This document shows positions 1-40,814 of a DNA stretch of 40,814 nucleotides, piece by piece (position 1 is the first letter of the stretch; each line of letters opens with the position of its first letter). Both the position numbers and the translations under genes were made by a program. Under the pieces are notes generated by a model. It ran no database searches. It saw only the letters and a list, made by a program, of their open reading frames with translations, and was not told the DNA's origin. The stretch comes from Acidobacteriota bacterium (GTDB lineage: Bacteria > Acidobacteriota > Thermoanaerobaculia > UBA5066 > Gp7-AA6), in assembly GCA_003222385.1 (NCBI GenBank), contig QHVV01000080.1, positions 20,129 to 60,942 of the forward strand. Reading direction: 5' to 3'.

Positions 1-1
1 C

Positions 2-85
2 GGATTCGCCTTCTCCGGCTTCGCGGATGCGGTGGCGGTCGGCGTGCTACTCTTCGGCCTCCTACGCCTGCGCCGGGCGCGGTGA
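2..85 (+). CDS. 3' end of a membrane protein running in from the left edge (possibly apolipoprotein N-acyltransferase Lnt)
   Basis: Frame 2 reads GFAFSGFADAVAVGVLLFGLLRLRRAR-stop (TGA 83-85), a TM helix plus basic tail. The lnt guess rests only on common lnt-prfB synteny. Confidence 0.4.
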   Translation, partial: GFAFSGFADAVAVGVLLFGLLRLRRAR

Positions 86-134
86 ACTGAGGCGGGAACT
101 GACCCTCCTGGATCAGACCCCGCGACGAATTGAG

Positions 135-1254
135 ATGACCGAACGCGACGACCTCCTCTCCTCTCTCTCCGACGCCTCGGAACGCCTGGCGGCGCTCCGG
201 GGCTATCTTTGATCGGGACGCCGCGCGGAGCGCGCTCGAGGAGCTGAGGCAGAAGACCGCCGCGACCGATTTCTGGGCCCGCCCCGAGGAGGCGCAGGAA
301 GTCCTCCGGACGATTCGCGGGCACGAAAAGACGCTCGAGACTGCGGATCGCCTGGACGAGCTCGCCGACGAGCTCACCACATTCGTCGAGCTCCTGAAAG
401 AGGGGGAGCCTGCCGAGCCGGATGCGCGCGAAGCGATCCGCTCCGTTCGGCAGTTCGCCGACGATCTCGAGCTCACCGTCAAGATGGGCGCCTCCGAGGA
501 TCCGAAGAACGCCTGGCTCATGATCCACGCGGGCGCCGGCGGGACCGAATCCCAGGACTGGGCGGAGATGCTTCTGCGGATGTACCTGCGCTTCGCCGAG
601 GAGCGCGGCTGGAAGGCGGAGCTGATCGAGAGGCAGGACGGCGAGGAGGCGGGCCTCAAGAGCGCGACCCTTCACGTCGTGGGTGACCACGCATACGGCT
701 ACCTGAAAGGCGAGATGGGGGTCCACCGTCTCGTCCGCATCTCCCCGTTCGACGCGGCCAAGCGCCGGCACACGTCCTTCGCCTCGATCTACGTTTCGCC
801 CGAGATCGACGAGGACATCCAGATCGAGATCGCCGACAAGGATCTCCGAATCGACACGTACCGCTCGAGCGGCGCCGGAGGGCAGCACGTCAACGTCACC
901 GACTCGGCCGTCCGGATCACGCACCTTCCCACGGGCATCGTCGTGACGTGCCAGAACGAGCGGAGCCAGGGGCGCAATCGCGACATGGCGATGAAGGTTC
1001 TGCGGGCGCGGTTGTACCAGAAAGCGCTGGACGAGCGGCGCGCCGAGGAAGAGCGGCGCGTCGGCGACAAGAAGTCGATCGAGTGGGGGAGTCAGATCCG
1101 GTCCTACGTGCTTCACCCGTACCGCATGGTCAAGGACCACCGGACCGGGTACGAGACCGGCAACACCGACGCGGTCCTGAACGGCTCCCTGACGCCGTTC
1201 ATCGAGGCGTACCTCATGGCGAGTCCGAAGTCCAAGGTCCAGACTCCGAAGTAG
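135..1254 (+). CDS. prfB: peptide chain release factor 2, translated via a programmed +1 frameshift
   Basis: ATG 135 gives MTERDD...LRGYL, then CTT TGA (207-212). The +1 frame from 211 is open and in frame with ORF 484-1254, which has the SPF (RISPFD) and GGQ motifs and WGSQIRSY. Confidence 0.97.
198..213 (+). promoter_or_regulatory. prfB +1 ribosomal frameshift cassette
   Basis: CGGGGC TAT CTT TGA T: purine-rich internal SD-like run, TAT, slippery CTT-T and in-frame UGA, as in canonical RF2 autoregulation. Confidence 0.93.
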
Positions 1255-1268
1255 AGGTCGTGCGGGCG

Positions 1269-1820
1269 ATGAACTGGATGGAGGACATCGAGCGGCGCCT
1301 CGCCTCGCGGCCGCGCCGTGCTCCCGAGAAGGGCAACGCCCGGCGCGCCGCGGTCCTCGTGCCGCTCTTCGTTCGCGAGGGGATGCTCTGGATCGTCTTC
1401 ACCCGCCGCACCGAGACGGTGGAGCACCATCGGGGGCAGATCTCCTTCCCCGGCGGGGCGGAGGAGGAAGACGACCGAGACCTCTCGGCGACCGCGCTCC
1501 GAGAGACCCACGAAGAGCTCGGCATCCTTCCGCAAGACGTGCGGCTTCTGGGAGCGCTCACCCCGATCGTCACGGTCACCGACTTCTACGTGGCGCCGTT
1601 CGTCGCAGCGATCCCCCAGCCGTACGTGTTCGCGCCGGCGGAGAGCGAGATCGCCGAGGTCGTGGAGGCGCCGGTCGCGGCGCTCTCCGATCCGGCGATC
1701 AAGGAGACGAGAATTCTGCCGGGCCGCGACGAGCCGGTGCTCTTTTACCGGTATGGAGAGAACGTCATCTGGGGCGCGACCGCCCGCATCCTGTCGGAGC
1801 TGCTCGAAGCGGTGGCGTAG
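1269..1820 (+). CDS. Nudix hydrolase, CoA pyrophosphatase (NudL/PCD1-like)
   Basis: AAVLVPL, FTRR..HRGQISFPGG, Nudix box ALRETHEELGI and C-terminal IWGATARIL. The start is taken at MNWMED. Confidence 0.9.
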   Translation: MNWMEDIERRLASRPRRAPEKGNARRAAVLVPLFVREGMLWIVFTRRTETVEHHRGQISFPGGAEEEDDRDLSATALRETHEELGILPQDVRLLGALTPIVTVTDFYVAPFVAAIPQPYVFAPAESEIAEVVEAPVAALSDPAIKETRILPGRDEPVLFYRYGENVIWGATARILSELLEAVA

Positions 1821-1843
1821 ACCTTCACTGATGGGCGGGGGGA

Positions 1844-1935
1844 GGGGTCGGTCTCCACTTGCCACTTTGCCCGCAAAGCGGCAAGGACAGCCGTCTGACT
1901 TTCAGCCTGCAGGTAGTCAGTGAAGACCTGACCCC
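1844..1935. repeat. REPIN/MITE-like inverted-repeat element, copy 1
   Basis: GGGGTCGGTCTCCAC ... GTGAAGACCTGACCCC terminal inverted repeats with an internal hairpin TTGCCACTTTGC-CC-GCAAAGCGGCAA. It lies between convergent genes and is homologous to 15423-15516. Confidence 0.85.
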
Positions 1936-1946
1936 GCGAATGCCTC

Positions 1947-2837
1947 TTAATGCCTGCCGTAGCTCTTCTCGCCGGCCGGAATCGGGATCGGCAGCCGGTT
2001 CTGCGGCGGGGGCAGGGGACACGTCGCGAACGGGGTGAACGCGCACGGGGGGTTGTACGCCTTGTTGAAGTCCACGACGGTCCTGCCGTCCTTGCCCGGC
2101 CGCGGCGCGTACAGGAACCGGCCCGCGCCGTACGTTTCGGTGCCGTTCGTCCGGTCTCCGAAGATCAGAAACATCTCGTCCTCGCCCTGCTCGTTGACGG
2201 CGTCCAGGCGATGCTCTTTCCCATCGATCCGGAAGACGACCGCTCCGGGCGACGGCTCCTGCGAGATCGTCCCCAGGATGCTGGGGATCGCGATCGTCTT
2301 GCCCGCCGGGTACGGTTCGAACCGCGCGTCGAGGCGCCACGCGGAGCGGACGGGGAAGGCGTCGATCCCGTGGAACGCCTTTCGCGCGGCGTTCGCGCTG
2401 TCCTTGACCCGGACTCCCAGCTTGTCGCCGCGTTTGATGAGATAGAAGGAGATCGTCCCGTGCCGGGCGATCGTCGGCTTGCCCGATTCGTCGGAGGCGA
2501 GATCGAGCGACCGAACCCTCTCGGGTCCGCTCGTGACCTCGACGCCCGGCGCCACCTCGAGGTGGGCCCTGCCGCCGGCGAGCCGGATCCGGCCGAGCTC
2601 GGAGGGCGCCTTGCCGGCCGGGAGAACGATCCGGTTCGAAGGCGCCGAACCGATCGGATTGTCGCCCGTCTCCAGCCACGAGAGCGCGATCACCGTCAAC
2701 CAGCCGTCGTCCGCGGTCAGATGCCGGATCCGCTCGGAGCGCCACTTCTCGATCTCGGCGCGATAGGCCGTCTCCGACGCCGGCGCCGCCGGGAGCGCGG
2801 CCGTCAACGAAAGGAGAGCGAAGAGAAGACGGACCAC
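1947..2837 (-). CDS. DUF1684 domain secreted protein
   Basis: Signal peptide; FGDRTNGTETYGAGRFL and DFNKAYNPPCAFTPFATCPLPPPQNRL..GEK, which are DUF1684 hallmarks. Confidence 0.9.
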   Translation of the reverse strand: MVRLLFALLSLTAALPAAPASETAYRAEIEKWRSERIRHLTADDGWLTVIALSWLETGDNPIGSAPSNRIVLPAGKAPSELGRIRLAGGRAHLEVAPGVEVTSGPERVRSLDLASDESGKPTIARHGTISFYLIKRGDKLGVRVKDSANAARKAFHGIDAFPVRSAWRLDARFEPYPAGKTIAIPSILGTISQEPSPGAVVFRIDGKEHRLDAVNEQGEDEMFLIFGDRTNGTETYGAGRFLYAPRPGKDGRTVVDFNKAYNPPCAFTPFATCPLPPPQNRLPIPIPAGEKSYGRH

Positions 2838-2856
2838 CGTCGAACCGAGGACGGCT

Positions 2857-4500
2857 TCAGCTGGCAGCGCGGTCGAGCGCCAGGAGCTGTTCCGCCCGAT
2901 CGAGGTTTCCCCGGGCCGCGGCCGGAGGCGTCTCGAGCGACAGCGACTTGTGCAGAGCTTCGACCGAGCCGGCGAAGTCGGCCCGGCGCATCCGGACGAC
3001 GCCCAGGTCGTTCCAGAGCACCGCCGACTTCGGGCTCGCCTCGAGCGCCTGGACGAGCGCCGCCTCCGCCTCCGCGAACTTTCCGGAGTCCGCCAGCGCC
3101 GCGGCGAGGCCGCTCGCCGCCTCCTCGTTGCCCGGCTCGGCCTCGAGAGCCGAAGCGTAGGCCGCGCGCGCCTCCTCGACGTTCTTCCGCTCCGTCCTCA
3201 TGTGCCCGACGGCCGACCAGAGACCCGCGGTCGGCGGCCCGAGGCGCGCGGCTTCCGCCAGCTCCTGCTCGGCTTCCTTCTGCGATCCCTTTTTCCGGTA
3301 AGCCCGGCCGAGGTTCTCGTGGTACGCTCCCTCCTGCGGCTTGAGCTTCACGGCCTCCGAGAAGTGCTGGATCGCCTGATCCACGTCGCCCGCGCGGTAG
3401 AGCAGAACGCCGAAGTCGTTGTGCGCCTCGGGAAAGGTCGCATCGATTTCGATAGCGCGCCCGTACGCCAGCCGTGCCCCGCTCGTGTCGCCCGCGGCGT
3501 CGAGCGACCGCCCGAGGCCCGTCGCGGCGGCGAGATTGTGCGCATCGAGCTCGAGCGCGCGGCGATAGTGGCTCGCCGCCGTGTTCCACTTCTTCTGCTG
3601 CTCGGCGATCCGCGCGAGCCCGAACTCCGCCCGGCCGTTCGAAGCATCGAGAACGACGGCGGCCGTGAACTCGCGCTCCGCGTCCGCCTCCTGGCCTCCG
3701 GCGGCCGCGATCTCGCCCAGGAGACGGTGCGCCTCGGCGCTCCGGGGGTCGAGGTCCGCCGCGCGGCGCGCGTGCGTCGTGGCGCCGGCGAGGTCGCCCG
3801 CTTTCAACGCCTTGTCGGAGGCGTCCAAGAGCGGCAACACGTTGACGCCCGGCTCGATCGGCGTGGGGCCGGTTCCGGCAGGCGCTCCGGAGATCGGCGA
3901 CGAGGTCACGAGGCCCTTCTGCAGGTCGGACGCCCGCTTCCGGGCAGCGTCGGACTCGGCGGAACGGCCCAGCTTTTCGTACGCCTCGGCCAGGAGGAGC
4001 TGGACTTCCGGATCGTTCGAGCCGGCCGCCGTCTTCAAGTCGCCGATCGCTTCCTCCATCTTCCCGTCCGACATCTTTCGCCGCGCGCTCCGTTTCAGCT
4101 CCTTGAGCTCCGAAGGGCCGAGCAACGGCGTCGTCCCCCCGATCTCCGCCCGAACCGCCTGCGCCAGCCGCGCGAAATCCGGGCTGTAGAGATCGCCGAT
4201 CACGACGAGGTCCGGCCGCGCCGAGTAGGCGGCCTTCAGGTTGTCGCGCGCGCTCTTCGAATTCCCCGCGATGTAGAACGCCCACGCGCTGTTCAGATAC
4301 AGATCCGCCTTGCGGTCCGCGGGCGCGTCGGCGGAATCGGCGGCGCGAGCGTATTTTTCAGCGGCCTCCTTGAAGCGGCCGGAGTCGAATGCCCGCTTCG
4401 CCTCGGCCTCGAGCCTCTCGGCGTTCTGCGCGAACGCGATCGCGGCCGCGAGCAGAAGACCCGCGAGCCCGGCCAGCGCGCGGATCGCGCGGGGTCTCAC
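2857..4500 (-). CDS. secreted tetratricopeptide repeat protein (~547 aa)
   Basis: GTG 4500 overlaps the kinase stop codon. Signal peptide ends ...AIAFA-Q, followed by many TPR units (EAHNDFGVLLY, YHENLGRAY, LWNDLGVV). The upstream part of the 1118-aa ORF is a shadow frame. Confidence 0.85.
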   Translation of the reverse strand: MRPRAIRALAGLAGLLLAAAIAFAQNAERLEAEAKRAFDSGRFKEAAEKYARAADSADAPADRKADLYLNSAWAFYIAGNSKSARDNLKAAYSARPDLVVIGDLYSPDFARLAQAVRAEIGGTTPLLGPSELKELKRSARRKMSDGKMEEAIGDLKTAAGSNDPEVQLLLAEAYEKLGRSAESDAARKRASDLQKGLVTSSPISGAPAGTGPTPIEPGVNVLPLLDASDKALKAGDLAGATTHARRAADLDPRSAEAHRLLGEIAAAGGQEADAEREFTAAVVLDASNGRAEFGLARIAEQQKKWNTAASHYRRALELDAHNLAAATGLGRSLDAAGDTSGARLAYGRAIEIDATFPEAHNDFGVLLYRAGDVDQAIQHFSEAVKLKPQEGAYHENLGRAYRKKGSQKEAEQELAEAARLGPPTAGLWSAVGHMRTERKNVEEARAAYASALEAEPGNEEAASGLAAALADSGKFAEAEAALVQALEASPKSAVLWNDLGVVRMRRADFAGSVEALHKSLSLETPPAAARGNLDRAEQLLALDRAAS

Positions 4501-6344
4501 TGTCCGCCCATTCCCTGTTCGACCGCCACGGCGGCGGGCGGAGTCCAGGGGGTCTCGCCCCGTTCCGGCACGGTGATCTGCTGCGTCACCGGCTGGAAGC
4601 CTTCGCGGTGGAGCGTGACGCTGTACGTGCCCTTGGGCATCCGGAGCCGCGAGGCCTGCGGAAGGCTGCCCTTGTACTTTCCGCCGATGATGACGGAGGC
4701 GCCCGCCCACGACGCGTCGGCCTTGATGACGAGATACCCGACCGGGAACTGGTACGCGATCGTGTTGGACTCCTTGGGCCCGACCTTGAAGTCCCGCTGA
4801 TAGGGCTCGAGCCCCTCGGCCTCGAAACGCACGCGATGGCTGCCCTCGGCGAGCTCCAGCGTCCGGGCCGGGATCGAGGGCCCGATCGGCTTCCCGTCGA
4901 CGTAGAGAGTCGCGACCGGGATCGAGCTGAACTGAACGCGCCGCTTCGAGATCGGAACGGGCGCCGGGGCTGCGGCCGGAGGCGCTTCCCGCGCGGACGC
5001 GTCCTTCGGCGGAAGCTCGACCTTCGCCTGCGCCGGCTTCTGCGGCAGCTTCGGAGCGTTCAACTCCTTGCCGAGCTGCGGCTCGGGAAATTCGATCGGC
5101 GCCGCCTTCTCCGCGGGTTTCGCGGCGGGCGCCGAAGGCACGGGAGGCGCTTGTGATTTTCCGCGACTCAAATACAGGAACGCGGCGACTCCCGCGACCA
5201 GGACCGCGGCAACCGCGATGAAGATCGGCGTGCGGCTCGGAGCAGCGGGCGGCTGAAGAGCGATCTCCGCGCTCTTGCCGGCGATCGTCGCTTCGCCTGG
5301 CAGGTCCTCGGGATCGCGGAAGTTCACGAGCTCGAGCCCCGCCTTTCTCTTGAGAGAGGCGGACGACGGCGTCGCGTCGAGCGCGGCCGGAACCCGCGCC
5401 AGAGAGCCGGAAGGAGGCGTGATCGAGGAGGGCACGATCCCGCCGGACGGCGTCATGACGGTCGCGTCGATGTCGTCGGCGGGCAGGACCGCCGTTGGGA
5501 ACTGCCCGGACGACCCGGCAATCGCGCGCTGCACGTTCAGCAGGTCCTCCTTGAACGTGTCCATCGAGGGATAGCGGTTCTCGCGTTGCTTCTCCATCGC
5601 GCGGCCGACCGCGGCGACCAGCGGAGGAGGAGAATCGGGCGAGAGCATTTCGATCGGCTCGGGCGTCTCGTTCAGGATCTTGTAGAGAACCGTCGAGAGG
5701 TGCTCTCCCCGGAACGGCTTGCGATAGGTCAGAAGCTCGTAAGCGAGGATGCCGAGGGAGAAGATGTCGGTGCGGCGATCGACCGGCTCTCCGCGAATCT
5801 GCTCCGGAGCGAGGTAGGCCGAGGTCCCGAGCGTGATGCCGGTCTGGGTCAGGTTCGATTCCGTCTGGAGCGATTTCGCGATCCCGAAGTCCATGATCTT
5901 GACCGACCCGTCGTCGAGGACCCTCACGTTCGCGGGCTTGATGTCCCGATGGATGATTCCCGCCGCGTGCGCGTACGCGAGCCCGTCGGCGATGGCGACC
6001 AGGATCTCGACCTTGCGCTGGGTCGGCAGCGGATCGGCGCGCTTGATCTTCCTGTCGAGGTCCTCTCCCGAGAGGAACTCCTGAACGATATAGGGAATGC
6101 CGTTCTCGACGCCGAAGTCGTAGATGGTCGTGATGTGGCGGTGGTGGAGGTTTCCGGCGAGCTCGGCCTCCCGGAAGAACCGGCTCTTGATCTCCTCGTC
6201 GTTCAGCTGGCAAGTCTTGATCGCGACCGTTCGCTTGATGTACGGGTCGCGGCCGCGGTACACGGCACCGAAGCCCCCGGAACCGATCTTTCCGGTGACT
6301 TCGTATTTGCCGATCTTCTCGGGCAACGGGGTTTCTTGCGGCAT
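4497..6344 (-). CDS. Hanks-type Ser/Thr protein kinase with TM helix and C-terminal PEGA-like domains
   Basis: GSGGFGAVY, VAIK, HRDIKPAN, DFG, YLAPE and DIFSLG motifs; TM segment IFIAVAAVLVAGVAAFLYL; ATLYVDGK and LPKGTYSVTL-type repeats. Confidence 0.95.
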   Translation of the reverse strand: MPQETPLPEKIGKYEVTGKIGSGGFGAVYRGRDPYIKRTVAIKTCQLNDEEIKSRFFREAELAGNLHHRHITTIYDFGVENGIPYIVQEFLSGEDLDRKIKRADPLPTQRKVEILVAIADGLAYAHAAGIIHRDIKPANVRVLDDGSVKIMDFGIAKSLQTESNLTQTGITLGTSAYLAPEQIRGEPVDRRTDIFSLGILAYELLTYRKPFRGEHLSTVLYKILNETPEPIEMLSPDSPPPLVAAVGRAMEKQRENRYPSMDTFKEDLLNVQRAIAGSSGQFPTAVLPADDIDATVMTPSGGIVPSSITPPSGSLARVPAALDATPSSASLKRKAGLELVNFRDPEDLPGEATIAGKSAEIALQPPAAPSRTPIFIAVAAVLVAGVAAFLYLSRGKSQAPPVPSAPAAKPAEKAAPIEFPEPQLGKELNAPKLPQKPAQAKVELPPKDASAREAPPAAAPAPVPISKRRVQFSSIPVATLYVDGKPIGPSIPARTLELAEGSHRVRFEAEGLEPYQRDFKVGPKESNTIAYQFPVGYLVIKADASWAGASVIIGGKYKGSLPQASRLRMPKGTYSVTLHREGFQPVTQQITVPERGETPWTPPAAVAVEQGMGGQ

Positions 6345-6443
6345 CGTCCTCGAGGGGCGCGGCAAGTTTAAACGATCGGGCCCGCCGGCGAAACGCGATC
6401 CGGAGCGCCTTTCCGGCTGCCCGCTGCCGGTAAACTCCGGGCC

Positions 6444-6989
6444 GTGACGGCGCCCGGTCGCCTTCTGCTCTTTTCCATCATCGGCTTCGCGCTCCTGCCC
6501 CCGGCATCCGGTTGCCGCCGCGGGAAGGCCGCCCTGGCCCGGGCGGCGAACTCGACCAAGCCGCTCCTGGCGCTCAAGTTCGTCCCGCCGCCGGACGGCC
6601 TCCTGACCGACCGCCATCTAGACCTCTACGTGAAGGTGCGACGCGCGGCGCACGACCGGTCCGAATCCGACGCGGCCCGGGCGCTCGGCGTCGACCCGGA
6701 CGAGTTCGCCTGGGTACGGGCCCGCATCGTCGAAGCCCTCGTGGCGCTCGACGAGACGCGGGTGCGCGACGCTTCTTCCGAGACGTACGCGCGAACGATC
6801 GCCTCGCTCCGGCAGACGCTCCGAAGCGTGCGAGACGCCCCGACCGCCCGGACGATCGAGTCGCAGATCGCGGGACTCGAGCGCGAACGGGGAGGCATGC
6901 GGCGGGCGGATCCCGTGCCGCCGGCGCTCGCCGCCAACACGCGGAAGGTTGCGGCCCGTCGAGCTGAGATCGAAGCGGCGCTCGAGTGA
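6444..6989 (+). CDS. hypothetical lipoprotein (helical)
   Basis: Hydrophobic N-terminus ending ASG-C (lipobox-like); stop overlaps the next start (GTGA). Confidence 0.65.
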   Translation: MTAPGRLLLFSIIGFALLPPASGCRRGKAALARAANSTKPLLALKFVPPPDGLLTDRHLDLYVKVRRAAHDRSESDAARALGVDPDEFAWVRARIVEALVALDETRVRDASSETYARTIASLRQTLRSVRDAPTARTIESQIAGLERERGGMRRADPVPPALAANTRKVAARRAEIEAALE

Positions 6990-8023
6990 CCCGACTCGAA
7001 GAGCTCCTCGCCGGGGAGATCGAGAAGGGCTCGTTTCCCGGCGGAGTCGCCCTGGTCGGCGGCGTGGAGGGTGTGACCGACCTGGCTGCGGCGGGTTTCG
7101 CGGTCCGGGACCCCGAGGAAATCGCGGTCTCCGTCGACACGCTCTACGACCTGGCCAGCCTGACGAAGCCTCTCGTGTGCGGCGCGCTCGTCGCCGCGGC
7201 GCTTCCGGCGCTGGACTTGAAGTCTTCGCCGGCGCGGTATCTCCCGGAGTGGAAGGCCACCCGCTACGACGGCATCACTCTCGAGTCGCTGCTGACGCAC
7301 ACCTCGGGGCTCCCCGCCTGGTATCCGCTGTACGCGCGCGGCGAGGGTGCCGCAGCCTATCGGCGGACGCTCGGTTCGATCGAGCCCGAAGCGAAGCCGG
7401 GCGAGCGCGTGATCTACAGCGACTTGAACTTCCTCCTCTTCGGAGACCTGCTCGAGCTCCATCTCTCGGCGCCGCTCGATACGGCGTTCGCGAAGCTCGT
7501 CGGGCAGCCGGCCGGCTCGGCCGCCGCGTTCCTGCCGGGCCGGTCGCCGCGCGTGGCCGCCACCGAGAGGGGCGACGTCACGGAGAGACGGATGACGGCG
7601 GAGATGGGACTCTCCTATCCGCGGTTTCGCGACGGCGTAGTCTGGGGAGAGGTTCACGACGGCAACGCCTTCCGCCGCGGAGGCGTCGCGGGCAACGCGG
7701 GTCTCTTCGCTTCCGCGCGCGACGTGTGGTCGCTCGCCCGGCCGTGGCTCGACCCCGCGCGGGCGGAGATGACGCGCGACCGCACGGGAGAGCTGTCGGA
7801 GGCGCGCGGGCTCGCCTGGCAGGGCGGCCGCGGCGCCGGGTCCGCCGCCGCCTCGATGCCGGCCTCCGCCTTCGGCCATACCGGGTTCACGGGAACGTCC
7901 GTGTGGGTCGACCCGGAGGCCGGACGGATCGCCGTCCTGCTGACGAACCGCATCCATCCGCAAGCGCGTCCGATCGACTTCAACGGCGTGCGAAAACGCT
8001 TCCACGAAGCGGTCTGGAGCTGA
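6986..8023 (+). CDS. serine hydrolase, beta-lactamase/class C-like family
   Basis: SxxK (LASLTK), LLTHTSGL, YSD, GEVHDGNA..GGVAGNAGLF and HTGFTG motifs. Confidence 0.9.
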   Translation: MTRLEELLAGEIEKGSFPGGVALVGGVEGVTDLAAAGFAVRDPEEIAVSVDTLYDLASLTKPLVCGALVAAALPALDLKSSPARYLPEWKATRYDGITLESLLTHTSGLPAWYPLYARGEGAAAYRRTLGSIEPEAKPGERVIYSDLNFLLFGDLLELHLSAPLDTAFAKLVGQPAGSAAAFLPGRSPRVAATERGDVTERRMTAEMGLSYPRFRDGVVWGEVHDGNAFRRGGVAGNAGLFASARDVWSLARPWLDPARAEMTRDRTGELSEARGLAWQGGRGAGSAAASMPASAFGHTGFTGTSVWVDPEAGRIAVLLTNRIHPQARPIDFNGVRKRFHEAVWS

Positions 8024-8059
8024 CGAATCCAACCGGTTCCGCGTGGTATAGATAAAGAC

Positions 8060-9253
8060 GTGGAGCGCGAAAAAGAGATCGTCATCGTCGAAGGCGCCCG
8101 GACCCCGATGGCCGAATACAACGGGTCGTTTTCGGACGTTTCGGCGATCGACCTGGGCGTCGTGGCCGCAAAGGAGGCCCTGGCGCGCTCCGGCACCGAC
8201 CCCGCCGAGATCGACCACGTGATCTTCGGAAACGCGCTCCAGACCTCGGGCGACGCGATCTACGGCGCCCGGCACGTCGGATTGAAGGCGGGAGTCCCGA
8301 AGGAAGTGCCCGCGCTGACCGTGAACCGCCTCTGCGGCTCCGGCTTCGAATCGATCGTGCAGGGAGCTCAGCGGATCCTGCTCGGAGAGGCGACCACCGT
8401 GCTCGCCGGCGGCATGGAGAACATGTCGCAGGCTCCCCATGTGATCCGCGGAGCCCGGAAGGGCCTGCGCCTCGGCCAGGGACAGCTCGAGGACTCCCTG
8501 ATGGTCGCTCTGCTCGACAGCTGGTGCGGCCTGTACATGGCGCAGACCTCGGACCGCGTCGCCGCGAAATACGGGATCTCGCGCGAAGAGCAGGACGAGT
8601 ACGCCCTGTCGTCCCAGAAGCGAGCGGCCGCGGCGTGGGAGAGCTGCCGGATCTCCGAAGAGATCGTCGGGGTCGACGTGAAATCCGGCCGCAAGGCGGT
8701 CCGCGTGACCCGGGACGACCACATGCGGCCGGACACCACGATCGAAGCGCTCGCGAATCTGCCCCCCTCCTTCGGGAAGGACGGGCAGGTCACGGCCGGC
8801 AATGCGTCGGGAATCGTCGACGGCGCGGCCGCCGTCGTCGTCACCACCGCAGAGAACGCGCGGCGCAAGGGGAAGGAGCCGCTCGGCCGGCTGGTCTCCT
8901 GGGGAGTCGTCGGCTGTGAGCCGGAGTTGATGGGCCTCGGCCCGGCGCCCGCGGCGCGTCTCGCTCTCGAAAGAGCCGGGATCTCGAAGGAGGAGGTCGA
9001 TCTCTGGGAGATCAACGAAGCCTTCGCGGGCCAGATCCTCGGTGTCGTTCGCGAGCTCGGTCTCGACCTCGCGAAGCTGAACGTCAACGGAGGCGCGATC
9101 GCGCTCGGGCACCCGCTCGCCGCGACCGGCACCCGATTGACCCTGACCCTGCTAAAAGAGCTCCGGCGGCGCGGAACGCGGTACGGAGTCGCCGGCGCCT
9201 GCATCGGCGGCGGACAGGGGATCGCGGTCGTCCTCGAATCGGCCGCGTCGTAA
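8060..9253 (+). CDS. acetyl-CoA C-acyltransferase (thiolase)
   Basis: NRLCGSG, NEAF, GHPLAATG and CIGGGQG catalytic motifs. Confidence 0.96.
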   Translation: MEREKEIVIVEGARTPMAEYNGSFSDVSAIDLGVVAAKEALARSGTDPAEIDHVIFGNALQTSGDAIYGARHVGLKAGVPKEVPALTVNRLCGSGFESIVQGAQRILLGEATTVLAGGMENMSQAPHVIRGARKGLRLGQGQLEDSLMVALLDSWCGLYMAQTSDRVAAKYGISREEQDEYALSSQKRAAAAWESCRISEEIVGVDVKSGRKAVRVTRDDHMRPDTTIEALANLPPSFGKDGQVTAGNASGIVDGAAAVVVTTAENARRKGKEPLGRLVSWGVVGCEPELMGLGPAPAARLALERAGISKEEVDLWEINEAFAGQILGVVRELGLDLAKLNVNGGAIALGHPLAATGTRLTLTLLKELRRRGTRYGVAGACIGGGQGIAVVLESAAS

Positions 9254-9259
9254 GAAGCA

Positions 9260-9601
9260 TTGCTGACCTGGACGGAAAGAATCCTCTCCTTTCCGGTCCG
9301 GACGGCGGCGGTCAGTGAATTCCTCCGCGAGCTCTCCGCGAAAGGCTGGGGCGACCTGAACGGAGTCTTGACGACTCTGAACGACAGGGAGCTCTGCCGC
9401 GAGGCGGTCGGCCACTGGATGGAACGGGGATGGATCGTCCCGGCGCCGAGCTCCGCGATCTCCGCGCTCACCGGTCCGAACTTCTCGCGCGAGCTGACGG
9501 TGCGCGAGTTCTGCGGCGAGGAGCCGGAGGCCGAAGAGATCGCGGAGGAGACGGAGGGGCCGGACCGCGCCGCCGCGCCTCCCGAAAAGGAAGAGCCATG
9601 A
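9260..9601 (+). CDS. hypothetical protein with acidic C-terminal tail
   Basis: Fills the gap between thiolase and hbd exactly, and its stop overlaps the hbd ATG. No family recognised; TTG start uncertain. Confidence 0.55.
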   Translation: MLTWTERILSFPVRTAAVSEFLRELSAKGWGDLNGVLTTLNDRELCREAVGHWMERGWIVPAPSSAISALTGPNFSRELTVREFCGEEPEAEEIAEETEGPDRAAAPPEKEEP

Positions 9602-10452
9602 AGGTGAAGCGAGTCGGGGTACTCGGCGCGGGGCTGATGGGCTCCGGGATCGCGGAAGTATGCGCCCGGAACGGTTACGAGACGGTCGTCCGGGAGGTCT
9701 CCGACGCGCTCGCCGCCAAAGGCGTCGGGCGGATCGAGTCCTCGCTCGCGAAAGCCGTCGATCGCGGCAAGCTGGTGGCCACCGACCGGGACGCCGCCCG
9801 CGCCCGACTCTCGGCGACCACGAAGGTCGACGACCTGGCCGCGTGCGACCTCGTCGTCGAAGCCGTCGTGGAGAATCTGGAGACGAAAAAGGAGCTCTTC
9901 GCCGAGCTCGACCGAATTTGCGGCGATTCCGCGATCTTCTGCTCCAACACGTCGTCCTTGACGATCACCGAGCTGTCGGCGGCGACCCGGCGCCCCGACC
10001 GATTCGCCGGACTTCACTTCTTCAACCCCGTCCCGGTCATGAAGCTCGTGGAGGTCGTCCGCACGATCGCGACCTCCGACGAGACGATCGCGACGCTCGT
10101 CGATTTCGCGAAGTCGCTCGGAAAGGAGCCGGTGCTCGCGAAGGACAACTCCGGCTTCATCGTGAACCGTCTCCTCGTCCCGTACCTTCTCGACGCCGTG
10201 CGGGCGCTCGAAGAGGGAGTCGGCACCCGGGAGGACATCGACAAAGGAATGGAGCTCGGCTGCGGCCATCCGATGGGGCCGTTGAAGCTCCTCGACTTCG
10301 TCGGGCTCGACACGACCTATGCGATCGCGGAGATCATGTTCACGGAGTACCGCGAGAAACGGTTCGCGCCCCCGCCGTTGCTCAAGCGCATGGTGCTGGC
10401 CGGCCGATACGGGCGCAAGTCCGGCCGCGGCTTCTACGAGTACGGGTCGTGA
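9598..10452 (+). CDS. hbd: 3-hydroxybutyryl-CoA/3-hydroxyacyl-CoA dehydrogenase
   Basis: GAGLMGSGIA Rossmann motif, SNTSS, GLHFFNP, GFIVNRLL, HPMGPL and GRKSGRGFY. Confidence 0.93.
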   Translation: MKVKRVGVLGAGLMGSGIAEVCARNGYETVVREVSDALAAKGVGRIESSLAKAVDRGKLVATDRDAARARLSATTKVDDLAACDLVVEAVVENLETKKELFAELDRICGDSAIFCSNTSSLTITELSAATRRPDRFAGLHFFNPVPVMKLVEVVRTIATSDETIATLVDFAKSLGKEPVLAKDNSGFIVNRLLVPYLLDAVRALEEGVGTREDIDKGMELGCGHPMGPLKLLDFVGLDTTYAIAEIMFTEYREKRFAPPPLLKRMVLAGRYGRKSGRGFYEYGS

Positions 10453-11237
10453 GCGGCGGATTCGTCCGGGTCGAAAGTCCCGAGGAGGGAATCCGGGTCG
10501 TCACCGTCGATCGCCCCGAGAAGCTGAACGCGCTCAACTCGGAAGTGCTCGGCGAGCTCCGGGCCGCAGTCGAATCGGCCGCGTCGGACGCGGCGTTGCG
10601 GTGCCTGGTCTTCACCGGCGCGGGAGAGAAGGCTTTCATCGCCGGTGCGGACATCGGCGAGCTCGCGAAGCTGACGCCGATCGAGGGCCGCGAGCACTCG
10701 CGCCGCGGCCAGGCGCTCCTCGATGCGATCGAGTCACTCCCGGTTCCGACGATCGCCGCGATCAACGGCTACGCATACGGCGGAGGCCTGGAGCTCGCGA
10801 TGGCCTGCGCGATCCGGATCGCGTCGGAGAACGCGCGGATGGGTCTTCCCGAGACATCGCTCGGGATCGTGCCGGGCTACGGAGGAACGCAGCGTCTCGC
10901 GCGGCACGTCGGGCGGGCGCGCGCCTTCGAGCTCGTGCTGACGTCGGAGAAGGGATTGACCGCCGCCGAGGCCGAGCGCATCGGCCTCGTCAACCGCGTC
11001 GTACCGGCCGGGCAGGCGCTCGCGGCGGCGCTCGAAACGGCGCGGAAGATCCGGGCGAACGGGCCGGCGGCGTGCCGGTTCGCGCTCGAGGCCATCCGGC
11101 GAGGGCTCGACATGCCACTCGCCGAAGGACAGGTCCTCGAGGCCACGCTCTTCGGCCTCTGCGCCGCGACCGAGGACATGAAGGAAGGGATGAACGCTTT
11201 CCTGGAGAAGAGGCCGGCTCGCTTCCGCGGTCGCTGA
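10449..11237 (+). CDS. enoyl-CoA hydratase (crotonase)
   Basis: RPEKLNALN, AFIAGADI, GGGLELAMAC, PETSLGIVPGYGGTQRL and AFLEKR; GTG start overlaps the hbd stop. Confidence 0.93.
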   Translation: MSGGFVRVESPEEGIRVVTVDRPEKLNALNSEVLGELRAAVESAASDAALRCLVFTGAGEKAFIAGADIGELAKLTPIEGREHSRRGQALLDAIESLPVPTIAAINGYAYGGGLELAMACAIRIASENARMGLPETSLGIVPGYGGTQRLARHVGRARAFELVLTSEKGLTAAEAERIGLVNRVVPAGQALAAALETARKIRANGPAACRFALEAIRRGLDMPLAEGQVLEATLFGLCAATEDMKEGMNAFLEKRPARFRGR

Positions 11238-11260
11238 GCCGAAGACCTCGGGTCCGGCGG

Positions 11261-12373
11261 ATGACCGTCCCCTCCACCGGAGTCAGCGGTTTCGGACGCG
11301 CCCTTCTCGCGACCGCGGTTCTCCTCGTTCCCTTTTCCGCGGCCGGCCAGGCGGGGGACGAATCGGCCGAGTGGGGCCGTGCTTTCGGTCAGCGGAGCCT
11401 CTACGTCCTGCACGTGCCGCTGCTCGATTTCGGTCCCGCGGATCCGGAGCTCCCGCAGGCCGGGAGAGTTCAGTGGTCCTTCGAGGCGGGCTATGCAAAC
11501 TCGTTTTCACACAGCTGGCATGCCGTCACCTTTCACGGGTTCCTGGGCCCCTCCGGAACGCCGTTTCGCCGCGACGAGGCGGAGCGAATTCACCGAGACT
11601 TTCCGGATGAGACGGTCTGGTTCGTCGACGCCGACGTCCTGCGCACGGCGCTCGACGCGCGGATCGGCTTGACGGACACGACGTCTTTTTCCGTCGAGAT
11701 CCCTTACATCTCGCACCAGGCGTTTACGGGGGATCGCTTCATCTCCGGTTTCCATCGCGCGTTCGGTCTTTCGCAGGCAGGCCGCGGCGACTTTCCGGAG
11801 GGTGCGTTCGTCGCCATGACCCAGCCGGCCGGCGGCCCGCTCGGATTTTCCGCGCGGGCTCCGGCACCCGGCTTCGGGGACGCCGTCGCCACGTTCGGCT
11901 GGCGGCCACCTCCCGCCGGGTCCGGCGAGAGCTTTGGCGTGGACGTGGCCGTGAAGGCTCCCTCCGGGAGAGCGCGCGATTTCAACGGATCGGGAGGATG
12001 GGACGCGGGCGCGCTCTTCTTCCTCGCGAGGTCGGGAGCGAAGTGGCGTGTCGACGCGGAGGCGAGCGTCGTCGTTCCCGGGGCATGGAAGGTTCCGGTA
12101 GCCATCTCGACCGCGCCGTTCGGTCGCGCTCTCCTCGGAATCACGCGGCGGCTGGGGCAGCGAACCCGGATCGGGGCGTCCCTCACCGTCGGCCAGAGCC
12201 CGTTTCATCGCGCCGGCCTCGATGCGGTCTCACGCGTCGGAGCCGAGGTCGCCCTGGGACTCGAACGCGACTTCTCCCGCTGGACTCCGCGCCTCTTGCT
12301 CACGGAAAACCTGGCTCCCGCCGGAGACCGCGCCGACGTCGGGCTGACCCTCGGCATTCGCCTTCGGCCGTGA
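11261..12373 (+). CDS. putative outer-membrane beta-barrel protein (DUF3187-like)
   Basis: Signal peptide, amphipathic beta strands, FISGFHRAFGL and VKAPSG...GSG motifs. The family assignment is from memory. Confidence 0.6.
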   Translation: MTVPSTGVSGFGRALLATAVLLVPFSAAGQAGDESAEWGRAFGQRSLYVLHVPLLDFGPADPELPQAGRVQWSFEAGYANSFSHSWHAVTFHGFLGPSGTPFRRDEAERIHRDFPDETVWFVDADVLRTALDARIGLTDTTSFSVEIPYISHQAFTGDRFISGFHRAFGLSQAGRGDFPEGAFVAMTQPAGGPLGFSARAPAPGFGDAVATFGWRPPPAGSGESFGVDVAVKAPSGRARDFNGSGGWDAGALFFLARSGAKWRVDAEASVVVPGAWKVPVAISTAPFGRALLGITRRLGQRTRIGASLTVGQSPFHRAGLDAVSRVGAEVALGLERDFSRWTPRLLLTENLAPAGDRADVGLTLGIRLRP

Positions 12374-12392
12374 GACCTCCGTCGCCGACTCC

Positions 12393-12419
12393 GAGATGCC
12401 TCGCTCCGCTCGGGATGAC
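12393..12419 (-). repeat. REP-like short palindromic element (GTCATCCCGAGCGGAGCGAGGCATCTC)
   Basis: The minus strand resembles the widespread GTCATCCYGAGCGNAGCGA-GGATCT intergenic repeat type. Single copy in the window. Confidence 0.5.
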
Positions 12420-12452
12420 CGCCTCGCGGGCACCTGTTAAACTGAGATTCCC

Positions 12453-13703
12453 GTGCATCCGCCCGAGTCCGACCTCATCTACGACTGGAACCGGGCCGGG
12501 GGAGCGGTCTTCCCGGCGCGCGGAAAAGTCGAGCTGGACGACGAGACGCTGCGCGACGGACTCCAGTCCCCGTCGGTCAAGAGTCCTTCGATCGACCAGA
12601 AGCTGCAGCTGCTTCACCTGATGGAAGCCCTCGGAATCGACTCGGTCGACATCGGGCTGCCCGGCGCGGGACCGCACGTCGTCGCCACGGTGACACGGCT
12701 CGCTCGCGAGATCGTCGACAACGGCATGAAGATCCGTCCGAACTGCGCGGCGCGCACGGTCGAGGCCGACATCCTGCCGATCATCGAGATCTCGCAGAAG
12801 GTCGGTCTGCCGATCGAGGTCGCCTGCTTCATCGGCTCCTCGCCGATCCGCCAGTACGCCGAGGACTGGGATCTCGACCGCATGCTGCGGCTCTCGGAGA
12901 ACGCGGTCTCTCTCGCGGTCCGCGAGGGACTTCCGGTCATGTACGTCACGGAAGACACGATCCGCGCGCACCCCGACCACGTCCGCGCGCTCTACACGAC
13001 GGCGCTGCGCGCCGGAGCGAAGCGCATCTGCGTCTGCGACACGGTCGGCCATGCGACCCCGAACGGCGTCCAGAACCTGATCCGTTTCGTTTCCGACCTG
13101 GTCGACGAAGTGAATCGCGAGGCAAAGATCGACTGGCACGGACACCAGGACCGCGGGTTCGGCTTGCAAAACGCACTGTGGGCTCTCGAGGCCGGCGCGC
13201 ACCGGGTCCACGCCTGCGCGATCGGGATCGGCGAGCGGGTCGGCAACACTCCGATGGACCAGCTTCTTGTGAACCTGCAGCTTCTCGGATGGATCGACCG
13301 TGACCTGACGAAGCTCCATGAGTACTGCGAGCTCGCATCGGAGGCGACCGGTGTTCCGATTCCGGACAACTACCCGATCGTGGGTCGCGACGCGTTCCGC
13401 ACCGGCACCGGAGTCCATGCAGCGGCGATCATCAAGGCCCGCAAGAAGGGGGACGACTGGCTCGCCGACCGGGTCTACTCGGGCGTCCCGGCGTCGATGG
13501 TCGGCCGCGCGCAGACGATCGAGGTCGGACCGATGAGCGGCGTCTCCAACGTGCAGTGCTGGCTGGAGGACCACGGCATCGCCGCCCGTCCGGAGCTGGT
13601 CGACGCCGTCTTCCAGCGCGCGAAGGAAAGCGATCGCATTCTGACCGACGACGAGATCTTCGCCCTCGTCCACGGGCTCACTCCCGCGGCGGCCGCGCAC
13701 TGA
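12453..13703 (+). CDS. DRE-TIM metallolyase, 2-isopropylmalate/homocitrate synthase family, lacking the C-terminal regulatory domain
   Basis: DETLRDGLQ, CDTVG, HxH (HGHQDRG), GIGERVGN and GVHA motifs; only 416 aa. Confidence 0.88.
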   Translation: MHPPESDLIYDWNRAGGAVFPARGKVELDDETLRDGLQSPSVKSPSIDQKLQLLHLMEALGIDSVDIGLPGAGPHVVATVTRLAREIVDNGMKIRPNCAARTVEADILPIIEISQKVGLPIEVACFIGSSPIRQYAEDWDLDRMLRLSENAVSLAVREGLPVMYVTEDTIRAHPDHVRALYTTALRAGAKRICVCDTVGHATPNGVQNLIRFVSDLVDEVNREAKIDWHGHQDRGFGLQNALWALEAGAHRVHACAIGIGERVGNTPMDQLLVNLQLLGWIDRDLTKLHEYCELASEATGVPIPDNYPIVGRDAFRTGTGVHAAAIIKARKKGDDWLADRVYSGVPASMVGRAQTIEVGPMSGVSNVQCWLEDHGIAARPELVDAVFQRAKESDRILTDDEIFALVHGLTPAAAAH

Positions 13704-14665
13704 CTCGGCGAGCCCGCACCGCCTCCCGCTCTCCTTCTCCCTCGTCCGATTTCCTCGCGCGATCGCTGCCGACGTATCTCGACCACCTCTCCGTCGAGCG
13801 CGGTCTCTCGCGCGCGAGCGTCGACGCCTACCGGCGCGACCTCGAGGCGTTCGGACGCTGGATCGCGGCCGGCCGGACGCCGGCCTCCGCGGCGCGGCGC
13901 GCGGAGCTCGTCCTGTATCTGCGCCACCTGCGCGGCCGGGGTCTTTCGTCGCGATCCGCCTCCCGGGCGCTCTCCGCCGTCCGGGGGTTCTACCGGTTCG
14001 CGACGGCCCACCTCGGCTTTTCGTCCGATCCGACCGACGATCTCTCGAACCCGCGGATCGGCTTTGCCCTTCCACGAACGCTCACCGAGAAGGAGGTTGC
14101 CGCGCTGCTCGCCGCGCCCGACGTCGAAGAGGCCCTCGGCCTGCGGGACCGCGCGATGCTCGAGCTCCTGTACGCCTCGGGTCTGCGGGTGTCCGAGCTC
14201 GTGGCCCTGCCGCGGGACCGGATCGATCTCGAGACCGGGATCGTTCGCGTTTCGGGAAAAGGGGGACGGGAGCGCCTCGTTCCCTTCGGGGCGTCGGCCG
14301 AAGCCTGGATCCGGCGCTATCTGGCGGAAGTGCGGCCCCGCTTCGACCGGAAGTCGAGACCCGAGGCTTTTCTTTCGGCGCGGGGCGCGGCGATGACCCG
14401 CCAGCGGTTCTGGCAGCTCCTCTCGGGGTACGGCCGGAAGGCCGGCATCCGCCGCAAGCTCGCGCCCCACGCCGTCCGGCACGCCTTCGCCACGCACCTG
14501 CTGGAGCGGGGGGCGGACCTGCGGGCGCTGCAGATGATGCTGGGACACGCGGATATCTCGACCACTCAGATCTATACGAGGGTCTCGGCCGGGCGTCTGC
14601 GGGCGGTCTACGACCGATTCCACCCGCGGGCCCGTTCCGCGGGTCGTGGCAAGATAAAGGCATGA
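13700..14665 (+). CDS. xerD: site-specific tyrosine recombinase XerD
   Basis: YLDHLSVERGLS..YRRDL, RDRAMLELLYASGLRVSEL, GKGGRERLVP, MTRQRFW, HAVRH and LGHADISTTQIY. The start is uncertain (about 13700-13770). Confidence 0.9.
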   Translation: MTRRARTASRSPSPSSDFLARSLPTYLDHLSVERGLSRASVDAYRRDLEAFGRWIAAGRTPASAARRAELVLYLRHLRGRGLSSRSASRALSAVRGFYRFATAHLGFSSDPTDDLSNPRIGFALPRTLTEKEVAALLAAPDVEEALGLRDRAMLELLYASGLRVSELVALPRDRIDLETGIVRVSGKGGRERLVPFGASAEAWIRRYLAEVRPRFDRKSRPEAFLSARGAAMTRQRFWQLLSGYGRKAGIRRKLAPHAVRHAFATHLLERGADLRALQMMLGHADISTTQIYTRVSAGRLRAVYDRFHPRARSAGRGKIKA

Positions 14666-15423
14666 AGAGCGGGGAATTCGGTCCTTCGAAGGGCGGTTGG
14701 ACCGTTCGAATGCCCCGAATGTCCCATCTCGCGACGGCGGCTGCCTTAGCCGTCCTGTCCGGCGCCCTGCCCGCTCGTGCCGAGCTCGTGGTGTTCACGA
14801 ACGGCCGGACCGTCAAGGCGGCCGGATACCAGGTCGTCGGAGACGAGCTCGAGGTTCGACTCCGCGGCGGCGGCAGTTACCAGGTCGCCATGACGCTGGT
14901 CGACCGGATCGTGGAAGACGAAGTCGAGGTCTCCGACGTCGAGGTCAAAGAGGTCGGCTTCCCCGAGACGGTCGCCTACGACCTCTCATACAAGGAGGAG
15001 CGCAAGCCGCTCTTTGCGACCGCATACGACGCGATCATCCAGGCCGAGGCGAAGAAGCACGACGTCGACGCGTCGCTGGTCTCCGCGGTCATCCGCGCCG
15101 AATCGAACTATGAACCGAAAGCGGTCTCCCGCAAGGGCGCCCGCGGACTCATGCAGCTGATGCCGGCCACCGCCCAGCGGCTGGAGGTGCGGCGCCCCTT
15201 CGATCCGGCCTCGAACGTGGCCGGCGGGGTCCGGTACTTGAAAGAGCTCCTCGAGCGTTTCCACCACCGTCCCGAGCTCGTTCTCGCCGCATACAACGCG
15301 GGAGAGAACGCGGTCACGACCTACCACGGCGTTCCGCCGTATCGCGAGACCATCGGATACGTGAAGCGGATCCTCTCCTGGTGGACGCCGTCGATCGCGG
15401 CGGCCGTCGGACCCACGAAGTAG
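14662..15423 (+). CDS. lytic transglycosylase (SLT domain), secreted
   Basis: IRAES, AVSRKGARGLMQLMP, AAYNAG and PPYRET motifs; signal peptide. The true start may be 14710. Confidence 0.92.
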   Translation: MKSGEFGPSKGGWTVRMPRMSHLATAAALAVLSGALPARAELVVFTNGRTVKAAGYQVVGDELEVRLRGGGSYQVAMTLVDRIVEDEVEVSDVEVKEVGFPETVAYDLSYKEERKPLFATAYDAIIQAEAKKHDVDASLVSAVIRAESNYEPKAVSRKGARGLMQLMPATAQRLEVRRPFDPASNVAGGVRYLKELLERFHHRPELVLAAYNAGENAVTTYHGVPPYRETIGYVKRILSWWTPSIAAAVGPTK

Positions 15424-15516
15424 GGGTCAGGTCTCCACTCGCCACTTTGCGTTGCAAAGATGGCAAGGGCTCTTCGACACGGTCAACCTGCCAGCGGCTC
15501 GTGAAGACCTGACCCC
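15423..15516. repeat. REPIN/MITE-like inverted-repeat element, copy 2
   Basis: GGGGTCAGGTCTCCAC ... GTGAAGACCTGACCCC (15/16 inverted match) with internal GCCACTTTGC-GTT-GCAAAGATGGC. It fills the whole gap between two convergent stops. Confidence 0.88.
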
Positions 15517-15517
15517 G

Positions 15518-16303
15518 TCATTCCATCGCCAGCCGGCCCAGGTACCCCTTCTCCCGCACCCGTCGCATCATCCAGCCGAAGAAGGCGCCGGCCGCCGCCA
15601 GGTATAGGGCGTTCAGCGCGAGCGCCGGGACGAGCGGTCCGAGCGCGGGGCGGCCGGTCTCGAGCGTCGCGCGCATCCCCTCGAACACGTGGGTCGAAGG
15701 AAGCACACGCGCGATCGCCTGGAGCCAGCGCGGCAGCACCGCGAGCGGGTAGAAAACGGCGGAGATCGGCTGCAGGAGGAAGGGGGTGCCCCAGATGATC
15801 GCCTCGGCGGCGTGTCCGAATCGCAGGATGATCGCCATCGTGCACATTCCCACGGCCCAACCGAACAGCAGAATGCTCGCGAAGTAGGGGAGCAGAGCCG
15901 GACCCAGGCGGAGCAGGTCGAACGCATAAAGGAACCAGGCGAGGAGCCCCAGCACCGTCGTCGAAAGGAGCGCTCGGATCACTCCGAGCAGGCACGTTGC
16001 GAACACGACTTCGCTGATCCGCACCGGAGCGATGAAGACATTCAACAGGTTGCGGACCCAGATTTCTTCGGTCAGCGAGAGCGTGATCGCCTGCTGCGAG
16101 CGGTAGAAAACGTCCCAGAAGATGAGTCCCCCGAGCAGGAAGAGGACGGCCTTCGGAGCGCCGACCTGCCGGAAGTAGACGCTGACGAACCCCCAGACCA
16201 GCAGGTCCATGACCGGCCAGAAGAAGATCTCCATCGAGCGGGCGAGGCTGCGCCGGTACAGGTACAGGTAGCGCAGAAGCAGAGCGGCAACGCGGCCCCA
16301 CAC
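15518..16303 (-). CDS. ABC-2 type transporter permease
   Basis: About 6 TM helices, EEIWVRNLLNVFIAP and FYPLAVLPRWLQ; directly follows the ATPase gene. Confidence 0.88.
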   Translation of the reverse strand: MWGRVAALLLRYLYLYRRSLARSMEIFFWPVMDLLVWGFVSVYFRQVGAPKAVLFLLGGLIFWDVFYRSQQAITLSLTEEIWVRNLLNVFIAPVRISEVVFATCLLGVIRALLSTTVLGLLAWFLYAFDLLRLGPALLPYFASILLFGWAVGMCTMAIILRFGHAAEAIIWGTPFLLQPISAVFYPLAVLPRWLQAIARVLPSTHVFEGMRATLETGRPALGPLVPALALNALYLAAAGAFFGWMMRRVREKGYLGRLAME

Positions 16304-16305
16304 CG

Positions 16306-17049
16306 TCAGTTCTCCAGCCGCCCGCCGCGAGCGATCGTGATGAAGACTCTTTCGAGCGACTCCGAGTCGGCGCGCTCCAGGATTTCCCGCGGAGTGCCTT
16401 GCGCGACGAGCTTCCCATGCGAAAGAAAGATGACGCGATCGCAGACGAGCTCGATCTCCCGCATGTTGTGCGACGTGTAGACCATCGTCACGCCGCGCTC
16501 CCGCTGGACGCTTTTCAGAGCCGCGCGGACCTTTTCCGCGATGTCCGGATCCAGGCTCGCCGTGGGCTCGTCTAAGAAGAGGATCTCCGGGTCGTTCAGG
16601 AACGCTTTGCAGAGGTTGACCCGCGTGACCTGTCCCGACGACAGCTTTCCCGTGACCGAGTCGACCACCTCGGGAATCTCGAACAGCTCGAGGAGCTCCG
16701 CGATCCGGTGCCGCCGGTTCCGCACCCCGTAGAGCCGTCCGAAGACGTCGAGGTTCTCCCGGACGGACAGGTTGAACGGGAGCGAAATGTACGCCGAGGA
16801 GAAGTTCACGCGCTGCAGGATCTGCCGGCGGTGCTCGCGAAGGGGCAGCCCGAACAGCCGGATCGCGCCGGTCGTCGGGGTCGTCAGACCCAGCAGGAGC
16901 TGGATAGTCGTCGTCTTGCCGGCGCCGTTGGGCCCGAGCAGACCCAGGATCTCTCCGCGCCGCGCGGAGAAAGAGAGGTCGTCGACTGCGGTTACCTCGC
17001 CGAACCGCTTGGTCAGGCGCTCGACCTCGATGACGCGCTCCGGGGTCAA
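16306..17049 (-). CDS. ABC transporter ATP-binding protein
   Basis: Walker A GPNGAGKT, signature LSSGQ, Walker B LFLDEPT and H-loop TSH. Confidence 0.95.
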   Translation of the reverse strand: MTPERVIEVERLTKRFGEVTAVDDLSFSARRGEILGLLGPNGAGKTTTIQLLLGLTTPTTGAIRLFGLPLREHRRQILQRVNFSSAYISLPFNLSVRENLDVFGRLYGVRNRRHRIAELLELFEIPEVVDSVTGKLSSGQVTRVNLCKAFLNDPEILFLDEPTASLDPDIAEKVRAALKSVQRERGVTMVYTSHNMREIELVCDRVIFLSHGKLVAQGTPREILERADSESLERVFITIARGGRLEN

Positions 17050-17055
17050 GGGTTT

Positions 17056-17880
17056 TTACGGAACGAGCGCGATCGCGCGCAGAGGACCGCCCGAGCCACC
17101 CGCGATCTTCATCGGCAGCGCCACGACCCACGCGCCCGCCTCGGGAACGCTCTCGAGCCCGGTCAGGTTCTCCAGACCCGGAACGTTCGAAGCGGCGACG
17201 AGACGATGCACGGGGAAGTCGCTCGAGGGGCCGTGGTCGATCGAGGCCGTGTCGAGGCCGATCGCGCCGATGCGCCGTTCCCGGATGAGAAAGCCTACCG
17301 CCTCCGGGCCGAACGACGGGAAGTGCAGGTTCGAGGCGTCGCCCGGGGTGTCGTCTCCCAGGTATCGCTTCCGGTCGGGCCAGCGCTTGCTCCAGCCGGT
17401 GCGCAGGAGAACGATCGCGCCGCCCGGGATGGTGCCGTGTCTCTTCTCCCACCCGCGCACGTCGGCGAGCGAGAGCCGGTAGTCCGGGTCCCGCGCCGTG
17501 GCTTGGGTGACGTCGATCAGGGCGGCTGGCGCGACGAGCTGGCGCACCGGGACCTGGTCGACGGTCATCTGGCCGCGCCCGAAGTGAATCGGGGCATCCA
17601 TGTGGGTCCCGCCGTGCTCCGGCGCGCAGAACGAGTTTGCCGAGTAGAACCAGCCACCCGGCGTCATTCCCGAGGCCAGGGTCGTGAGCTGGAAGCGGGT
17701 CGGAGAGGTCGGCCAGTAAATCGTGGTCTCGTCGAAAGGATGCGTCAGATCGACCACGCGAGCGCTGCGGAGGTCGGGCGCTCCGACCGGCTTCGATGCG
17801 GCGCGGCGACTCGTCGCCGCGGCCCAACCGACGGCCAGGACCGCGGCGAAAAGAACGGCAACCCGTTTGCCGACGTTCAT
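17056..17880 (-). CDS. cyclase family metal-dependent hydrolase (kynurenine formamidase-like) with signal peptide
   Basis: VDLTH, EHGGTHMDAP, LLRTGW, GLDTASID, LENL and GSGGPLRAIA motifs. Confidence 0.9.
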   Translation of the reverse strand: MNVGKRVAVLFAAVLAVGWAAATSRRAASKPVGAPDLRSARVVDLTHPFDETTIYWPTSPTRFQLTTLASGMTPGGWFYSANSFCAPEHGGTHMDAPIHFGRGQMTVDQVPVRQLVAPAALIDVTQATARDPDYRLSLADVRGWEKRHGTIPGGAIVLLRTGWSKRWPDRKRYLGDDTPGDASNLHFPSFGPEAVGFLIRERRIGAIGLDTASIDHGPSSDFPVHRLVAASNVPGLENLTGLESVPEAGAWVVALPMKIAGGSGGPLRAIALVP

Positions 17881-17884
17881 GACT

Positions 17885-18832
17885 TCACTCCTCCGGCGGA
17901 CCTCCGGCCCGCGCGAGATGCTCCATCTTCACGGAGCCCGCCTTGAAACTGCGCGCGGACGCCAGCATCTTTGCGATCGTCGCGTCGAAACCGGGCGCCG
18001 CCCCGCGATGAAAGCGCAGCGGGTTGACGCGCGCCACGACGAAGGCTCGCAGGTACGGGCTCTGCAGGCCCCGCTCCTTGAGAGCCGCGACCGACTCCGT
18101 CACCGCGCGGTCGAGCTCCAGGACCTTTTCGCTCTTCTCCCCGCGCAGTTCGAGCGCCCGGGGAAGCGGCGCATCGAAGAACTCGTCGATCTTCTTGAGC
18201 ACGGAGTGGTACGCCCCTCCCGAGAACCGGCCGTTCTCCTCGTAACAGAGACCGAGGGTCAGGAAGGCCGGCTCCTCGAACTCGAGCGCGTAGTCCTTTT
18301 CGGCCGACGAGGGCTGCTTCACCGCGAGATCCCGCGCCATCCGGATCGTCTCGAGCGCCTTTTCGCGGAGGTTGTGCGCCTTCTCGGTGTTGAGGGCGAG
18401 GATCTTGTACGCGAGCTCGGGATCCGGCAGCACGAGCGCGGTGACCGACTTTGCTCCGAGCGCCTTCAGCGCCATCAGTCGATGGTGTCCGTTGGGGGTC
18501 CAGTACGACCCGTCCGACCCCCGAACCGCGATGATCGGATCGAGGAACCGGTCCAGCCGGTCGATGACGGCAGCCAGCCGCGAGACGTGGGCCGGCGACA
18601 CGTCCCTCTGAAACGGGGTCGGCGCGACCTTCTCGACGGGCAGGCCGGCCAGCACCTGCCACTTCGAGCCGAGCGGGTCGCGGTAGACGCCGAGCACCGA
18701 TCCGCCGTCCGCCTCGATCTGCCGCTCGAGCTTCGCGACCTCCGTCGGCGCGTCGGCCGCGGCGAGATCTGCCGGAGCCAGGCCCCGCGAGGCCGGCTCG
18801 GCCCCTTTCTTCTTTTTTCGGCGAGGCGGCAT
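17885..18832 (-). CDS. ParB/Srx N-terminal domain protein (orphan)
   Basis: PTPFQR, FLDPII, TPNGHHR (GxxR box) and LNTEK motifs; no parA nearby. Confidence 0.8.
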   Translation of the reverse strand: MPPRRKKKKGAEPASRGLAPADLAAADAPTEVAKLERQIEADGGSVLGVYRDPLGSKWQVLAGLPVEKVAPTPFQRDVSPAHVSRLAAVIDRLDRFLDPIIAVRGSDGSYWTPNGHHRLMALKALGAKSVTALVLPDPELAYKILALNTEKAHNLREKALETIRMARDLAVKQPSSAEKDYALEFEEPAFLTLGLCYEENGRFSGGAYHSVLKKIDEFFDAPLPRALELRGEKSEKVLELDRAVTESVAALKERGLQSPYLRAFVVARVNPLRFHRGAAPGFDATIAKMLASARSFKAGSVKMEHLARAGGPPEE

Positions 18833-18867
18833 CGCGTCGTTTCCGGAGCAACCTATATTGTCACGCG

Positions 18868-19848
18868 ATGCCCGGTGAATGGCCGATCGAGTTCTCCGAC
18901 GTCCTGGAGGCGCGCCGGCGCATCGGTTCCCATCTCCCGCCGACGGCGATGCGCAATTACGCGGCCCTCGATCGAGCCCTCGGGAACGGAATTCGCGTCT
19001 GGGTCAAGCACGAAAACCACAACCCGACGAACTCGTTCAAGGCGCGCAACGCGATGTCGGTGCTGACCACGCTGTCCGCGGAAGAGAAGAAGAGGGGCGC
19101 GATCGGCGCCACGCGGGGAAATTACGGGCAGGGGCTCGCGTGGGCCGGTGCGATCCTGGGCATACCGGTCACGGTCTGCGTCCCGCTCGGGAACAACCCC
19201 GAAAAGAACGAGGCGATGCGCGGCTTCGGTGCGGAGCTCGTCGAGGAGGGCCACGACTACGACGAGTCCGTCGAGGTCGCGGAGCGTCTCGTCCGCGAGC
19301 GGGGCTTGCGCCTGGTTCACTCGACCAACGAGCCGCAAGTCATCGCCGGCGCGGCGACGCTGTCCCTCGAGATCCTCGAGGAGCGACCGGAGATCGAGGC
19401 GATCGTGGTCGCGGTCGGAGGCGGATCGCAGGCGGTCGGCGCGATGACGGTGGTCCGGGAGATCGCGCCGGCCGTGCGCGTTTACGGGGTCCAGGCGGAG
19501 CGCGCCGCCGCCATCCATGATTCCTGGCACGCGGGGCGCGTCATCACCCTGCCGTCCGCCCACACGTTCGCCGACGGCCTGGCGACGAGGCAACCCTACG
19601 ACCTGACGTTCCCGGCGCTTCGACGGGGTCTCTCGGGCTTCGTCACGGCGAGCGAGTCCGAGATCGCCTCGGCCGTACGCCTTCTCCTCTCGACGACGCA
19701 CAACCTCGCGGAAGGAGCCGGAGCCGCCGGTCTCGCGGGCCTGCGGCGATTGAGGGAGGAGCTCTCCGGGCGCCCGGTCGCGGTGATCCTGTCGGGAGGG
19801 AACATCGACGCCGCGACACTCGGCAAAGTCGTTGCAAGAGAGTTATGA
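18868..19848 (+). CDS. PLP-dependent threonine/serine dehydratase family protein
   Basis: KHENHNPTNSFK (PLP lysine), VGGGS, TFADGLA, EGAGAA and SGGNID; no ACT domain. Confidence 0.9.
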   Translation: MPGEWPIEFSDVLEARRRIGSHLPPTAMRNYAALDRALGNGIRVWVKHENHNPTNSFKARNAMSVLTTLSAEEKKRGAIGATRGNYGQGLAWAGAILGIPVTVCVPLGNNPEKNEAMRGFGAELVEEGHDYDESVEVAERLVRERGLRLVHSTNEPQVIAGAATLSLEILEERPEIEAIVVAVGGGSQAVGAMTVVREIAPAVRVYGVQAERAAAIHDSWHAGRVITLPSAHTFADGLATRQPYDLTFPALRRGLSGFVTASESEIASAVRLLLSTTHNLAEGAGAAGLAGLRRLREELSGRPVAVILSGGNIDAATLGKVVAREL

Positions 19849-19913
19849 GACGGCCGGAGGGATATCGCGTCCCGTCCGGACCCGATCGTCGGACTCTGAG
19901 AGGAGGAATCGAG

Positions 19914-20219
19914 ATGAAGAAACCCCGGACTCTCCTGCCTGCGGCCGGTCTCCTGGCTCTTTTCCTCGGATCCGCCCCCATTGCGGCGGTGCCGATCTAC
20001 GTCCGGATCCGGCCGCCCCGGATTCGAGTCGAGAGACGGGGGCCTGCGCCGTCGCGCAACCACGTCTGGCAGCGCGGCTACTACCGCTGGGACGGGGCGG
20101 CCTACGTCTGGGTGCCGGGCCGCTGGGAGATCGGTCCCCGGCCGCACGCGCGCTGGGTGGAGGGACACTGGCGGCACGGGCGCCGCGGCTGGTTCTGGGT
20201 CGAGGGCCACTGGCGCTAG
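19914..20219 (+). CDS. secreted YXWGXW/WXXGXW repeat protein
   Basis: AGGAGG RBS at 19901-19906, signal peptide, and repeats WQRGYY, WVPGRW, WVEGHW (twice). Confidence 0.88.
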   Translation: MKKPRTLLPAAGLLALFLGSAPIAAVPIYVRIRPPRIRVERRGPAPSRNHVWQRGYYRWDGAAYVWVPGRWEIGPRPHARWVEGHWRHGRRGWFWVEGHWR

Positions 20220-20232
20220 AAGCCGACGCTCG

Positions 20233-22122
20233 CTAGTCGAGCGTCACGATCACGAGCGTCCGGTCGTCTTCGGGCGGCGCTCCTCCGGTGTGGGCTTCCG
20301 TCTCGCGGAGGATCGCGTCCCGGATCGAAACGGCGTCGGACGACGCCTCGCGGGCGAGGATCGCCTCGAGCCTTTCGAAACCGAAGGGCTCGCCGGAAGG
20401 GCTCGTGCACTCGACCAGCCCGTCGGTCAAGAAGACGACCTTGTCCCCGGACGCCAGAGGCCAGGCCCGTGTCGCGAACTTCGAGCTCTCCGAGATCCCG
20501 AGCGGAAAGGAGGGCAGAGACAGGCTCGCGACGCCGGCTCCCGAAACGCGGTAGGGGGCGAGTTGCCCGGCGTTGGTGAGGTCCCCCTGTTTCGCCGCGG
20601 AATCGAGGATGAGGAGAGAGAGCGTCATGTAGTTTCGGGAGTCGGTCGAGCGGTGAATCAGGTCGTTCAGCCGCTGGAAGATCTCGGAACCCCGGAGGCC
20701 GGTCTCGATCAGCGTCGTCAGAGCGGCTTTCGCCATCGCGACGAGGAGTCCGGTCGGCAGGCCGTGGCCCGAGACGTCTCCGATGACGATCGCCGTCCGT
20801 CCGTCGGGCGTCGAAAGATAGTCGTAGTAGTCGCCGCCGATCTCGGCGACGGACTGGACGTGCGCGAGCACGCGGGCGCCGGCGAGCTCGGCGGAAGCCG
20901 GAGGGAGAAGTTTCTGCTGGATCGTCCGGGCGACCGCGATCTCCCCCTCGAGCCGCTCTTTGCGAGCCGTGTCGAGGAGGAGACGCTGGATGGAGTCGGC
21001 CATACCGTCGAACGAACGCGCGAGGTCGCCGATCTGATCACGTGACTTCGTGTTGACGCGGACGGAGAAGTCTCCCGCCGCGATGGCGGTCGAGGCGCGG
21101 GTCATGCGGTTGACGTTCCGCGTGATGCTCGCGACGAGACCGAACGCGAGCGCGAGGGCGACGAGATAGACGCAGAGCAGCGCCGCAGCCAGACCACCCA
21201 TCACGGTGAGAATGATCCGGCTCGCGCCCGGCACCCAGTTCGAGAAGAACTCGTTGTAGAGGAAGAGCGGCGACGTTCGTCCGACGACGGCGACGACGCG
21301 CTCCGAAGCCGGCTCCGAGGATCCGAAAACCGCGATCGGGTGAGCCAGGAAGACGCCGACGAGGCTCTCGCGGTGCAGCCAGCCGCGGCCCGGTTTCTCC
21401 GCCGTGCGGGGACGCACCATGTTATTGAGGGACACGTCCGGATTCGGGTCCGACTTCTTTTTTCCAGGAGCGACGCGGACGGTGTAGGCGCGGCCGCTGC
21501 TGTTTCGCCTTCCGGGACCCGCGACCACGGAGTAACCGGTCCGGTCGGCGAGCTCCTGCAACGCTTCCCGGTTCTGCAGCGGAACGAGGAGGAGGCGTCC
21601 CTGCCCGTCTACCGCACGGCCTGCGACGAGCCAGATCCGCTCCTCCTCCAACAGGAACTTCGGGTCCTCCTCGTGCTCCGCCCACGGCGCCAGCGAGCCT
21701 TCGGGGAGCCAGGCGAACGACGATCGGGCGACGCGGCCGTCCCGCACTTCGATCGCGCTCGCGCCCGGCGTGTGATCGCTCGCTTGCGCCGCGATCGCCT
21801 GGAGCTCGCGCCGGATCCGGGTGCCGACGAATTGAAAAGACAGGAGGTAGGCGACCGAGAGGAGAAGGAGCGCGAGCAGAGGGATCGGCACGATGCCGAT
21901 GAGGAAGTACGAGAACGCGAGCCGGAGCGAGAGACGCCGAACGATGGCGCGGAAGGCCGCGCGAACCGCGCGAAACAGGAGCAGGATCCCGGCGGTCCAC
22001 GCGACGATCCAGGCGACGACCCCGAGCGCTCCCAGCCGGTGGGCGCCGCCATCGATCACCAGCAGGAGGCACGCGGTCGCGAAGGCCGTGAGCCATCTCT
22101 TCGTCGATTTGCGGACGGTCAC
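20233..22122 (-). CDS. membrane PP2C/SpoIIE (RsbU-like) phosphatase with HAMP domain
   Basis: TM helices, HAMP segment (GDFSVRV..RDQIGDLARSFDGM), GGDYYD, DVSGHG, TDGL and DDRT. GTG 22122 was chosen as start because a TATCCT box lies 8 nt upstream. Confidence 0.9.
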   Translation of the reverse strand: MTVRKSTKRWLTAFATACLLLVIDGGAHRLGALGVVAWIVAWTAGILLLFRAVRAAFRAIVRRLSLRLAFSYFLIGIVPIPLLALLLLSVAYLLSFQFVGTRIRRELQAIAAQASDHTPGASAIEVRDGRVARSSFAWLPEGSLAPWAEHEEDPKFLLEEERIWLVAGRAVDGQGRLLLVPLQNREALQELADRTGYSVVAGPGRRNSSGRAYTVRVAPGKKKSDPNPDVSLNNMVRPRTAEKPGRGWLHRESLVGVFLAHPIAVFGSSEPASERVVAVVGRTSPLFLYNEFFSNWVPGASRIILTVMGGLAAALLCVYLVALALAFGLVASITRNVNRMTRASTAIAAGDFSVRVNTKSRDQIGDLARSFDGMADSIQRLLLDTARKERLEGEIAVARTIQQKLLPPASAELAGARVLAHVQSVAEIGGDYYDYLSTPDGRTAIVIGDVSGHGLPTGLLVAMAKAALTTLIETGLRGSEIFQRLNDLIHRSTDSRNYMTLSLLILDSAAKQGDLTNAGQLAPYRVSGAGVASLSLPSFPLGISESSKFATRAWPLASGDKVVFLTDGLVECTSPSGEPFGFERLEAILAREASSDAVSIRDAILRETEAHTGGAPPEDDRTLVIVTLD

Positions 22123-22170
22123 CGCCGCGAAGGATAGCCGCAGGCGGGGCGCGGTTAGAATAGCGGCAGG

Positions 22171-22680
22171 TTGAAGTTCTTCCGGCATACGGCGCTTCTC
22201 CTCCCTTCCGCTTTCCTCCTGGGCGTCCTCCTCTTCCTGCTGACGCACGGCCGCCAGGACGCCGGGTTCGCGAGCTATCCGTTTTTCGAGCAGTGGGGTG
22301 TCGCGAGCGCGGCCCGCTCCACGCCGGAGTTCCGGTTCCTGGAGCAGTGCATCGTCTTCTTCCTCCCGCTGTACCTCGTGACGCTTCTTTTCGTGCTCTG
22401 CATCGCGGTCGCGGAGACCGCGCTCTATGGTCCCCGGCGGCCGGTCGCGCGCTCCGCGTTCGACCGCGCCTTTCGGAGAGCCTTTCCGCTCCTCTACCTC
22501 TTGACCGTGGCGGCGCTGGTGATGGCGGGTGATCGGCTCTCGCGGGCGTACGCCCCCGGCGCGCTCGTGACGCCGGTCATCGTGGCGCTCGCCCCCTTTC
22601 TCGGGGCCGCCGGGGCGATCGTGCCGGCCTCGCTCCTCGCCGCTCCGGCGGCGGTGATCTCGCGGGCGAGGGTCTCGTGA
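22171..22680 (+). CDS. hypothetical 4-TM membrane protein
   Basis: Four hydrophobic segments; stop overlaps the guaA start. Confidence 0.65.
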   Translation: MKFFRHTALLLPSAFLLGVLLFLLTHGRQDAGFASYPFFEQWGVASAARSTPEFRFLEQCIVFFLPLYLVTLLFVLCIAVAETALYGPRRPVARSAFDRAFRRAFPLLYLLTVAALVMAGDRLSRAYAPGALVTPVIVALAPFLGAAGAIVPASLLAAPAAVISRARVS

Positions 22681-24212
22681 CGGCGCCCGCTCGTTCGATC
22701 GTCGTCCTCGATTTCGGCGGCCAGTACGCGCAACTGATCGCGCGGAGAGTCCGCGACGCGCGGGTCTTTTCCGTCGTGCTGCCTCCCGACGAGACCGAAG
22801 AGGGGATCCGGCGCTGGAACCCGGCGGGAATCATCCTTTCGGGAGGGCCGCAGAGCGTCTACGACGAAGGAGCCCCGCTGCCGCGGACCGATCCCCGCGC
22901 ATTCGGAGTGCCCGTGCTCGGGCTCTGTTACGGAATGCAGTGGATGGCGCACGTGAGCGGGGGAGAGGTGACGCCCGCGAACGGCCGCGAGTACGGGCGG
23001 GCGGTCGCGCGTCTCGCGACCGATTCGGAACTCTTTGCGGGCCTGGAGCCGGAACAGACGGTCTGGATGAGCCACGGCGACTCCGTCATCAAACCGCCTC
23101 CGGGATACCGGGTCACGGGCTCGACGCCGTCCACTCCGGTCGCCGCATTCGAGGACGCGGAGCACCGCATCTACGGCCTGCAATTTCACCCGGAGGTTCG
23201 TCACACCGAGCACGGCTCGGCGATCCTCGAGAACTTTCTCTTCCGCGCGTGCCGCGTTCGGCCCGACTGGACGATCGAATCGTTCCGGCACGAGAAGGTC
23301 GGCGCGATCCGCCGCCAGGCGCCGGCGGGGTCGGTCGTCTGCGCTCTCTCCGGAGGCGTGGACTCCGCCGTCACCGCTCTTCTCCTGCGGGAGGCGCTGG
23401 GTAATCGGGTCCATCCGATTCTCGTGGATCACGGCCTCCTGCGGGCGCACGAGGCGCGGCAGGTCCAGGAAGCCTTCGGCCGCCTGGGGATCGAGATCCG
23501 CGCCGTGGACGCTTCGGACCTCTTCCTCTCGCGGCTCGAAGGGGTCACCGATCCGGAGGAGAAACGCCGCGTCATCGGCCGGACGTTCATCGAGGTCTTC
23601 GAGAGAGAGGCGCGGGAGATCCCGGACGCGAAATACCTGGCGCAGGGCACGCTCTATCCGGACGTGATCGAGTCCGTCTCGATCAAGGGGCCGTCCGCGG
23701 TGATCAAGACGCATCACAACGTCGGCGGTCTGGCGGAGAAGCTCGGGCTCGAGCTGATCGAGCCGGTGCGGGAGCTGTTCAAGGACGAGGTTCGGCGCCT
23801 GGGCGGGGAGCTCGGCCTGCCGCAGGAGTTCCTGTCGCGCCATCCGTTCCCCGGTCCGGGCCTCGCGGTGCGGATCCCGGGAGAAGTCACGCGCGAGAGG
23901 GTCGCGATCCTGCAGCGGGCGGACGAGATCGTGCAGATCCGCTCGGCCGGGCTTTACGACGCGATTTCCCAGGCGTTCGCGGTGCTGCTGCCGGTCAAGT
24001 CGGTCGGCGTGATGGGCGACAACCGGACCCACGACTTCGTCTGCGCCGTGCGGGCGGTCCAGACCACCGACTTCATGACGGCCGACTGGTTCCGGATGCC
24101 GCACGAACTGCTGGACCGGATCGCGAGCCGCATCGTGGGGACCGTGCGCGGCATCAACCGCGTCGTCTACGACGTCACGTCCAAGCCTCCCGCGACGATC
24201 GAGTGGGAGTGA
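22677..24212 (+). CDS. guaA: GMP synthase (glutamine-hydrolysing)
   Basis: LDFGGQY, GLCYG, QFHPEV, SGGVDS, IKTHHNVGG, RHPFPGPGL and KPPATIEWE. Confidence 0.98.
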   Translation: MTAPARSIVVLDFGGQYAQLIARRVRDARVFSVVLPPDETEEGIRRWNPAGIILSGGPQSVYDEGAPLPRTDPRAFGVPVLGLCYGMQWMAHVSGGEVTPANGREYGRAVARLATDSELFAGLEPEQTVWMSHGDSVIKPPPGYRVTGSTPSTPVAAFEDAEHRIYGLQFHPEVRHTEHGSAILENFLFRACRVRPDWTIESFRHEKVGAIRRQAPAGSVVCALSGGVDSAVTALLLREALGNRVHPILVDHGLLRAHEARQVQEAFGRLGIEIRAVDASDLFLSRLEGVTDPEEKRRVIGRTFIEVFEREAREIPDAKYLAQGTLYPDVIESVSIKGPSAVIKTHHNVGGLAEKLGLELIEPVRELFKDEVRRLGGELGLPQEFLSRHPFPGPGLAVRIPGEVTRERVAILQRADEIVQIRSAGLYDAISQAFAVLLPVKSVGVMGDNRTHDFVCAVRAVQTTDFMTADWFRMPHELLDRIASRIVGTVRGINRVVYDVTSKPPATIEWE

Positions 24213-24234
24213 AGCCGCCCCGGGCGGCGACGTC

Positions 24235-25689
24235 ATGACCGACGCGGCCGATCCGCGCGGGTTCCACATGACGTCCGACGAGTTCCGACGCAACGGCCGC
24301 GCGGCCGTTGACTGGATCGCGGACTACATGGACCGGATCGAGAGCTTTCCGGTCCTCTCCCGCGTCCGGCCGGGCGAGATTCGCGCACACCTTCCCGCCG
24401 TTCCCCCGGCGGAAGGGGAGCCCTTCGACGCGATGCTCGCCGACGTAGACCGGCTGATCCTGCCGGGGATCACGCACTGGCAGTCCCCGAATTTCTTCGC
24501 GTACTTCCCCTCGAACAACTCGGGCCCGGCGATCCTGGGCGAGCTCCTCTCGGCGGGCGTGGGCGTCCAGGGGATGCTCTGGGCGACCAGCCCTGCCTGC
24601 ACCGAGCTCGAGACCCACGTTCTCGACTGGCTGGTCGGAATGCTCGGCCTCCCGTCGAAGTTCCGCTCGGACGGGACCGGGGGCGGCGTCATCCAGGACA
24701 CCGCTTCGAGCTCGGCTCTCTGCGCGCTGCTCGCGGCCCGCGAGCGCGCGACCGGCTTCCGAGTCAACGAGGTCGGCGCCGACGGGAAGCTCACGGCATA
24801 CGCCTCCTCACAGGCGCACTCGTCGATCGAGAAGGCCGTGAAGATCGCGGGGCTCGGGAGAGAAAACCTCCGTCTCGTCGAGGTGGACGGCCGGTTCGCC
24901 ATGCGACCGGACGCGCTCGCGCGGAGGATCGCCGAAGATCGGGGCGCCGGAAAAGCGCCCTGCTTCGTCTGCGCGACGGTGGGAACGACTTCGTCGAACG
25001 CGATCGACCCCGTGGCCGAGATCGGCAGGATCTGCCGCGACGAAGGGATCTGGCTCCACGTCGACGCGGCCATGTCGGGCACCGCCGCGCTCTGCCCGGA
25101 GTTCCGGGGCATGCAGGAAGGGCTCGATCTCGCCGACAGCTATTGCTTCAACCCGCACAAGTGGATGTTCACGAATTTCGACTGCGACTGTTTCTGGATC
25201 GCGGACCGAGAGGCCCTCATCCGCACGCTCTCGGTCGCGCCCGAGTACCTCAAGAACCAGGCCTCGGAATCGGGCGCGGTCTTCGACTACCGGGACTGGC
25301 ACGTTCCCCTGGGCCGCCGGTTCCGCGCGCTGAAGCTCTGGTTCGTGATCCGCCACTACGGCGTCGAAGGCCTTCGCCACCACGTCCGCCGTCACGTCGA
25401 GCTCGCGCAGAAGTTCTCGGACTGGATCGACGCCTCCGGCCGGTTCGAGCTGGCCGCGCCGGTCCCCCTCAACCTGGTGTGCTTCCGCCACGTCGGCGGA
25501 GACGAGATCAACCGGCGGCTGCTCGAGAGGTTGAACGCCGGCGGCCGGCTGTACCTGACCCACACGACGCTCGGGGGCCGATACACGCTGCGGTTGTCGA
25601 TCGGACAGAGCCGGACGGAGGAGCGGCACGTCTCTTCCGCGTGGCGGACGATCCAGGAAACGGCAGCGGAGCTCGAAAGAGAGGGCTGA
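24235..25689 (+). CDS. aromatic-L-amino-acid decarboxylase-like (group II PLP decarboxylase)
   Basis: PGITHWQSPNFFAYFP, SPACTELE, HSSIEKA, HVDAA, NPHKW (PLP lysine) and PLGRRFRALKLW. Confidence 0.92.
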   Translation: MTDAADPRGFHMTSDEFRRNGRAAVDWIADYMDRIESFPVLSRVRPGEIRAHLPAVPPAEGEPFDAMLADVDRLILPGITHWQSPNFFAYFPSNNSGPAILGELLSAGVGVQGMLWATSPACTELETHVLDWLVGMLGLPSKFRSDGTGGGVIQDTASSSALCALLAARERATGFRVNEVGADGKLTAYASSQAHSSIEKAVKIAGLGRENLRLVEVDGRFAMRPDALARRIAEDRGAGKAPCFVCATVGTTSSNAIDPVAEIGRICRDEGIWLHVDAAMSGTAALCPEFRGMQEGLDLADSYCFNPHKWMFTNFDCDCFWIADREALIRTLSVAPEYLKNQASESGAVFDYRDWHVPLGRRFRALKLWFVIRHYGVEGLRHHVRRHVELAQKFSDWIDASGRFELAAPVPLNLVCFRHVGGDEINRRLLERLNAGGRLYLTHTTLGGRYTLRLSIGQSRTEERHVSSAWRTIQETAAELEREG

Positions 25690-25692
25690 CCC

Positions 25693-26760
25693 TCACGGCG
25701 CCGCGAGGCAGGCGGCGATCGCTTCCAATCCCTTCTCGACGTCTTCCGGCGCGCCGCCGTACGCGATCCGGAAGTGGGACGGCGAATCGAAAAAGACGCC
25801 CGGAACCAGCGCGACGCCGTGGTCGCGGAGGAGTTTCCGGGCGAACGGATCCGCGTCGCGACCGTCGCGAAAGCGCGGGAAGGCAATCGTCGCGCTCGAG
25901 GAGACACACTCGAGCTCGGGGCGTGAGTCGAGGAATGCCTGGACGAGAGGCGCGTTCGACCCGACGATTTGCCGGGCGCGATCGTGCAGGCGGTCGAGAC
26001 GGCGGAAGGCGACCACCGAAAGACGGTCCGCCGGGATCGCGCTCCACACGTCCACGGCGTTGCGCGCCCGGCGGATCTCCTCGGTGACCTCCGGTGACGC
26101 GAGAGACCAGCCGCAGCGCAGAGAAGCGAGCCCGTACGCCTTCGTCAGGCTGTTGGTGGAAACGAAAGCGGGGGAGAGCGTGGCGGCCGGCGCGTGTCCG
26201 GAAGAGGCGAGATCGAGGTAGACCTCGTCGACCATGACCGCAAAACCGTGGCGTTCCGCGAGGCGGCCGATTTCGCGCAGGTCGTCCACGCCAGCCAGTA
26301 CCCCCGACGGGTTGTGGGGCGACGACAGGACGACGGCGCGCGTTCGCGGAGTCACCGCCCGCTCGATCCGGTCCGGATCGAGCCGGTAGCCCTCCTCGAA
26401 CCGCCGGTCGAACCGCGACACGTCCGCCCCGAGCATCGTGGCCGCGGCGGCGAGGGGGTCGTATCCGGGCCGCTCCAGGAGGACTTCGTCTCCCGGCCCG
26501 ACGAACGCGGCCAGCGTCAGGAAGTTGGCGCCCGAGCAGCCGACCGCGGTCGCGACGTTGTCGGGTCCGACACCGTAGCGCGCCGCGATCGCCTCGACGA
26601 GCGGCGCAAACCCGTTCGGACTTTCGCCCGAGATGTCGAGAGCCTCCCGCGCACCGGGGAGATCGTCGAGCGAGCACGCGAGCAAGTTCGATCCGGCGAG
26701 ATCGATCGCCGGCTTCGCCCGGTGCTTCGCCCAGTCCATGTAGCGCGCGCGCGCTTTCAT
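25693..26760 (-). CDS. PLP-dependent aminotransferase class I/II
   Basis: PHNPSG, DEVY and SLTKAYGLASLRCGW motifs. Confidence 0.92.
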   Translation of the reverse strand: MKARARYMDWAKHRAKPAIDLAGSNLLACSLDDLPGAREALDISGESPNGFAPLVEAIAARYGVGPDNVATAVGCSGANFLTLAAFVGPGDEVLLERPGYDPLAAAATMLGADVSRFDRRFEEGYRLDPDRIERAVTPRTRAVVLSSPHNPSGVLAGVDDLREIGRLAERHGFAVMVDEVYLDLASSGHAPAATLSPAFVSTNSLTKAYGLASLRCGWSLASPEVTEEIRRARNAVDVWSAIPADRLSVVAFRRLDRLHDRARQIVGSNAPLVQAFLDSRPELECVSSSATIAFPRFRDGRDADPFARKLLRDHGVALVPGVFFDSPSHFRIAYGGAPEDVEKGLEAIAACLAAP

Positions 26761-28082
26761 CCGGCCTCGCCCGGGGTTCTTCGCCGCGTGAAGAACCGGT
26801 AGACCGGGAGACCCGTCGCGAGAAGGACGACGCCGACCAGCGACCGGCCGGGACTCGATCGAATCGCGCCGGCGACGACGACCGCGGCGGCCAGCACGAA
26901 GAGCGCCGGAATGACCGGATACCCCGGTGTGCGAAAGGCGCCGGGCTCCCGGCTCGCGACCGGGAGGCGCCGGCGGAACACGAAGATCGCGGCTCCTGTC
27001 AGCCCGAAGAAGATCCAGTCGCCGAAAACGACCGAATCGACGAGCTCAGCGAAGGTCCCGGTCAGCGCGAGGAGGATTCCCCATCCCGCCTGGAGGAGGA
27101 TCGCGAGCGCCGGTGTCTGGAACTTCGGATGCAGGCGCGCGAGGCCGGGCAGGAACACCCCGTCGCGGCCCATCGCGAAATAGATGCGCGTCTGGGCGAG
27201 CAGCGTCAGATCGAGGAACCCGAACGCGGAGATCGCGATCGCCGCCGCGACCAGCCGGTCCGCCCCCGGTCCGTAGATCCGGCGGAGAGCGTCGGCGGCC
27301 GGCGTCCCTGTGGCCGCCAGGCCGGGGCGCGACAGCACCTGCAGGTAGACGACGTTCGCGAGCATGTAGACGAGGATGACGATCGCCATTCCGGCCAAGA
27401 GCGCGATCGGAAGCGTGCGGCGTGGCTCCCGGGTCTCCTCGGCGACCAGGTTGACGCTCTGCCATCCGCCGTAGGCGAAGAGGATGGGGACGAGGGCCGC
27501 GCCGAGACCGAGCCAGGCGGAAGTGGGGGCGGGCCCGGATGGCGCCGGTCCGTTGGAAGAGGCTCGGGGAAGGAGCAGTCCGCCCAGGATCAGGGCCCCG
27601 AGCGCCCCCATCTTCGAGATGACCAGGACGTTCAGCAGCCGGCTGCCGGGCTTCGCCCCGAGCACATTGACGGCGGCCACGACGGTGATCGCCGCGGCGC
27701 TCCACGCGGCCGCGTTCGAAGCGTCGCGGCCCATCCACGTCAGAGCGTAGTGCGCGAACGTGACCGCGACCGCGGCGAGGCCGCCCCCCTGGATCATCAG
27801 GAGCGAAGCCCAGCCGAACAGGAACGCGACCAGCGGATGGTACGCCTCGCGCAGATAGGCGTACTCCCCGCCGGCCTGCGGGAAGAGCGCCGCGAGCTCC
27901 GCGAACGCGAACGCTCCTGCGAGCGCGATCCCTCCGCCGACGAGCCACGCCGCGAGAACGAGAGCGGAGGTCGGGAGCCGCTGCGCAACGACCGCCGGGA
28001 CGACGAAGATGCCGGAGCCGATGATGCCGCCGACGACGACCATCGTCGCGTCGAAGGGACCGAGCGCGCGTTTGAGCGACAT
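26757..28082 (-). CDS. APC family amino acid permease
   Basis: GGIIGSGIF, ELAA..P.AGGEY.YL and FAYGGW motifs; about 12 TM helices. Confidence 0.93.
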   Translation of the reverse strand: MSLKRALGPFDATMVVVGGIIGSGIFVVPAVVAQRLPTSALVLAAWLVGGGIALAGAFAFAELAALFPQAGGEYAYLREAYHPLVAFLFGWASLLMIQGGGLAAVAVTFAHYALTWMGRDASNAAAWSAAAITVVAAVNVLGAKPGSRLLNVLVISKMGALGALILGGLLLPRASSNGPAPSGPAPTSAWLGLGAALVPILFAYGGWQSVNLVAEETREPRRTLPIALLAGMAIVILVYMLANVVYLQVLSRPGLAATGTPAADALRRIYGPGADRLVAAAIAISAFGFLDLTLLAQTRIYFAMGRDGVFLPGLARLHPKFQTPALAILLQAGWGILLALTGTFAELVDSVVFGDWIFFGLTGAAIFVFRRRLPVASREPGAFRTPGYPVIPALFVLAAAVVVAGAIRSSPGRSLVGVVLLATGLPVYRFFTRRRTPGEAG

Positions 28083-28132
28083 CCGTCTGGCGAAGCCTAG
28101 GGTCTTCCAAACTCCCGTACAATCGGTCTTCG

Positions 28133-31100
28133 ATGCCCGCCGACTTCGTCCATCTCCATCTCCACACGCAGTATTCGCTTCTCGACGGCGCCAACCGGCT
28201 GGGAGAGCTGTGCCGCCGCATCCGCGAGCTCGAGATGCCGGCGGTCGCCGTGACCGATCACGGCAACATGTTCGGGGCGTTTTCCTTCTACCACGAGGCT
28301 CTCAAGCAGGGCGTCCGGCCGATCCTGGGCGTCGAGGCGTATATCGCGCCGGCGGACCGGCGCGACCGCGAAGCGCAGGCGTCGAGCGAGTCGGGCGACG
28401 GGTACGCGTATCACCTGACGATCCTGGCCGCGACCCAGACGGGTTACCGGAATCTCGTCCGTCTCGTGTCCGAAGCCTATCTCTCGGGTTTCTACCACCG
28501 CCCGCGCATGGACAAGGCCCTCCTGCGGGAGAACGCGGAGGGCCTGATCGGCCTGTCCGGGTGCTTGAAGGGTGAGGTCGCAGGAGCCCTGTCCCGCGGC
28601 AACCGGGGCGCGGCGGCGAGGGCGGTCCGCGAGTACCAGGAGATCTTCGGCAAAGACAATTTCTTCATCGAGCTGATGGACCACGGGCTGCCGAAGCAGA
28701 CCGAGATCCTCCCCGATCTCCTGCTTCTCTCGGGCGAAACCGGGGCTCCGGTCGTCGCGACGAACGACGCCCACTATCTGCGGCGCGATGACGCGTTCGC
28801 GCACGAGGTGCTGCTCTGCATCGGCATGGGCAAGACCCTCGAGGACGAGCGGCGGATGCGCTTCTACAACGACGAGTTCTACGTCAAGAGCGCAGACGAG
28901 ATGCGCGAGCGGTTCCGGCGCTGGTCCGAGGAATCCCTGACGAACACGGTCGCGGTCGCGGAGCGCTGTGGCGTGACGTTCGACACCGAGGGACTCCACC
29001 TTCCGAGCTTTCCGGCTCCGGACGGGAAGACGCCGGGGGAGCACTTCGCGGATCTCGCGCGCGAGGGGCTCGAACACCGCCTCGCGGGCCTTCAGCCCTT
29101 TTTCGCGGCCGGAAAGATCCCGAACCCGCCGGAGAAATACCGGGAGAGGCTCGAGTACGAAATCGGCGTCATCGAGAAGATGGGATTCCCCTCCTACTTC
29201 CTGATCGTCTCCGACTTCATCCGGCAGGCCCGGGAGAGCGGCATTTCGGTGGGGCCCGGTCGCGGCAGCGCGGCCGGCTCCATCGTCGCATGGTCGCTCA
29301 GGATCACAGAGATCGATCCGCTCCGCTACGACCTCCTCTTCGAAAGGTTCCTGAACCCCGAACGGATCTCGATGCCCGACATCGACATCGACTTCTGCCA
29401 GGCGCGCCGCGCCGAGGTGATCGAGTACGTCACGAGGAAGTACGGCCGTGAGAACGTCGCGCAGATCGTGACGTTCTCGCAGCTGAAGCCGAAGCTCGCC
29501 GTCCGCGACGTCGCACGGGTGCTTTCGCTCCCGGTCGCGATCGGCGACCGCATCGCGAAGCTCATCCCGGACGGCATCGACGTGAACTTCGAACGGGCCC
29601 TGAAAGAGTCGGCGCCGCTGCGGGAAGCCATCCAGGCGGACGAGTCGGTCGCGAAGGTCGTTCGGATCGCGGAACGGCTGGAGGGCCTCTCGCGGCACGC
29701 CGGGATGCATGCGGCGGGCGTCGTCATCGCGCCCCGGCCGATCACCGACTACCTCCCGCTCTACCGCACCAACACGGGCGACGTGACGACCCAGTTCGAC
29801 ATGAACGCGGTCGAGAAGATGGGCCTCTTGAAGATCGACTTCCTCGGCCTGATCACGCTCGACGTCATGGACGCGGCCGTGGCGGGCATCCGGGAGCGAA
29901 CGGGGGACGTCGTCGAGCTCGATCGCATCCCGCTGAACGACGAGAAGACGTTCGAGCTCTTCCGGTCGGGCAAGACCGCGTGCGTGTTCCAGTTCGACTC
30001 GTCCGGCATGCGGGATCTCCTGCGGCGCGCGAAGCCCAAGGTGTTCTCGGATCTCGCGCTCCTGAACGCTCTCTACCGGCCGGGCGCGCTCGACGTCGGG
30101 ATGGTCGAGGAGTACGTCCGTCGGCGCAACGGAACCCGGAAGGTTACCTATCCGCTGCCGGAGATCGAGGACATCCTCAAGGAGACGCTCGGGATCCTCG
30201 TCTACCAGGAGCAGGTCATGTTGATCGCCTCGCGGATCGCGGGCTACTCGCTCGCCGAGGCGGATCTCCTGCGGAAGGCGATCGGCAAGAAGAAGCGCGA
30301 GATCATGGCCGCGGAACGGGAGAAGTTCCTGGGCCGGGCCGCCGAGCACGGCACGACGAAGGACAAGGCGAAAGAGCTCTGGGCTCTGATCGAGCCGTTC
30401 GAGCGCTACGGCTTCAACAAGTCTCACGCCGTGGCGTACGCGCTGGTCGCCTACAAGACCGCTTACCTCAAGGCCCACTACCCGGTGGACTTCCTGGCCG
30501 CCGCGCTCTCCGCGGAAATCGGCTCGACCGACGGGATCGTCAAGGTGATCGGAGACTGCGTCGAGATGGGGATCCCGGTGCTGCCACCGGACATCAACGA
30601 ATCTTCCAAGAATTTCGCGGCGGTTTCTTCCGCGATTCGTTTCGGTCTCGCCGCGATCAAGGGAGTCGGGGACCAGGCGGCGGAGTCGATCCTCGAGGAG
30701 CGGCGCAGCCGGCCGTTCGCCTCGTTCAGCGACCTGGCCGATCGGCTGGACCTGCGCGTCGTCAACAAGCGCACCCTCGACGCCTTGATCTGCGCCGGGG
30801 CGCTCGACTCGCTCGGCCGGAACCGCGCGACGCTCGCCGCCAATTCGGAAAAGGTCGTCGCGATGGCCGCGCGGCGGCGGGAGGAAGTCGAGCTCGGTCA
30901 GTCCAACCTGTTCGGCGCGGGGGAGGACGAAGACTTTCCCTCCGACCAGTTCTCCGAAGAGCCGGAGTGGTCGCTCGAAGAAAAGCTCCGTCGGGAAAAA
31001 GACGTTCTGGGGTTCTACGTCACGGGGCATCCGCTCACGAAGTACCTGGAAGAAGTCGACCGGTTCGCCGACGTCCGCGTCCAGGATCTGCCGTCCCGCG

Positions 31101-31621
31101 TCGACCAGACCGTGCGGATCGCCGGCGTGCTCGTCAACGTCAAGAAGCAGAAGATCAAGAAAGGCGTCAACGAAGGCAAGACGATGTTGAAGGCGACGCT
31201 CGAGGACACGACGGGCGGCGTGGCGGTCTGCGTCTTCGCCAACCTCTACGAGAGAGTCGCCTCCTGGATCCGCGCCGACCTGCCGGTCCTCGCGACCGCC
31301 GTCGTCCGCGAGTCCGGCGGCGCTCTCGAGCTGACGGTCTCGGACGTGGCGCCGCTCGAGGGGATCCGGGAGCGGCTCGCCCGCGAGATGGAAATCCGCA
31401 TCAACCTGACGCTCGCCGACGAAAAACTCATGGGCAGGTTGAAGGAGCTCCTGAAGCTGCACTCCGGCACCACGCCGCTCGCGCTGCGTCTCATCCGACC
31501 CGGCGATTTCGAGGTGAAGCTGAAGGCGGCGGATTCCATACGCGTCACGCCCTCGCCCAGACTGACCGGAGAGGTGCGGGCGTTGACGGGCGAGGACTCC
31601 GTCCGCTTCCACTTCGAGTGA
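28133..31621 (+). CDS. dnaE: DNA polymerase III alpha subunit
   Basis: PHP domain HLHLHTQYSLLDG and TDHGN; GRGSAAGS, PDIDIDF and YGFNKSH; no intein seen. Confidence 0.98.
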   Translation: MPADFVHLHLHTQYSLLDGANRLGELCRRIRELEMPAVAVTDHGNMFGAFSFYHEALKQGVRPILGVEAYIAPADRRDREAQASSESGDGYAYHLTILAATQTGYRNLVRLVSEAYLSGFYHRPRMDKALLRENAEGLIGLSGCLKGEVAGALSRGNRGAAARAVREYQEIFGKDNFFIELMDHGLPKQTEILPDLLLLSGETGAPVVATNDAHYLRRDDAFAHEVLLCIGMGKTLEDERRMRFYNDEFYVKSADEMRERFRRWSEESLTNTVAVAERCGVTFDTEGLHLPSFPAPDGKTPGEHFADLAREGLEHRLAGLQPFFAAGKIPNPPEKYRERLEYEIGVIEKMGFPSYFLIVSDFIRQARESGISVGPGRGSAAGSIVAWSLRITEIDPLRYDLLFERFLNPERISMPDIDIDFCQARRAEVIEYVTRKYGRENVAQIVTFSQLKPKLAVRDVARVLSLPVAIGDRIAKLIPDGIDVNFERALKESAPLREAIQADESVAKVVRIAERLEGLSRHAGMHAAGVVIAPRPITDYLPLYRTNTGDVTTQFDMNAVEKMGLLKIDFLGLITLDVMDAAVAGIRERTGDVVELDRIPLNDEKTFELFRSGKTACVFQFDSSGMRDLLRRAKPKVFSDLALLNALYRPGALDVGMVEEYVRRRNGTRKVTYPLPEIEDILKETLGILVYQEQVMLIASRIAGYSLAEADLLRKAIGKKKREIMAAEREKFLGRAAEHGTTKDKAKELWALIEPFERYGFNKSHAVAYALVAYKTAYLKAHYPVDFLAAALSAEIGSTDGIVKVIGDCVEMGIPVLPPDINESSKNFAAVSSAIRFGLAAIKGVGDQAAESILEERRSRPFASFSDLADRLDLRVVNKRTLDALICAGALDSLGRNRATLAANSEKVVAMAARRREEVELGQSNLFGAGEDEDFPSDQFSEEPEWSLEEKLRREKDVLGFYVTGHPLTKYLEEVDRFADVRVQDLPSRVDQTVRIAGVLVNVKKQKIKKGVNEGKTMLKATLEDTTGGVAVCVFANLYERVASWIRADLPVLATAVVRESGGALELTVSDVAPLEGIRERLAREMEIRINLTLADEKLMGRLKELLKLHSGTTPLALRLIRPGDFEVKLKAADSIRVTPSPRLTGEVRALTGEDSVRFHFE

Positions 31622-32856
31622 CCCGGCCGCCGGTCGGCGCGCTTCCTCCCGATGTCCTCCGGCGGATCGCGCCGGTCCGGAAGCTCGCCCTCGAGACCGG
31701 GACGACCCTCTACCTCGTGGGTGGCGCGGTGCGGGATCTCCTTCTCGGCCGCGCGATCACGGACCTCGACCTCGTCGTCGAAGCCGACGCGGTCGTCTTC
31801 GCGCGCCGGCTCGCGCATGATCTCCATGCCGCCGTCGAGACCCACCGCCGCTTCGGTACCGCGGTATTGCGGCTTCCGGAGGGGGAGCGTCTCGACGTCG
31901 CGACGGCGCGGGCCGAGGACTACGAAACGCCGGGCGCGCTGCCGAGAGTCCGCGCCGGTTCCATCGACGACGACCTCGCGCGGCGGGACTTCACGGTCAA
32001 CGCGATGGCGATGCGAATCGGCCGATCGAACCGACCGGATTTCCTGGATCCGTTCGGAGGACGGAGGGATCTTCGAGCGAGGCTCGTGCGCGCCCTCCAT
32101 CCGCGATCGTTCTTCGACGACCCGACCCGCGCCTTTCGGGCCGTCCGCTATGCGAACCGGCTCGGTTTCCTAATCGAGCGGTCGACCCGCGCCGCGATCC
32201 GCGCCGCGGTCGCGGCCGGCGCGGTGGACCGGATCTCGGGCGACCGGCTCCGACGGGAGATCGTCCTTCTCTTCGCGGAGCCGGACCGGGCCGCCGCCGT
32301 CTCCGAAATGGCGGCCCTGGGTCTTTCCCGGACCATCCATCCCGCTCTCGCGTCCGACCAGGGCGTCGCCCGGCGACTGCGCCGCGCCGAGCGCATCGCG
32401 ACGCAAACCGGCCGGAACGGGAGCTGGCTCGTGTACCTTCTGTCCTGGATGGGGGACCTCCCGACCGACGCCGCCGCCGCGGTCGCGCGCCGGCTGAACC
32501 TTTCGACCGCCCCGGCGAAGGCCGTCCGCGGCTGGCCGATGGCGCGGAAATCGCTCGGCGAATCGGCTGATTTGGGCGCCGCCCGGCTCGCCGAGCGGAT
32601 CGAGGCGCTCGACGACGACTCCGTGGTCGCGGCCGCCGCGGAGGCGTCGGCGCCGCTCGCCCGCCGGATCCTTTCGATCGCGGAAGCTGCTCCGCAGTTT
32701 CGGCTCACGATTCGCGGCCAGGATCTGGTGGCGGCCGGGATTCCGCCGGGTCCCGCGATCGGCCGCGCGCTGTCGGCGACGCTCTCGGCCCGACAGGACG
32801 GCGCGATTCAGCCGGAGCAGGAGCTGGCGTTCGCACTGAAGGCCGCCCGGTCGTGA
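31618..32856 (+). CDS. class II tRNA nucleotidyltransferase (CCA- or A-adding)
   Basis: LVGGAVRD, DLD, FGTA, DVATAR.E.Y, DLARRDFTVNAMA and SFFDDPTR; GTG start overlaps the dnaE stop. Confidence 0.9.
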   Translation: MTRPPVGALPPDVLRRIAPVRKLALETGTTLYLVGGAVRDLLLGRAITDLDLVVEADAVVFARRLAHDLHAAVETHRRFGTAVLRLPEGERLDVATARAEDYETPGALPRVRAGSIDDDLARRDFTVNAMAMRIGRSNRPDFLDPFGGRRDLRARLVRALHPRSFFDDPTRAFRAVRYANRLGFLIERSTRAAIRAAVAAGAVDRISGDRLRREIVLLFAEPDRAAAVSEMAALGLSRTIHPALASDQGVARRLRRAERIATQTGRNGSWLVYLLSWMGDLPTDAAAAVARRLNLSTAPAKAVRGWPMARKSLGESADLGAARLAERIEALDDDSVVAAAAEASAPLARRILSIAEAAPQFRLTIRGQDLVAAGIPPGPAIGRALSATLSARQDGAIQPEQELAFALKAARS

Positions 32857-33485
32857 CGGCGGTCGTTGCGCTCCTTCTCTTGAGTGCCCGTTCGACGCCG
32901 GCTCCCGGGGCCGTGCCCTCGAAGTCGACTTTCTGCGTGGAATGGGTGCGGCAGTCGCGCGAAGGCTACGAACGGATGACGCTCTTCTCCGACCGGACGG
33001 TCGTGTGGAAGACCTCGGATGCACGAGGGGAGGAGGTCCGCCGCAAGACCGTCTCTCCCGAGGAGCTCGCGTTCTACTGCTCGTACTTCTCTCGCCGCGA
33101 GTTCTGGGAGTTGCCGGACGATCTACGCAGCGGCCTGGGAAGCGAGTTCGCGGGAAAGTCTTCGGTGACGCTCGCGCGCTCCGACGGGTTTCAAAAGCGC
33201 GTTCGCTTCGACGACCTGTCCGCGCTTTCGGCGGACGCCGGCGGCCTCCGCGCCGCGCTCGACGGGCTGAAGACGATCTTCACCAACCCCCTCGCGCCGG
33301 CTTCGCGATTTACCCCAGACGTGCTGGCCCCCGGAACGCTCCTGAAGCGCTTCGACGGAGCGGTCTTCCGCGTCCGGAGGCTCGAGAAGGAAAAAGGGTT
33401 CGTCGAGATCGTCGGGGTGATCGAGCCGTACTCGCAGTTCGTGAAGATCGAGGAGCTCCGGTACCAGTTCTCGCCGCCGGAGTGA
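32853..33485 (+). CDS. hypothetical secreted protein
   Basis: Signal-like N-terminus; 4-bp overlaps with both neighbours. Confidence 0.7.
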   Translation: MTAVVALLLLSARSTPAPGAVPSKSTFCVEWVRQSREGYERMTLFSDRTVVWKTSDARGEEVRRKTVSPEELAFYCSYFSRREFWELPDDLRSGLGSEFAGKSSVTLARSDGFQKRVRFDDLSALSADAGGLRAALDGLKTIFTNPLAPASRFTPDVLAPGTLLKRFDGAVFRVRRLEKEKGFVEIVGVIEPYSQFVKIEELRYQFSPPE

Positions 33486-34033
33486 AGCCTCCTTCCGCGG
33501 TCCGCATCGTGGCCGGCCGCTGGAAGGGGAGGAGACTGGTCGTTCCGCGGGGCGCCCGGCCGACTTCGGGTCGCGCCCGCGAGGCCCTCTTCGACATCCT
33601 GCAGGACTCGGTCGCCGGGATCCGCGTGCTCGACCTCTTCGCGGGAAGTGGCGCGATCGGACTGGAGGCCCTCTCGCGGGGGGCCTCGGAGGTCGTATTC
33701 GTCGAGAGCGACCGGGACGCCCTCGAAACGAACCTCGTCCGGCTGGCAGCGCGCGAAGGAGAGGTCCGGGTCCTCGCGAAAGACGCGCGGGCCGCCGCGA
33801 CCGATCTCGCGCGCGCGGGGGAGCGGTTCGACCTCGTGTTCGCCGATCCGCCCTACGGTCGGGGAAACGCCGGTCTCCCGCGATCGATCGCAGACCTGGT
33901 CGCCGCGGGAGGCAGACTCGTTCTCCAGACCGACTCGGACGAATCGCCCCCGGAGGTCCGCGGCCTCGAAGTCGTGTCGAGGAGGGCGTACGCGCGCAAC
34001 GTTTTCTGGTTCCTGGCGCGAACCGGCGGCTGA
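33482..34033 (+). CDS. rsmD: 16S rRNA m2G966 methyltransferase
   Basis: [39 protein letters not shown] and DPPY. Confidence 0.92.
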
Positions 34034-34037
34034 GCCG

Positions 34038-34066
34038 TTGCTCTCGTCCGGCCGGAATGCTAGTCT
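34038..34066 (+). promoter_or_regulatory. sigma70-type promoter for metK-ahcY
   Basis: TTGCTC-17 nt-TAGTCT with an extended -10 TG; AAGGAG RBS at 34097-34102. Confidence 0.6.
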
Positions 34067-34109
34067 GCCGCGTTTTGATCCCGCCTCGACCCAAGCAAGG
34101 AGTGCGTTG

Positions 34110-36631
<2,522 letters not shown>

Positions 36632-36636
36632 GTCGG

Positions 36637-37515
36637 GTGCTGAAGACCTGCTCCCCGGCTTCGCCGCTCCCCGGAGAAGATCTCGCCGCCGAACTCGAGT
36701 CGGGCAAGATCCTCTTTTTCGCCGAGCCGCCGTTTCCGATCCCGGACCGCGAGCTCTTCAACGGCCTCGATCCGGGTCGCGCCCGTTTTCACAAGAACAT
36801 CGCTTACCGTCCCGCCAGCCGCCGCCTGACGGGGGCGTCCGGCATCCCGTCCGGTCAGCGGGCGCCTCTGCGATCGGCGCTGGAGCGATACTCGTCGAAC
36901 GCCGTCTCGTTCCTGGCCCGCCTCTTTCCACGCTACGCGCCGGCCTGGCGGATCGACTACGCGAGCTTCCGGCCGTTCGAGGAGGAGGGCCGCCCGCTGT
37001 CGCCGAAGGCGAGAAACGACCTGGTCCACGTGGACTCGTTTCCGAGCCGCCCGACCGAGGGCGACCGCATCCTCCGTTTCTTCACGAACGTCCACCGAGA
37101 GAAGCCGCGCGTGTGGATCTCGGGCGGGACGTTCGACCGTCTGGCGGAGCGGTACGCGGTCGCCTCGGGGATCCTCCCGCACGTCACGGCGATCCGGCCT
37201 CCGGGGGTGCTCGCCCGGGCTCTCGCCGCGGTCGGGTTGCGCAAGGGCATCCGGTCCCGGTACGACGAGTTCATGCTGCGCTTTCACGACTACCTGAAAG
37301 AGAACGAGGAACTGCAGGCGGAGGCGCGCCGGGAGCCGTTCTCCTTCCCGCCCGGATCGACGTGGATCGCCTACACCGACATGGTGAGTCACGGCGTCCT
37401 CTCCGGGCAGTCCGCCCTGGAGCAGACGATGATCATCTCGAAGAGCACGATGGCGCTCCCGGAGAAGGCGCCGATCGCGATCCTGGAACGGTTGTCCGGT
37501 GAGCCGCTCGCGTAG
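36637..37515 (+). CDS. Kdo hydroxylase family protein (KdoO-like Fe/2-oxoglutarate dioxygenase)
   Basis: LESGKILFF, KNIAY, HVDSFPSRPT.G.RILRFFTN, YDEFMLRFHD.LK and D.VSH...SGQ.ALEQT. Confidence 0.85.
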   Translation: MLKTCSPASPLPGEDLAAELESGKILFFAEPPFPIPDRELFNGLDPGRARFHKNIAYRPASRRLTGASGIPSGQRAPLRSALERYSSNAVSFLARLFPRYAPAWRIDYASFRPFEEEGRPLSPKARNDLVHVDSFPSRPTEGDRILRFFTNVHREKPRVWISGGTFDRLAERYAVASGILPHVTAIRPPGVLARALAAVGLRKGIRSRYDEFMLRFHDYLKENEELQAEARREPFSFPPGSTWIAYTDMVSHGVLSGQSALEQTMIISKSTMALPEKAPIAILERLSGEPLA

Positions 37516-37543
37516 CGCGACCGCCGCCGGCCGCGGAGGCTTC

Positions 37544-38077
37544 TCAGAGGTGGAAGCCGAGCCCGGCGTCGACGAAAGCGACGACCTGCCGCGGGTGGTA
37601 AGGGGCGTAGTGGACGTCGAGCTCGGTCCACACCGAGAAGTGCTTCCAGATCGGGAAGCCGCGGAGCAGCGAGACGTGCGGGCCCCAGCGGTGGTCGAAC
37701 GTGCGGTGGCCGCTTTCCGTGCGCGGCGGCGAAGCTTCCTCGAACCGGACGAACCCGATTGCAACGTCCGCCGGAAGAGAGGTCAACCTCCGGGTCAGGA
37801 CTCCGTCCAAGCCCAGATAGTCCAGATCGTCGTCCCCGACGCGGCGGGGCAGATTCTTTTCCCGCTCGAGCGACCCCTGGAGGTAGCGGATCCGGATCCG
37901 GTCGCCGGCGAACGTCACGGCGAGGGCACCGAACTTGTGACCTTCGACGTCGCGGTCGGCGCTCGCGAACAACGACCCGACGCCCCCTCCTCCCCAGAGC
38001 GAAACCGTCTCGGAGAGGGCGCGGGGACAGAGCGCCGTTGCGAGCAGAAGCGCGAGAGATGCGCTCCTCCGGTTCAC
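37544..38077 (-). CDS. small outer-membrane beta-barrel-like protein
   Basis: Signal peptide, alternating beta strands and C-terminal DAGLGFHL; GGA upstream of the GTG. Confidence 0.6.
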   Translation of the reverse strand: MNRRSASLALLLATALCPRALSETVSLWGGGGVGSLFASADRDVEGHKFGALAVTFAGDRIRIRYLQGSLEREKNLPRRVGDDDLDYLGLDGVLTRRLTSLPADVAIGFVRFEEASPPRTESGHRTFDHRWGPHVSLLRGFPIWKHFSVWTELDVHYAPYHPRQVVAFVDAGLGFHL

Positions 38078-38097
38078 TCCGCCGATTCTCTCACCGG

Positions 38098-40380
38098 TCA
38101 GGTCCGCAGGCGCGCGAGCAGGAAGGCCGCGCCGGTCGAGAACAGGACGTGCGGTGACCAGGCGGCGAGCGGGGGAGGCAGGGCTCCGACGTCTCCCAGC
38201 TTCGAGAAGAGGGCGCTCGCGATCAGGAAGACCATCCCGAGCACGAGCCCCACTCCGATTCCGGCGAGCGTCCCGCGCCTGCCGATCCGGAACGCGAAGG
38301 GGATCCCGAGCAGAGCCATCAGGGGAACGAGCAGCGGCCGCGCGATCTTCGACTGGAGCGCTGTCTCCAGCGAGGCCGTCGGGTATCCGCTCCGCTGGAG
38401 CCGCCGCGTGAAGCGCTGGAGCTCGCGGAACCGCATCTCCTCGGGGGTCCGGTGTTCGGCGGAGAACGCCGGGGGCGGATCGCCCGCCGTCCTCTCTTCC
38501 AGGAACGTCGCGAAGGAGATCGTCTCGCCTCCCGAGAGCTCCCGCGTCCAGCCCTGCCGGAGAACCCAGGTCCGTGAGTCGGCGTCCCACGTCGCTTCAC
38601 GCGCGGACGTCCGTCGCACCAGGTCGAACTCCCGGTCGAACTGATAGATCGACGGCGAGGCGAGCGCTCGCCCGGCCTCGCTCTCCTCGCGGTGCCAGAT
38701 CCGACCGTCGCGCGCGTAATACCAGTTCCGCTCGGAGGGCGTCCGCAGCTTCCAGTCGGCGGGATGTCCCGCGATCCGGTTGCGATAGCGGATCTCCTTC
38801 TGCTTGGCGATCGGGAGGGCATATTCGCCGATCGAGAAGGCGAGGAGCGCGCCGACCGCGGCTGCCACGAAGATCGGCGCTCCGAGACGACGGACCGAAA
38901 CGCCGCCCGCCTTGAAAGCCGTGTCCTCGTTGTTCCTGGAGAAGATCCCGAGGCTGACGAGGGTCGCGATGAGGACGGCGAACGGCGCCAGCTCCATCGC
39001 GATCGACAGGAGAAAAGCCTGGTAGTACCCGACGACCACGACTCCGGGCGGCTTGTTCGTCAGGATCTCGTCCGCCTTGTCCGAATAGTCGACGACGACC
39101 GAAAGGAGGAGGACCGATGCGAAAACGTAGAGGAGCGTCGAGAAGAAGCGGGCGAGCACGTACCGATCCATCAGAGCCGGAAACCGCAGGATCCCGCCGA
39201 GCCAGGCGCGGCGGGAGGATTCCACCGCGGCGGCGGGGGCTCCGCGGCGCCGGAGCTTCCAGGTCCACCGGCCGCGCTCCTTCCCGGAGCGCCGCGCTGC
39301 GACGAGACCGAGCCCGATCAGCACGAGGTTGGGGAGCCACATGGCAAGCGCCGGGCTCATCCTTCCGTCCTCGGCCCACGACTCTCCGTTGGAAATCAGG
39401 ACGTAGTACACGACCAGGATCGCGAGAGAGATCGCGAAGCCGCTGCCCTTTCCGCCGCGGCGAAACGTGTCGGCGAGCGGGATGCCGACGAACGCAAAGG
39501 CGAAGCACGCGAACGGAATCGAGAACTTCTTGTGGATCTCGACGAGCGCCAGGCGGCGTCTCTCCGGGGACACGTTGCGCTGCCGGACGACCTGGAGGAG
39601 CTCCGGCAGCGACTGGGCGCGCAGACCCTTCTCGTAGGTGATTCGCGACTGGACGGCCTCCTCGATGTCCTCGGAAAAAAGGATCCGCTGGAACTCGTTG
39701 CGATTCGTGCGATAGCGCGACGGATTGGCGGGATCGACGTCGTGGACGACCGAAGCGAAGAGGTCGAGCCAGAGCCGGCCGTGATCGAGCGCGAGCGCAC
39801 CCCGGCGGGCGACGATGACCCGGTCGTTCCTCTCGTCGTCCTCGCCGAGCTTCAGGAAGACTCCCTCGAAAGACCGGCCGTCGACACCGATGCGGTCGAA
39901 GAAAAGCGTGACCCCGGCTCGCGGCTCGCGAAAGGTCCGGGGCTCGACGAGGTTGACGACCGAGGTCGCCGCGAGCCGTGCCATCGACCTCGTCAGCGCT
40001 TCGTTCGCTCGGGGCAGCACGAGGTTGTAGAAGAGAAACACCCCGGCCGAGAGAAGTGCCGCGGCGCCGAGCGCCGGCCGGTAAACAGCCCAGGGGCCCA
40101 CGCCGCAGGACCGCATCGCGACGAGCTCCGAGTCGCCCGAGAGCCGTCCGATCCCGATCAGGACCCCGAGCAGGAACGCCATCGGCAGCGTCAGCACGAG
40201 AATCCACGGAATCGATAGGAGAACGAGCCAGCCGACCTCGGAAAGCGATGCGCTGCGCCGCACAAAGAACTCCGTCATCAGGAAGATCGTCCGCACGAGC
40301 AGGATGAACGTGTAGGCCGCGAACCCCAGCAGGAACGGCGGCCAGATCTCTCGGACGACGGACCGGGAGAGGAGCCTCAT
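38098..40380 (-). CDS. lptFG: fused LPS export permease LptF-LptG
   Basis: Two tandem LptF/G modules: GRLSGDSELVAM..EIHKKFSIP..WLPN, then MDRYV..SRNNEDTAFKAGG..AWSP. Confidence 0.9.
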   Translation of the reverse strand: MRLLSRSVVREIWPPFLLGFAAYTFILLVRTIFLMTEFFVRRSASLSEVGWLVLLSIPWILVLTLPMAFLLGVLIGIGRLSGDSELVAMRSCGVGPWAVYRPALGAAALLSAGVFLFYNLVLPRANEALTRSMARLAATSVVNLVEPRTFREPRAGVTLFFDRIGVDGRSFEGVFLKLGEDDERNDRVIVARRGALALDHGRLWLDLFASVVHDVDPANPSRYRTNRNEFQRILFSEDIEEAVQSRITYEKGLRAQSLPELLQVVRQRNVSPERRRLALVEIHKKFSIPFACFAFAFVGIPLADTFRRGGKGSGFAISLAILVVYYVLISNGESWAEDGRMSPALAMWLPNLVLIGLGLVAARRSGKERGRWTWKLRRRGAPAAAVESSRRAWLGGILRFPALMDRYVLARFFSTLLYVFASVLLLSVVVDYSDKADEILTNKPPGVVVVGYYQAFLLSIAMELAPFAVLIATLVSLGIFSRNNEDTAFKAGGVSVRRLGAPIFVAAAVGALLAFSIGEYALPIAKQKEIRYRNRIAGHPADWKLRTPSERNWYYARDGRIWHREESEAGRALASPSIYQFDREFDLVRRTSAREATWDADSRTWVLRQGWTRELSGGETISFATFLEERTAGDPPPAFSAEHRTPEEMRFRELQRFTRRLQRSGYPTASLETALQSKIARPLLVPLMALLGIPFAFRIGRRGTLAGIGVGLVLGMVFLIASALFSKLGDVGALPPPLAAWSPHVLFSTGAAFLLARLRT

Positions 40381-40509
40381 CGCGAGAGAAGCCTCCGCGG
40401 TGGATGGCCGAGAGTCAAGGGGACCGCCGGGGAAGGGTTTCCGGGCCGGGGTCTGCCGGTCGCGCGGCCCCAATTCGAGCCATCGACAACGTCCGATAGC
40501 CGATCCGTA

Positions 40510-40537
40510 ATGTCTGATAAGATAGATTATGTAAAAT
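40510..40537. other. dif-like XerC/XerD recombination site
   Basis: ATGTCTGATAA-GATAGA-TTATGTAAAAT: 11-6-11 layout with inner ATAA/TTAT. The right arm differs by one base from the E. coli XerD arm TTATGTTAAAT. It is an AT-rich island in intergenic DNA. Confidence 0.88.
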
Positions 40538-40549
40538 CACGGTCGGGGC

Positions 40550-40814
40550 TCAGCCGAACTCGTCCGATTCGGGATCCCAGAAAGGCCCCTCGAGCCCGAT
40601 TCCCGCGAAGATCCGGCGGATCTCGTCGGGCTGCGGCCGGCGCGCGCCGGGCGTCAGCCGGGTGTCGTACCAGGCCACGGCGCGGCGCCACAGCTGGTCG
40701 AGCGAAAGGATCGGTCGCCTCGGGATCCCGCGCTCCCGGCACCAGGCGCCCACGCTTTCCTCCGACCGGAAGATCGTGCTTCAGGTGTAGACGAGGTCCG
40801 CCCACCACTTCGCG
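40550..40814 (-). CDS. 3' part of a MerB-like (organomercurial lyase family) protein with in-frame UGA, probable selenoprotein; 5' end outside the window
   Basis: Minus frame reads AKWWADLVYT-UGA-STIFRSEESVGAWC...LDQLWRRAVAWYDTRL...IFAGIGLEGPFW; UGA at 40783-40781. Confidence 0.75.
40751..40778 (-). promoter_or_regulatory. candidate bacterial SECIS hairpin
   Basis: Just 3' of the UGA: CACG-A-UCUUCC-[GGUC]-GGAGGA-AAG-CGUG, a two-part stem with a G-led apical loop. Confidence 0.55.

What the first reader, a model, noticed from the sequence alone, without database searches (positions are those of the whole stretch)
40550..40814. Hidden MerB-like selenoprotein: in-frame UGA at the catalytic Cys position plus a SECIS-like hairpin
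Seen: the 67-aa ORF in the track is only the tail of a longer frame. Upstream it continues as ...AKWWADLVYT*STIFRSEESV..., with a single TGA (40783-40781) followed at once by a stem-loop with a GGUC loop, reminiscent of the E. coli fdhF SECIS loop (AGGUCU). Known: in MerB the second catalytic cysteine (Cys159) sits in a D-x-x-x-x-F-C-x-x-x-x-F-F-x-S context that resembles this segment, and Sec-containing MerB-like families have been reported. Inference: a Sec-dependent organometal lyase of unknown substrate that annotation would split in two, with no mer genes on this side. Caveat: the loop starts only 13 nt after the UGA, shorter than usual SECIS spacing, so a small deletion or pseudogene is possible.
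Basis: partly seen in the sequence, partly recalled or inferred. Interest (0 to 1): 0.8.

Follow-up and report, generated by a model that had tools for sequence, protein, structure and literature searches.

The report
Split MerB-like selenoprotein gene, truncated
The end of this window holds the tail of a mercury-lyase-like gene whose catalytic cysteine is replaced by selenocysteine; the family is widespread in soil bacteria but databases cut it in two, and this copy also carries a small deletion that may cripple it.

Summary
On the minus strand, one frame runs from the window end, which is also the contig end, through one TGA (40783-40781) to the stop at 40552-40550. A 6-bp hairpin with a GGUC loop follows the TGA.

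Full-length relatives are about 225 aa and match Pfam MerB at 100-113 bits. Their fold matches only MerB structures. The TGA column aligns with MerB Cys159, and C-x-W-D aligns with Cys96/Asp99. The TGA was present in 80 of 80 loci from at least six phyla, in 12 close relatives and in 27 of 29 strong hits in the phylum. Other homologues carry Cys there.

The hairpin shows suppressed synonymous variation and compensatory changes: 97.4% of cells paired, 4 of 7 pairs covarying, 0 of 500 shuffles as high. The genome has selA, selB, Sec-selD and tRNA-Sec.

The family is neither canonical MerB nor the known MerB-like selenoprotein SaoL. It has a T-U motif instead of C-U, scores below both cut-offs, and has no conserved neighbours. 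Public databases hold it as 146-aa stumps.

The window copy alone lacks 6 nt between the UGA and the hairpin, so the spacing is 13 nt instead of 19. It may be impaired. Its N-terminal two thirds are not assembled.

The parts
40550..40814 (-). The 3' part of a MerB-family selenoprotein gene: the last 87 codons plus the stop, out of about 223. The gene is cut at its 5' side by the contig end.
   Evidence: Translation with TGA=U. The contig ends at the window end. Pfam MerB profile positions 76-125 of 126 match at E = 1.1e-3. The piece is collinear with residues 137-225 of the 225-aa relatives.
40781..40783 (-). In-frame TGA read as selenocysteine. It corresponds to MerB Cys159 and to U147 of the 225-aa relatives.
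   Evidence: The same column is TGA in 80 of 80 loci, in 12 relatives and in 27 of 29 strong phylum hits. Other homologues have Cys there. The profile alignment to PDB MerB places the column on Cys159.
40751..40778 (-). SECIS-like hairpin. The upper stem is UCUUCC/GGAGGA (40773-40768 with 40763-40758), the loop is GGUC (40767-40764), and the lower stem is CACG/CGUG.
   Evidence: RNAfold. The homologous upper stem in 108 distinct relatives is 97.4% paired, 4 of 7 pairs have compensatory changes, and 0 of 500 shuffles reach this. Synonymous sites are almost frozen.
40772..40774 (-). Junction of a 6-nt in-frame deletion. The family motif S-T-M-L-F-F-R becomes S-T-I-F-R. The deletion moves the hairpin 6 nt closer to the UGA.
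   Evidence: DNA alignment shows a 6-column gap only in the window row, out of 13 rows. All 108 distinct relatives align without any gap. MAFFT places a 2-residue gap in the protein. Contigs of runs X1 and X2 carry the deleted form.
40550..40552 (-). The true stop codon of the gene, also a TGA, 76 codons after the Sec codon.
   Evidence: In the 80 related loci the gene ends with TGA in 41, TAG in 20 and TAA in 19, so TGA is an ordinary stop elsewhere in the same genes.

Best explanation
Window 40550-40814 (minus strand) is the C-terminal third of a gene for a MerB-fold protein of about 223 aa. The second metal-binding catalytic residue, the equivalent of MerB Cys159, is selenocysteine. It is encoded by UGA at 40783-40781. 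Recoding is directed by a SECIS hairpin inside the coding sequence, formed by the codons for F-F-R-S-E-E, with a 7-bp stem and a GGUC loop. The organism's SelB would bind this hairpin and deliver Sec-tRNA(Sec).

By homology the enzyme would bind an organometal between Cys86 and Sec147. Asp89 would protonate the leaving carbon, so the enzyme would be a metal-carbon lyase. The substrate is unknown; methylmercury or another organomercurial is the default guess.

The gene belongs to a large clade that is almost always Sec-bearing and is spread across soil phyla. This clade is distinct from canonical MerB and from SaoL. It stands alone, outside mer or SAO operons, and gene callers split it at the UGA.

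Shown here: the homology, the fold, the Sec/Cys alternation, the conserved and covarying hairpin, and the Sec machinery. Inferred: actual Sec insertion, and the lyase chemistry and substrate.

The window's allele has a 6-nt in-frame deletion. It removes two residues three positions after Sec and shortens the distance from the UGA to the loop from 19 to 13 nt. I lean (about 55%) to the view that this allele inserts Sec poorly and is decaying. Its first ~137 codons are simply not assembled.
For: Homology and fold.
- The window fragment matches Pfam MerB.
- Full-length relatives score 100-113 bits against a cut-off of 27.
- The AF2 model has pLDDT 97. All 11 of its Foldseek PDB hits at E <= 1e-3 are MerB or MerB2.
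- The profile alignment puts the family's C-x-W-D on Cys96/Asp99 and the UGA column on Cys159.

Sec/Cys signature.
- The column is TGA in 80 of 80 loci, in 12 relatives plus the own genome, and in 27 of 29 strong hits among 401 phylum genomes.
- Other homologues have Cys.
- On the tree an 88-row clade with support 100 holds 86 rows with the single TGA and 2 rows with further stops (multi). Outside that clade Sec and Cys forms are interspersed.
- The same genes end in TGA 41 times, TAG 20 and TAA 19, so the recoding is position-specific.

RNA element.
- Codons +5 to +9 after the UGA are TTC 62/62, TTC 79/79, CGG 78/79, TCG 78/79 and GAA 69/79. The background in the same genes is 0.74, 0.34, 0.35 and 0.32.
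- Stem columns 16-22/27-33 are 97.4% paired in 108 distinct sequences. Four of 7 pairs and 34 cells have double changes, 0 of 500 shuffles reach this, and slid controls give 46-68%.
- There is no indel between the UGA and the hairpin in any of the 108 sequences.
- The family spacing of 19 nt lies within the published range of 16-37 nt (PMC10778597, passage read).

Sec machinery: selA, selB, selD with its own in-frame TGA, and tRNA-Sec.

Annotation split: 116 of the best 120 database proteins end exactly before the column. Fifty of the best 150 hits to the tail start at the Met three codons after it.
Against: - No experiment shows Sec insertion or lyase activity for any member.
- The window's own N-terminal part, with the Cys-x-x-Asp motif, is not in the assembly, so this copy could be a remnant.
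- The window hairpin sits 13 nt from the UGA, outside the 16-37 nt range, and no relative shares this spacing.
- A near-identical allele in another run carries a 2-nt insertion that shifts the frame (P0003). This hints at decay in this species.
- The single-sequence fold is not better than chance, and 12 close relatives alone gave no covariation.
- Much of the stem is also constrained by the conserved peptide F-R-S-E.
- No MerA above the cut-off was found in the genome and there is no conserved partner. It is therefore unclear how a tightly Se-bound metal product would be released.
Confidence: 0.85

Rival explanations
1. The window allele is a fully working selenoprotein gene. The 6-nt deletion would be a tolerated natural variant: the hairpin is intact, and this organism's SelB and ribosome would accept a 13-nt spacing.
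For: The deletion is in frame and keeps a 6-bp stem with the GGUC loop. The downstream frame is intact to the normal stop. The deleted form stands in contigs of two runs from two studies, so it is not obviously a one-off error. A second small hairpin lies about 30 nt downstream.
Against: None of 108 distinct relatives has any indel in these 48 nt. The spacing falls outside the 16-37 nt range. The deletion also removes two residues next to the active-site Sec. Either or both runs may be the source of this assembly.
Confidence: 0.35
2. The 6-nt deletion is an assembly artefact at a low-coverage contig end, and the organism has the normal sequence.
For: The site lies 41 nt from the contig end. 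Depth is only about 3.4-4.6. In run X5 the unitigs break exactly at the junction (40773), which suggests a variant there. A protein 96% identical (P0003) has the undeleted M-L-F-F.
Against: Record 4 of run X2 (1022 nt) spans 40200-40814 with 0 gaps and continues 243 nt further. Record 2 of run X1 spans 40574-40814 with 0 gaps.
Confidence: 0.1
3. The UGA is an ordinary stop. The family would be a split MerB-like gene that yields a 146-aa piece and a separately initiated piece of about 76 aa starting at the conserved ATG two codons after the stop. The hairpin would serve re-initiation or regulation.
For: An ATG is conserved at codon +3 in 78 of 79 loci. Gene callers predict both pieces.
Against: - The stop falls exactly on the catalytic Cys column of single-chain homologues, and these have Met or Ile at +3 as well.
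- Sec and Cys forms alternate on the tree.
- The hairpin has the position and G-rich loop of a bacterial SECIS.
- Sec machinery is present.
- A split would delete a residue that the cited literature treats as essential to MerB (PMC8261052, passages read).
Confidence: 0.04

Closest known systems
SaoL, the MerB-like organometallic lyase selenoprotein (NCBIfam NF040728; Haft & Gwadz, bioRxiv 10.1101/2022.07.06.499078; passages read)
   Same: Both belong to the Pfam MerB family. In both, Sec is encoded by UGA at the position that aligns with MerB Cys159. Both are routinely truncated at that codon in databases. Both keep the Cys96 and Asp99 equivalents.
   Different: SaoL has a C-U dipeptide, is about 213 aa with about 50 residues after the U, and is reported only from anaerobes. 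It marks a conserved nine-gene SAO locus. The family here has T-U (rarely N-U), is about 225 aa with 77-81 residues after the U in most loci, and comes mainly from soil MAGs of Acidobacteriota, Gemmatimonadota, Verrucomicrobiota, Eiseniibacteriota and Chloroflexota. It has no conserved neighbour. It scores 35-46 bits against SaoL's cut-off of 140, and only its N-terminal half aligns.
Organomercurial lyase MerB (plasmid R831b; PDB 3F0P, 3F2F and others) and MerB2 (PDB 5C17)
   Same: The fold is the same, with Foldseek TM 0.56-0.72. The sequence relation is significant: profile E = 4.5e-19 to MerB2 and about 1e-7 to MerB. The Cys96, Asp99, Cys117 and Cys159 columns are all occupied by equivalent residues.
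   Different: Position 159 is Sec instead of Cys. The family scores 64 and 59 bits against the NCBIfam MerB cut-offs of 193 and 200. There is no mer operon context and no MerA above the cut-off in this genome. It also has an extra C-terminal segment of about 40 residues ending in F-W-D-P.
Cys-containing MerB-like proteins (PF03243) of unknown function, about 225-240 aa
   Same: They are collinear over the full length at 29-39% identity, with the same W-W-D-D-V-x-x-T-[C/U]-x-T-x-L-L-F-R-S-E motif.
   Different: They have Cys, or in one case Trp, at the column. The two Cys forms inspected at the DNA level lack the stable hairpin (n = 2). One subgroup has C-x-W-C instead of C-x-W-D.
Bacterial SECIS as in E. 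coli fdhF (recalled; general description in PMC10778597)
   Same: It is a hairpin inside the ORF just downstream of the UGA, with G and U in a small apical loop. The family's UGA-to-loop distance of 19 nt lies within 16-37 nt.
   Different: The loop here is a GGUC tetraloop on a 7-bp stem. No bulged U was identified. No Rfam family matches. In the window copy the spacing is 13 nt.

Membership tests
Pfam MerB (PF03243) superfamily | HMM score above the gathering cut-off of 27 bits | tested here: met
   Full-length same-genus relatives score 112.7 and 109.2 bits, and G002 scores 100.4. The window fragment alone reaches 19.3 bits because only profile positions 76-125 are present.
Pfam MerB (PF03243) superfamily | MerB fold | tested here: met
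   The AF2 model of the G003 protein has pLDDT 97.0 and pTM 0.93. The 11 PDB hits at E <= 1e-3 are all MerB or MerB2, and the next hit has E = 0.12.
Pfam MerB (PF03243) superfamily | Catalytic triad Cys96 / Asp99 / Cys159 | tested here: met
   C86 and C147(U) are invariant and D89 is nearly invariant in 81 sequences. They align with C96, D99 and C159 of PDB 3f2g. In the window only the U column can be seen.
Canonical organomercurial lyase MerB (NF009710 / NF033555, EC 4.99.1.2) | Equivalog HMM score above the cut-off (193 / 200 bits) | tested here: not met
   The scores are 63.9 and 58.8 bits for P0152, and lower for P0153 and P0154.
Canonical organomercurial lyase MerB (NF009710 / NF033555, EC 4.99.1.2) | mer operon context (merA, merR, merT, merP nearby) | tested here: not met
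   No family recurs in more than 2 of 76 upstream or 4 of 74 downstream neighbours, and none of the listed families is a mer gene. Only the top 25 families per call were shown. MerA is below its cut-off in G000. A MerT-like hit lies on another contig.
Canonical organomercurial lyase MerB (NF009710 / NF033555, EC 4.99.1.2) | Protonolysis of Hg-C bonds | not testable with these tools
   This needs an enzyme assay.
SaoL (NF040728) | Equivalog HMM score above 140 bits | tested here: not met
   The scores are 43.1, 45.6 and 35.5 bits, and only model positions up to about 135 of 159 align.
SaoL (NF040728) | C-U dipeptide at the metal site | tested here: not met
   The residue before U is T in all 79 loci listed and in L065. 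It is N in L117 and L128 and S in L135. It is never C.
SaoL (NF040728) | Marker of the conserved nine-gene SAO neighbourhood | tested here: not met
   BLAST clustering of 2037 neighbouring ORFs gives a best non-self cluster in 7 of 79 loci, and the Pfam tallies agree. The Sao HMMs themselves were not run.
Bacterial selenoprotein gene | Conserved in-frame UGA with Cys in homologues at the same column | tested here: met
Bacterial selenoprotein gene | SECIS hairpin 16-37 nt (UGA to apical loop) downstream | tested here: inconclusive
   For the family this is met: the spacing is 19 nt and the stem covaries. For the window allele it is not met: the spacing is 13 nt after the 6-nt deletion.
Bacterial selenoprotein gene | selA, selB, selC and selD in the genome | tested here: met
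   selA scores 388.7 bits. The SelB wing domain scores 66.7 bits. selD scores 249.8 bits and has its own TGA. Two tRNA-Sec genes were found.
Bacterial selenoprotein gene | Selenium found in the protein | not testable with these tools
   This needs 75Se labelling or proteomics.

The most novel reading that the evidence does not exclude
This Sec-bearing MerB-like clade would be the missing mer-operon-independent organometal (for example methylmercury) lyase of ordinary soils. It would be a stand-alone, horizontally spread selenoenzyme in Acidobacteriota, Gemmatimonadota, Verrucomicrobiota, Eiseniibacteriota and Chloroflexota. Every merB survey would have missed it, because annotation stops at the UGA and the surveys require Cys159. 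Selenium would make it effective at trace substrate levels.
Probability: 0.2. Interest if true: 0.85.

Novelty: new variant of a known kind. Interest (0 to 1): 0.6.

Why it matters
MerB is the only known enzyme that cleaves Hg-C bonds. A 2025 paper states in its abstract that the microbes and pathways degrading methylmercury in soil remain elusive (PMC12130583; abstract start seen in the listing).

The large mer survey by Christakis et al. (PMC8261052; passages read) required Cys at position 159. It listed no MerB for Acidobacteria and one for Gemmatimonadetes, and it never mentions selenocysteine.

The clade found here has thousands of database entries: 2900 proteins at E <= 1e-20, and 116 of the best 120 are cut at the UGA. 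It sits in exactly those soil phyla. Recognising it would correct a systematic annotation error. It would add a second, independent MerB lineage that has recruited Sec at the same catalytic position as SaoL. It would also give a concrete candidate to test for organometal turnover in soils and for a link between selenium and mercury cycling.

For this particular window the yield is smaller. The copy is truncated by the assembly and carries a deletion that may disable recoding.

Tried and rejected
- Word-index search of the 88-aa fragment against longer proteins found nothing. The exhaustive HMMER search was needed.
- The missing N-terminal half was sought in the own genome. PF03243 hits only the window end. 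tblastn with 19 full-length homologues gives no other hit better than E = 0.017.
- The single-sequence fold gives z = 0.41, which is not evidence.
- RNAalifold on 12 close relatives gives only a 5-bp stem and 0 compensatory pairs. A wider sample was needed.
- Rfam at E <= 10 gives 0 matches.
- The selD SECIS of the same genome was folded for comparison. It is a weak 4-bp hairpin and was not informative.
It was repeated with the closer alignment A4.
- The search for conserved neighbours found none.
- SelA co-occurrence is uninformative because 55 of 61 relatives have SelA. Of the 13 genomes with the TGA form, 10 show SelA. The 3 without it are 75-92% complete.
- Parts of the stretch have no contig cover in runs X3 and X5. 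No conclusion was drawn from this.
- Supplementary tables of the cited papers could not be seen. They might list members of this clade.

Full report
**What is in the window.**

On the minus strand the ORF list shows a 67-aa ORF at 40550..40753. The same frame read from 40813 gives AKWWADLVYT, then a TGA at 40783-40781, then STIFRSEESVGAWC...DEFG and a stop at 40552-40550.

The window's last base is also the last base of contig C132 (60,942 bases) of a 3.6-Mb assembly in 231 contigs. The gene is therefore cut 31 nt upstream of the TGA. With C in place of U, the 88-residue piece matches the C-terminal part of Pfam MerB: profile positions 76-125 of 126, E = 1.1e-3, 19.3 bits. This is below the 27-bit cut-off, as expected for a fragment.

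No other MerB-like stretch exists in the assembly. tblastn with 19 full-length homologues finds no N-terminal half elsewhere. That part is simply not assembled.

**Relatives show a complete gene with the same TGA.**

An exhaustive HMMER search gave 357 proteins at E <= 1e-3. The best 150 fall into four groups:
- 50 are short ORFs that start at a Met three codons after the TGA column.
- 28 are longer proteins that span the column with Cys.
- 1 spans the column with Trp.
- 71 are other partial pieces.

Six-frame searches of 61 related genomes found matches in 16. Twelve relatives plus the own genome have exactly one in-frame TGA. One genome (G044) has a Cys form.

In four same-genus genomes the ORF is 225-226 aa. 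It carries A-N-C-S/C-W-D near residue 86 and W-W-A-D-L-V-Y-T-U-S/A-T-M-L-F-F-R-S-E around residue 147.

A scan of one genome per species found 499 relatives. The best 80 loci were kept, and all 80 have TGA at this column. Their record titles name Acidobacteriota (many Thermoanaerobaculia), Gemmatimonadota, Eiseniibacteriota, Verrucomicrobiota, Chloroflexota and Planctomycetota. Single bins are labelled Omnitrophota and Patescibacteria.

In a sample of 401 genomes of the window's phylum, 37 have a match at E <= 1e-10. Of the 29 strong full-length matches, 27 have one TGA and 2 have none. Those 2 are Cys forms of a C-x-W-C subgroup.

The same 80 genes terminate with TGA in 41 cases, TAG in 20 and TAA in 19. 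One of the 41 TGA ends is L092's premature TGA 14 codons after the Sec codon. TGA is therefore not reassigned globally; it is read through only at this position.

Two of the genomes used (G025 and G210) are flagged unpublished. They contribute 1 of the 12 relatives and 1 of the 27 phylum hits, and no conclusion depends on them.

**It is a MerB-fold protein with Sec at the Cys159 position.**

Full-length relatives score 100-113 bits on Pfam MerB. A profile of the family finds MerB2 (5c17, E = 4.5e-19) and MerB (3f2g, 3fn8, 1s6l, 5c0t, E = 2e-7 to 6e-6) among solved structures. The printed alignment places the family's C-a-w-d on Cys96..Asp99 and the TGA column on Cys159 (numbering counted from the printed chain positions).

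An AlphaFold2 model built on 81 sequences has pLDDT 97.0 and pTM 0.93. Its only significant PDB matches are 11 MerB or MerB2 chains with TM 0.47-0.72 (0.56-0.72 for the ten crystal-structure chains), and the next hit has E = 0.12.

In the 81-sequence alignment, C86, H131, P135, C147(U), W162 and W186 are invariant, and N85, W88 and D89 are nearly so.

**The hairpin is a conserved RNA element.**

In the window alone it folds as predicted, but no better than shuffled sequence (z = 0.41). Twelve close relatives gave no covariation. The wider sample is decisive.

Across 79 loci the codons +5 to +9 after the UGA are almost frozen at synonymous sites:

| Codon | Count | Background share in the same genes |
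|---|---|---|
| TTC (+5) | 62/62 | 0.74 |
| TTC (+6) | 79/79 | 0.74 |
| CGG (+7) | 78/79 | 0.34 |
| TCG (+8) | 78/79 | 0.35 |
| GAA (+9) | 69/79 | 0.32 |

Flanking codons vary freely.

In 108 distinct 48-nt sequences, which align without a single gap, the 7-bp stem (columns 16-22 with 27-33, loop GGUC) is paired in 97.4% of 756 cells. Four of 7 pairs carry compensatory double changes, in 34 cells. None of 500 shuffles reaches any of the five measures. Slid controls give 46-68% pairing and at most 5 such cells.

The covariation reaches into the protein. The residues at +5 and +10 change together: F/E, L/E, L/Q (CUG/CAG), S/A (AGC/GCC), C/A and A/G (GCC/GGC). The closing C-G becomes A-U in two loci where R-S becomes R-N or uses AGG-AGU. 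The two Cys forms inspected at the DNA level lack a comparable stem (n = 2, so this is weak).

The loop begins 19 nt after the UGA, inside the 16-37 nt range given for bacterial SECIS elements (PMC10778597, passage read). Rfam has no matching family.

**The organism can make selenoproteins.**

The genome has the following:
- selA at 388.7 bits
- a SelB winged-helix domain at 66.7 bits
- selD at 249.8 bits, with its own in-frame TGA in the motif ...A-G-U-A-C-K...
- two different tRNA-Sec genes

SelA is present in 55 of 61 relatives, so the trait is general in this order.

**What is peculiar to this copy.**

All 12 relatives and all 108 distinct sequences have S-T-M-L-F-F-R after the U. The window has S-T-I-F-R. 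This is a 6-nt in-frame deletion with its junction at 40772-40774. The hairpin survives with 6 bp, but its loop now starts 13 nt after the UGA.

Contigs of two soil-metagenome runs from two studies carry the deleted form without gaps. Record 4 of run X2 spans 40200-40814 and runs 243 nt further. Record 2 of run X1 spans 40574-40814. Either run may be the source of this assembly.

A third run (X5) shows a CG insertion behind 40626, which shifts the frame. This is the same lesion as in library protein P0003, which is 96% identical and has the undeleted M-L-F-F. In X5 the unitigs break exactly at the deletion junction.

So near-identical populations hold two different lesions. This suggests, but does not prove, that the gene is decaying in this species.

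From recalled work on E. coli fdhF, the distance between the UGA and the SelB-binding stem-loop is critical. A stem starting 7 nt after the UGA would lie inside the ribosome's mRNA channel when the UGA reaches the A site. This is inference, not a test.

**How it most likely works.**

By homology to MerB, the substrate's metal is bound by Cys86 and Sec147, and Asp89 protonates the carbon leaving group. Sec would raise nucleophilicity and affinity for soft metals. How the product is released is open. No MerA above the cut-off is present. No partner gene is conserved: the best non-self cluster occurs in 7 of 79 loci, and Pfam families recur in at most 2 of 76 upstream and 4 of 74 downstream neighbours. 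Same-genus loci share the window's downstream fused LptF/LptG permease gene.

**Comparison with what is known.**

A MerB-like selenoprotein, SaoL, has been described (bioRxiv 10.1101/2022.07.06.499078; passages read). It has a C-U dipeptide, is about 213 aa, is found only in anaerobes, and marks a nine-gene SAO locus. Two reviews list only SaoL under MerB (PMC9312934 and PMC13188914; table passages read).

The present family scores 35-46 bits against SaoL's 140-bit cut-off, and 64 and 59 bits against the two MerB equivalog cut-offs of 193 and 200. It has T-U (rarely N-U or S-U), a longer tail, other taxa and no conserved locus.

On a FastTree of 128 rows, an 88-row clade (support 100) holds 86 Sec rows and 2 rows with further stops, and mixes phyla. 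This points to horizontal spread. Outside that clade Sec and Cys forms are interspersed, needing at least 8 changes by parsimony, of which 3 are forced by well-supported branches. The root is only a midpoint root, and several long branches are flagged.

**Novelty in print.**

Three full-text searches (selenoprotein + MerB; selenocysteine + alkylmercury lyase; organomercurial lyase + selenocysteine) found no paper on a MerB-like selenoprotein other than the SaoL work and the reviews. The SaoL preprint does not mention Acidobacteria, Gemmatimonadetes or Verrucomicrobia. The library lacks most subscription journals and supplements were closed, so an earlier mention cannot be excluded.

In public protein sets the family is present as stumps. 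Of 2900 proteins at E <= 1e-20, 116 of the best 120 end exactly before the column. Where a source gives a name, it is 'hypothetical protein', 'alkylmercury lyase(-like)' or 'organomercurial lyase'.

**Verdict.**

I file it as a new variant of a known kind: a second MerB lineage with Sec at the Cys159 position. The window's own copy is an assembly-truncated allele that carries a deletion and may be impaired.

Noticed in passing
G000 contig C76:2899-3829 (outside the window): selD carries an in-frame TGA (motif A-G-U-A-C-K), so SelD is itself a selenoprotein here. The match is split into two pieces in different frames near 3471-3518, which means a frameshift or an assembly error.
   Followed up: partly
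G000 contigs C72:3346-3446 (-) and C104:2416-2513 (+): ARAGORN calls two different tRNA-Sec genes with unlike acceptor stems. C72 is only 3.6 kb, so it may be a second true copy or a contaminating contig.
   Followed up: partly
G000 contig C154:50224-50484 (-): A MerT-like domain scores above the Pfam cut-off (52.4 bits against 32.9) inside a 314-aa open frame. No MerA above the cut-off exists in the genome.
   Followed up: no
window 38098-40473 (-): A 791-aa ORF lies directly downstream of the MerB-like gene. Its counterparts in same-genus loci (L027, L028) match LptF_LptG twice, so it is a fused LptF/LptG permease. This synteny is shared only within the genus.
   Followed up: partly
L092:4442-4489 (Caldilineaceae MAG); L094; proteins P0156, P0158: Decayed or altered members of the Sec clade. 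L092 has a second TGA at the conserved Trp of E-W-C. L094 has a changed tail. P0156 has Trp at the Sec column. P0158 has Gly at the Sec column and Ser at the Cys86 column, so both metal ligands are lost.
   Followed up: no
window 40626 (run X5) and library protein P0003: A near-identical allele in another soil run has a CG insertion that shifts the frame of the last ~25 codons. Together with the window's 6-nt deletion, this makes two independent lesions in one species-level population.
   Followed up: partly
loci L027-L106, tree: The Sec clade does not follow phylum boundaries. For example, Verrucomicrobiota, Eiseniibacteriota, Acidobacteriota and Chloroflexota rows are interleaved at 50-77% identity. 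This suggests repeated horizontal transfer of a stand-alone selenoprotein gene.
   Followed up: partly
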